From: a virus | Lineage: Duplodnaviria > Heunggongvirae > Uroviricota > Caudoviricetes | Strand: one strand, 5' to 3' | DNA length: 41,157 bases | Virus record (IMG/VR): IMGVR_UViG_2648501336_000006 | Coordinates: 1-41,157 of that record | Shown: positions 1 through 41,157 of the stretch, piece by piece | How the letters are laid out: each line of letters opens with the position of its first letter | How positions within the stretch are numbered: the stretch's first letter is position 1 | The notes under the pieces: model-generated | Database searches by the model: none | Seen by the model: only the letters and a program-made list of their open reading frames with translations | What the model was told of the DNA's origin: nothing | Translations under genes and position numbers: made by a program

Positions 1-1284
1 CTACTTCTTCGCCTCTGCAACCACTTTGCTACCCACGCCGCGGTTATTGTATTCCCACATGCGGTTGTAGTTAGTGTCATTCAGATTGCGCTGTACTTCG
101 TCGTTATCATCAACGCTGCCGGTGTTACCCGCAAATGGACGATTAGAGATCACCGCATCAGCCCACGGTTTGGCTGTGTTAAAACCTTCGTTGATGGCGC
201 TATCACGGATCACTACCTGACCGTTGGTATTGGCATCAACATCCAGCGAGCGGCCCAGTTGCGCCACGCCATCACCGGAAGCATTGAAACGGCTGTTTAC
301 GGCGAGGAAACCGTAGTAAATGTTGGACAGCGTAGCCGGTGCAAACACATACGCTTCTTGCTGGGTACGGGAGTTCACCACGCGGAATTCGGTGTTATCG
401 AACACCACTGCGCCGCGACCAGAAACGATATCCACATCCCCTTCAATATAGCTGTTGGTCACCAGCGTACGCGGCTGACGATTCGTTTCCAGACGGTTCT
501 GCACACCGCTGTTGGTGACAAAGAAGGTGTTCTGACGACCGAGAATGTTGACGTTATTGATCTGCACTTTGTCGCCATCAGTACGCAGTGCCACCGCCGG
601 ATGGTTACCCGCATCTACGCTATCGCCCAGCGTGTTTTCGATGGTCAGGTTTTGCAGTTGCAGGCCATTGTTTTGTGACCAGAAGACCGCAGAGCAGAGA
701 ACACCGATACTGTCGCTGCGTTTACTCTGGCAGCTATCGTACATATACCACGCCGGTTTACCTGGCATATATTTGCCGCGCGGGTTGACGTCGTGACGCC
801 AGTCGGCAGGGCTCATGCCACCATCAAGGGAAAGCCCAATCTTCACATCAATCGGTTTTTCACCCGTACCGTACAGAGTAATTCCACCCGGAGCGGCAGG
901 GACATACACCGTTCCCTGATACTCACCAGGCATCACGGCAATATACTGGCGCTTGTTGGTACGCTTGATAATTGCCGCATCTACCGCCGCCTGAATCGTG
1001 GTATGCGTTACACCTTGAGTACCCGCCGGGCCGACAACAAAGTCAGGTTGCGCAGGCAGGGTAATCGGGGAAGGATTCCACGCTGCCGCACCTGGTGTCA
1101 GGGATGCAAAATAGTGTTGAGCATCGAAATTCTGCGCTTCTTTTGCCGACAGAATCGGGCGCGAAGAGGTACCAGGCGCGGTTTGATCAGAAGGACGTTG
1201 ATCGGGCGGTGTTGAGCTACAGGCGGTCAGCGTCACGCCAAAAGCCAATGCCAGCGCCAGACGGGAAACTGAAAATGTGTTCAC
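1..1284 (-). CDS. ybhC: Host lipoprotein YbhC (putative pectinesterase / acyl-CoA thioesterase family), complete 427 aa
   Basis: Full-length ORF with lipoprotein signal peptide and lipobox (LTAC) at the N-terminus; recognised as E. coli YbhC, the gene flanking attB-lambda; stop codon at bases 1-3. Confidence 0.85.
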   Translation of the reverse strand: MNTFSVSRLALALAFGVTLTACSSTPPDQRPSDQTAPGTSSRPILSAKEAQNFDAQHYFASLTPGAAAWNPSPITLPAQPDFVVGPAGTQGVTHTTIQAAVDAAIIKRTNKRQYIAVMPGEYQGTVYVPAAPGGITLYGTGEKPIDVKIGLSLDGGMSPADWRHDVNPRGKYMPGKPAWYMYDSCQSKRSDSIGVLCSAVFWSQNNGLQLQNLTIENTLGDSVDAGNHPAVALRTDGDKVQINNVNILGRQNTFFVTNSGVQNRLETNRQPRTLVTNSYIEGDVDIVSGRGAVVFDNTEFRVVNSRTQQEAYVFAPATLSNIYYGFLAVNSRFNASGDGVAQLGRSLDVDANTNGQVVIRDSAINEGFNTAKPWADAVISNRPFAGNTGSVDDNDEVQRNLNDTNYNRMWEYNNRGVGSKVVAEAKK

Positions 1285-1330
1285 AGGTTGCTCCGGGCTA
1301 TGAAATAGAAAAATGAATCCGTTGAAGCCT

Positions 1331-1345
1331 GCTTTTTTATACTAA
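1331..1345. other. attL: attL core (lambda-type 15-bp core GCTTTTTTATACTAA) at the host-prophage junction
   Basis: Exact lambda core sequence; left flank (GTTGAAGCCT) matches the bacterial B arm, right flank (GTTGGCATTATAAAAAAGCATTGCTTATCAATTTGTTGCAACGAACAGGTCACTATCAGTCAAAATAA) matches the lambda P' arm as recalled from memory. Confidence 0.9.
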
Positions 1346-1418
1346 GTTGGCATTATAAAAAAGCATTGCTTATCAATTTGTTGCAACGAACAGGTCACTA
1401 TCAGTCAAAATAAAATCA

Positions 1419-2489
1419 TTATTTGATTTCAATTTTGTCCCACTCCCTGCCTCTGTCATCACGATATTGTGATGCCATGGTGTCCGACTTATGCCCGAGA
1501 AGATGTTGAGCAAACTTATCGCTTATCTGCTTCTCATAGAGTCTTGCAGACAAACTGCGCAACTCGTGAAAGGTAGGCGGATCCCCTTCGAAGGAAAGAC
1601 CTGATGCTTTTCGTGCGCGCATAAAATACCTTGATACTGTGCCGGATGAAAGCGGTTCACGACGAGTAGATGCAATTATGGTTTCTCCACCAAGAATCTC
1701 TTTGCATTTATCAAGTGTTTCCTTCATTGATATCCCGAGAGTATCAACATGCAATGTTGTAGGGATGGCAATTTTTACACCTGTTTTGCTTTGCTCGACA
1801 TAAAGATATCCATCTACGATATCAGACCACTTCATTTCGCATAAATCACCAACTCGCTGCCCGGTAACAACAGCCAGTTCCATTGCAAGTCTGAGCCAAC
1901 ATGGTGATGATTCTGCTGCTTGATAAATTTTCAGGTATTCGTCAGCCGTAAGTCTTGATCTCCTTACCTCTGATTTTGCTGCGCGAGTGGCAGCGACCGG
2001 GTTTGTTGTTATATGGCCTTCAGCTATTGCCTCTCGGAATGCATCACTCAGTGTTGATCTGATTAACTTGGCTGACGCCGCCTTGCCCTCGTCTATGTAT
2101 CCATTGAGCATTGCCGCAATTTCTTTTGTGGTGATGTCTTCAAGTGGAGCATCAGGCAGACCCCTCCTTATTGCTTTAATTTTGCTCATGTAATTTATGA
2201 GAGTCTTCTGCTTGATTCCTCTGCTGGCGAGGATTTTTTCGTAGCGATCAAGCCATGAATGTAACGTAACAGAATTATCACTGTTGATTCTCGCTGTCAG
2301 AGGCTTGTGTTTGTGTCCTGAAAATAACTCAATGTTGGCCTGTATTGCTTCAGTGATTGCTATCCTCCTGTCTCGGCCTAATCCAAACTCTTTACCCGTC
2401 CTTGGGTCCCTGTAGCAGTAATATCCATTGTTTCTTATATAAAGGTTAGGGGGTAAATCCCGGCGCTCATGACTTCGCCTTCTTCCCAT
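1419..2489 (-). CDS. int: Lambda-type integrase (tyrosine site-specific recombinase), 356 aa
   Basis: ATG start confirmed; N-terminus MGRRRSHERRDLPPNLYIRNNGYYCYRDPRTGKEFGLG recognised as lambda Int; length identical to lambda Int; adjacent to attL P' arm. Confidence 0.97.
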   Translation of the reverse strand: MGRRRSHERRDLPPNLYIRNNGYYCYRDPRTGKEFGLGRDRRIAITEAIQANIELFSGHKHKPLTARINSDNSVTLHSWLDRYEKILASRGIKQKTLINYMSKIKAIRRGLPDAPLEDITTKEIAAMLNGYIDEGKAASAKLIRSTLSDAFREAIAEGHITTNPVAATRAAKSEVRRSRLTADEYLKIYQAAESSPCWLRLAMELAVVTGQRVGDLCEMKWSDIVDGYLYVEQSKTGVKIAIPTTLHVDTLGISMKETLDKCKEILGGETIIASTRREPLSSGTVSRYFMRARKASGLSFEGDPPTFHELRSLSARLYEKQISDKFAQHLLGHKSDTMASQYRDDRGREWDKIEIK

Positions 2490-2685
2490 TTCTGATCCTC
2501 TTCAAAAGGCTACCTGTTACTGGTCGATTTAAGTCAACCTTTACCGCTGATTCGTGGAACAGATACTCTCTTCCATCCTTAACCGGAGGAGGGAATATCC
2601 TGCACTCGCGTACCCATCGACGAACTGTTTCAAGGCTTCTTGGGCGTCGCTGGCGTGCGTTCCACTCCTGAAGTGTCAAGTACAT
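2467..2685 (-). CDS. xis: Excisionase Xis, 72 aa
   Basis: Sequence MYLTLQEWNARQRRPRSLETVRRWVRECRIFPPP recognised as lambda Xis; 3' end overlaps int start as in lambda. Confidence 0.95.
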   Translation of the reverse strand: MYLTLQEWNARQRRPRSLETVRRWVRECRIFPPPVKDGREYLFHESAVKVDLNRPVTGSLLKRIRNGKKAKS

Positions 2686-2712
2686 CGCAAAGTCTCCGCA
2701 ATTACACGCAAT

Positions 2713-2736
2713 AAAAAACCGCCATCAGGCGGCTTG
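2713..2736 (-). terminator. Intrinsic terminator-like hairpin (GCCGCC-TGAT-GGCGG then T-run on minus strand) just upstream of xis
   Basis: Minus-strand sequence AAGCCGCCTGATGGCGGTTTTTTATT; GC stem followed by a run of 6 T. Confidence 0.55.
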
Positions 2737-2892
2737 GTGTTCTTTCAGTTCTTCAATTCGAATATTGGTTACGTCTGCATGTGCTATCTGCGCCCATATC
2801 ATCCAGTGGTCATAGCAGTCGTTGATGTTCTCTGCTTCGATAACTCTGTTGAATGGCTCTCCATTCCATTCACCTGTCACCCGGAAGTGCAT
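2725..2892 (-). CDS. Small hypothetical protein (55 aa, MHFRVTGEWNGEPFNRVIEAENINDCYDHW...)
   Basis: ATG start preceded by GGAG Shine-Dalgarno about 7 nt upstream; not in the ORF track (below 60 aa); translated by hand. Confidence 0.4.
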   Translation of the reverse strand: MHFRVTGEWNGEPFNRVIEAENINDCYDHWMIWAQIAHADVTNIRIEELKEHQAA

Positions 2893-2964
2893 TTATCATC
2901 TCCATAAAACAAAACCCGCCGTAGCGAGTTCAGATAAAAGAAATCCCCGCGAGTGCGAGGATTG

Positions 2965-3249
2965 TTATTCATTGCCGATATTCACCTTTATCGCGAACAC
3001 CTTTACCGGTTTATCACCGAAGTGTGGATGTGTGATTGTTTTTATTTCATATCCGTTATACGGGACGTCAATTCTGCGACTGAAGTCTTCGCGCTTCGGA
3101 TATCCCTTTGTGATAATCAGGCGGTCATACTTACGGTTAACGAGGCGCTTATTCCAGTAGTCATTACACAGGCGATACTCTTCCGTTTTATCTCCGCGAA
3201 TCATGGCATCGAAGTATTCACCTTTGACGGCAAGTTGCAGGTTAGCCAC
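2965..3249 (-). CDS. Hypothetical early protein (94 aa), GTG start
   Basis: GTG start with AGGAGG 6 nt upstream; overlaps the stop of the upstream gene (translational coupling). Confidence 0.6.
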   Translation of the reverse strand: MANLQLAVKGEYFDAMIRGDKTEEYRLCNDYWNKRLVNRKYDRLIITKGYPKREDFSRRIDVPYNGYEIKTITHPHFGDKPVKVFAIKVNIGNE

Positions 3250-4114
3250 GGTTAACCTCCTGCGGCGGCTCCGGTAGCGGCATCCAGTGGGTTACTTTCG
3301 ATGCCGGTTCTTCCCCATCGTCAGTAACTGCCCACCATTTGTTTCTCGACCAATCGTAATACCCTTCGAAGGTATCGCACTCAGTCCAGCCGTAAGACTT
3401 CCCCCAACACCAAACATACTGTTTATCGTTCGGCATTCGCTCACTACAGCTTATCCAACCATCCGGAGTTACCGGAGAGTTGCCTGCCAGTCTACGCAAA
3501 ACAGCCTTAACAGCCTCAATACGGTCATCATCGTAACTTTCCGCCGTATCTATGCGGTCGAGCATGATGATTGCGTTATCAATATCAGGATTGCCGGTCC
3601 ACTCATTACCGCGATTGGATTCGGCAGCCTGGTTGCCGCGTACTGGTTGATTGTCGGCTTTACCCAGTCTGTCGTCGCTGCATGAATGCCCTTCCAGCCA
3701 GGCCAATGCTTGTCGCATGAAATACGCAATATGTTTGCCGTGGTAATCGTCTTCATCGATGTGAAAAGCGATACTACGAATGTATTCAATTGCGTTTTCA
3801 ATGGCCTCTAACGCTATCGGCGCTGGCGGAGTGGTGTATAGTTTTCGACATTTGTATATCCAACCGGCATGGTCAGGCGTGTCTGTAAAACGCAAATCGT
3901 CTTCGTAGCACTCACGACTACGTTCTTTCCATTCCGTCCACGGAACACCGCTATTCCAGGTGGGGCGAGTGCAGGACTGATACAGAACAGGCTCTGCTTC
4001 CAGCGATGCCAGTGCGATTTCATAAGCACGGCGCTCAATATCGTCTCGCACGTCCAGGCTGCCGATTCGCTCTTTGATTTCTTTAATCAGTTCTTTGTCG
4101 GTAAAAGTGCTCAT
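3242..4114 (-). CDS. Phage protein with C-terminal DUF551-like domain (290 aa from internal ATG)
   Basis: ORF track entry starts at TTG; internal ATG at 4114 has AAGGAGA SD; C-terminal W/Y-rich segment ending HWMPLPEPP resembles DUF551. Confidence 0.65.
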   Translation of the reverse strand: MSTFTDKELIKEIKERIGSLDVRDDIERRAYEIALASLEAEPVLYQSCTRPTWNSGVPWTEWKERSRECYEDDLRFTDTPDHAGWIYKCRKLYTTPPAPIALEAIENAIEYIRSIAFHIDEDDYHGKHIAYFMRQALAWLEGHSCSDDRLGKADNQPVRGNQAAESNRGNEWTGNPDIDNAIIMLDRIDTAESYDDDRIEAVKAVLRRLAGNSPVTPDGWISCSERMPNDKQYVWCWGKSYGWTECDTFEGYYDWSRNKWWAVTDDGEEPASKVTHWMPLPEPPQEVNRG

Positions 4115-4115
4115 C

Positions 4116-4553
4116 TCACTCTCCTTTGATGCGAATGCCTGTTGCAATGCTGTTTATGATGCTGTCAGTGCATGGGGTAGAAAGCTGGGCATCTCCAGCA
4201 ATTTTCATGACCTCAACATCTGCATATCGAATACCGAGGTGTATCAGACCGGCTATGCCTGACTTAAGCCGAGCATTTTCCATAAATAGAACCTTTGCCC
4301 GCTGTTTTTCTGCTTCAAGCTCAACGCGCAGCTTCCCTACCGTTAGCGCAATATCCTCGTTCTCCTGGTCACGGCGTTTGATGTATTGCTGGTTTCTTTC
4401 CCGTTCATCCAGAAGCGCCAGCACAATGTGTGGCGTTATCAAGGACTCAAATTCGGCAACAGCTTGCTCGCCTCGCTTGTAATTCTTAATCCCACCTAAA
4501 TCTTTCGCGTTCTGTGCCGCCTCACGCAGTGCCTGATAGTCAATCTTGATCAC
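4116..4553 (-). CDS. Hypothetical early protein (145 aa), coiled-coil rich, GTG start
   Basis: GTG start with AAGGAGG SD 7 nt upstream; GTGA overlap with upstream stop. Confidence 0.6.
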   Translation of the reverse strand: MIKIDYQALREAAQNAKDLGGIKNYKRGEQAVAEFESLITPHIVLALLDERERNQQYIKRRDQENEDIALTVGKLRVELEAEKQRAKVLFMENARLKSGIAGLIHLGIRYADVEVMKIAGDAQLSTPCTDSIINSIATGIRIKGE

Positions 4554-5023
4554 TGGTTGCCTCCTTTGCGAAGCTGGGCGGCGAACTCGTTAAGTGATAT
4601 GTAGCAATCTCCAAATGTTAACGAACCGCTCGACTGCATATGCTCCATAGCCATCTCCACGCCCTGCGCACGTACTTCAGCCAGGAAAGCATCGGTGGCT
4701 GGGGTTTTGATTTCGTTAAGCGCATCACTGAATCCACCACGCTCCATACCTAGCTCTGCTTCGTAATCGGCATCGAATGCAGCGTCTTTGCAGAACTTCT
4801 TCATCCCCGAACTCTCCGCTGCCAGCGCCGCGCACTTGGCCTCAAGGTTATCAATCGTGATTCCAGCAGAACGACACTCCCGCAACGCAGCTTCTAGTTT
4901 TGATTCAAGTTCACCGAACTTACGGACAAGATATTCAGCGTTTGTTTCGTTAACCTTTAAATCTCGTGGGATGCATTTACCTTTCAGAAATCCATCCATC
5001 TCAATTAGTGTCATTTGTTTCAT
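4550..5023 (-). CDS. Hypothetical early protein (157 aa)
   Basis: ATG start; part of a tightly coupled leftward operon; no recognisable domain. Confidence 0.6.
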
Positions 5024-5184
5024 TTTTTCCCACTCTGCAACATCGCATTCAGATATTTGTTTTGATTTACTGACGGAAAAGAATTTCTCTTAAGCAATTC
5101 CTCTCTCGATGGCATTGGCTTTACGCGTTGGCGAATAATCATTTCTGCCGGAAGAATGCCGGGATTGTATGCAAGTCCTCTCAT
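5020..5184 (-). CDS. Small hypothetical protein (54 aa, [34 protein letters not shown]...)
   Basis: Hand-translated; ATGA start/stop overlaps with both neighbouring genes; below ORF-track length cutoff. Confidence 0.35.
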
Positions 5185-5471
5185 GATTTACTCTCAACGA
5201 ACTGGTCAATAGCCATGCTAAGTGACATACCTAAAGTTTCGATATGCTGCTGAATATCCTGTAGCGTCTGCGCCTGAGATAACAGGATTTCACGGTTGCA
5301 TAACTCTTTGACCAGATGCTCAAACTTGCTGTAATAACCGATACGACTGAGCGTTTCTTTCCCTGCATTCTCACCTTCTTTGATAATTCCTCTTTCATTA
5401 AGAATCAGGTCGTGTTTGGTTCCGGTAATAACGTATTTGCCGAGGTCGATGTTTAGCTTCATTGTTTTCAT
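5181..5471 (-). CDS. Hypothetical early protein (96 aa from [13 protein letters not shown]...)
   Basis: ORF track start trimmed to the ATG at 5471, which has GAGGAA SD 6 nt upstream. Confidence 0.55.
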
Positions 5472-5481
5472 TGTTAATTCC

Positions 5482-5775
5482 TCAGTCATTACTGATAGCG
5501 CCATAGCGTGAGCGGTAATTACGCAGGCGCGGGTCAATTTCAGGGAAGTGGGTATATGTGGCTTTGCGGAATGGTCGGATTGATGTCTGGTAAATTCGCT
5601 CGCGTTCTTCTTTCTCTGCAAGCCATATACAGTGGCGAAATTCCTTTTCCTCTTTCGTTTCCTGTGGTAGCGACATTATCCGATCGTAGTTTCTTCTGAA
5701 TTTATCCAGCACCTCCGATACGGAATTGCCGGAACAGCGGCGCGCGTCATCCGCACCATACAGAGGCGCTGGCAT
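5482..5775 (-). CDS. Hypothetical early protein (97 aa)
   Basis: ATG start with AGGAGA SD 6 nt upstream. Confidence 0.6.
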   Translation of the reverse strand: MPAPLYGADDARRCSGNSVSEVLDKFRRNYDRIMSLPQETKEEKEFRHCIWLAEKEERERIYQTSIRPFRKATYTHFPEIDPRLRNYRSRYGAISND

Positions 5776-5791
5776 GGTTTTCTCCTGTTGA

Positions 5792-6340
5792 TTATTTAGC
5801 TAACTTTTTCCAGATCGCTGAAACGTATTTGGCTTGGTGAATGGCATCATCAAGCGCGTTGTGGCGAGTTCCTTTGAATGGCATATCTCGCTTAGGGTCG
5901 AATCCTATTACCTTCCCAAGTTCGACGATTGTTCTTACGTCGCGGTCATTCCACCACTGCCACGGAACTGGCTGCCCTGTCAGCGAATAACTGTTGCGGA
6001 GAATAACGCAGTCAAATGATGCTCCATTCCCCCAAACCTGAACGAATTTGTGGTTAGCGTTCTTTATGATGAATTCAGATAACCATGAAAGAGCCGTTGA
6101 AAGCTCCTGAGTGTTGCTGGTTAGCGATTTTCTGGCTTCTTCACTCTGTTCCAGCCACCATAAAATCGTTGAAGCGTCAGGACGCGCCCGATATCGCATT
6201 GATGACTCAAGCGAGATATTTACCGAGAACTCTTCTCCTGTTTCTCCGGTATTCGGGTCAAAGAATACTGCCCCAATAGAAATAACTGGCGCGTATGGCC
6301 CGTTGCCCATTGTTTCAAGGTCAACCATCAAGTGATTCAT
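5792..6340 (-). CDS. DnaQ-like (DEDDh) 3'-5' exonuclease, 182 aa
   Basis: Exo motifs visible: DLET (Exo I), GASFD (Exo II), HNALDDA (Exo III); ATG start with AAGGA SD. Confidence 0.75.
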   Translation of the reverse strand: MNHLMVDLETMGNGPYAPVISIGAVFFDPNTGETGEEFSVNISLESSMRYRARPDASTILWWLEQSEEARKSLTSNTQELSTALSWLSEFIIKNANHKFVQVWGNGASFDCVILRNSYSLTGQPVPWQWWNDRDVRTIVELGKVIGFDPKRDMPFKGTRHNALDDAIHQAKYVSAIWKKLAK

Positions 6341-6348
6341 GTAAGTCC

Positions 6349-6855
6349 TTAAATTGCGTGAATAGCGTGACGAGGGAAGGGGAGAGTTACTGGTGCAAAG
6401 GGTATATCGTCGTCAAAATCCATCGGAGGTTCGTTGTGTTGTGCTGGTGATGATTGCTGCTGTGGCTTCTGTGATTGCCTGCTGGCTGCTTGTTGTTTGC
6501 TGTCGCCAATGCCGCCAAGCATTTGCATCACGCCATTAATTCCGACATGAACCTCGGTTGTGTAACGGTCTTGTCCTGACTGGTCTTTCCACTTTCTGGT
6601 TCTCAGCATTCCCTCGAAATAAATCTGATCACCTTTTTTCACATACTGCCCCACGACCTCAGCCAGTTTCCCGGATACAGCAACACGATGCCATTCAGTC
6701 AATTCCTTTTGCTCGCCAGTATTTTTATCTCGCCATTGTTCTGACGTGGCTATTGTCAGGTTAGCGAACGCTGTTCCTGATGGTGAGTATCGAACTTCCG
6801 GGTCTTGTCCTACCCGACCAAGGATAATCACCTTATTTACGCCTCTGCTTGCCAT
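6349..6855 (-). CDS. ssb: Single-stranded DNA-binding protein SSB with 15-aa extension beyond the DDDIPF tip
   Basis: OB-fold region closely resembles E. coli SSB ([27 protein letters not shown]...); contains [10 protein letters not shown] followed by [15 protein letters not shown] before the stop. Confidence 0.9.
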
Positions 6856-7563
6856 TTATGCCGCCTGTTTTAGTTCGTTAACTCTGATGTTCATTACCTG
6901 AACGCATTTAGCCTGCGCATCCTCATTGCCAGCCATTAATTGCCAGTCACGCTGATAACGCTCGATGAGTTTTTTCTTGTCAGTTTCTGTTGATGCATAA
7001 TCGCTGAAGTCTTTCAGGATTTGTTCGCAGTCAACCGATGGAGATTTCTGGTTGGTATTTTCTGGTGATGGTTTGTTATCTGATGCTGGGATTGCCCATA
7101 CCAGCAGCGATGGAGGGAGCCAGTAAAATCCTGTTCCATCCTTCAGTTTTGCCCTGTGCCACCCCTGTTTTTTATCGAGAGATGTTTGTGCGAAACCTTC
7201 CTCAAGGTTATACAGATACCGACCGATTCCCCACTGAACGGCAGCGCGCTTCATTGCACCGGAACGACCACCTTTGACGGCTTCTACCTGCGTGTTTTCA
7301 GCAGCATCCCATTTGGTTACCCATTCGGAATCAATCTTGATTGATATGCCGCATTCAACTCCGCCGTTGTTGGGAATATCGCGGTATTCATTGCGCCATC
7401 CTGCTTTGCCGCAAACATCGTCCAGGCGTTTCATGATTGCCCTGTTCGTGACATAAGCCAGCACCATAGCCCACACCTTGCCATCGCGTGTTTTACCGCT
7501 TTGCTGTATTCGCCATTCGATATCTTCAGGGCTGAATGGCTCATCGAATTTGTTCAAATCCAT
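6856..7563 (-). CDS. Rad52/22-family single-strand annealing protein (recombinase), 235 aa
   Basis: Family assignment from sequence recollection and from position next to ssb in the recombination module; ATG start with GAGGTG SD. Confidence 0.6.
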   Translation of the reverse strand: MDLNKFDEPFSPEDIEWRIQQSGKTRDGKVWAMVLAYVTNRAIMKRLDDVCGKAGWRNEYRDIPNNGGVECGISIKIDSEWVTKWDAAENTQVEAVKGGRSGAMKRAAVQWGIGRYLYNLEEGFAQTSLDKKQGWHRAKLKDGTGFYWLPPSLLVWAIPASDNKPSPENTNQKSPSVDCEQILKDFSDYASTETDKKKLIERYQRDWQLMAGNEDAQAKCVQVMNIRVNELKQAA

Positions 7564-7662
7564 AATTCACCTCAGAATGGACACGGCCCAAGGAAATAAC
7601 GCTGATTTAATACTTCGACTCGGGACAAATTAAGGCATACCCGCATTCCTTCGCGGTCGCCA

Positions 7663-7821
7663 TTATGGCGATACCAGAGAGCTTTCTGCGTGTACATGCG
7701 CCTCTGTAACTTGCTCTCCTTCACTGTGGTTGCAAGTGACATGAATATCTCCTTCGTTGCCGATTAATTCTTTCATCTGACGAATGAATTCTTCGTCTGA
7801 CCAGTTATCTGTAAAACTCAT
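7663..7821 (-). CDS. Small protein in kil position (52 aa from internal ATG)
   Basis: ORF track start is TTG; internal ATG at 7821 overlaps the cIII-like stop (ATGA); call as kil-like is positional only. Confidence 0.4.
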   Translation of the reverse strand: MSFTDNWSDEEFIRQMKELIGNEGDIHVTCNHSEGEQVTEAHVHAESSLVSP

Positions 7822-7988
7822 GGACGGCCTTGTTGTTTCAAAATATCCCAAAGCTTTTCGAGCAAACTTTTCATTCTTGGTTGTTTAAAGTCTGCTCCGG
7901 TTAAAATGTTTTTTCGTGAATGCTGCACCGATAAAATTGGGTTGAAAGGGCGAACCGATGCCGCCCCTGCAATAGCGAACTGTTGCAT
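7818..7988 (-). CDS. cIII: CIII-like protein (FtsH inhibitor family), 56 aa
   Basis: MQQFAIAGAASVRP...LWDILKQQGRP parallels lambda CIII (MQYAIAGWPVAG...LIDILNQPGVP); strong GAAGGAG SD 7 nt upstream of ATG. Confidence 0.7.
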   Translation of the reverse strand: MQQFAIAGAASVRPFNPILSVQHSRKNILTGADFKQPRMKSLLEKLWDILKQQGRP

Positions 7989-8212
7989 AGGATGCTCCTT
8001 CTGTTTGATTGCATAACGAAAATGCCTCAAGTGAAGCGTTATTGGTATGCATATAAAAAGGCCCTCACATCGGAGGGCAAAGAAGATTTCCAATAATCAG
8101 AACAAGTCGGCTCCTGTTTAGTTACGAGCGACATTGCTCCGTGTATTCACTCGTTGGAATGAATACACAGTGCAGTGTTTATTCTGTTGTTTATGCCAAA
8201 AATAAAGGACGA

Positions 8213-8836
8213 TTATGCGACCTCGGAAGGAAGTCCAATCATCTTATTCAAATCTTCTACCCGTAAAGCAGGAAGTGCTGTACTTGCTTTATCTGCTTCT
8301 TTTGGTAGCAACTCTTTGCTTTCAGGCCAAACTTCAATAAGTCGCTTAACTGTTGTGACTGAGTTCAAAGCAGCCCATACATTTGATTCGATATCCTTTT
8401 TCTTGGCTTCAAGTTTTTGTTGCAATGCGCAGATTTCATCAAACCTTTTTGTTATTTCGTGTTCTGCGCTAAACATGCATTTATCTTTGGTCGGAGTAGG
8501 GAGCAATATATCTTCGCCGTTGCCGTCTTTCCCATATGAATACCAGCCAACCCTTCTGCCAGATACAGTCAGATAAATTGAAGTTGAACGGGCATCGCAT
8601 GAGTAAAATGAACATCCCAGCTTTTCAAGTTCTTCGCTTATAGCCATTAACTTGGATGATAACTGATCCACTTCCTCAGTTTTCTTTTTACCGCCAAACA
8701 CAACAACTCTGGCGTCAAGTGCAAGCTGGTTCTTTAACTTTGTTACTTCTTCAAGCTCAGTGAAAACCCCAGATTTAATTAAAGCGTTACGAGCGATTTT
8801 CTCTTTCATACTCGTTGTTAAGCGGATTGATGACAT
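8213..8836 (-). CDS. Hypothetical 207-aa soluble protein in the N-cIII accessory slot
   Basis: ORF track start trimmed to the ATG at 8836 with GAGAGGAA SD; no transmembrane segment; no recognisable domain. Confidence 0.6.
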   Translation of the reverse strand: MSSIRLTTSMKEKIARNALIKSGVFTELEEVTKLKNQLALDARVVVFGGKKKTEEVDQLSSKLMAISEELEKLGCSFYSCDARSTSIYLTVSGRRVGWYSYGKDGNGEDILLPTPTKDKCMFSAEHEITKRFDEICALQQKLEAKKKDIESNVWAALNSVTTVKRLIEVWPESKELLPKEADKASTALPALRVEDLNKMIGLPSEVA

Positions 8837-8950
8837 ATTAATTCCTCTCAAATAAGTGGTTTGCTGCCTAATTTCATTTTCTGGCGACCAACACAAGTCA
8901 CGCCCATTTCACTGCGTGGTTTGCTGTAGTAAATTCGGTTAGTTCAGACA

Positions 8951-8975
8951 ATAAAAAACCCACCGAAGTGGGCTA
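8951..8975 (-). terminator. Intrinsic terminator (tL1-like) downstream of the first gene after N
   Basis: Minus strand CCCAC-TTCG-GTGGG stem-loop followed by TTTTTTATT. Confidence 0.65.
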
Positions 8976-9311
8976 TGACCATTTTTTATTTGGATTTCGT
9001 TGGTGAGCGTGGTTAACAACCCTGTGCATTACATCCTCATATTTTTCATCTTCAATTTTTTCAACATCGCGAGGAAATGGTGTTGCTAATGCTTTGTCAA
9101 CTTTGTCCATTGGGTCTTCATTAATCTTATATTCAGGACCGTCATCTATAGCATTAAAGCCAGGTGTTACACCGTTTTTTAATGCATATGCTATCCTCTT
9201 TTCCCATCTCGCTATTCTCCTCCTGTCTCGAGATGTAAGACCTCTATCAGATACTTTTCTATTTTGTCCGTGGTCGGGATTAACATAAATAGTCTTTTTC
9301 ACCATAAGCAT
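8973..9311 (-). CDS. Hypothetical protein (112 aa) immediately downstream of N
   Basis: ATG at 9311 two nt after the N stop codon; no recognisable domain. Confidence 0.55.
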   Translation of the reverse strand: MLMVKKTIYVNPDHGQNRKVSDRGLTSRDRRRIARWEKRIAYALKNGVTPGFNAIDDGPEYKINEDPMDKVDKALATPFPRDVEKIEDEKYEDVMHRVVNHAHQRNPNKKWS

Positions 9312-9313
9312 AC

Positions 9314-9619
9314 TCAATAAGCACCGTACGGTGGTTTACTGTACAATTTTATTTTTTGGACTGCATGTATTTTGTTTCCTAATGGGTTTGAATCCTTGTA
9401 ATAAATACTTCTATTTTTTCGAACGACTTCTTCTTTCTTCTTGCAGCAAAGGCTTCCTAGTGATGCTGCTTTGTCTGCTCTGACGCAACCAGAGAGCTTT
9501 AGCGCAATTTTTCGCGCCAGTGCTTCATTACTGCGTCGCTCGGCAATAAGTTCTGCTCTGCGAGCTTTGTAGCGGCTTTTTGCCGTACCTTTGGATTCTT
9601 TCCAGACAATGGTTACCAT
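9314..9619 (-). CDS. N: Antitermination protein N, phage-21 type arginine-rich motif (101 aa)
   Basis: N-terminal GTAKSRYKARRAELIAERR matches the phage 21 N boxB-binding peptide as recalled; AAGGAGA SD; lies between pL/nutL and the leftward operon. Confidence 0.85.
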   Translation of the reverse strand: MVTIVWKESKGTAKSRYKARRAELIAERRSNEALARKIALKLSGCVRADKAASLGSLCCKKKEEVVRKNRSIYYKDSNPLGNKIHAVQKIKLYSKPPYGAY

Positions 9620-9728
9620 GATGGTCTCCTTTAAGTGGCTTTGGCGCATGACGCGTCGAGGTGCTTATCTTCTCGATCGCTGTCTTGCAGCTGCAATTCG
9701 CGCCATCCCCAAAACCACTCAAGTTCTG

Positions 9729-9770
9729 GTCTCAACGGTTAGGTTGAGAGTCCGTCGATGTTAAAGAGCC
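9729..9770 (-). promoter_or_regulatory. nutL: nutL: boxA (GCTCTTTAA) and boxB hairpin (CTCAAC-CTAACC-GTTGAG)
   Basis: Read on the minus strand: GGCTCTTTAACATCGACGGACTCTCAACCTAACCGTTGAGACC, immediately upstream of N. Confidence 0.75.
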
Positions 9771-9815
9771 TGCCAATCTGTTCCGTTTGGCTTCCAGCGT
9801 CCTGCTGATGGCTTA

Positions 9816-9844
9816 AATTTAAGACTTCTTAATTTATTGGTCAA
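9816..9844 (-). promoter_or_regulatory. pL promoter with overlapping OL operator (ATTTAAGACTTCTTAATT)
   Basis: Minus-strand TTGACC, 17-bp spacer, TAAATT; 18-bp TTAAGA-type palindrome at 9817-9834 overlaps the -10. Confidence 0.6.
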
Positions 9845-9910
9845 GTGCATTTTTGAAGAAAACTTAATTTTATGGGCGTGAATTTAGTTTGTCTTTGATT
9901 TTTAACGGGA

Positions 9911-9935
9911 AATAAAAAAGGGGCGAAAGCCCCTT
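9911..9935 (-). terminator. Intrinsic terminator after the repressor gene
   Basis: Minus strand GGGGC-TTTC-GCCCC followed by TTTTTTATTT, starting at the c2 stop codon. Confidence 0.7.
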
Positions 9936-10584
9936 AAGGAAGGTTTGCTAGCTTGGCATCAACGACAACGCCAATGATTTTACAGTTCCCATTGATTTCA
10001 ATCATTGGGTATTGTGGATTGAGTGGTTTCAGGAATTTTCTACCGGCATCAATAACTAACTTTTTGAATGTCGCCTCGTTTTCTCCTTCAAGTTTGGCGA
10101 CTACCAGCTTTCCATTACGTGGTTCGACTTCTGGGTCGACGAGAATAATCATCCCCTCAGGAATACTCAGTCCTGCCGGGGCAGTCATTGAGTCGCCTTT
10201 AACATCGAGCCAAAAAGAGTCTTCAGAACAATCTACCGTTGTGTCGTACCAGTTATCTATTGCACGCCTATGATATGGCTCTACAGCTTCCATCCAACAT
10301 CCTGCGCTTACCCAACTAATTAGAGGATACGAACCTCTTGGATCATGCCTGCTGTGATAGGCAATGTTTGAAAGACTATCCTCTCCTTTCAACAGGTAAT
10401 CAGGGGAGCACTGCAAAGCCTTGGCTAAGGCCAATAGGTTTTCGCCATTGGGCTCAGTTTCAGATCGCTCCCATTGGGAAATAGCAACATTAGACACGCC
10501 AACCATCTTGCCAAGGGCAGCCTGCCTAATCTTGAGTTCTTTTCTGCGAGCGCGAATACGCTCACCCATCAGTTGTGTATTCAT
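9934..10584 (-). CDS. c2: P22-type C2 (CI) repressor with LexA-like autocleavage domain, 216 aa
   Basis: Near-identical to P22 C2 as recalled (MNTQLMGERIRARRK...IGVVVDAKLANLP); same length. Confidence 0.95.
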   Translation of the reverse strand: MNTQLMGERIRARRKELKIRQAALGKMVGVSNVAISQWERSETEPNGENLLALAKALQCSPDYLLKGEDSLSNIAYHSRHDPRGSYPLISWVSAGCWMEAVEPYHRRAIDNWYDTTVDCSEDSFWLDVKGDSMTAPAGLSIPEGMIILVDPEVEPRNGKLVVAKLEGENEATFKKLVIDAGRKFLKPLNPQYPMIEINGNCKIIGVVVDAKLANLP

Positions 10585-10650
10585 AGTTAAGACATCTTAA
10601 ATAAACTTGACTTAAGATTCCTTTGGTGGATAATTTAAGTGTTCTTTAAT
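10585..10650. promoter_or_regulatory. OR3-OR2-OR1 operators with pR (TTGACT-17-ATAATT) and pRM region
   Basis: AGTTAAGACATCTTAAAT (10585-10602), CTTAAGATTCC (around 10611-10621), ATTTAAGTGTTCTTTAAT (10633-10650); -35 at 10607-10612 and -10 at 10630-10635. Confidence 0.75.
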
Positions 10651-10664
10651 TTCGGAGCGAGTCT

Positions 10665-10850
10665 ATGTACAAAAAAGATGTTATTGACCACTTCGGAACC
10701 CAGCGTGCTGTTGCTAAAGCACTAGGCATTAGCGATGCAGCAGTCTCTCAGTGGAAAGAAGTTATCCCAGAGAAAGACGCCTATCGATTGGAAATCGTTA
10801 CAGCTGGCGCCCTGAAGTATCAAGAAAGTGCTTACCGCCAAGCGGCATAA
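10665..10850 (+). CDS. cro: Cro repressor, P22 type, 61 aa
   Basis: MYKKDVIDHFGTQRAVAKALGISDAAVSQWKEV... recognised as P22 Cro. Confidence 0.95.
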   Translation: MYKKDVIDHFGTQRAVAKALGISDAAVSQWKEVIPEKDAYRLEIVTAGALKYQESAYRQAA

Positions 10851-10856
10851 GCAAAT

Positions 10857-10899
10857 TGCTCTTTAACAGTTCTGGCCTTTCACCTCTAACCGGGTGAGC
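10857..10899 (+). promoter_or_regulatory. nutR: nutR: boxA (TGCTCTTTAACA) and boxB hairpin (CACC-TCTAACCG-GGTG)
   Basis: boxA at 10857-10868; boxB TTCACCTCTAACCGGGTGAGC at 10879-10899, matching the phage 21 boxB as recalled. Confidence 0.75.
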
Positions 10900-10965
10900 A
10901 AACATCAGCGGCAAATCCATTGGGTGTGCCGCTATAACTCAATATCAATATAGGAAAATTAACAA

Positions 10966-11262
10966 ATGGCACAAGCAAGCTACAGCAAGCCAACACAGCG
11001 AGAAATTGATCGCGCTGAAACTGATTTACTCATCAACCTGTCAACGCTTACCCAGCGCGGTCTGGCAAAGATGATTGGCTGTCATGAATCGAAGATAAGC
11101 AGAACGGACTGGAGATTTATTGCTTCGGTCTTGTGTGCTTTCGGAATGGCATCAGACATCAGTCCGATTAGCAGGGCTTTTAAGTATGCGCTTGATGGAC
11201 TCACCAATAAAAAACGCCCGGCGGCAACCGAGCGTTCTGAACAAATCCAGATGGAATTTTAA
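10966..11262 (+). CDS. cII: CII-like transcriptional activator, 98 aa
   Basis: C-terminus TNKKRPAATERSEQIQMEF identical to the lambda CII C-terminus as recalled; position after cro/nutR. Confidence 0.85.
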   Translation: MAQASYSKPTQREIDRAETDLLINLSTLTQRGLAKMIGCHESKISRTDWRFIASVLCAFGMASDISPISRAFKYALDGLTNKKRPAATERSEQIQMEF

Positions 11263-11284
11263 CAACATCCAACGAGGTAATTAT

Positions 11285-11557
11285 ATGCGAAACAAAGGCT
11301 TTAATCCACCTGATACACACAAAGAAGCTAAGCGTTTGCGCTTCCTTCGTTCCATTGATGAAAGAACTCAAATCTCTTTTGTGAAAGTTGCCAGAACTGA
11401 GCTTCTGAAGGCTGAGGCGAGGGCGTTGCTCCCGTCTCTACCAAAAGAGGATGGATATACGTTCATTCCAAACGCATTTCTGGAAAAGCTGCTCAAAGAA
11501 GACATATCCGTAAGTCAGTTTAACGATGTTCTTAAGGTCTTTCGTCAAGGCAGGTAG
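11285..11557 (+). CDS. Hypothetical protein (90 aa) between cII and the replication genes
   Basis: ORF track entry trimmed to the ATG at 11285 (GAGG upstream); no recognisable domain. Confidence 0.5.
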   Translation: MRNKGFNPPDTHKEAKRLRFLRSIDERTQISFVKVARTELLKAEARALLPSLPKEDGYTFIPNAFLEKLLKEDISVSQFNDVLKVFRQGR

Positions 11558-11559
11558 TT

Positions 11560-12507
11560 ATGAGCAACACAGCAAAAATCTACGATTTCAGCGCCGCACA
11601 CGAGCGCAGGAGCAACAGGATGGAGAACCAGAAAACTGGTTACATTCCGTTGTACCGGAGCATTCTGAAACAGTCATGGGCGAAAGATGTTTATCTTCGC
11701 ACCCTGTGGGAAAACCTTCTCCTGAATGCCGCCAGAAAGCCATACAAAGCGAATTTCAAAGGTCATGAATGGCATCTGCAACCCGGTCAACTGGTTGTGA
11801 CAGCAGCTGATTTAGGTCTTCAGTTATGCGACAGGCATGGCAAGCCAGCAAGCCGCGATCAGGTTGAGCGGATGCTTCAGGTTTTTGTGAAAGAGGGGAT
11901 GATCACCATTGATGGAGAGAAGCAAAAAGGTCGTGTGATTACCATCACAAATTACCATGAATATGCTCAAAAAATGGACGATTCACCCGCACATGAAGCC
12001 GCACAAACAACCGCACATGATGCCGCACATGACGAAGCCAGTAATGGCGCGGCTTTCAGAGTACATGCCGCACAAACAACCGCACATGATGTCGCACAAA
12101 CAACCGCACATCATGAACAAGAAGGTATTAACAAGAATATAAATAATACCCCCCTACCCCCCAATGGGGGCGGCGATGGGCAGGTTAAGCCTGAACGTCG
12201 CAAGGCAGAACGCATCGACTACGAATCCTTCCTGAACGCCTACAACACCGAAGTCGGTGACAGACTGCCACACGCTGTTGCGGTCAACGAGAAACGCAAA
12301 CGCCGCCTGAAGAAAATCATCCCGCAACTGAAAACGCCAAACGTGGACGGTTTCAGAGCGTATGTCAGGGCGTTTGTACATCAGGCCAAGCCGTTTTACT
12401 TCGGAGACAACGACACTGGCTGGACGGCAGATTTTGATTACCTGCTGAGGGAAGATTCGTTAACGGGAGTACGGGAAGGGAAGTTTGCAGACAGGGGGAT
12501 TGCATGA
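11560..12507 (+). CDS. Replication initiator (O-like), with origin iterons inside the coding sequence
   Basis: Position upstream of the helicase; internal repeated CCGCACATGA motifs encoding repeated AAQTTAHD peptide; stop overlaps helicase start. Confidence 0.8.
11985..12180. repeat. Putative origin of replication: iterons, AT-rich tract and G/C inverted repeat
   Basis: At least five copies of CCGCACATGA-type repeats (11987-12113), AT-rich 12121-12147, then CCCCCC-AAT-GGGGG palindrome. Confidence 0.65.
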
Positions 12508-13880
12508 GACAGGATATCGAAGCGAGCGTTATCGGTGGCCTGCTGATTGGTGGATTAACACCAACTGCCAGTGACGTTCTGGCAACGCTTGAGCCGGAAG
12601 CGTTTTCAATTCCGCTCTACCGGAAAGCCTTCGAGGTTATCCGCAAACAGGCGCGAAACAGAAACCTAATCGACGCGCTGATGGTTGCCGAGGCGTGCGG
12701 AGAGGAGCATTTCACGTCAATCCTGATGACCAGCAAAAACTGCCCGAGTGCCGCAAACCTGAAGGGATATGCCGGAATGGTCGCGGATAACTATCACCGC
12801 CGTCTGGTGCTGGAAATCATGGATGAAATGCGTGAACCAATTCAGAGCGGAACCATCGACGCATCAAGTCAGGCGATGGATGAACTTGTAAAGCGTCTTT
12901 CAGCCATCAGAAAGCCCCGTGACGAGGTTAAACCTGTACGGTTAGGGGAAATCATCACCGACTACACTGACACGCTTGACAGGCGTCTGAGGAACGGAAA
13001 AGAGTCAGATACCCTGAAGACCGGAATCGAAGAACTTGATGCCATCACCGGAGGGATGAACGCGGAAGACCTGGTGATAATCGCTGCTCGTCCTGGTATG
13101 GGGAAAACCGAACTGGCGCTGAAGATTGCCGAAGGCGTTGCAAGCCGCGTTATTCCTGGTTCTGACGTCCGGCGCGGGGTATTGATTTTCTCAATGGAAA
13201 TGAGCGCATTGCAGATTGCAGAGCGAAGTATTGCCAACGCCGGGAGGATGTCGGTTAGCGTGCTGCGAAATCCTGCATCGATGGATGACGAAGGCTGGGC
13301 GCGCGTTGCTAACGGCATGAGTCAGCTTGCAGATTTGGATGTATGGGTAGTCGATGCCTCGCGGTTATCGGTCGAAGAAATACGCTCAATCGCAGAACGG
13401 CACAAACAGGAAAATCCAAACCTGTCACTCATCATGGCGGATTATCTTGGCCTGATTGAGAAGCCGAAAGCAGATCGCAACGACCTCGCAATTGCTCACA
13501 TCTCCGGAAGCCTTAAGGCGATGGCGAAAGACCTGAAAACGCCTGTGATCTCCCTAAGTCAGCTTTCGCGCGATGTTGAGAAGCGACCAAACAAACGCCC
13601 GACAAACGCAGATTTGCGTGATTCAGGAAGCATTGAGCAGGACGCAGACTCAATCATCATGCTCTATCGGGAAGCGGTATATGACGAGAACAGTAGCGCC
13701 GCGCCATTTGCTGAAATCATCGTGACGAAAAACCGTTTTGGCTCACTTGGTACGGTTTACCAGCGGTTCTGCAACGGACACTTTGTTGCATGTGATCAGG
13801 ATGAAGCCAGACAGATTTGCACAGCATCAAATGCACCTGCTGCGCGTGGCAGACGATATGCACAAGGGGCTGACGTATGA
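12504..13880 (+). CDS. DnaB-like replicative helicase (P22 gene 12 type), 458 aa
   Basis: Walker A ([11 protein letters not shown]) and DnaB-family motifs; same length as P22 gp12. Confidence 0.9.
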
Positions 13881-13906
13881 CCATCTACATTACTGAGCTA
13901 ATAACA

Positions 13907-13937
13907 GGCCTGCTGGTAATCGCAGGCCTTTTTATTT
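13907..13937 (+). terminator. Intrinsic terminator (tR2-like) between the helicase and the nin region
   Basis: GGCCTGC-TGGTAATC-GCAGGCC stem-loop followed by TTTTTATTT. Confidence 0.75.
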
Positions 13938-13953
13938 GGGGGAGAGGGAAGTC

Positions 13954-14394
13954 ATGAAAAAACTAACCTTTGAAATTCGATCTCCAGCACATCAGCAAAA
14001 CGCTATTCACGCGGTACAGCAAATCCTTCCAGACCCAACCAAACCAATCGTAGTAACCATTCAGGAACGCAACCGCAGCTTAGACCAGAATCGAAAGCTT
14101 TGGGCTTGCCTTGGTGACGTTTCGCGTCAGGTTGAATGGCATGGTCGCTGGCTGGATGCAGAAAGCTGGAAGTGTGTGTTTACCGCAGCATTAAAGCAGC
14201 AGGACGTTGTTCCTAACCTCGCCGGGAATGGCTTTGTGGTAATAGGCCAGTCAACCAGCAGGATGCGTGTAAGCGAATTTGCGGAGCTATTAGAGCTTAT
14301 ACAGGCATTCGGTACAGAGCGTGGCGTTAAGTGGTCAGACGAAGCGAGACTGGCTCTGGAGTGGAAAGCGCGATGGGGAGACAGGGCGGCATGA
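13954..14394 (+). CDS. ninB: NinB (Orf-family recombination mediator), 146 aa
   Basis: ORF track start is TTG; ATG at 13954 with GGAGAGGGAAG SD; recognised as NinB. Confidence 0.8.
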
Positions 14395-14573
14395 GACGAC
14401 AGCGACGAAGTATCACCGACATCATCTGCGAAAACTGCAAATACCTTCCAACGAAACGCTCCAGAAATAAACGCAAGCCAATCCCAAAAGAATCTGACGT
14501 AAAAACCTTCAACTACACGGCTCACCTGTGGGATATCCGGTGGCTAAGACATCGTGCGAGGAATACAAGGTGA
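14391..14573 (+). CDS. ninD: NinD-like small zinc-ribbon protein (60 aa)
   Basis: ATG overlapping ninB stop (ATGA); [23 protein letters not shown]... matches lambda NinD as recalled. Confidence 0.7.
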
Positions 14574-14740
14574 TTGACCCAAATCGAAGTTACGAACAAG
14601 AAAGCGTCGAGCGGGCTTTAACGTGCGCTAACTGCGGTCAGAAGCTGCACGTGCTGGAAGTTCACGTGTGCTCCGATTGCTGCGCAGAACTGATGAGCGA
14701 TCCGAATAGCTCAATGTACGAGGAAGAAGACGATGAATGA
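14570..14740 (+). CDS. ninF: NinF-like protein (56 aa), GTG start
   Basis: [33 protein letters not shown] matches lambda NinF as recalled; GTG overlaps ninD stop; GAGGAA SD. Confidence 0.7.
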
Positions 14741-15455
14741 GTTAATAAATGGCAATGCCATCAAAATGACAAGCATTGAAATCGCTGAGTTGGTGGGTAA
14801 GCGTCATGACAATGTGAAACGTACCATCGAAACGCTGGCTAAAAATGGTGTTATCCGGCTTCCTCAAATTGAGGTTTCCGAAAGAATCAATAACTTAGGG
14901 TTCAATGTTCAGTACGAGCATTACGTCTTCGAAGGCGAACAAGGTAAGCGAGATAGTATTGTTGTTGTTGCCCAGTTGTCGCCAGAGTTCACCGCTCGCC
15001 TTGTTGACCGCTGGCGAGAGCTTGAAGAAGCTGCGGTTAATATCCCCAACACGCTACCAGAAGCGTTGCGCCTTGCTGCTGACCTTGCTGAGCAGAAAAT
15101 GCAACTGGAAAACCAGCTCGCAATTGCCGCACCTAAAGTTGAGTTTGCCGATCGCGTTGGCGAGGCCAGCGGAATTTTGATTGGAAACTTTGCAAAGGTT
15201 GTTGGAATTGGTCCAAACAAACTGTTTGCGTGGATGCGCGATCACAAAATTCTTATTGCTTCAGGTTCCCGGCGAAATGTGCCAATGCAGGAATATATGG
15301 ATCGCGGCTATTTCACAGTGAAAGAAACAGCGGTCAACACAAATCACGGAATACAGATATCGTTCACCACAAAAATCACCGGGCGTGGTCAACAGTGGCT
15401 GACCAGAAAGCTGCTCGATAACGGAATGCTGAAAGTAACAGGGGAGGCTGCTTAA
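14733..15455 (+). CDS. Rha/KilAC-domain phage regulatory protein (Roi-like), 240 aa
   Basis: N-terminal MTSIEIAELVGKRHDNVKRTIE typical of Rha-type DNA-binding proteins; nin-region position. Confidence 0.6.
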   Translation: MNELINGNAIKMTSIEIAELVGKRHDNVKRTIETLAKNGVIRLPQIEVSERINNLGFNVQYEHYVFEGEQGKRDSIVVVAQLSPEFTARLVDRWRELEEAAVNIPNTLPEALRLAADLAEQKMQLENQLAIAAPKVEFADRVGEASGILIGNFAKVVGIGPNKLFAWMRDHKILIASGSRRNVPMQEYMDRGYFTVKETAVNTNHGIQISFTTKITGRGQQWLTRKLLDNGMLKVTGEAA

Positions 15456-15745
15456 TGGCTAACCTACGCAAAGAAGCACGCGGCAGAGAATGCCAGGTAC
15501 GTATTTACGGCGTATGCAATGGCAATCCTGAAACTACAGTTCTGGCACATTACAGGATGGCTGGAATTTGCGGAACGGGAATGAAGCCTGACGACCTGAT
15601 CGGCGCATGGGCTTGTAGCGCGTGTCACGATGAAATCGACCGACGCACCCATAACCTCGACAACAAAGACGCCAGACTTTACCACCTCGAAGGCGTGATC
15701 AGGACGCAGGCGATACTGCTGAAGGAGGGGAAGATTAAGTCATGA
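15455..15745 (+). CDS. Cysteine-rich nin-region protein (NinX/DUF1364-like), 96 aa
   Basis: CxxC pairs (CQVRIYGVC, CSAC); position before rusA. Confidence 0.5.
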   Translation: MANLRKEARGRECQVRIYGVCNGNPETTVLAHYRMAGICGTGMKPDDLIGAWACSACHDEIDRRTHNLDNKDARLYHLEGVIRTQAILLKEGKIKS

Positions 15746-16104
15746 ACGAATATCAGTTTGTGCTTCCATACCCGCCGTCGGTGAACACCTACTGGCGAAG
15801 ACGGGGAAGCCAATATTACATCAGCGATAAAGGCCAGAAATACCGAAAAGACGTTCAGCAAATCATCCGCCAACTTAAGTTAGACATTTTCACCAAATCA
15901 CGACTCCGCATCAAAGTCATCGCAGACGTTCCAGACTCCCGCCGCCGCGACCTCGATAACATCCTGAAAGGTTTACTCGACTCACTTATCCACGCCGGAT
16001 TTGCGGAAGACGACGAGCAATTCGATGACATTCGCGTAATTCGTGGTGTGAAAGTACCAGGCGGAAGGCTTGGAATAAAAATCACCGAACTGGAGAGCGC
16101 ATGA
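15742..16104 (+). CDS. rusA: Holliday junction resolvase RusA, 120 aa
   Basis: Same length as E. coli RusA; shared DxxRRRDLDN-type catalytic motif (PDSRRRDLDNILK). Confidence 0.9.
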   Translation: MNEYQFVLPYPPSVNTYWRRRGSQYYISDKGQKYRKDVQQIIRQLKLDIFTKSRLRIKVIADVPDSRRRDLDNILKGLLDSLIHAGFAEDDEQFDDIRVIRGVKVPGGRLGIKITELESA

Positions 16105-16289
16105 ACGCCACAATTCAAACGATACCAGAGCTTCTTATCCAGACACGAGGCAATCAGACCGAAGTGGCGAGGATGCTTTCCTGCGCAAGAGGAACAGTGC
16201 TCAAGTACAACCGAGACAGCAAAGGCGAGCGTCATGTAATAGTTAACGGCGTCCTGATGGTCAAACAGGGCAAGAGGGGAAGACGATGA
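16101..16289 (+). CDS. ninH: NinH-like protein, 62 aa
   Basis: GNQTEVARMLSCARGTVLKY resembles lambda NinH (GNQTEVARRLKCSRGTVRKY). Confidence 0.8.
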   Translation: MNATIQTIPELLIQTRGNQTEVARMLSCARGTVLKYNRDSKGERHVIVNGVLMVKQGKRGRR

Positions 16290-16804
16290 GCATAAGAGAA
16301 CTAAACCTCACCAAAGAACAGCACGATTGGCTGAATGGCTGGCTTGAACTGTGGGGCGCATGGGTTTATTCAGGTCGCCTGGAAAAGCGCATGAGCAGCG
16401 TAATAGCGAAGTTCATGGAGAGCGTAGAGCCGGGAAGAGTTATGACAAGGCCAATGTGTAATGATGATGATGGAATGTTGATTTCTCAGGTCGTCGATTC
16501 CGTCATGTACATTGACAAGAAAGCCTTTGGCATCCTCCTCAGCTACTACGCGCATGGTTCATCTAAGCGAGCAATTGCATCCTACTATCACGCGACTGCA
16601 AAGCCACGCAAGATGTGTGGACGTGGTGGCGAGGGATGGAGAAAACCTTCACTGGCAACCTGTAGAAACGAAATTGACGACATCCTGAAAGCGTCATTAT
16701 TTGTTTTATACCAGCCGATGCAAAATGCTTTCAAAATGCGTAAACGTGTTGAGAAAGTTAAGCATGTTGCTGTTAAAAGCCTTGACATGCAATTAGCCAT
16801 TTAG
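16286..16804 (+). CDS. Q: Late-gene antiterminator Q (non-lambda Q type), 172 aa
   Basis: Position (after ninH, before pR' and lysis genes) and size; family assignment not verified by search. Confidence 0.65.
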   Translation: MSIRELNLTKEQHDWLNGWLELWGAWVYSGRLEKRMSSVIAKFMESVEPGRVMTRPMCNDDDGMLISQVVDSVMYIDKKAFGILLSYYAHGSSKRAIASYYHATAKPRKMCGRGGEGWRKPSLATCRNEIDDILKASLFVLYQPMQNAFKMRKRVEKVKHVAVKSLDMQLAI

Positions 16805-16811
16805 CCATAAT
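16782..16811 (+). promoter_or_regulatory. pR'-like late promoter (TTGACA-18-CATAAT) overlapping the 3' end of Q
   Basis: TTGACA at 16782-16787 and CATAAT at 16806-16811. Confidence 0.6.
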
Positions 16812-16821
16812 TAGAAGGTAA

Positions 16822-16866
16822 GCTGCCGTTAGTGACTCTTAAGTTGCAACGGTGGCTTTTTTATTT
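16822..16866 (+). terminator. tR'-like intrinsic terminator about 10-50 nt downstream of the pR'-like promoter
   Basis: 9-bp stem GCTGCCGTT/AACGGTGGC (two GU pairs) followed by TTTTTTATTT. Confidence 0.6.
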
Positions 16867-17314
16867 GCACAACAGGTAAGAGCATTGAACCCGCAGACCT
16901 CGCGGAATTGGCGAAAGGTGCCGCGCAGTGCTCTTATCGTTGTGGTGAAGCTCAATGGCGAGCTAGCAGATAGGCGATAGTGAAAATACTAGTCATGTAG
17001 CTGACCGCCGCGCGTACTGCAATCGGCAGCGCACCGATGGAAGTCGGTTCGATTCCGGCCGCCACAACCCAAACTGAGCCGTAGCCACTGGCTATCATGA
17101 ATTCATCAGTGATAGTTATGCTGCGGCCTTCTACACATGACCTTCGTGAAAGCGGGTGGCAAGAGGTTGCGCTAACAACCTCATGCCGTTTTGCCCGTGC
17201 ATATCGGTCACGAACAAATCTGATTACTAAACACAGTAGCCTGGATTTGTTCTATCAGTAATCGACCTTATTCCTAATTAAATAGAGCAAATCCCCTCAA
17301 TGAAGGGGTAGAGC

Positions 17315-17518
17315 ATGTACCGTATGGACAAAATCAGAGAATGGTTCAGTTACAGCTTCGGAGGACTGACTGCGATGGGTGGCATTCTCTCCCTGAATGA
17401 CTGGGCTGTCATCATTGGTATTCTTTGTACTGTCGGCACATTTGGCATCAACTGGTACTACAAGCGCAAAGAGCGCGAGGACAGATTGAATGGCAATGTC
17501 ACCGGCACTACGAAATAG
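17315..17518 (+). CDS. S: Class II holin / probable pinholin with dual-start motif (MYRMDK), 67 aa
   Basis: Two predicted TMDs; M1/M4 dual start analogous to phage 21 S (MKSMDK); upstream hairpin CCCCTCAATGAAGGGG; precedes a SAR endolysin. Confidence 0.75.
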
Positions 17519-17993
17519 CGTAATAGCGGCGATAAGTGGCGGGGCTATTGCTATAGCATCTGTGTTAATCACTGGACCAAGTGGTAATGATGGTCTGGAA
17601 GGTGTCAGCTACATACCATACAAAGATATTGTTGGTGTATGGACTGTATGTCACGGACACACCGGAAAAGACATCATGCTCGGTAAAACGTATACCGAAG
17701 CAGAATGCAAAGCCCTCCTGAATAAAGACCTTGCCACGGTCGCCAGACAAATTAACCCGTACATCAAAGTCGATATACCGGAAACAACGCGCGGCGCTCT
17801 TTACTCATTCGTTTACAACGTGGGTGCTGGCAATTTCAGAACATCGACGCTTCTTCGCAAAATAAACCAGGGCGATATCAAAGGCGCATGTGACCAGCTA
17901 CGTCGCTGGACATACGCTGGCGGTAAGCAATGGAAAGGCCTGATGACTCGTCGTGAGATTGAGCGTGAAGTCTGTTTGTGGGGGCAACAATGA
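17490..17993 (+). CDS. R: SAR endolysin (R21-type lysozyme with N-terminal signal-anchor-release domain), 167 aa
   Basis: N-terminal G/A-rich hydrophobic SAR segment ([17 protein letters not shown]) then lysozyme domain; near-identical to phage 21 R as recalled. Confidence 0.9.
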
Positions 17994-18427
17994 GCAGAGT
18001 AACCGCGATTATCTCCGCTCTGGTTATCTGCATCATCGTCTGCCTGTCATGGGCTGTTAATCATTACCGTGATAACGCCATTACCTACAAAGAACAGCGC
18101 GATAAAGCCACATCCATCATCGCTGACATGCAGAAGCGTCAACGTGACGTAGCAGAACTCGATGCCAGATATACAAAGGAGCTTGCTGATGCTAACGCGA
18201 CTATCGAAAGTCTCCGTGCTGATGTTTCTGCTGGTCGTAAGCGCCTGCAAGTCGCCGCCACCTGTGCAAAGTCAACGACCGGAGCCAGCAGCATGGGCGA
18301 TGGAGAAAGCCCAAGACTTACAGCAGATGCTGAACTCAATTATTACCGTCTCCGAAGTGGAATAGACAGGATAACCGCGCAGGTTAACTACCTGCAGGAG
18401 TACATCAGGACTCAGTGCCTGAAATAA
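17990..18427 (+). CDS. Rz: i-spanin Rz, 145 aa
   Basis: ATG overlapping endolysin stop; N-terminal TMD then coiled-coil; contains embedded Rz1 frame. Confidence 0.85.
18189..18365 (+). CDS. Rz1: o-spanin Rz1 (lipoprotein embedded in Rz, +1 frame), 58 aa
   Basis: Signal peptide with lipobox (LLVVSAC) followed by proline-rich segment ([16 protein letters not shown]); AAGGAG SD 8 nt upstream. Confidence 0.8.
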
Positions 18428-18458
18428 TTTTTTTGCAAATCACAAAGTCCATTTAATG

Positions 18459-18486
18459 AGCCTCGCATTCGCGGGGCTTTTTTATA
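18459..18486 (+). terminator. Intrinsic terminator after the lysis cassette
   Basis: AGCCTCGC-ATTC-GCGGGGCT stem-loop followed by TTTTTTA. Confidence 0.65.
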
Positions 18487-18626
18487 TCCGCAGTAAACGC
18501 GCATCTCACGCGCATATAAACGAGAGCCTTTCAGTAAGCGAGCCTGAGAAATGCCGTTATAGGTGGCGACCTCTCTCGGGCGGCTTTTCTGTGAGACAGG
18601 CTCACTTTCTAAAAGGTAAAGACGCC

Positions 18627-19148
18627 ATGAATATCGTGCCACTTAATTACAAAGGTGAAATTGTCAGTTTCAACACTGATGGTTGGATCAACGTCACAGG
18701 TGTTGCTGAGAGATTTGGGAAACGCATTGATAACTGGATGCGTTTGGCAGAAACGCTTGAATACGTTCGTGCTTTAGACGAAGCGTTGACCGGGAAAGAA
18801 TCTCAAATTTTACATCCCTCACAATCGAGGTATGTAAAAACCAGCAAGGCACGAAAGGACAGGGGTGGTGGTACGTGGCTACATCCAAAACTTTCAGTTG
18901 CATTTGCCCGTTGGTGTGATGCTCGTTTTGCTGTGTGGTGCGACCTGCACATTGATGGTCTGCTTCGCGGTGAATTGACTGAGCATCAGAAATATGAGCA
19001 AGCGTGCCGCATTCGCGATGACCGGAAATCAAAAGCCAGCAATGGGGCAAGAGAGATGGCTCGCTGGCGATGGGATAAGCCGGTTATTGAAGCAAATGTC
19101 GAGTACTGGCGCGAGCAACTGCAGTTGACTCTCGATATCGCGTGCTGA
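18627..19148 (+). CDS. KilA-N domain DNA-binding protein (173 aa from internal ATG)
   Basis: ORF track N-terminus trimmed to the ATG at 18627; N-terminal region resembles KilA-N/APSES-type domain; sits between lysis and terminase genes. Confidence 0.55.
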   Translation: MNIVPLNYKGEIVSFNTDGWINVTGVAERFGKRIDNWMRLAETLEYVRALDEALTGKESQILHPSQSRYVKTSKARKDRGGGTWLHPKLSVAFARWCDARFAVWCDLHIDGLLRGELTEHQKYEQACRIRDDRKSKASNGAREMARWRWDKPVIEANVEYWREQLQLTLDIAC

Positions 19149-19512
19149 TGGCAAACGCAAAACTGCGTTATCGGAAAAATCAAAGCATTACGAGAACTGA
19201 GCAACGGCTATCCATTACAAAGCCCATCTACGGGTGGGCTTGATAATGAAACCGGAGTTAATTTCTGGTCACTAATTAACGGCAGTACAGCGAAACAACC
19301 CAAGCCAGTAAGTGGGGAAATAACACTGGCAGCCACTGAAAGATGAACCTCCAGCCTTATGGCAAAAAAGATTCTTTGTGGTGGCGGACTGATGGAAAGA
19401 CATCCTAATTCCAGCCAAACATTGAAGGAGTTGTTATGTCAGCAGAAGGTTTTAATAACCCATCAAAATTCCGGGATGAGTGGGATAAGCAAACAGAAGG
19501 GAAATAATCAAT

Positions 19513-19938
19513 ATGGCGACTGAGAAAAAGAATGTCGGTCGCCCTTCGGATTACCTGCCGGAGGTGGCTGATGATATCTGTGCGCTGCTTGCCTCCGGGG
19601 AAAGTCTGGTTAAGCTTTGCAAGCGCCCCGGCATGCCAGCAAAGGCTACTGTATTTCGCTGGCTGTCAGAGCATGACGAATTTAGAGACAAGTACGCGAA
19701 GGCAACTGAGGCGCGAGCTGATTCTATTTTCGAAGAGATATTCGAAATTGCTGACACTGCGATTCCAGATGCTGCTGAGGTGGCAAAGGCAAGACTTCGC
19801 GTTGATACCCGCAAATGGGCGTTGGCCCGAATGAATCCCCGTAAGTATGGCGACAAGGTAACTAACGAGCTTGTCGGCAAGGACGGCGGCGCAATCCAGA
19901 TTGAAACATCACCGATGAGCACTCTATTCGGAAAATGA
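19513..19938 (+). CDS. terS: Terminase small subunit (Sf6 gp1 type), 141 aa
   Basis: Recognised as Sf6 gp1-like (GRPSDY.PEVADDIC...ARLRVDTRKWALARMNPRKYGDKV). Confidence 0.9.
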   Translation: MATEKKNVGRPSDYLPEVADDICALLASGESLVKLCKRPGMPAKATVFRWLSEHDEFRDKYAKATEARADSIFEEIFEIADTAIPDAAEVAKARLRVDTRKWALARMNPRKYGDKVTNELVGKDGGAIQIETSPMSTLFGK

Positions 19939-21350
19939 CCTCGATTAATCCTATCTTTGAACCGTTCATTGAGGCGCATCGCTACAAAGTCGCCAAAGGC
20001 GGTCGAGGTAGCGGTAAATCATGGGCAATCGCGAGACTGCTTGTTGAAGCGGCGCGTCGGCAGCCGGTGCGTATTCTCTGCGCTCGCGAACTGCAAAACA
20101 GTATCAGCGATTCAGTAATCCGGTTGCTTGAAGACACCATTGAGCGGGAAGGGTATTCGGCTGAGTTTGAAATTCAGCGTTCCATGATTCGTCATCTCGG
20201 AACGAATGCTGAATTCATGTTCTACGGCATCAAAAACAACCCGACGAAGATTAAATCGCTCGAAGGCATTGATATCTGCTGGGTGGAAGAAGCGGAAGCG
20301 GTAACAAAGGAATCATGGGACATCCTGATACCAACCATCCGCAAGCCGTTTTCCGAAATATGGGTGAGCTTTAACCCGAAAAACATCCTCGACGATACCT
20401 ATCAGCGATTCGTTGTAAACCCTCCTGATGATATTTGTCTGCTGACGGTGAACTACACCGACAACCCGCACTTTCCTGAAGTTCTCCGTCTGGAGATGGA
20501 AGAGTGTAAACGCAGAAATCCGACACTGTATCGTCACATCTGGCTTGGTGAGCCGGTAAGCGCAAGTGATATGGCAATCATCAAACGAGAATGGCTTGAA
20601 GCTGCAACCGATGCGCACAAGAAACTCGGATGGAAAGCGAAAGGCGCGGTTGTCTCTGCGCATGACCCATCAGATACAGGGCCAGATGCTAAAGGTTATG
20701 CATCGCGTCACGGTTCGGTAGTTAAGCGCATTGCCGAAGGTCTGCTGATGGACATCAATGAAGGTGCTGACTGGGCAACTTCGCTGGCGATTGAAGACGG
20801 CGCTGACCACTACTTGTGGGATGGCGATGGCGTTGGTGCAGGGCTACGCAGACAGACAACGGAAGCATTCTCCGGTAAGAAAATCACCGCTACGATGTTC
20901 AAGGGCAGCGAATCGCCATTTGATGAAGATGCACCATATCAGGCCGGAGCATGGGCTGATGAAGTCGTGCAGGGCGACAACGTTCGCACTATTGGCGATG
21001 TATTCCGCAATAAGCGAGCACAATTCTATTACGCGCTGGCTGACAGGCTGTATCTGACATATCGGGCGGTTGTTCACGGTGAGTATGCAGACCCAGACGA
21101 CATGCTGAGTTTCGACAAAGAAGCGATAGGCGAGAAGATGCTGGAGAAGCTGTTTGCAGAACTGACGCAGATTCAGCGCAAATTCAATAACAACGGGAAG
21201 CTGGAGCTTATGACTAAGGTCGAAATGAAGCAGAAGCTCGGTATTCCATCTCCTAACCTGGCTGATGCGCTGATGATGTGTATGCATTGCCCGGAGTCGG
21301 CTGCGCAAACCGACTATTCCAGTTACTCAATTCCTTGTGGTGTAGGTTGA
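19935..21350 (+). CDS. terL: Terminase large subunit (Sf6 gp2 type), 471 aa
   Basis: Walker A KGGRGSGKS near N-terminus; N-terminus matches Sf6 gp2 as recalled; start overlaps terS stop. Confidence 0.95.
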   Translation: MTSINPIFEPFIEAHRYKVAKGGRGSGKSWAIARLLVEAARRQPVRILCARELQNSISDSVIRLLEDTIEREGYSAEFEIQRSMIRHLGTNAEFMFYGIKNNPTKIKSLEGIDICWVEEAEAVTKESWDILIPTIRKPFSEIWVSFNPKNILDDTYQRFVVNPPDDICLLTVNYTDNPHFPEVLRLEMEECKRRNPTLYRHIWLGEPVSASDMAIIKREWLEAATDAHKKLGWKAKGAVVSAHDPSDTGPDAKGYASRHGSVVKRIAEGLLMDINEGADWATSLAIEDGADHYLWDGDGVGAGLRRQTTEAFSGKKITATMFKGSESPFDEDAPYQAGAWADEVVQGDNVRTIGDVFRNKRAQFYYALADRLYLTYRAVVHGEYADPDDMLSFDKEAIGEKMLEKLFAELTQIQRKFNNNGKLELMTKVEMKQKLGIPSPNLADALMMCMHCPESAAQTDYSSYSIPCGVG

Positions 21351-21351
21351 T

Positions 21352-23550
21352 ATGGCAGAAAAAAAGATGACTGACTGGCATCGCAAGGTGCTGTGCAACT
21401 TTGATAATGCCTGGTCAGCAACGCAGGATATGCGTGAGCAGATTATTGAGGCTCAACGTTTCGTCCGGGTATCCGGCGCACAGTGGGAAGGCAGCACAAA
21501 CGCTGGTTACTCATTTGATGAAGGCAGGTTTGAGCATTACCCGCGCTTTGAACTGAATAAGATTGCCCGTGAATGTGATCGCATCATTGGCGAGTATCGA
21601 CAGAATCGCATCAGCGTTAAATTCAGGCCGAAGGACGATAAGGCATCGGAAGCGTTAGCCGAAAAGATGAACGGCAAATTCCGCGCTGACTATCAGGAAA
21701 CATCCGGTGGTGAAGCGTGTGATAACGCATTTGATGATGCTGTAACGGGCGGATTCGGTTGTTTCCGCATGTGTGCCGATTACGAAGATGAAATGGATCC
21801 GAGTAACGAGCAGCGCCGCATCAGCCTTCTTCCTGTTTACGACCCAGCGACATGCGTCTTCTTCGATCAGGACAGCAAGCAATATGACCGCTCTGATGCT
21901 ATGTGGGCTATGGAAATGTTCTCCATGACGCCTAAAGCGTTCGAGACTGAATATCCTGATTCCATCGCGGCAAGCCTTTCTCGTGATGACACTGGTACTC
22001 AGTATGACTGGTCAACGCCCGATGCCATCTATGTTGGACGCTACTACGAAGTTCGCATAGAGAAGGTGAAGCTCACGGCGTGGCGCAATCCTGTCAGCGG
22101 AGAAACAGCAATCTATGATGAAGAGCAAATCAAAGATATTGTCGACGAGCTGACCGATGGTGCATTCGAACTGATTGGCGAGCGAACGGTGAAGAAACGC
22201 CGCGTTTATTGCGGTCTTCTGTCTGGCGCTGAATGGCTGGAAGAACCGAAGCGTATTCCGGGCGAACATATTCCTCTCATCCCGGTATATGGGCGTCGCT
22301 CATTTGTTGATAATCAGGAGCGAATCGAAGGCCACGCAGCAAAAGCGATGGATGCACAGCGTCTTGAGAACCTGATGGTTTCCATGATTGCAGATAACGC
22401 TACTCAGGCTGGCGGTGATGGCATTCCTGTAGTTGATGTTGACATGATTCCTGGTCCTCTCGCCACTCATTGGGCGGAGCGCAACAAAAAGCGCCCGGCG
22501 TTCCTGCCGATGGTCAGTCTGAAAAACAAAAACGGAGATATTACTGCGCAGGCTCAGGTCAGCAGTTATACGCCTCCGACACAAATGCCTCCAGCTCTTG
22601 CCGGGCTATTGCAGTACACCGGAACGGCTATTCAGCAAATTACAGGTGCGTCGCAGCTTGAGAACATGCCGAGCAACGTCGCCACCGATACCGTTGATAG
22701 CATCTTTAACCGGATGGACACGCAGTCCTATATCTACATGGACAACATGGCTAAATCCATGCGCCGCGCTGGCGTCGTGTGGCTTTCTATGGCGCGTGAG
22801 GTCTATGGCAGTGATACGCCGATGCGTATCGTTAATGAGGACGGCAGCGATGACGTGGCGCTGATGACTGGTGAAGTGGTTGACCGTCAGACAGGGCAGG
22901 TTATCGCGCTTAACGACCTTTCGCAGGGTAACTATGAAGTGACTGTCGATGTTGGTCAGTCGTTCGCTACTCGCCGTGATGCAACGGTTAAGTCGTTACT
23001 TTCCATGCTGGCACTTATCCCACCAGGAACGCCGAAGCACGACCTTGTATCGTCGATGATTCTCGACAATATGGACGGTGAAGGGATGGACGACCTTAAA
23101 GAATACAACCGCAATCAGTTGCTTCTGTCTGGAGTTATCAAGCCGAGAACACCAGAAGAACAGCAGATGGTTGAGCAGGCGAAACAACAACAGGCCAGTC
23201 AGCCAGATCCGGCTATGGTTGCTGCGCAAGGTCAGCTTCTTGCTGGTCAGGCTGAATTGCAGAAAGCGCAGAACGAACAGGCAGCCATTCAGGTTAAAGC
23301 ATTCCAGGCACAGACTGATGCTCAGGTTGCAGCGGCAAATGTTGTGAAAATACTCGCATCTGCCGATAGTCAGCAGAAATCTGATATCCGCGAGGCTCTG
23401 AAACTGCTCGGACAGTTCCAGCAACAGCAAGGAGACAATGCCCGTGCTGATGCAGAGCTTGTCCTGAAAAGTCAGGCACAGGGTCATGCGCAGCGCATGG
23501 ACATCAGCAGCATCCTGCAAAAATCAACTCAGCAACAACCACAGCAGTAA
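21352..23550 (+). CDS. Portal protein (P22 gp1 family), 732 aa
   Basis: Conserved segments shared with P22 portal (VYCGLLSG..GEHIP.IPV.G) and Q-rich C-terminal barrel region; position after terL. Confidence 0.9.
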   Translation: MAEKKMTDWHRKVLCNFDNAWSATQDMREQIIEAQRFVRVSGAQWEGSTNAGYSFDEGRFEHYPRFELNKIARECDRIIGEYRQNRISVKFRPKDDKASEALAEKMNGKFRADYQETSGGEACDNAFDDAVTGGFGCFRMCADYEDEMDPSNEQRRISLLPVYDPATCVFFDQDSKQYDRSDAMWAMEMFSMTPKAFETEYPDSIAASLSRDDTGTQYDWSTPDAIYVGRYYEVRIEKVKLTAWRNPVSGETAIYDEEQIKDIVDELTDGAFELIGERTVKKRRVYCGLLSGAEWLEEPKRIPGEHIPLIPVYGRRSFVDNQERIEGHAAKAMDAQRLENLMVSMIADNATQAGGDGIPVVDVDMIPGPLATHWAERNKKRPAFLPMVSLKNKNGDITAQAQVSSYTPPTQMPPALAGLLQYTGTAIQQITGASQLENMPSNVATDTVDSIFNRMDTQSYIYMDNMAKSMRRAGVVWLSMAREVYGSDTPMRIVNEDGSDDVALMTGEVVDRQTGQVIALNDLSQGNYEVTVDVGQSFATRRDATVKSLLSMLALIPPGTPKHDLVSSMILDNMDGEGMDDLKEYNRNQLLLSGVIKPRTPEEQQMVEQAKQQQASQPDPAMVAAQGQLLAGQAELQKAQNEQAAIQVKAFQAQTDAQVAAANVVKILASADSQQKSDIREALKLLGQFQQQQGDNARADAELVLKSQAQGHAQRMDISSILQKSTQQQPQQ

Positions 23551-23640
23551 TTAACCCATAACGTGCAATGGCTGTCTTTATGAGGCCTGGCATCCTATTG
23601 CCTTCCGATGGGCTGAACATCGAGTAAACAGGGGTAACAA

Positions 23641-24534
23641 ATGGACCAGATGGCAGAAAACACACCAGAAGTTGAAATCGAAACCGACGCGTCAGAGCAG
23701 ATTCCTGATGATGTCGAACTGGCTGAAGAAGTCGAAACAGAAGATGGCAGTGAGTCCTCCGGCAATGATGCAGAGGAAGCTACTGAAACTGATGACGACG
23801 AATCAGAACAGGAATTCTACTTTGGTGACGAAAAGCTGGATTCGCCAACCAGCGAAGATAGCGCAGAGCATGGACTGGTAAAACACCTGCGCAAGACGAT
23901 TAAAGAGAAAGACCGCGAGCTGAAAGAGCTGATGCGTCAGTCTCAGAAACCCGTCGAGCAGCAGCCGGTAATCACTCAACCACCGCGAATGCCAAAACTG
24001 GATGATGAGGACATCGGTTTCGATGAAGAAATCTATCAGCAACGCATGGCTAAGTGGGCAGAGGATAACGGAAAGTACCAGCAACAGGAGATGGCTCGCA
24101 AGCAGAAGGAGCAGGAGCTTCAGGCTGCCTATCAAGAGCGATTATCCAAATATCAGCAACGTGTTAAGGCTCTCAAAGTTCCTGGCTATCAGGAAGCTGA
24201 GCAGGCCGTACTCGAGGAAATTCCCATCGAGACACAAAGCGCGATCCTGTTTGAGTCAGAGAAGCCGGAAATCGTTGTTCTGGCGCTCGGTCGCAACGCT
24301 GAACTGCGCAAGCAACTGGCAGAAGCTACTAACCCCGTAGCAATTGGTCGTCTGCTGGAACGTATCGAATCGAAGGCCAGAATCATGCCAAAAGCAAAAA
24401 CCACGGCAGCCACAACCCCGACAGTTAAGGGGAGCAACGGCGCAGTAATCAATAACCTCGACAAACTGAAAGCCAAGGCGCTGGAAACTGGTGACTGGAC
24501 GCCGTATTTCGCCGCTAAAAAGGCAAAAAAATAA
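23641..24534 (+). CDS. Scaffolding protein, 297 aa
   Basis: Acidic N-terminus, coiled-coil body, basic C-terminus; position between portal and coat. Confidence 0.8.
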   Translation: MDQMAENTPEVEIETDASEQIPDDVELAEEVETEDGSESSGNDAEEATETDDDESEQEFYFGDEKLDSPTSEDSAEHGLVKHLRKTIKEKDRELKELMRQSQKPVEQQPVITQPPRMPKLDDEDIGFDEEIYQQRMAKWAEDNGKYQQQEMARKQKEQELQAAYQERLSKYQQRVKALKVPGYQEAEQAVLEEIPIETQSAILFESEKPEIVVLALGRNAELRKQLAEATNPVAIGRLLERIESKARIMPKAKTTAATTPTVKGSNGAVINNLDKLKAKALETGDWTPYFAAKKAKK

Positions 24535-24552
24535 CCTATCGGAGCATTAAGC

Positions 24553-25806
24553 ATGGCTAACCATTTAGCAAAAGACCTTGAAATCATGTTCGAAAACTAC
24601 GTTGAAGGCTTTGAGGCCGCCTGCGTAGTTTCCCGTAACGCTAAAAAATTCCGTCCCGGTGATACAGCAATGCAGCGAGCAGGTGATGTTCTGTATCGTC
24701 CGCAGCATTACCACATGAACATTGAGGAAGGCCTCGATCTCAGCAGCAAAACACCAACAGCACTGGTTCAGCGCCTTGTTCCTTCAGTGTTCAAGGAGCC
24801 GAAAAACATTCTGTACACTCTGGATGCGCGTGAAATGCGTGACCCGGAACATAAAACTGAAGCTGGTCGCGCCGCAGGTATGCGCCTTGCTGCACAGATT
24901 GACTCTGACCTGATTTCCATGGTCACGCAGCGTGCTACTAACGTGATCACAATGGCTGACTCAACCACTGGTTCACAGGGCCGTGATTTGTGGAACTGTG
25001 CGGCAGGTATTGATGCCACCATGACGGCGATTGGTGTACCACAGGGTATCAACCGCCGCTCTTTCTGGAATCCCTTCAACTATAAAGACCTTGCTGGCGA
25101 GCTTGGTCACCGTGCTTATGCTCAGGGCGCAACCCTGACAGCATACGAAAAAGCGCAGATCCCTCCGGTTGCGTCCTTCGATAGCTACAAGACCGATATT
25201 TCCGGTCGTGTTCCGAAGGGTACAGCAACTTCCATTACGCTGGCAGCAGCACCTGCGCACAAGGTTGAAGCGAAAGATGCTAACGATATGCCAGTGGATA
25301 ACCGACAGGGGACCATTACGGTATCTGCTGAAGGTTTGCAGGTTGGCGATGCGTTTACCATCGCAGGGGTGAATTCCGTACACCAGATCACCAAAGATAC
25401 CACTGGGCAGCCGCAGGTATTCCGCGTTCTGGCAGTTAGCGGAACTACCGTAACAATTTCTCCAAAGATTCTCCCTGTTGAAAATACTGATGTTGCGAGT
25501 CGTCCATATGCAAACGTCGATGCCAAACCGGCAGAATCAGCAGCAATCACCATTCTCAACAAGAATGCCGCACCGGCTAACCTGTTCTGGGCTGATGGTT
25601 CTGTTGAGCTGATGTACGGCAAACTGGCGTTCCCGACTGGTCAGGGTCCACAGGTAATGACAGCAACCACCGAGCAGGGCGCTACGCTGATCATGTCTTA
25701 CTCCTTCGACCACATCAAAGGCGTAACCACTGCTCGTTTCACCACTCTGTACGGTTGCTCTGTACTTGTTCCTGAATATACGGGCATCGTTATTGCCGGG
25801 CAGTAA
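24553..25806 (+). CDS. Major capsid (coat) protein, 417 aa
   Basis: Position and size; followed by a strong terminator; not similar to P22/Sf6 coat as far as recalled. Confidence 0.8.
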   Translation: MANHLAKDLEIMFENYVEGFEAACVVSRNAKKFRPGDTAMQRAGDVLYRPQHYHMNIEEGLDLSSKTPTALVQRLVPSVFKEPKNILYTLDAREMRDPEHKTEAGRAAGMRLAAQIDSDLISMVTQRATNVITMADSTTGSQGRDLWNCAAGIDATMTAIGVPQGINRRSFWNPFNYKDLAGELGHRAYAQGATLTAYEKAQIPPVASFDSYKTDISGRVPKGTATSITLAAAPAHKVEAKDANDMPVDNRQGTITVSAEGLQVGDAFTIAGVNSVHQITKDTTGQPQVFRVLAVSGTTVTISPKILPVENTDVASRPYANVDAKPAESAAITILNKNAAPANLFWADGSVELMYGKLAFPTGQGPQVMTATTEQGATLIMSYSFDHIKGVTTARFTTLYGCSVLVPEYTGIVIAGQ

Positions 25807-25813
25807 TTTTGGT

Positions 25814-25836
25814 GGGGCTTCGGCCCCATTTTTATT
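25814..25836 (+). terminator. Strong intrinsic terminator immediately after the coat gene
   Basis: GGGGC-TTCG-GCCCC stem-loop followed by ATTTTTATT. Confidence 0.8.
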
Positions 25837-25847
25837 GGGAGAAGACA

Positions 25848-26036
25848 ATGGCACGAACAATGCTCTATAAGCCTGGCAACATGATCACCTGTGGTCAGTT
25901 TGCTGTCGATTACATCATTGTTGATGACGAAGAAGTTAAATCTCACCTGAAAAAAGGCTGGGTAAAAACTCCTGAAGAAACCGCAACGAAGCAAAAAGTG
26001 GCTAAGGCGGAAGAAGATGGCGAAAACGAAGGGTGA
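25848..26036 (+). CDS. Small hypothetical virion-module protein (62 aa)
   Basis: ORF track start is TTG; ATG at 25848 with GGGAGA SD. Confidence 0.5.
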   Translation: MARTMLYKPGNMITCGQFAVDYIIVDDEEVKSHLKKGWVKTPEETATKQKVAKAEEDGENEG

Positions 26037-26478
26037 TCTCGTTCTTAAGGCTTTACGAAAAGCCGGGCTGTATTCCAATGCCACGTTGACAGATGCTGAC
26101 CCTCAGGCAATTGAAGATGCCATTAATGACCTCGAAGACATGATGGCAGCATGGCAGGCGAAAGGTATCGAGCTTGGGTATCAGTTTGCTGATACAGAAA
26201 ACGGCATCATGCCGTTACCTGACGATGATTCAGGTATCCCTGCATGGGCAAATGATGGAGTCGCTTTGAAACTCGCTGTGCAAGTGTGCATGGATAACGT
26301 CATTCAGCCGTCAGACGCTCTCCTTACCGCTGCTGACTGTGCATATCAGACAATCTGTATCGCTTTAACCAAAATACCACCACTTGAGCGGCGAAATGAC
26401 ATGCCTCGCGGTAGTGGTAACAAAAGCGCGTTTACGTGGAATCGGTTTTACATCGAGAAAGATGATCCGAGTACGTGA
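26017..26478 (+). CDS. Head completion / tail adaptor protein (P22 gp4 homolog), 153 aa
   Basis: Similar to P22 gp4 as recalled (KTKGDLV..ALRK.G..S.ATLTD..PQ...DA..DLE.MMA.W). Confidence 0.85.
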   Translation: MAKTKGDLVLKALRKAGLYSNATLTDADPQAIEDAINDLEDMMAAWQAKGIELGYQFADTENGIMPLPDDDSGIPAWANDGVALKLAVQVCMDNVIQPSDALLTAADCAYQTICIALTKIPPLERRNDMPRGSGNKSAFTWNRFYIEKDDPST

Positions 26479-26487
26479 GGTGAATAA

Positions 26488-27906
26488 ATGCCGATTCAGC
26501 AACTTCCGCTTATGAAAGGTGTCGGAAAAGACTTCCGAAACGCCGACTATATCGACTATCTGCCAGTGAATATGTTGGCTACACCCAAAGAAATCCTGAA
26601 CAGCAGCGGATATCTTCGTTCATTCCCGGGAATTACCAAACGTTCTGATGTGAACGGCGTATCGCGGGGCGTCGAGTACAACATGGCGCAGAATGCTGTT
26701 TATCGTGTGTGTGGCGGCAAGCTCTACAAAGGCGAAAGCGAAGTCGGTGACGTCGCCGGAAGTGGTCGCGTATCAATGGCACATGGTCGGACATCTCAGG
26801 CTGTAGGCGTTAATGGTCAACTGGTCGAGTATCGTTATGATGGCACGGTTAAAACAGTCTCAAACTGGCCTACAGACAGCGGATTCACGCAGTATGAGTT
26901 AGGTTCAGTCCGCGACATTACGCGCTTACGTGGGCGTTATGCGTGGTCAAAAGACGGCACTGATTCATGGTTTATCACTGACCTTGAAGACGAATCACAT
27001 CCTGACCGATACAGCGCACAATATCGTGCCGAGTCTCAGCCTGACGGCATCATCGGCATCGGAACATGGCGAGACTTCATCGTCTGCTTTGGTTCATCGA
27101 CGATTGAATATTTCTCCCTGACTGGTGCAAACACCGTTGGTGCCGCTTTGTATGTTGCACAGCCATCACTGATGGTGCAGAAAGGAATTGCCGGGACTTA
27201 CTGTAAAACGCCGTTTGCTGATTCGTATGCGTTTATCAGCAATCCGGCAACAGGTGCGCCGTCTGTATACATCATCGGCTCCGGTCAGGTGTCACCAATC
27301 GCCAGCGCGAGCATTGAGAAAATACTACGCTCCTACACTGCTGATGAACTGGCTGATGGCGTGATGGAGTCTCTGCGATTTGATGCGCATGAGCTGCTGA
27401 TTATTCACCTGCCGCGCCATGTCCTCGTGTACGACGCATCTTCAAGCGCCAATGGTCCGCAATGGTGCGTACTGAAAACAGGCCTGTATGACGATGTGTA
27501 CCGCGCTATCGACTTCATTTACGAAGGCAATCAGATAACGTGCGGCGATAAGCTGGAGTCCGTGACCGGAAAATTGCAGTTCGACATCAGCAGCCAGTAT
27601 GGGCTACAGCAAGAACACCTGCTGTTTACTCCACTCTTCAAAGCAGATAACGCCAGATGCTTTGATCTGGAGGTGGAATCATCGACGGGTGTCGCTCAGT
27701 ACGCCGACCGCCTGTTCCTCTCGGCAACCACTGATGGCATCAATTACGGTCGTGAGCAGATGATTGAGCAGAATGAACCGTTCGTTTACGACAAACGCGT
27801 TTTGTGGAAGCGAGTTGGGCGCATCAGGAAAAATGTCGGCTTCAAATTGCGTGTTATCACTAAGTCACCTGTCACTCTGTCAGGCTGCCAGATAAGGATC
27901 GAGTAA
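26488..27906 (+). CDS. Tail accessory protein (P22 gp10 homolog), 472 aa
   Basis: Near-identical to P22 gp10 as recalled ([46 protein letters not shown]); same length. Confidence 0.92.
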
Positions 27907-28859
27907 TGGCTGATTCGAATCTCAATGAGCCGGTAATCATTCAGGCTACACGACTCGACACATCAGTCCTTCCACGCAATATCTTCTCGCAGTCATATCT
28001 GCTGTACGTTATCGCACAGGGTGCTGATGTTGGTAACGTGGCTAACAAGGCCAACGAAGCAGGGAAGGGGGCTTATGATGCACAGGTGAAGAATGATGAG
28101 CAGGATGTCACCCTTGCAGACCATGAATCCAGAATTGCTGCTGCTGAAGCAACTCTCGTCAATCATGAACATAGAATCGCAGCAGCGGAAAGCACTCTTG
28201 CAGATCATGAAACAAGGATTACGGCTGCCGAAACAGAGCTGGCTGATCACGAGACGCGAATTGCTGCCAATGAATCTGAGTTAGCAAACCATGATGCGCG
28301 AATAACTCAGAATACAACCGATATCAACGCACTTGATACCAGGCTCACAGCGGCAGAGGGAAGTATTTCGACGCTACAAAGCACAGTTGGTGATCACTCA
28401 ACAAGAATATCTGCGCTTGAGTATGCCACCACGAGCAAGAAATCAGAGGTTGTTTACTCAGGAGTATCGGTAACCATTCCAACAGCGCCGACCAACCTTG
28501 TTAGCCTGCTGAAAACGCTCACACCGTCATCCGGCACGTTGGCACCATTCTTCGACACCGTTAACAACAAGATGGTTGTGTTCAACGAGAACAAAACCCT
28601 GTTCTTCAAGTTGTCGATTGTCGGGGCTTGGCCCAGCGGAACCGCCAACAGATCAATGCAACTAACCTTTTCCGGCTCTGTTCCTGACACACTTGTGAGC
28701 AGTCGTAATGCGGCGACAACAACCGATAACATCTTGTTAGCTACGTTCTTCAGCGTGGATAAAGACGGCTTTCTTGCCACAAATGGCAGCACGTTAACCA
28801 TTCAGTCAAATGGTGCGGCGTTTACTGCCACAACCATCAAAATCATTGCGGAGCAGTGA
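27906..28859 (+). CDS. Tail needle (P22 gp26 homolog) with extended C-terminal knob domain, 317 aa
   Basis: N-terminus matches P22 gp26 ([34 protein letters not shown]); 317 aa versus about 233 aa in P22; 14-residue repeat coiled coil. Confidence 0.9.
28115..28310 (+). repeat. Tandem 42-bp (14-codon) repeats, about 4.5 copies, inside the tail needle gene
   Basis: Peptide units [14 protein letters not shown] / [14 protein letters not shown] / [14 protein letters not shown] / [14 protein letters not shown] / [14 protein letters not shown]. Confidence 0.8.
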
Positions 28860-29338
28860 TGGAAATAAAGCTCATCGATAATCCGGTGAAGCTTGCAGAA
28901 TTCCTCAACAACCCGGCAAACACGGGAAATATCGTAGACAGTGGAGATAAATACTACATCAAGCCTGATGCGGTATATCTCGGCATCTACGAAGGATTAG
29001 TGCTGGCTGGCGTTCATGAAGTGCGTAACTTCTGGCATAGCGTTGTTGAATGCCATGCGGTGTATGACCCCGGATTCCGTGGCGAATATGCACTGCAAGG
29101 GCATCGATTATTCTGTAAATGGCTTCTCGAAAACTCACCATTCCTTAACAGCATTACCATGGTTCCTGACACCACGAAATACGGACGGTCAATTATCCGT
29201 TTGCTTGGCGCTACCCGTGTTGGTCACCTTGATGATGCTTATACCAGCAATGGAAAGCCTGTAGGCATCACGATTTATCAGTTACCGCGCTCAAAATATG
29301 AGGAGCTAAAGAATGTTAATTTTCCAGATTGCCAATAA
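28859..29338 (+). CDS. Virion protein in gp14 position, 159 aa
   Basis: Positional homolog of P22 gene 14; ATG overlaps the tail needle stop (GTGATGG); GGAG SD. Confidence 0.6.
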   Translation: MEIKLIDNPVKLAEFLNNPANTGNIVDSGDKYYIKPDAVYLGIYEGLVLAGVHEVRNFWHSVVECHAVYDPGFRGEYALQGHRLFCKWLLENSPFLNSITMVPDTTKYGRSIIRLLGATRVGHLDDAYTSNGKPVGITIYQLPRSKYEELKNVNFPDCQ

Positions 29339-29987
29339 GCACCTCAGCAAAGCTGTTTACTGCAAAGGTGGCAGTGATGGCGGTTCAAAAGCCCAGGCAC
29401 GCGCAACTGAAAAGGGTATCGAATTGCAGCGTGAAATGTGGCAGACGAACATGCAAAACCTTGCACCGTTCACTCCACTCGCTCAGCAGTATGTATCAGA
29501 GTTGCAGAATCTTTCCTCTCTTCAGGGGCAAGGTCAGGCGCTTAACCAGTATTACAACTCCCAGCAGTATAAAGACCTTGCAGGGCAGGCGCGTTACCAG
29601 AGTCTGGCAGCAGCAGAGGCAACGGGTGGATTAGGGGCTACAGCAACAGGAAACCAGTTAGCAGCAATCGCACCTACACTCGGTCAAAACTGGCTGTCAG
29701 GTCAGATGAACAACTACAACAATCTGGCAAATATCGGCCTTGGTGCTCTTACAGGTCAGGCAAATGCCGGACAGAACTACGCTAACAACGTCAGCCAATT
29801 GTATCAACAGCAGGCGGCAGCATCTGCGGCTAATGCTAACCGACCATCAGGACTGCAATCAGCCTTGGGTGGTGCCATGAGCGGTGCTGCATCAGGGGCG
29901 ATGATTGGCTCTGTGGTGCCAGGAATAGGTACGGCTGTTGGCGCTATTGGTGGCGGCATTATCGGTGGTCTTGGATCATTGTTTTAA
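29313..29987 (+). CDS. Ejection protein (gp7-like), 224 aa, Q/N/G/A-rich
   Basis: Position and low-complexity composition typical of P22-like E-proteins. Confidence 0.7.
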   Translation: MLIFQIANKHLSKAVYCKGGSDGGSKAQARATEKGIELQREMWQTNMQNLAPFTPLAQQYVSELQNLSSLQGQGQALNQYYNSQQYKDLAGQARYQSLAAAEATGGLGATATGNQLAAIAPTLGQNWLSGQMNNYNNLANIGLGALTGQANAGQNYANNVSQLYQQQAAASAANANRPSGLQSALGGAMSGAASGAMIGSVVPGIGTAVGAIGGGIIGGLGSLF

Positions 29988-29996
29988 GGTGGGAAT

Positions 29997-31340
29997 ATGG
30001 CTACTTGGCAACAAGGAATCAACTCAGGCGGTTTTCTTGCTGGCATTGGTGCGCAAAACGAGAATGCGCCAAAGGCAAGCGACGTTAACGCAACGCTTGG
30101 TCTGATCCGCGAAAACAATGAACTGGCTCGCTCAGGTGCAAATAACGTTGGTCTGACCGCGTTACGTGGTCTGGCTGGAGTTGCTGATATTTATAAGCAG
30201 GAACAGCAACAGAAAGCGATTAATGCGTTCAATAAGGTTCATGCTGATGCATGGGCTTCTGGTGATCCATCGGGACTATTTAAGTTTGCCCAGGAAAATC
30301 CAGCGTTTGTTGCACAGGCACAACAGGCATTTTCCGGTCTTAATGAGCAGCAACGCAACGATATGGGCGATTTAGCCATGAGGGCTAACGTCGCTCTTTC
30401 TCAGGGACCGGAAGCCTACAGTAAATTCATTACTGACAACAAGGACAGGTTAAATCGCGTGGGAGCGAATGCTGACTGGATGATTCAGACAGGTATTCAG
30501 AATCCAGAGCAGCTATCACACATGCTGACCACTATGACGCTAGGGGCTGTTGGCCCGGATAAAATGCTGGATTATCAGGATAAGATGGTTGGTCGCCAAC
30601 TTGAGAAAGGGCGATTGGATGAAAGCATCCGTCAGGCTGACATGGAGAACGCGAGAGGATGGGCAAATATCCAAAACGCTCAACTAGACAGGGCTCAGCG
30701 GGCACAAATGCACTCAGATGAGATGGGATTGAAGCTAATGGAGCTGGGGCAAAAAGGTAAGCCGTCAGCAGACTTAATTAAGGGATTAAATTCTGATATT
30801 ACCAATTTTGGCAAAAATTATAACTCTGTCAGAGCGGCGGCAAACTCTCTGCAAGCCCTTAGCAAGGTAAATACTGGCGCTGCCCAACTTGGGATTATCT
30901 TTAATTACATGAAGTCTCTCGACCCTCAGTCAGTTGTTCGCGAAGGTGAACAGGTTCAGGTCATGCGCTCTGATGGCATATGGGGGCAGATAAAAGGATA
31001 TGTAGACCAGCTTAATGCAGGGAATGGCTTGTCACAGGAAGCGAGGGATAACATTGTTAACGCAGCCAAAATTAACGCCAACGCTATGGGGCAGCAGTTT
31101 AACCAGCAGGTAGACGAATATCTGGATACGTATGGAGATACTATTCCTCAAGGGCTGAAAAAAAGCTTAGGGAGAAGGAAGGCCAAGCTATTTGACGATG
31201 TCCCAGCGCAGCCTACACCACAAGGTGGTAATGGGCAGACAAAAGCTGCGCCAAGTGGGATATCAGAAGGCGCGACGGCAACGAACCCTAAAACTGGTCA
31301 GAAACTCATTTATAGGAACGGACAATGGCAACCGATGTAG
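29997..31340 (+). CDS. Ejection protein (gp20-like), 447 aa
   Basis: N-terminus [12 protein letters not shown] resembles P22 gp20 as recalled; position. Confidence 0.75.
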
Positions 31341-33493
31341 GTTTACCCGAAGGATTTGTTCTCGATAATCAGCCTGATAACTCACAGCTTCCTGATGGTT
31401 TTGTGCTTGATTCCCAACCAGAACAGCAGCAATCTCCTTTGGTTTCACCAGAGGAAAATTCCCGACAGGAAAATGTTGTTAATAATGCTAACGGTTTCGA
31501 CCGTTTTATGTATGGCGTTCTCAGTGGATTGATGGATGTTGGTAAAGGTGTTGGCCTGTTTCAGGATATGACACCAGAAGAGCAAGCCGCAATTCAGTCT
31601 CTACAGCAGAAGTTAGCGGCAAAACCATCAACCGCACAAGATGTTGGTGAGTTCGTTGGACAAGCAGCGCCATTTGTTAGTGGCGGTGGGATTATTTCTC
31701 AGGTTCCCAAAGGGGCGGCAAGGCTGGCTGCCGCCGCAGGGCTTGGTGCGGTTGAAGGTGGTGTTGTTGCTAACGGAACCGGTGGCAATGTAACTACAGG
31801 GGCGACTATAGGTGCTGCCGCTGGTCCAATTGCTGAATTGGCATCTCCAGTGATTAGTAAAGCAGTCAGTGCGGTTACGAAGAGGTTTAGGCCTCCATCG
31901 GCAGAAATGTCTCAGGCATCTGAACTTAGTGGAATGGCGAAGGTTGCAACGAAAGCTACAGATGTGAATCCAATAACAGGAAACAGATCTGGTTTGAATG
32001 CTCTCGCGGAAGCTGTTTCACCAGATGATTCTGTGCTACAGGCCGCCCGCAATCTTGGGATGGAGGATGCCTTAACTCCCGGCATGTACTCCAGCAACCC
32101 TTCTTACCGCGCGTTTGAAAATGCTTTAGCTGCAACCCCAGGTAATAAACTGTTCCACGCACAGAGAGAGGCCATTAGTAGGCTTGGAGAGCAGGCAGAT
32201 AAATTTATTAATGATTTTGGTGGGAGCGTTGATAAGGACTTTATCAATCAAAAGGTAAAAAGCTCTTATGAGGAGTTAAGATCAAAACTGAAGCGCCAAG
32301 AAGACACTCTATACAATCAAATTAGAGCAAAAATTCCAACCAGAGCTACCGTAGATACCTCCCATACCACTAACGCCATTGAGGATATTGCAGATGATGT
32401 CGGTGGGCTAGAAAAACTAAAATCTCTATATCCTCAACTGTCAAAGACCTTGGAACAAATAGACCCAAACACCGCCCCGACTTATGGTCTTCTTGATGCA
32501 GTTCGACGGCAGGTTGGAAGGGCTCTTGGCAAAGAGATGGATAAAGGGCCATATAGCGGCATCGACGCTCGGCACCTTGGAATTCTTGAAAGCGCACTGA
32601 TACAAGATCAAGGAGCCGCTGCTGCCAAATATGGTGCAGAGGATACATGGAATTTAGCTAGAGAGATCGGGAGAAAGAGATTCGCAGTACAGGCAGCCGC
32701 CATTCAAAATCTTGGCAGAGACCTGGATAAAGGAATAGTGCCGCAATTGCAGCAAGCTATCGTCGACATGTCTCAAGGAAAGGGCGGTGACTTCCGTCGC
32801 CTAGTTTCAAATCTTCCTGATGACATGGTGCAACCAGCTGTTGCCACCGCAATGAATAGGGCTTTCACTACGTTCGCTAAATCTCCCGGGCAGTCACTCG
32901 GTGTTCCTGGATTTGTTAAGTGGTATGGAGGTCTATCAAGAAACAAATCAAATATGCAGGCATTGAGCCGGGCAATTGGCTATCCGGCTACGCGTAGGTT
33001 GAGAAACATCTATGAGGTGGCTTCTGGCATGCAAAGGGTGGGCAGCGAGAAGGTGTATTCCTCCTCTCAAATTGACCGGATGATGAATCAGTTCGCAGGA
33101 GAGAAGGGAATGCTTGGGCGTATATATGGAATAGGAAAAGACGTGGCTAAAGCAGAGGGGCTAACCACTGCCATCGGAGCGCCGGGAGCCGGTACGGCAG
33201 GAGTACTCTTTAGCCTACTCCGTTCTGGTAAAAACTCAAGAATGGCTGCCGCTGATGAATTAATAGCATCTCCGGCTTTTAAAAATCTCTCAAAAAGGAT
33301 TGCCGCAGGTCACGCCAGCACTCCAGCCTCTAGGAAATCGGTGGATGCTTCAATGAAGAAAGTGAAACCATATAGGGATTGGGTAAATACGCTATCAGCG
33401 GACGAGAAGAAAAATCTAGCCCGCGTTGGTATTGTCGCTTTTCTCAGTAGTAACGATTCTTTGCCCACAGAGCAACAAGCAGGGCAACAATAA
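31325..33493 (+). CDS. Ejection protein (gp16-like), 722 aa
   Basis: Position after gp20; large low-complexity protein; overlaps gp20 stop. Confidence 0.7.
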
Positions 33494-33538
33494 TCGAACC
33501 GACTGTTACCATATTAACCTCCCGATAGCCATGGATGG

Positions 33539-33838
33539 CTATTCTGACATCCTTTTTAATTTATTGTATGACTCTATAGAATCTGTGCACAACTTCATGA
33601 ACTCTTGAAGTGACATTCCTAGGCGAGAAATTTCCGTATTCAAAAAACGTTCAATAAATTCATCTCCGCCTGGCATCTGGGTTGCTTCTTGAAAAGCAAA
33701 CATTTGTTTAAATGTTCCACACATACCAGCAACTTTAGCTGTAACTAACATGTCGTTAGCAAATTTCAGATCCTTATCTTGCGATTGTGCAAGACCACTA
33801 ATTAGAAAACAGAATGCACCTATAACCCATCGCTTCAC
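33539..33838 (-). CDS. Small secreted protein (99 aa) with Sec signal peptide, antisense to the virion operon
   Basis: GTG start with GGAGG 5 nt upstream; signal peptide KRWVIGAFCFLISGLAQS-QD; AT-rich context. Confidence 0.55.
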   Translation of the reverse strand: MKRWVIGAFCFLISGLAQSQDKDLKFANDMLVTAKVAGMCGTFKQMFAFQEATQMPGGDEFIERFLNTEISRLGMSLQEFMKLCTDSIESYNKLKRMSE

Positions 33839-34219
33839 ACCAACCTCCAACCTCCTTAGTTTTGAGCAGGATACCAGATGATACTTTATTGGTGGAGTGG
33901 TGTGTGAAAACGTGTCAACGACAAACCATCCACAACTTGGACGAATGATTTAGCAAAAAGTGCTATTTTTGGTGTTTAGTGTCATAGAAAAGTGAATAGC
34001 TCACTTTTCAACATTGCATGAAACTTGCAGGAAATGTGACATTACCTTATAGGTAACTTCGGCGAAAATGCAGTAAATGTGAAACGTAATGATTTAAACG
34101 TGTCGAGAAAGTGGTTGTAAGTTAGCCTCTGAAGGATTGATGACAGCTTTGTTATGGTATTAAATGCAACTTGACACAGTTGTATACATAGCTGCGGCTA
34201 TCAAGATGGAGGTATGTTT

Positions 34220-34663
34220 ATGCTCACTTGTTTTGATGTCGCCGACTACTTCTTGGCGCATTGCGATGAAGAAAGTGGCGACATTATCTCTAACCTAAAA
34301 ATTCAGAAGTTGACGTATTATGCCCAAGGGTTTTCTCTGGTTCTTCTGGGTAAGCCGCTATTTAATGAGAAAATTGAAGCCTGGATGCATGGGCCAGTAG
34401 TTCCTGAATTGTATCGTAAATATAGGGACTGTGGTAACGGAGCTTTACCTGCGCCAGAAAACTTTGACGCTAAAAAATTCAGTGAAGATGAAATTGAATT
34501 GCTGGATGAGGTGTATAAAGTTTATGGTCAGTTTTCTGCCTGGAAACTGCGCAATATGACTCACGAAGAGCAGCCATGGAAAGATGCTTACATTGAGGGT
34601 GCGGTTAGCCAAGAAATCACACTTGATTCTATGAAAGGTTTTTTCAAAACGTTAATTAACTGA
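34220..34663 (+). CDS. Panacea (DUF4065)-like domain protein, putative antitoxin-type component, 147 aa
   Basis: Motifs KIQKLTYYAQGFSL...GKPLF.E.IEAWMHGPVVPELY recalled as typical of DUF4065/GepA/SocA-like proteins; GGAGG SD 7 nt upstream of ATG 34220. Confidence 0.55.
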   Translation: MLTCFDVADYFLAHCDEESGDIISNLKIQKLTYYAQGFSLVLLGKPLFNEKIEAWMHGPVVPELYRKYRDCGNGALPAPENFDAKKFSEDEIELLDEVYKVYGQFSAWKLRNMTHEEQPWKDAYIEGAVSQEITLDSMKGFFKTLIN

Positions 34664-34668
34664 CGTGT

Positions 34669-35091
34669 ATGTCTAGAGTTAAGGGAAGAATAAAACAGAG
34701 GGATAAAGAGAGCTCTGCTACTGTTGGCCTCTCTATCCATCACGAATCTCATGATGTAGACAAAAGTCCGCCTGTATTTTCTCTTAGATACCTACAAAAG
34801 GGGTATTGCCTGGATTGCTGCCAAAAGCATGAAAAGGCAGCATTTGCAGATAGGCTGTTCAGGTTAAGTCAGATGTCATGGGATGAGATACGAAAATCTG
34901 ATAAACACGGACTTGGGACGGAAAAAATTGCCAGAAACGCGATAAAGGCTCCGATTCCTAAGCATGTTACTCAAGATGTGGATTTCATTGCGTTCAGGTT
35001 TTGCTCTAAGGCACCTATGGTTGGTTATAAGATTGGAGCCACTTTTTATGTCTTATGGCTCGACAGGGAGTTCAAGCTATACAAGCACTAA
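34669..35091 (+). CDS. Unknown 140-aa basic protein, operon partner of the Panacea-like gene
   Basis: ATG 5 nt after the upstream stop; followed by a terminator; no domain recognised. Confidence 0.55.
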   Translation: MSRVKGRIKQRDKESSATVGLSIHHESHDVDKSPPVFSLRYLQKGYCLDCCQKHEKAAFADRLFRLSQMSWDEIRKSDKHGLGTEKIARNAIKAPIPKHVTQDVDFIAFRFCSKAPMVGYKIGATFYVLWLDREFKLYKH

Positions 35092-35095
35092 TAAA

Positions 35096-35122
35096 ACCCA
35101 CCGTCAGGTGGGTTTTTTATCT
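35096..35122 (+). terminator. Intrinsic terminator after the two-gene cargo operon (hairpin shared with convergent gene)
   Basis: ACCCACC-GTCA-GGTGGGT followed by TTTTTTAT. Confidence 0.75.
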
Positions 35123-35370
35123 TCTCCGTACATGCTGCTGAGAGTCTTAAGAAGAGCCTCCCTAAATTTTTCAGATTCTTGTTGAGCAAAACCTTCTATC
35201 GATCTTGGTGATTTTTCTTCATCAATAGCGGCTTGCAAGATCATAACTATTTCTGAATTTAATGAACGACCGTTTCTCGATGCCCTTATGGTCAAGTCGC
35301 GCTTGAGGCTATCTGGCATTCTTACGCTATATGGGGCTATGTCTCTAACCTTTGTTTTCATCGTTGCCAT
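35104..35370 (-). CDS. Ribbon-helix-helix (Arc/Mnt family) DNA-binding protein, 88 aa
   Basis: RMPDSLKRDLTIRASRNGRSLNSEIV motif (NGRS.NSEI) characteristic of Arc/Mnt RHH repressors. Confidence 0.7.
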   Translation of the reverse strand: MATMKTKVRDIAPYSVRMPDSLKRDLTIRASRNGRSLNSEIVMILQAAIDEEKSPRSIEGFAQQESEKFREALLKTLSSMYGEDKKPT

Positions 35371-35602
35371 ACATGCATTTCAACTTCTCAACATCATGCT
35401 CAAGATCTATCAATCGTGATGCTATAGTTGCAAGATCTAGTGCTTGAATGTGTTTGTTTTTTTCGGTCCATGCTTCAAGTGCTGCGACCATCTCAGCATT
35501 TAATGAACGAGAATTAGCCTCAGCCAGTTCAATAAGACGTTCCTTTATCTCTACAGGAAGCCTCAGATTCACTTGAGGGTTTTTGTACTTACGATCAGAC
35601 AT
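35345..35602 (-). CDS. Mnt-like ribbon-helix-helix repressor, 85 aa (positional mnt)
   Basis: NLRLPVEIKERLIELAEANSRSLNAEMV; divergent from the arc-ant promoter; overlaps downstream RHH gene by 26 nt. Confidence 0.7.
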   Translation of the reverse strand: MSDRKYKNPQVNLRLPVEIKERLIELAEANSRSLNAEMVAALEAWTEKNKHIQALDLATIASRLIDLEHDVEKLKCMYGNDENKG

Positions 35603-35648
35603 CGGCGCATCCTGAATAAATTTTTACCACAGGATATGTAGGTATCTA

Positions 35649-35677
35649 TTGACTATCAATGCGTACCTAAATACTAT
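35649..35677 (+). promoter_or_regulatory. Pant-like promoter (TTGACT-17-TACTAT) with flanking imperfect palindromes
   Basis: Hexamers at 35649-35654 and 35672-35677; repeated GCGTACC motifs nearby. Confidence 0.55.
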
Positions 35678-35707
35678 GTATGCGTACCACATACAACGGA
35701 GGACGCA

Positions 35708-35848
35708 ATGAAGGTAAAAACACTGCGTATGCCAGAGAAGTTAGAAAAAATCCTTGAAGAGAAAGCAAAGGAAGAGTGTCGCTCATTTAGCGCAGAAGTA
35801 ATTAAACGGGTGATGGACAGCCTGAAGAGAGAGGGGATAACGGTGTGA
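35708..35848 (+). CDS. Arc-like ribbon-helix-helix repressor, 46 aa
   Basis: Hand-translated MKVKTLRMPEKLEKILEEKAKEECRSFSAEVIKRVMDSLKREGITV; GGAGG SD 6 nt upstream; below ORF-track cutoff. Confidence 0.6.
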   Translation: MKVKTLRMPEKLEKILEEKAKEECRSFSAEVIKRVMDSLKREGITV

Positions 35849-36080
35849 TTCGCTTGGATGCAGTAGTCAAAGAGATTGCGATTACCATTTTAAGACCAAA
35901 TTTTGTTCATGGCGAATCATTTGGCACGAACGAAAAATTGAGAAGAGAAAGAGTATTCAGTGGCAAGCGCACGTTTTCAGAAGTGATGCTTGATGCGGCA
36001 AAGAAATCAAAACAGTGAAGCCCCAACTGCTGGAACAGTCAGGGCTTCGGTTGTCGGTAAATCCGTGGAGAAAAACCAAC

Positions 36081-36983
36081 ATGAATAGTATAGCAATTTT
36101 AGAAGCAGTGAACACCTCTTACGTACCATTCAACGGTCAGCAAATTATCACCGCCATGGCTGCCGGAGTTGCATATGTTGCGATGAAGCCAATCGTTGAA
36201 AACCTTGGAATGAGCTGGTCAACGCAGCAAACAAAACTCATGAAGCAGATTAGCAAATTCAACTGTGTTCATATGAACATGGTTGCCGCTGATGGAAAGC
36301 TTCGTAAGCTACTCTGCCTTCCTTTGAAGAAGTTAAATGGATGGCTGTTCAGCATCAACCCTGAGAAAGTTCGTGCTGACATCCGCGATAAACTGATTCA
36401 GTACCAGGAAGAATGCTTTACTGTGCTGCATGACTACTGGACAAAGGGAAAGGCAGAAAATACACGTAAGAAAACATCTGTTGATGACAGGACTCCGCTT
36501 CGTGATGCTGTAAATATGCTGGTCAGCAAAAAGCATCTAATGTACCCAGAAGCTTATGCAATGATTCATCAGCGTTTCAATGTGGAAAGTATTGAAGAGC
36601 TTGATGCATCTCAGATACCGCAAGCCGTAGAGTACATCCACAGGGTAGTGCTTGAAGGTGAGTTCATCGGCAAACAAGAGAAGAAAACCAACGAGCTTTC
36701 TGCAAAAGAAGCAAACAGCCTTGTATGGCTATGGGATTATGCCAACCGCTCACAGGCATTATTCCGCGAACTGTATCCGGCATTAAAACAAATTCAATCG
36801 AACTATTCCGGCAGATGTCATGACTGCGGTTATGAGTTCTCCCGTATTATCGATATAGCGAGAGACGTTTTAATTAATCACACACGAGATGTTGATATCA
36901 ATGAGCCAGACGGACCAACGAATCTTTCCGCATGGATGAGGCTTAAGAATAAAGAATTGCCGCCTTCTGTTCATCTGTATTAA
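36081..36983 (+). CDS. ant: Antirepressor Ant (P22 Ant type), 300 aa
   Basis: ORF track start is GTG; ATG at 36081 gives 300 aa, the P22 Ant length; N-terminus [22 protein letters not shown] recalled as P22 Ant. Confidence 0.8.
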
Positions 36984-37066
36984 TGACGCATCTGGCGGTG
37001 AAAAAAACCGCCAGTGTGCTGCTGGCGGCCTATGTCACACCCTTACTACCACATAAGGAATGCCTA

Positions 37067-37795
37067 ATGACTTTTAAGAATGTAGCAAACATCGGATCCG
37101 TTGTCACGGATAAAACCATTGACAGCCAGCGCCTGCTTGAGATGGTAAATCAGGCTCGTAGACAGTGCGGTGAGCCGGAGGTTCGTAATAACAAATTCAT
37201 CGAGAAAATTGAAGATGAATTGGATGGAGAGCACTACACAAAAAGTGTAGTGCAAAAAGCGAACAAAACTTCGATGGTTATCATTGAGATGTCAATCAAG
37301 CAAGCATTGCGAGTTGCCGCTCGCGAGTCAAAAGCCGTTCGCCGCTCACTGGTAGACCAACTTGAAAGTATGCAAGAAGCGCACATTAAAAGCGGTAAAT
37401 CAGCGAGTGGACTTGTTGAGTATCGTCAAGCGCGAACATTGAAAATGACGGTTGAAGCTGTTACCAATCTGTTCGATCTGATGCCAAATCTTGCGCCGGA
37501 AGCAAAGCAGACTGCTGCAGCAAGCATAATCAACCCGCTCGTTGGTTTTAATGCAATACCTCTTCCGGCAATAGAAGAGCATTACTACTCAGCAGGGGAG
37601 GTTGCAGAGCAGCTTGGAGTAACGGCCAACAAGATTGGTCGCATTGCTAACGCAAACAACCTCAAAACTGAGCAGTACGGGAAGTTCTTCCTGGATAAAT
37701 CTGCGCATTCCAGCAAACAGGTGGAAGCATTCCGCTACAATGAGGAAGGCGTTAAAGCACTACAACACCTGCTACATGGCTCAAATGTGGCGTAA
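37067..37795 (+). CDS. Hypothetical protein downstream of ant (242 aa)
   Basis: ATG at 37067 with AAGGAA SD; followed by a bidirectional terminator; no domain recognised. Confidence 0.5.
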   Translation: MTFKNVANIGSVVTDKTIDSQRLLEMVNQARRQCGEPEVRNNKFIEKIEDELDGEHYTKSVVQKANKTSMVIIEMSIKQALRVAARESKAVRRSLVDQLESMQEAHIKSGKSASGLVEYRQARTLKMTVEAVTNLFDLMPNLAPEAKQTAAASIINPLVGFNAIPLPAIEEHYYSAGEVAEQLGVTANKIGRIANANNLKTEQYGKFFLDKSAHSSKQVEAFRYNEEGVKALQHLLHGSNVA

Positions 37796-37814
37796 CATTT
37801 TATAATGAAAACTA

Positions 37815-37840
37815 AACCCGCTTAATCGCGGGTTTTTTCT
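37815..37840. terminator. Bidirectional terminator hairpin between the ant-region gene and the convergent Mnt-like gene
   Basis: ACCCGC-TTAATC-GCGGGT followed by TTTTTTCTTTCC on plus; A/T-rich on the other side. Confidence 0.65.
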
Positions 37841-38079
37841 TTCCTTAGAATTTCAGCCGCAACTTCTTTTACTCGTTCCGAGATTAATGAGGCCAGCCTC
37901 TCTTCTTCATCACGATACCCGCTTACAGGTGATGGTTTGGAGAGTGATTCTTCCATCGTAGCCACAATTTCGGAATTGATAGACCTGTTATTCATTTTTG
38001 CACGCTGCTTAATCTTAGCGTGCAACTCGTGTGTAAGCCTCAAGTGGAACTGCGCCTCATCGTATTTGCTGTACATCAT
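37822..38079 (-). CDS. Second Mnt-like ribbon-helix-helix repressor, 85 aa, divergent from the tailspike gene
   Basis: FHLRLTHELHAKIKQRAKMNNRSINSEIVATMEESLSKPSPVSGYRDEEERLA closely parallels P22 Mnt (RSMNSELLQIVQDALSKPSPVTGYRNDAERLA) as recalled. Confidence 0.8.
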   Translation of the reverse strand: MMYSKYDEAQFHLRLTHELHAKIKQRAKMNNRSINSEIVATMEESLSKPSPVSGYRDEEERLASLISERVKEVAAEILRKEKTRD

Positions 38080-38211
38080 CAATGCCTCACCAAATGGGTG
38101 GAATGGCATCGTAAAACCCACTGTACAAATCAACAATCGTACCGTTTCGGTATGTAACAAATGCCAACCGTAGCCATGCTGCGGCCATTCCTTGTATCTG
38201 GAGCAAATTAA

Positions 38212-41157
38212 ATGACAGACATTACAGCCAATGTTGTAGTGAGTATGCCTTCGCAACTCTTCACTATGGCGCGTTCTTTTAAAGCCGTAGCCAATGGCAA
38301 AATTTATATCGGAAAAATTGACACTGACCCGGTAAATCCTGAAAACCAGATTCAGGTTTATGTAGAGAACGAAGATGGATCTCACGTTCCTGTTTCTCAA
38401 CCAATCATCATTAACGCTGCTGGATATCCGGTATATAACGGACAGATTGCCAAATTCGTTACCGTGCAAGGCCATTCTATGGCTGTTTATGATGCGTATG
38501 GTGCGCAGCAGTTCTATTTTCCTAATGTGCTGAAGTATGATCCTGATCAGTTACGGCAGCAATTAGAAGACACAGATGGAGCGAATAAATACCCAAAACT
38601 TCAGATAGCAAGATGGAGAGACAGTTATGATGTAAGAGGTTGGGGGGCTATTGGTGATGGTGTTCATGATGACACATCAGCTCTATCAGAATTACTTTCT
38701 GTTGCAACAGGTGGTGAAAAGATAGATGGGCGAGGGCTTACTTTTAAAGTATCAACTCTTCCAGATGTCAGTCGATTTAAAAATGCTCGTTTTTTATTTG
38801 AGAGAATACCGGGTCAGCCTCTTTTTTATGCTTCTGAAGATTTTATCCAGGGAGAGTTATTTAAAATTACAGATACACCGTGGTACAACGCCTGGACGCA
38901 GGATAAAACGTTTGTATATGACAATGTCATCTATGCGCCTTTTATGGCTGGAGACCGCCATGGTGTAAATAACCTCCATGTTGCATGGGTTCGCTCAGGA
39001 GATGACGGGAAGACCTGGACAACGCCGGAATGGCTTACAGATTTACATGAAAACTATCCCACAGTTAACTATCACTGCATGAGTATGGGGGTTGTCAGAA
39101 ATCGCCTTTTTGCTGTAATTGAGACGCGGACCGTGAGCGGAAATAAACTGCAGGTTGCAGAGTTGTGGGATCGCCCAATGAGTCGCAGCCTTCGCGTTTA
39201 TGGTGGTATAACGAAAGCAGCAAATCAGCAAGTCGCTTATATTCGCATTACTGATCACGGATTATTTGCTGGTGATTTTGTCAACTTCTCAAACTCTGGT
39301 GTTACAGGTGTTACCGGGAATATGACGGTGACTACTGTCATTGATAAAAATACTTTTACAGTTACGACGCAAAATACCCAGGATGTGGATCAGAATAACG
39401 AGGGTAGATACTGGAGTTTTGGTACATCATTTCACTCGTCACCATGGAGAAAAACCAGTCTTGGAACTATTCCTTCTTTTGTTGACGGAAGCACTCCTGT
39501 TACTGAGATTCACAGTTTTGCGACGATTAGCGATAACAGTTTTGCTGTTGGCTACCATAATGGTGATATTGGTCCACGCGAGCTTGGGATACTCTATTTC
39601 TCTGATGCTTTCGGTTCTCCTGGTAGCTTTGTTCGCAGACGCATACCTGTAGAATATGAGGCGAATGCATCTGAGCCATGTGTAAAATATTATGATGGCA
39701 TTCTGTATCTGACGACCAGGGGGACATTAAGTACTCAACCCGGTAGTTCATTGCACAGAAGCTCTGATTTAGGTACATCATGGAATTCTCTTCGCTTCCC
39801 AAATAATGTTCATCACTCAAACCTTCCTTTTGCCAAAGTTGGCGATGAGCTGATTATTTTTGGCAGTGAGCGCGCATTTGGTGAGTGGGAAGGAGGAGAA
39901 CCTGATAACCGTTATGCAGGAAATTATCCAAGAACATTTATGACCAGAGTTAACGTCAATGAGTGGAGTCTGGATAATGTAGAGTGGGTTAATGTTACTG
40001 ATCAGATTTATCAGGGCGGAATAGTTAACTCTGCGGTTGGTGTTGGTTCAGTTTGTATCAAAGACAACTGGCTGTACTACATTTTCGGTGGGGAAGACTT
40101 TCTAAACCCATGGAGCATAGGGGATAACAACAGAAAATATCCTTATGTTCACGATGGTCACCCGGCTGATTTGTATTGTTTCAGGGTGAAAATTAAACAG
40201 GAAGAATTTGTTTCAAGGGATTTTGTCTACGGAGCCACTCCTAACAGAACGCTTCCTACTTTTATGTCGACGTCAGGCGTGAGGACGGTTCCTGTACCCG
40301 TTGATTTCACAGATGATGTTGCCGTCCAGTCACTGACTGTCCATGCCGGTACATCAGGACAAGTTCGCGCGGAAGTCAAACTTGAGGGTAATTACGCCAT
40401 TATTGCGAAGAAAGTACCGTCTGATGATGTTACCGCTCAGAGATTAATCGTTAGCGGCGGTGAAACAACGTCTTCAGCAGATGGTGCAATGATAACGTTG
40501 CATGGTTCCGGAAGCAGTACTCCACGTCGCGCGGTATATAACGCACTCGAACATCTTTTTGAGAACGGAGATGTTAAACCTTATCTTGATAATGTAAATG
40601 CTCTTGGTGGTCCGGGAAACAGGTTCTCGACAGTTTATCTTGGCTCCAATCCTGTGGTTACCAGTGACGGAACATTAAAGACAGAGCCGGTCTCTCCTGA
40701 CGAAGCATTGCTGGATGCCTGGGGTGACGTCAGGTATATCGCTTATAAATGGCTGAACGCTGTCGCTATAAAGGGAGAAGAAGGGGCGAGGATACATCAT
40801 GGTGTAATCGCGCAGCAACTTCGTGATGTTCTTATTTCTCACGGACTCATGGAAGAAGAAAGCACAACATGCCGCTATGCCTTTCTTTGCTATGACGATT
40901 ATCCCGCAGTATATGATGACGTCATTACTGGCCAAAGGGAAATTCCGCTGACTGATAATGACGGGAGCATCATTGTTGATGAGGATGATAATCCAGTGAT
41001 GGTAATGGAAGACATCATTGAGCGCGTTGAAATAACGCCAGCAGGATCTAGATGGGGAGTCAGACCTGATCTCTTATTCTATATCGAGGCAGCATGGCAG
41101 CGCAGAGAAATAGAGAGAATAAAAGCTAGGTTAGACTTAATAGAAGGGAAGCACTAA
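38212..41157 (+). CDS. Tailspike: P22-type head-binding domain + endosialidase-like beta-propeller + C-terminal intramolecular chaperone domain, 981 aa
   Basis: N-terminus [43 protein letters not shown] matches P22 gp9 head-binding domain; Asp-boxes SGDDGKTW and SSDLGTSW; C-terminal SDGTLK (Ser818/Lys823) resembles the autoproteolytic S/K dyad of endosialidase chaperone domains. Confidence 0.85.

Follow-up and report, generated by a model that had tools for sequence, protein, structure and literature searches.

A probable orphan Mnt cassette, self-regulating and of predicted new operator specificity, beside the tailspike gene of a P22-like phage or prophage

Lone mnt genes and the right-hand end of the variable region

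In phage P22, Mnt represses arc and ant (PMC11016777), and Pant and Pmnt are divergent promoters that overlap (PMC2724298). The variable 'ant moron' of P22-like phages includes types with mnt only (Villafane et al. 2008; PMC2629481), the lone mnt by gene 9 being that of the Salmonella phages ST64T, L, ST104, ST160 and SE1; this arrangement has been described previously (PMC2629481; 10.1101/2020.10.05.325894), and the phage L genome paper gives the function of the lone mnt as unknown (10.1101/2020.10.05.325894). The gene considered here, mnt3, resembles the P22 gene in the family and two-domain build of its product, in being transcribed against the late operon, and in a 17-bp two-fold symmetric operator (here a predicted one) placed one base from the -35 of its own leftward promoter, but P22 has arc/ant and an active Pant beyond the operator, whereas the mnt3 cassette lacks both and its Pant counterpart appears decayed. 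With the ST64T type it shares an identical layout, in which mnt on the opposite strand is separated from the tailspike gene by about 135 bp, and a homologous leader, promoter and operator position; the ST64T-type mnt, however, is the sole repressor in its region, with no arc/ant elsewhere between gene 16 and gene 9, whereas mnt3 coexists with a complete immI, in which mntA, mntB, an arc-like gene, sar and ant are present.

The window, that is, the whole stretch of 41,157 nucleotides analysed (IMG/VR record IMGVR_UViG_2648501336_000006), is a CUS-3-type phage or prophage of the P22-like group (Lederbergvirus), and its relevant features are listed in Table 1. The first-pass annotation had placed mnt3 after ant and an unknown gene (the 242-aa orf242), divergent from and 5' of the tailspike gene, and the open reading frame coordinates agree; the 132-bp spacer that it reported (38080-38211, tailspike ATG at 38212) and the perfect palindrome TACCGTTTCGGTA within it at 38140-38152 are likewise present. 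By position, it is the other two Mnt-like genes (35104-35602) that correspond to P22 mnt here, and the window has its own Arc-like gene.

Table 1. Coordinates of the variable region, the mnt3 cassette and the tailspike gene in the window
Feature	Position	Strand	Remarks
DNA-transfer gene	31325-33493		left border of variable region
hkcB-like gene	33539-33850	-	
SocA/Panacea-domain gene and partner	34214-35091	+	
mntA, Mnt-like gene	35104-35370	-	
mntB, Mnt-like gene	35345-35602	-	
Arc-like gene	35708-35848	+	
orf57	35845-36018	+	
sar antisense RNA	36014-36080	-	RF00262, 83.9 bits
ant	36081-36983	+	epsilon34-like
orf242	37067-37795	+	first gene of right-hand module; 242 aa; convergent with mnt3
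Bidirectional intrinsic terminator	37814-37835	both	AAACCCGC-ttaatc-GCGGGTTT; between orf242 and mnt3
mnt3	37822-38079	-	85 aa; divergent from tailspike gene
mnt3 Shine-Dalgarno sequence	38085-38091	-	GGTGAGG; 5 or 8 nt from two candidate ATGs
Predicted -10 of mnt3 promoter	38108-38113	-	TACGAT; colinear with P22 Pmnt TATCAT
Predicted -35 of mnt3 promoter	38131-38136	-	TTGTTG; 17 nt to -10
Predicted Mnt3 operator, 17 bp	38138-38154		CGTACCG-TTT-CGGTATG (CGTACC-N5-GGTATG); palindrome as core
Tailspike leader	38166-38211	+	'boundary sequence' bsq1 of CUS-3 record
Tailspike gene	38212-41157	+	continues past window end

On the left of mnt3, the product of orf242 matches PHROG phrog_1726, 'anti-repressor', over its full length (E 1.8e-101), a Pfam profile search returned no family match for it, and it is predicted to be an anti-repressor; of the 87 related loci, about 50 have orf242 adjoining mnt3. 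The terminator between the two genes, which overlaps the last codons of mnt3 and corresponds to inverted repeat I7, is positive in a terminator scan on both strands, with T6 after the plus-strand arm and a T-rich minus-strand tail, and it is kept in the JEP4, VSe13 and Citrobacter copies. On the right, the tailspike leader contains a hairpin (CCGTAGC-CAT-GCTGCGG, 38168-38184) and a Shine-Dalgarno sequence (GGAG, 38200-38203) and is 96% identical to the region 5' of gene 9 in P22, HK620, CUS-3 and others; judged by these comparisons, this leader, the last 46 bp before the ATG, is outside the mnt3 cassette. The tailspike itself combines a P22-type head-binding N-terminus with an endosialidase-like body, as in CUS-3, and its N-terminal 119 aa share 98% identity with the CUS-3 tailspike (siaK1 endosialidase in that record).

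About 120 related loci were compared overall: 219 relatives were found in IMG/VR, the best 80 of which were examined together with 39 loci retrieved by the DNA operator pattern (among the 119 matches listed in the pattern scan, the other 80 were chance matches in unrelated contigs), and 87 cassettes were compared for geometry; a scan of genome contigs for the cassette gave 3 loci only. Among the best 80 of 219 relatives and the 39 listed pattern loci, the cassette abuts a P22-type tailspike N-terminus in all but few, and in all but three of the 87 loci mnt lies directly 5' of and divergent from the tailspike gene, with about 130 bp that end in the leader. Phages ST64T, ST160, Sf101, IME10, VSe13 and JEP4 have the cassette immediately to the left of the tailspike gene and in divergent orientation, and phage L also carries this layout; in Sf101 and IME10 the mnt homologue is the lone gene between gene 16 and the tailspike gene, and ST64T and ST160 form a distant class (51-56% protein identity, 135-bp spacer). 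About 100 of 5,426 complete E. coli genomes have the cassette, under the PGAP name 'Arc family DNA-binding protein', and in JEP4 the gene is annotated as 'regulatory protein mnt', just before the tailspike region. A repressor beside the tailspike gene is, in short, a common and already annotated layout of P22-like prophages and forms the usual right end of their variable 'ant moron'; the position of mnt3 is not an unusual one and recurs in nearly all of the roughly 120 loci and in the six phages just named.

The origin of the third Mnt-like gene follows from the same comparisons. The same cassette, with the same operator class and place and with 62-98% protein identity, is found in JEP4 (gp19), VSe13, Sf101, IME10 and E. 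coli prophages; JEP4 also shares orf242, and the whole stretch 37001-38165 is 93-97% identical to JEP4. The left-hand neighbours differ: in JEP4 they comprise a C2-like repressor together with genes of the Rha and KilA types, and here a CUS-3-type immI with an epsilon34-like ant. In CUS-3 ant leads straight to the tailspike leader, orf242 and mnt3 being absent. The earlier suggestion that immI had been duplicated or rearranged holds in its second part, since the region is a mosaic of a CUS-3-type immI joined to a JEP4-type module that CUS-3 lacks, and fails in its first: Mnt3 is only 41% identical to the mntB product over 39 aa and 30% identical to that of mntA over 56 aa, which excludes a recent duplicate of either gene, and this low identity (30-41%), together with the separate JEP4-like module, indicates that the third Mnt is not a duplication.

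The Mnt3 protein and its predicted operator

The translation of mnt3 (MMYSKYDEAQFHLRL...KEKTRD) has 85 aa, and a second ATG at 38076, which would give 84 aa, is the start in most homologues; the Shine-Dalgarno region GGTGAGGCAT is kept in every cassette type, ST64T included. A longer product from the in-frame ATG at 38109 was ruled out, this codon being out of frame in several homologues, with indels in the leader. Mnt3 matches the Pfam Arc family (PF03869) with E 3.2e-15 and 56 bits (cutoff 20.4), and the solved structure that it matches best is that of Mnt (PDB 1MNT, E 9.4e-16); these two matches settle the ribbon-helix-helix fold as a prediction from homology. The identity to P22 Mnt is 45% over 73 aa and covers both the DNA-binding and the C-terminal domains, the alignment extending through residue 79 (SKPSPV.GYR..ERLA....E.VK), and a C-terminal domain homologous to Mnt residues ~52-76, the tetramerisation region that marks Mnt as against Arc, is recognizable in the Mnt3 sequence. 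P22 Arc shares the fold and the Pfam family with Mnt3 but is without this C-terminal tetramerisation helix, and the Arc operator is situated within Pant, between -35 and -10. The remaining Mnt-like proteins of the window are more distant from P22 Mnt (33% for the 88-aa protein; 42% over 36 aa only for the other 85-aa protein), so that Mnt3 is indeed the closest of the three, as first proposed from the sequence alone, and to judge from these alignments it is a genuine relative of the P22 Mnt repressor.

The palindrome in the spacer is, by itself, not beyond chance. When the 132-bp spacer was shuffled 2,000 times with dinucleotides preserved and perfect palindromes with 5-bp arms and a spacer of 0-6 nt were counted, 53% of the shuffled sequences held at least one comparable palindrome, and the window has on average 0.96 such 5-bp-arm palindromes per 132 bp. 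The significance comes entirely from comparative evidence. In all 87 cassettes, a 17-bp element lies in the same register, 1 nt from the -35 of the leftward promoter. In the mnt3 class its consensus is C(A/G)TACC-N5-GGTAC(G/T); the outer TACC/GGTA positions are invariant save in three single-locus variants, one of which is a pseudogene copy, whereas positions 7 and 11, the inner pair through which the palindrome of the window is perfect, change freely with no compensating substitution (G/C, G/T, T/C, T/T, A/T; for example, TACCA/AGGTA in VSe13 and TACCA/CGGTA in Sf101). When 12 diverse representatives are aligned, the region between about 38159 and the start codon is well conserved, with a sharp drop to about 50% distal to the operator, so the conserved unit ends a few bases past the predicted operator. 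The element holds two (G/A)TAC half-site cores whose centres are 11 bp apart, and 11 bp is the spacing of the two dimers for Arc and Mnt; P22 Arc binds as two dimers with half-sites ~11 bp apart, and a similar arrangement is predicted for Mnt3.

That the palindrome arose by chance, or forms an RNA hairpin within the leader of the tailspike gene, instead of serving as a protein site, is scarcely credible on this evidence, even with a comparable palindrome in about half of the shuffled spacers, because the outer positions stay invariant between cassettes in which synonymous sites are saturated, while the uncompensated changes of the inner pair fit a protein site and disfavour an RNA stem; moreover, a T-run 3' of the palindrome and an Rfam match at its position were both absent, and the hairpin or terminator reading was discarded. 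The palindrome is, on the comparative data, very probably the core of the binding site of Mnt3 itself, and the Mnt3 operator can be predicted with confidence from comparison. With a matrix derived from 15 different variants of the operator, the top score in the window is at 38138 (24.6), the next being 13.1 at 35662.

The type of operator changes together with the N-terminal domain of the protein. In the class of this phage, the N-terminus MYSKYDEAQFHLRL goes with the operator consensus given above; in the ST64T class, MGRDDPQFNLRLP goes with AAGACCAC(A/G)GTGGTCTT (in ST64T itself, AAGACCAC-G-GTGGTCTT); and in P22, the operator that accompanies ARDDPHFNFRMP is AGGTCCAC-G-GTGGACCT. All three specificity classes keep an identical operator register. 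The recognition strand of Mnt3 is Q-F-H-L-R-L, as against H-F-N-F-R-M in P22 Mnt. Natural chimeras separate the two domains of the protein: five loci (L079-L083) combine an ST64T-type N-terminus with an mnt3-type C-terminus and have an ST64T-type operator, and another (L062) combines an mnt3 N-terminus with a P22-type C-terminus and has an mnt3-type operator, from which it follows that the operator type goes with the DNA-binding domain.

Both the gene and its control region are strongly conserved. The dN/dS of mnt3 is 0.02-0.17 over all comparisons, and against cassettes with 56-67% synonymous difference the non-synonymous difference is 3-4% (dN/dS 0.02-0.03); over the N-terminal 45 codons, pN is 0.01-0.08 at pS 0.43-0.89, and the stretch from the operator to the -10 is 79-98% identical across those comparisons, in which the synonymous difference is 43-89%. 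The open reading frame is intact in 86 of 87 loci, the sole pseudogene being the Citrobacter copy, with TAG at codon 5 and one operator arm mutated too. The gene is under strong purifying selection.

Promoters of the spacer and the question of tailspike control

The elements of the cassette follow one another in a fixed order, namely the 17-bp element, 1 nt, TTGTTG (or TTGTGA/TTGAGT), 15-17 nt, TA(C/T)GAT, the GGTGAGG leader and the ATG, and the order in P22 is AGGTCCACCGTGGACCT, A, TTGAGA, 17 nt, TATCAT, a stretch that the epsilon34 record labels Pmnt/Pant. The predicted -35 of mnt3 is the positional homologue of TTGAGA in P22 Pmnt and of TTGTGG in ST64T, and the -10 position reads TACGAT or TATGAT in 87 of 87 cassettes. 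Scored with a simple sigma-70 position weight matrix (percentiles against random 100-nt pieces of the window), TTGTTG-17-TACGAT reaches 8.0 (94th percentile) and is the best leftward promoter in the spacer; with the same matrix, P22 Pant scores 15.5 and Pmnt 13.1. The predicted promoter is weak, with 7 of 12 consensus matches, and was missed by a promoter scan demanding 9 of 12. Because three cassette subtypes have only 15 nt between -35 and -10, the promoter call could be wrong, or the promoter may be activator-dependent. The spacer between the two hexamers is also more conserved than such spacers normally require, and an overlapping second function, for example a weak rightward promoter, may reside in it.

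Rightward transcription from the spacer is much harder to find. The best rightward promoter scores 3.9 (48th percentile), the positions homologous to the -35 and -10 of Pant read ATGGCA and CAAATC in the window, and ST64T, which aligns gap-free with P22 Pant, has TCGGCA for TTGACA and TATATC for TATATT, so that the Pant counterpart is, as read from these alignments, decayed in both the mnt3 and the ST64T cassettes. The predicted operator is located upstream of the promoter of mnt3 itself; no strong divergent Pant-like promoter overlapped by the operator and driving arc/ant was found in the spacer, and what follows the operator is the tailspike gene. The strong plus-strand terminator downstream of orf242 would, in addition, halt transcripts coming from ant before they reach the tailspike gene. 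The first-pass annotation had suggested repressor control of the tailspike, but with a rightward score at the random level, decayed Pant positions and a terminator in between, a tailspike promoter under Mnt3 control is unsupported by the sequence.

Nevertheless, the possibility that Mnt3 turns off a rightward spacer promoter into the tailspike gene in the lysogen, as P22 Mnt does on Pant, has points in its favour: the operator occupies the place of Omnt relative to Pant in P22, the cassette adjoins the tailspike gene in nearly every locus, and Villafane et al. speculated on an effect of Mnt and Arc on P22 tailspike levels (PMC2629481). The unusual conservation of the promoter spacer and the Sf101-type cassettes, in which ATGGCA-17-AATACT at the Pant-homologous position scores 5.7, keep it alive at low probability. 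We regard it as unlikely, given that the best rightward score in the window equals the median of random sequence with CAAATC at the Pant-homologous -10, that -11 A and -7 T occur together in no frame, that the Serratia copy has an intrinsic terminator between the operator and the tail gene, and that operator and tailspike ATG are a variable ~45 to >62 nt apart, with a linker that is not conserved in sequence. The near-invariant adjacency to the tailspike gene may still reflect a functional link to it.

Possible targets and meaning of the orphan cassette

No consistent second copy of the operator was found in the window or in the related loci, and there is apparently a single operator, as in P22. 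Several candidates were considered and set aside: TACC-N5-GGTA, whose one further occurrence in the window is at 34043, scores no more than 5.1 there on the operator matrix and is part of the mobile orf149/orf140 module; CTACCATATTGGTAG, though repeated in many loci, falls within the coding sequence of gene 16; GATATCAATTTGGTATG lies within a membrane-protein gene; and CGTACCTAAATACTATG at 35662, inside Pant (13.1), is also present in CUS-3, which has no mnt3.

A target in other phages was also considered, in the form that Mnt3 represses ant of superinfecting or co-resident relatives with the same operator and so protects the prophage from induction. This would correspond to the role of P22 Mnt, which acts against superinfecting P22, and it would account for a DNA-binding domain and an operator that are strongly selected though the local target is not visible. 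The distribution of the operator makes it distinctly improbable, however: among the matches listed, this operator type stands before arc/ant in none of the roughly 120 loci, and an arrangement of mnt3 followed by arc-ant was not seen in the best 80 of 219 relatives or the 39 listed pattern loci; in the JEP4-type Pant, with which mnt3 is most commonly partnered, the palindrome is another one (ATGACATCA-TGG-TGATGTCAT) and nothing resembling the operator was detected; and the half-match in the Pant of the window is the one shared with CUS-3.

Decay of the Pant homologue, the lack of a target in the window and related loci, and the existence of one pseudogene copy could also be taken to mean that the cassette is a decaying immI remnant, left after the loss of arc and ant and with no present function, an idea raised as one possibility for phage L (10.1101/2020.10.05.325894). 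A remnant is very hard to reconcile with 86 of 87 intact reading frames, dN/dS of 0.02-0.17 at saturated synonymous divergence, a promoter and operator conserved far above synonymous sites, and an operator and recognition domain that have diversified together into at least three classes, and we consider it highly improbable.

The reading that we favour, and hold to be probable, is that mnt3 belongs to an orphan Mnt cassette which regulates itself, whose operator specificity is predicted to be new, and which was acquired by modular exchange. The cassette (mnt3 and the upstream 75 bp) would be a self-contained unit of terminator, gene, leader, promoter and operator, descended from the mnt-Pmnt/Omnt/Pant control region of a P22-type immI. 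Mnt3 is expected to form a ribbon-helix-helix dimer, and a tetramer through its C-terminal helix by analogy with P22 Mnt, and would bind 38138-38154 with one dimer per (G/A)TAC core, as the operator comparison suggests. Transcription of mnt3 probably starts near 38101, and bound Mnt3 would regulate the weak promoter of its own gene, whose -35 lies one base away; the 1-base gap between operator and -35 in three classes, with Pant decayed in two of them, favours a direct effect of Mnt3 on RNA polymerase. P22 Mnt is said, in work by Vershon et al. from 1987, to stimulate Pmnt in vitro, and stimulation of the mnt3 promoter is for this reason somewhat likelier than repression. The rightward partner promoter, which in P22 is Pant, leading into arc-ant, has decayed, and since this counterpart is lost and arc-ant is absent beyond the operator, the tailspike gene is most likely transcribed only by antiterminated read-through of the late operon and not from the spacer. 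The cassette presumably came by modular exchange together with orf242 and now stands beside a separate and complete CUS-3-type immI with two Mnt-like genes, an arc-like gene, sar and ant.

A repressor that regulates itself alone is an unsatisfying end point. Orphan Mnt cassettes of the GTAC-core and ST64T classes, strongly selected yet with no ant gene to control, may do a job that has not been described, either by setting how much late or read-through transcription passes into the tailspike gene, whether in lysogens or soon after infection, or by acting in trans on other phages; we put this forward tentatively and consider it rather doubtful, but, if true, it would answer the question posed by phage L as to what a lone Mnt does. 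What is new is limited to the predicted operator specificity and to a sharper form of the lone-Mnt question, in that these cassettes appear to have lost the promoter that they controlled and yet are strongly conserved beside the tailspike gene. As a naturally occurring Mnt, Mnt3 would recognize an operator of new specificity, and with this operator it offers a testable prediction of a new repressor-operator pair in the well-studied Arc/Mnt family. The natural chimeras assign the specificity to the N-terminal domain, and the pair may be of use for the study or engineering of ribbon-helix-helix specificity.

Control region and gene content of the CUS-3-type immI

In the immI control region (35603-35707), a palindrome occupies the same position as Omnt, the Mnt operator of P22, and three GTAY boxes are spaced by exactly 21 bp (see table); these are probably where the Arc-like protein or the product of one of the Mnt-like genes, mntA or mntB, binds. 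Among the boxes, CGTACC is similar to the half-site predicted for Mnt3, the Mnt-family repressor encoded beside the tailspike gene. The CUS-3-type immI does include a gene for an Arc-like protein of 46 aa (match to Pfam Arc at E 2.9e-9), which lies in the stretch 35708-36080 together with the sar antisense RNA (RF00262, 83.9 bits; 36014-36080, minus strand); the only label for the matching stretch in the CUS-3 record is 'bsq2 boundary sequence', and CUS-3 has been said to be without arc (2008 epsilon34 paper).

Sequence features of the window
Feature	Sequence	Position	Location
Perfect 15-bp palindrome	TTACCTtatAGGTAA	34042-34056	About 160 bp upstream of SocA/Panacea module
GTAY box	GGTATC	35641-35646	immI control region
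GTAY box	CGTACC	35662-35667	immI control region
GTAY box	CGTACC	35683-35688	immI control region
Pant of canonical immI	TTGACT, 17 nt, TACTAT	35649-35654, 35672-35677	immI control region
19-bp palindrome	TGTATG-CGTACCA-CATACA	35677-35695	immI control region
Hairpin	CTGGCGGT-GAAAAAA-ACCGCCAG	36992-37014	Shortly after ant stop codon
Small stem	CACC...GGTG	38092-38101	Minus-strand leader of mnt3
Hairpin	CCGTAGC-CAT-GCTGCGG	38168-38184	Conserved tailspike leader ('boundary sequence'), 38166-38211

Stems and hairpins in the leaders and beside ant

Among P22-like phages, the stem of the tailspike-leader hairpin remains paired where G:C is replaced by G:U or U:G by C:G, a pattern compatible with a structured element in the tailspike mRNA, although 16 sequences showed only one fully compensatory pair. 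The stem in the mnt3 leader covers the Shine-Dalgarno sequence in part, and ST64T carries CACTT...AAGTG at the equivalent position, which hints at conservation of a hairpin in this leader. The hairpin after ant has no T-run beside it on either strand; homology to the JEP4-type module, which comprises mnt3 and the predicted anti-repressor gene orf242, starts in its loop, at 37001, and the hairpin therefore marks where the recombination joint lies.

Exchange and loss of modules

In natural Mnt chimeras (loci L079-L083 and L062), DNA-binding domains at the N-terminus and tetramerisation domains at the C-terminus have been recombined independently of each other; at least four types take part, and the exchange point falls at approximately residues 45-55, around SKPSPV. 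The Citrobacter copy of the mnt3 cassette (L009, 5940-6010) is a pseudogene, with codon 5 changed from TAC to TAG, and is the only one in which the promoter-proximal operator arm is AGTAC in place of GGTAC. At 34214-35091, a gene whose product has a SocA/Panacea antitoxin domain (Pfam, E 2e-24) and its 140-aa partner, of unknown family, are possibly a toxin-antitoxin or defence pair; in L062, this module and its upstream palindrome directly adjoin mnt3. In P22, the spacer between ant and gene 9 (L004, 3217-3347) holds a remnant of orf242, 35 nt long and identical at 30/35 positions to window 37234-37268 (translation NELEGETYKKIVGRKANKITSEKVV), with a direct copy of the boundary sequence on either side; an ancestor of P22 must therefore have had the orf242 anti-repressor module at the same place.

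Follow-up and report, generated by a model that had tools for sequence, protein, structure and literature searches.

The prophage and its tailspike gene

The window (the whole 41,157-nt stretch of DNA analyzed here) is a mosaic prophage of the P22-like (Lederbergvirus) type, integrated into the chromosome of an E. coli host. It matches the genomes of CUS-3, Kapi1, and other Lederbergvirus members in the portal, terminase, scaffold, coat, DNA-stabilization, head-completion, needle, and ejection genes. The features that frame the tailspike, which is the last gene of the window, are the following.

1-1284: ybhC-consistent ORF of the pectinesterase family, 427 aa, at the left end of the window
1419-2489: lambda-type integrase with an Arm DNA-binding domain
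36015-36983: antirepressor gene ant, just upstream of the tailspike
About 37822-38079, minus strand: Arc/Mnt-type repressor gene (mnt), just upstream of the tailspike
38167-38211, plus strand: 45-nt leader preceding the tailspike ATG, the start of a DNA module common to three relatives
38212-41157, plus strand: endosialidase tailspike precursor gene (siaK1 type), 981 aa and 109.2 kDa, assigned by Pfam and by identity to CUS-3

A look-up of the exact protein recovered four loci that agree with the final 8946 nt of the window without a single mismatch. In these identical loci, the order beyond the neighboring neuO gene (see below) is ybhB, an IS605-type tnpB, bioA, and bioB. The ybhC flank at the left of the window, together with the continuation into ybhB and bioA, places the prophage at the lambda attachment site. 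It thus sits between ybhC and ybhB/bioA and has a lambda-type integrase, whereas CUS-3 integrates at argW. The tailspike is the final late gene of this P22-like genome and lies beside the immI region (ant/mnt). An ORF of 270 aa is also found among the genes just upstream, with ant and the Arc/Mnt-type gene. The list of open reading frames included, in addition, a minus-strand ORF of 217 aa (37822-38475) running over the start of the tailspike, of which only aa 140 to 185 match Arc/Mnt. Since the gene calls in the identical loci give 85 to 95 aa at this position, the overlap with the tailspike is an artifact of ORF listing.

The tailspike ORF is 981 codons long, and its stop codon is the final triplet of the window. 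Its product aligns without gaps with SiaK1 of CUS-3 (ABQ88383/CAJ29292), with 973 of 981 residues identical (99.2%), and the two are alike in length, in domain order, and in the 45-nt leader upstream. The eight substitutions that separate them (aa 9, 43, 207, 480, 767, 807, 832, and 911) are conservative or peripheral, and none falls on any of the functional residues checked. In nucleotide sequence, identity is 98.9% with CUS-3 siaK1 and 99.4% with the tailspike gene of vB_EcoP-720R6. The GenBank record of CUS-3 tags SiaK1 with “endo-alpha-sialidase activity” (Evidence IDA, PMID 16689790). The computed mass of the precursor equals the 109 kDa given for the CUS-3 enzyme in a review (PMC5380687), which supports its reading as a CUS-3-type endosialidase.

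Being part of an integrated prophage (ybhC at 1-1284, integrase at 1419-2489), the gene could belong to a decaying remnant whose product has lost its function both as an enzyme and as a component of the virion, and copies of the tailspike disrupted by insertion sequences do occur in the genomes NCTC11151 and M15. However, the 981-codon frame is intact here, and the few differences from SiaK1 spare the functional residues. The catalytic and cleavage residues checked are all conserved, and the P22-like gene set is full from the integrase to the tailspike. The identical protein also recurs across many independent assemblies (in a public assembly index, contigs from 178 blocks encode the exact 981 aa). 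We regard decay as very improbable.

Domain architecture and conserved residues

The protein can be divided along its whole length into known domains, all of them on the plus strand.

38212-38550: P22 gp9-type head-binding (particle-attachment) domain, aa 1-113 (Pfam PF09008, Head_binding, E=4.8e-67)
38647-38847: endosialidase N-terminal extension, aa 146-212 (PF12218, End_N_terminal, E=8.8e-37)
38848-40197: catalytic six-bladed beta-propeller, aa 213-662 (PF12217, End_beta_propel, E=3e-233)
38995-39018: Asp-box 1, SGDDGKTW, aa 262-269, aligned with SGDDGQTW of endoNF (aa 362)
39181-39429: beta-barrel (polysialic acid binding) inserted in the propeller, aa 324-406 (PF12195, End_beta_barrel, E=1.2e-46)
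39760-39783: Asp-box 2, SSDLGTSW, aa 517-524, aligned with SRDIGQTW of endoNF (aa 610)
40198-40662: stalk (triple beta-helix/beta-prism), aa 663-817 (PF12219, End_tail_spike, E=7.4e-78)
40663-41154: C-terminal intramolecular chaperone, a predicted self-cleaving domain, aa 818-981 (PF13884 and PDB 3gw6)

All six Pfam families scored far over their curated cutoffs, and the resulting architecture is complete, with neither gaps nor conflicts. The four endosialidase families (PF12218, PF12217, PF12195, and PF12219) were matched over the full length of their models, and Peptidase_S74 (PF13884) covered aa 818 to 878 with 41.6 bits against a cutoff of 22 (E=1.6e-10). The domain matches are not due to chance. 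The search of solved structures gave the same picture, with aa 1 to 118 and 145 to 979 covered at 56 to 70% identity.

The sequence-only reading had described the tailspike as a chimera with a P22 gp9-type head-binding N terminus, and this description holds. Besides the PF09008 match, structures of the P22 and Sf6 tailspikes match aa 1 to 118 with E values from 1e-45 to 1e-65 (1lkt, 2vky, 2xc1, and 8tvr from P22, and 7sg7, with the molecule name “Gene 14 protein”). Pfam, structures, and alignment place the joint with the endosialidase body near aa 113-114 (..KYDPDQ|LRQQL..). Similarity to P22-type tailspikes is found before this junction, and identity to K1F gp17 (endoNF) and to phi92 gp143 starts only past it. 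Together with the head-binding domain, the protein has the P22-like context of virion genes in common with P22 gp9 and the Sf6 tailspike. Beyond YDPDQ, however, those tailspikes have a right-handed beta-helix endorhamnosidase with no cleaved chaperone, and the window protein has an endosialidase and an S74 domain.

The expected similarity of the central domain to endosialidases was equally clear, not only from the near identity to SiaK1 but also from the endoNF structures 1v0e and 3gvl, which match aa 145 to 817 at E=0. With endoNF (K1F gp17), identity is 70% over the propeller plus barrel and 56% in both the stalk and the chaperone domain, and the two proteins agree in all catalytic residues, in the two Asp-boxes, and in the T|S...K motif of the cleavage site. 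They differ by a 7-residue insertion after aa 422 of the window protein (FVDGSTP), by an 8-residue insertion in its chaperone domain, and by the N terminus, T7 fiber-like in K1F and P22 gp9-like here. Both K1F gp17 and phi92 gp143, which have the body in common with the window protein, carry N termini different from its own. The exchange of modules among CUS-3, P22/Sf6/HK620, and K1F is an established example, for which the review cites Stummeyer et al. 2006 (PMC5380687).

Functional residues were mapped by aligning the window protein with CUS-3 SiaK1, K1F gp17, and phi92 gp143. Two sialidase Asp-boxes had been proposed around 38990-39015 and 39750-39775; both are present, although these positions are 5 to 10 nt too low. 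They are the only matches to S-x-D-x-G-x-x-[WFY] in the protein, and both fall column for column on the Asp-boxes of endoNF. Five endoNF residues, H350, R549, E581, R596, and R647, correspond to H250, R456, E488, R503, and R554, all conserved; deep mutational scanning of K1F found these five highly intolerant to substitution (PMC12632334). Also conserved are the endoNF residues Q330, D331, H527, S528, K585, and N699, which the scan highlights as conserved functional hotspots. With 99.2% identity to the assayed CUS-3 SiaK1, the window protein would be expected to cleave alpha-2,8-polysialic acid. In the stalk, R837, S848, and Q853 belong to a polysialic acid-binding site of endoNF; the position aligned to Q853 is Met in the window protein and also in CUS-3, a difference that counts against the endosialidase reading.

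At the C terminus, the motif S-D-G-T-L-K (aa 818 to 823) had been interpreted as the dyad motif of endosialidase chaperone domains. The alignment agrees, with S818 on S911 and K823 on K916 of endoNF, the dyad also aligned in phi92 and CUS-3, and the Peptidase_S74 model starting at aa 818. The numbers given for this region were accurate too: the Ser codon (AGT) is at 40663-40665, exactly 817 aa lie ahead of it, and the domain of “about 160 aa” has 164 counted from the Ser. S818 is the predicted nucleophile, K823 (codon at 40678-40680) the predicted base, and T817 the predicted P1 residue. The K1F record annotates a mature gp17* of residues 2-910 and an intramolecular chaperone domain at 911-1064. 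The annotated boundaries T910|S911 in K1F and T756|S757 in phi92 gp143 both align to T817|S818. In addition, the mature endoNF chains in the crystals 1v0e and 3gvl terminate at the residue aligned to T817, and 3gw6, a construct of the endoNF stalk plus chaperone, matches aa 698 to 979 (E=4.4e-95). From the near identity to SiaK1, the conservation of the key residues, and the way mature peptides are annotated in K1F and phi92, we infer that this protein would also cleave itself. The predicted products are a mature spike of 90.5 kDa (817 aa, or 816 if Met1 is removed) and a fragment of 18.7 kDa. In proteins of this type, the Ser/Lys dyad gains cleavage competence only after folding and trimerization (PMC3742443).

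The C-terminal domain might instead stay on the mature spike and serve there in receptor binding or as a lectin, since some authors assign receptor recognition to the C-terminal domains of tailspikes in general (PMC5380687). Against such retention, Ser818 and Lys823 occupy the very positions of the dyad in endoNF, where the S74 model also begins, and according to the mature peptides annotated for K1F and phi92 the domain is released at the aligned bond, so that we give it hardly any credence. The Peptidase S74/intramolecular chaperone auto-processing (ICA) domains of phi92 gp143, T5 pb1, the GA-1 neck appendage, and the eukaryotic MYRF have in common with this one the Ser-x4-Lys dyad at the domain start and the placement right behind a trimeric beta-helical stalk. 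The domain is a typical member of the endosialidase type, without unusual features.

A tailspike module shared with other phages

Pairwise blastn comparisons with CUS-3, vB_EcoP-720R6, and the prophage of E. coli EC931 showed that homology begins abruptly at 38167, i.e., 45 nt upstream of the ATG, and extends to 41157 with 98.9 to 99.3% identity. In CUS-3, this leader stretch lies within the annotated “bsq1 boundary sequence.” The tailspike DNA from 38167 onwards is therefore a module shared among otherwise different phages. The rest of the genome sets the prophage apart from CUS-3, whose immI arrangement is unlike that of the window and whose DNA covers only 50 to 60% of it. The phage is not CUS-3 itself but a CUS-3-like mosaic relative with the same tailspike-neuO module.

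The second gene of this module probably lies past the end of the window. In two of the four identical loci (L007 and L009), an ORF for a hexapeptide-repeat acyltransferase begins 146 nt past the tailspike, and it bears a perfect array of AAGACTC-type heptanucleotides, by which we identify it as neuO, the polysialic acid O-acetyltransferase gene. The array begins 157 nt past the tailspike stop codon in the identical loci. The gene is full length in L007 (242 aa) and truncated in L009 (111 aa), whose array has one extra unit. A search of the whole 41,157-nt window found no AAGACTC repeat array of neuO, as the window stops at the stop codon of the tailspike; this absence does not count as evidence against neuO. 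Probably, this prophage too has neuO, the gene of a phase-variable capsule O-acetyltransferase, directly beyond the window.

Given the abrupt start of the homology 45 nt upstream of the ATG, and the carriage of the module by a mosaic prophage at the lambda attachment site instead of the argW-integrating CUS-3, siaK1-neuO might be a cassette that moves between otherwise different P22-like prophages. The eight substitutions, for their part, could tune the enzyme toward O-acetylated polysialic acid. We put both ideas forward as speculation, rather less probable than their opposite.

Host capsule and role of the tailspike

The tailspike had also been read as a sign of a host that is, or is related to, a K1-capsulated E. 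coli. We examined this by set arithmetic over 5426 complete E. coli genomes, using as queries the endosialidase-specific part of the tailspike (38700-41157) and neuS from the kps locus of UTI89. The endosialidase part was found in 194 genomes, neuS in 329, and either of them (concatenated query) in 330. This means that 193 of the 194 endosialidase carriers also have neuS, compared with 6.1% of all the genomes (Fisher one-sided P of about 2e-263), a result that bears out the relation to K1 hosts. Conversely, 59% of the neuS-positive genomes carry the endosialidase. The single tailspike carrier without neuS indicates that the prophage can outlive the capsule. The window itself contains no kps locus. 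It is well supported that the host is K1-capsulated, or was so very recently.

The enzyme could also be directed at another sialic acid polymer, such as the K92 polymer with alternating alpha-2,8 and alpha-2,9 linkages, in which case the host need not be K1. According to its annotation, the phi92 endosialidase, ca. 60% identical to the window protein, cleaves K1 as well as K92 polymers, and 14 of the 329 neuS matches reach no more than 80 to 90% identity to the UTI89 gene and may be K92-type. The large majority of the neuS matches (311 of 329), however, show 99% identity or more to the K1 gene of UTI89, and siaK1 records that closely match the window gene come from many isolates labeled serovar K1. 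The protein is 99.2% identical to the enzyme of CUS-3, a phage that originates from the K1 strain RS218. Another target in place of K1 thus appears most unlikely, and any K92 activity would be an addition to the K1 specificity, not a replacement.

The domain architecture, the near identity to SiaK1, the conserved residues, the P22-like context, and the co-occurrence with neuS all lead to the same reading. We are highly confident that the gene is the tailspike of a CUS-3-like, P22-like temperate K1 phage, made of a head-binding domain, an endosialidase, and a chaperone that removes itself. Judging by its sequence, this allele is likely to be enzymatically active, to self-cleave, and to support infection. 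In the proposed mechanism, aa 1 to 113 would fix the trimer onto a P22-type tail, and aa 146 to 817 would constitute the endo-alpha-2,8-sialidase (GH58), a beta-propeller with an inserted beta-barrel followed by the stalk. The enzyme would bind and depolymerize the polysialic acid capsule, allowing the virion to reach the outer membrane. The last part, aa 818 to 981, would act as an intramolecular chaperone that drives trimerization and the folding of the stalk and would then remove itself, with the Ser818/Lys823 dyad cutting between T817 and S818.

Most of this is already known. The chimera, the endosialidase activity, the K1 specificity, the self-cleaving chaperone, and the link with neuO have been published for CUS-3 and endoNF, and the tailspike SiaK1 of CUS-3 was reportedly described by Stummeyer et al. 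in 2006 and King et al. in 2007. Since 2005-2010, the architecture, the enzyme mechanism, and the chaperone that cleaves itself have served as textbook examples of how tailspikes exchange modules. Mildly new is only the carrier of this copy, a mosaic relative that integrates at the lambda attachment site in place of CUS-3 itself, and similar records already exist (720R6 and EC931). The finding makes no open question newly testable and is of practical rather than conceptual value: the tailspike reliably marks an E. coli genome as neuS-positive (193/194), implying that the host of this prophage almost certainly belongs to a K1 lineage of extraintestinal pathogenic E. coli.

Integration site and the region upstream of the tailspike

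The left end of the window, within positions 1-2489, carries two features:
window start, minus strand: pectinesterase-family ORF of 427 aa, consistent with ybhC
after that ORF: integrase of the lambda type that carries an Arm DNA-binding domain
The presence of both places this P22-like prophage in the lambda attB region, in the order ybhC / prophage / ybhB-bioA, whereas CUS-3, the E. coli K1 prophage with a nearly identical tailspike, is located at argW.

Further along the prophage, several small ORFs precede the tailspike (38212-41157, plus strand):
34214-35091: SocA/Panacea antitoxin-domain protein (149 aa, E=2e-24), followed by a 140-aa ORF
36983-37795: ORF of 270 aa, between the antirepressor gene ant and the repressor gene mnt
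37822-38475, minus strand: mechanically listed ORF of 217 aa, overlapping the tailspike start
The antitoxin-domain gene and the 140-aa ORF are 5 nt apart, and the latter had no Pfam match. In this part of the prophage, the immI/sieA region, the two may constitute a pair that functions in superinfection exclusion or as a toxin-antitoxin system. The 270-aa ORF likewise had no match in Pfam, and the equivalent position in CUS-3 lacks it. The 217-aa ORF was rejected as a real gene, being over-extended, with an Arc/Mnt match limited to aa 140-185. Gene calls in identical loci give a product of 85-95 aa, and the true mnt-like gene is located at ca. 37822-38079 (minus strand), with a divergent intergenic region of ca. 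130 nt between it and the tailspike.

neuO downstream of the tailspike

Two public-assembly loci, L007 and L009, are identical to window 32212-41157 and extend past its end, where they carry neuO, a hexapeptide-repeat O-acetyltransferase gene:
L007, 9092-9820: neuO, product of 242 aa
L009, 9103-9827: neuO, product of 111 aa
In both, the gene starts 146 nt 3' of the tailspike and the AAGACTC heptanucleotide array is perfect, with one additional unit in L009. neuO appears to be phase-ON in L007 and phase-OFF in L009.

Endosialidase genes in other E. coli genomes

Another class of genes in E. coli is annotated as [quoted passage not shown] (e.g., in IAI39, BCE049, phage vB_EcoP_ZX5 and Phi05_2388 B). 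These genes had ca. 99% DNA identity to the tailspike only over the core, which spans 38733-41125 of the window and nt 34-2426 of the query (38700-41157). Since their N- and C-terminal ends differ from those of the window tailspike, the same endosialidase core is held by another carrier element. Up to four copies or places occur in some genomes.

Interrupted tailspike homologues were found in two strains:
E. coli NCTC11151, NZ_LR134031.1, 1574126-1577896
E. coli M15, NZ_CP185789.1, 170317-173840
The genes are broken by an IS3-family or IS903B element, which shows that some tailspike copies are undergoing inactivation.
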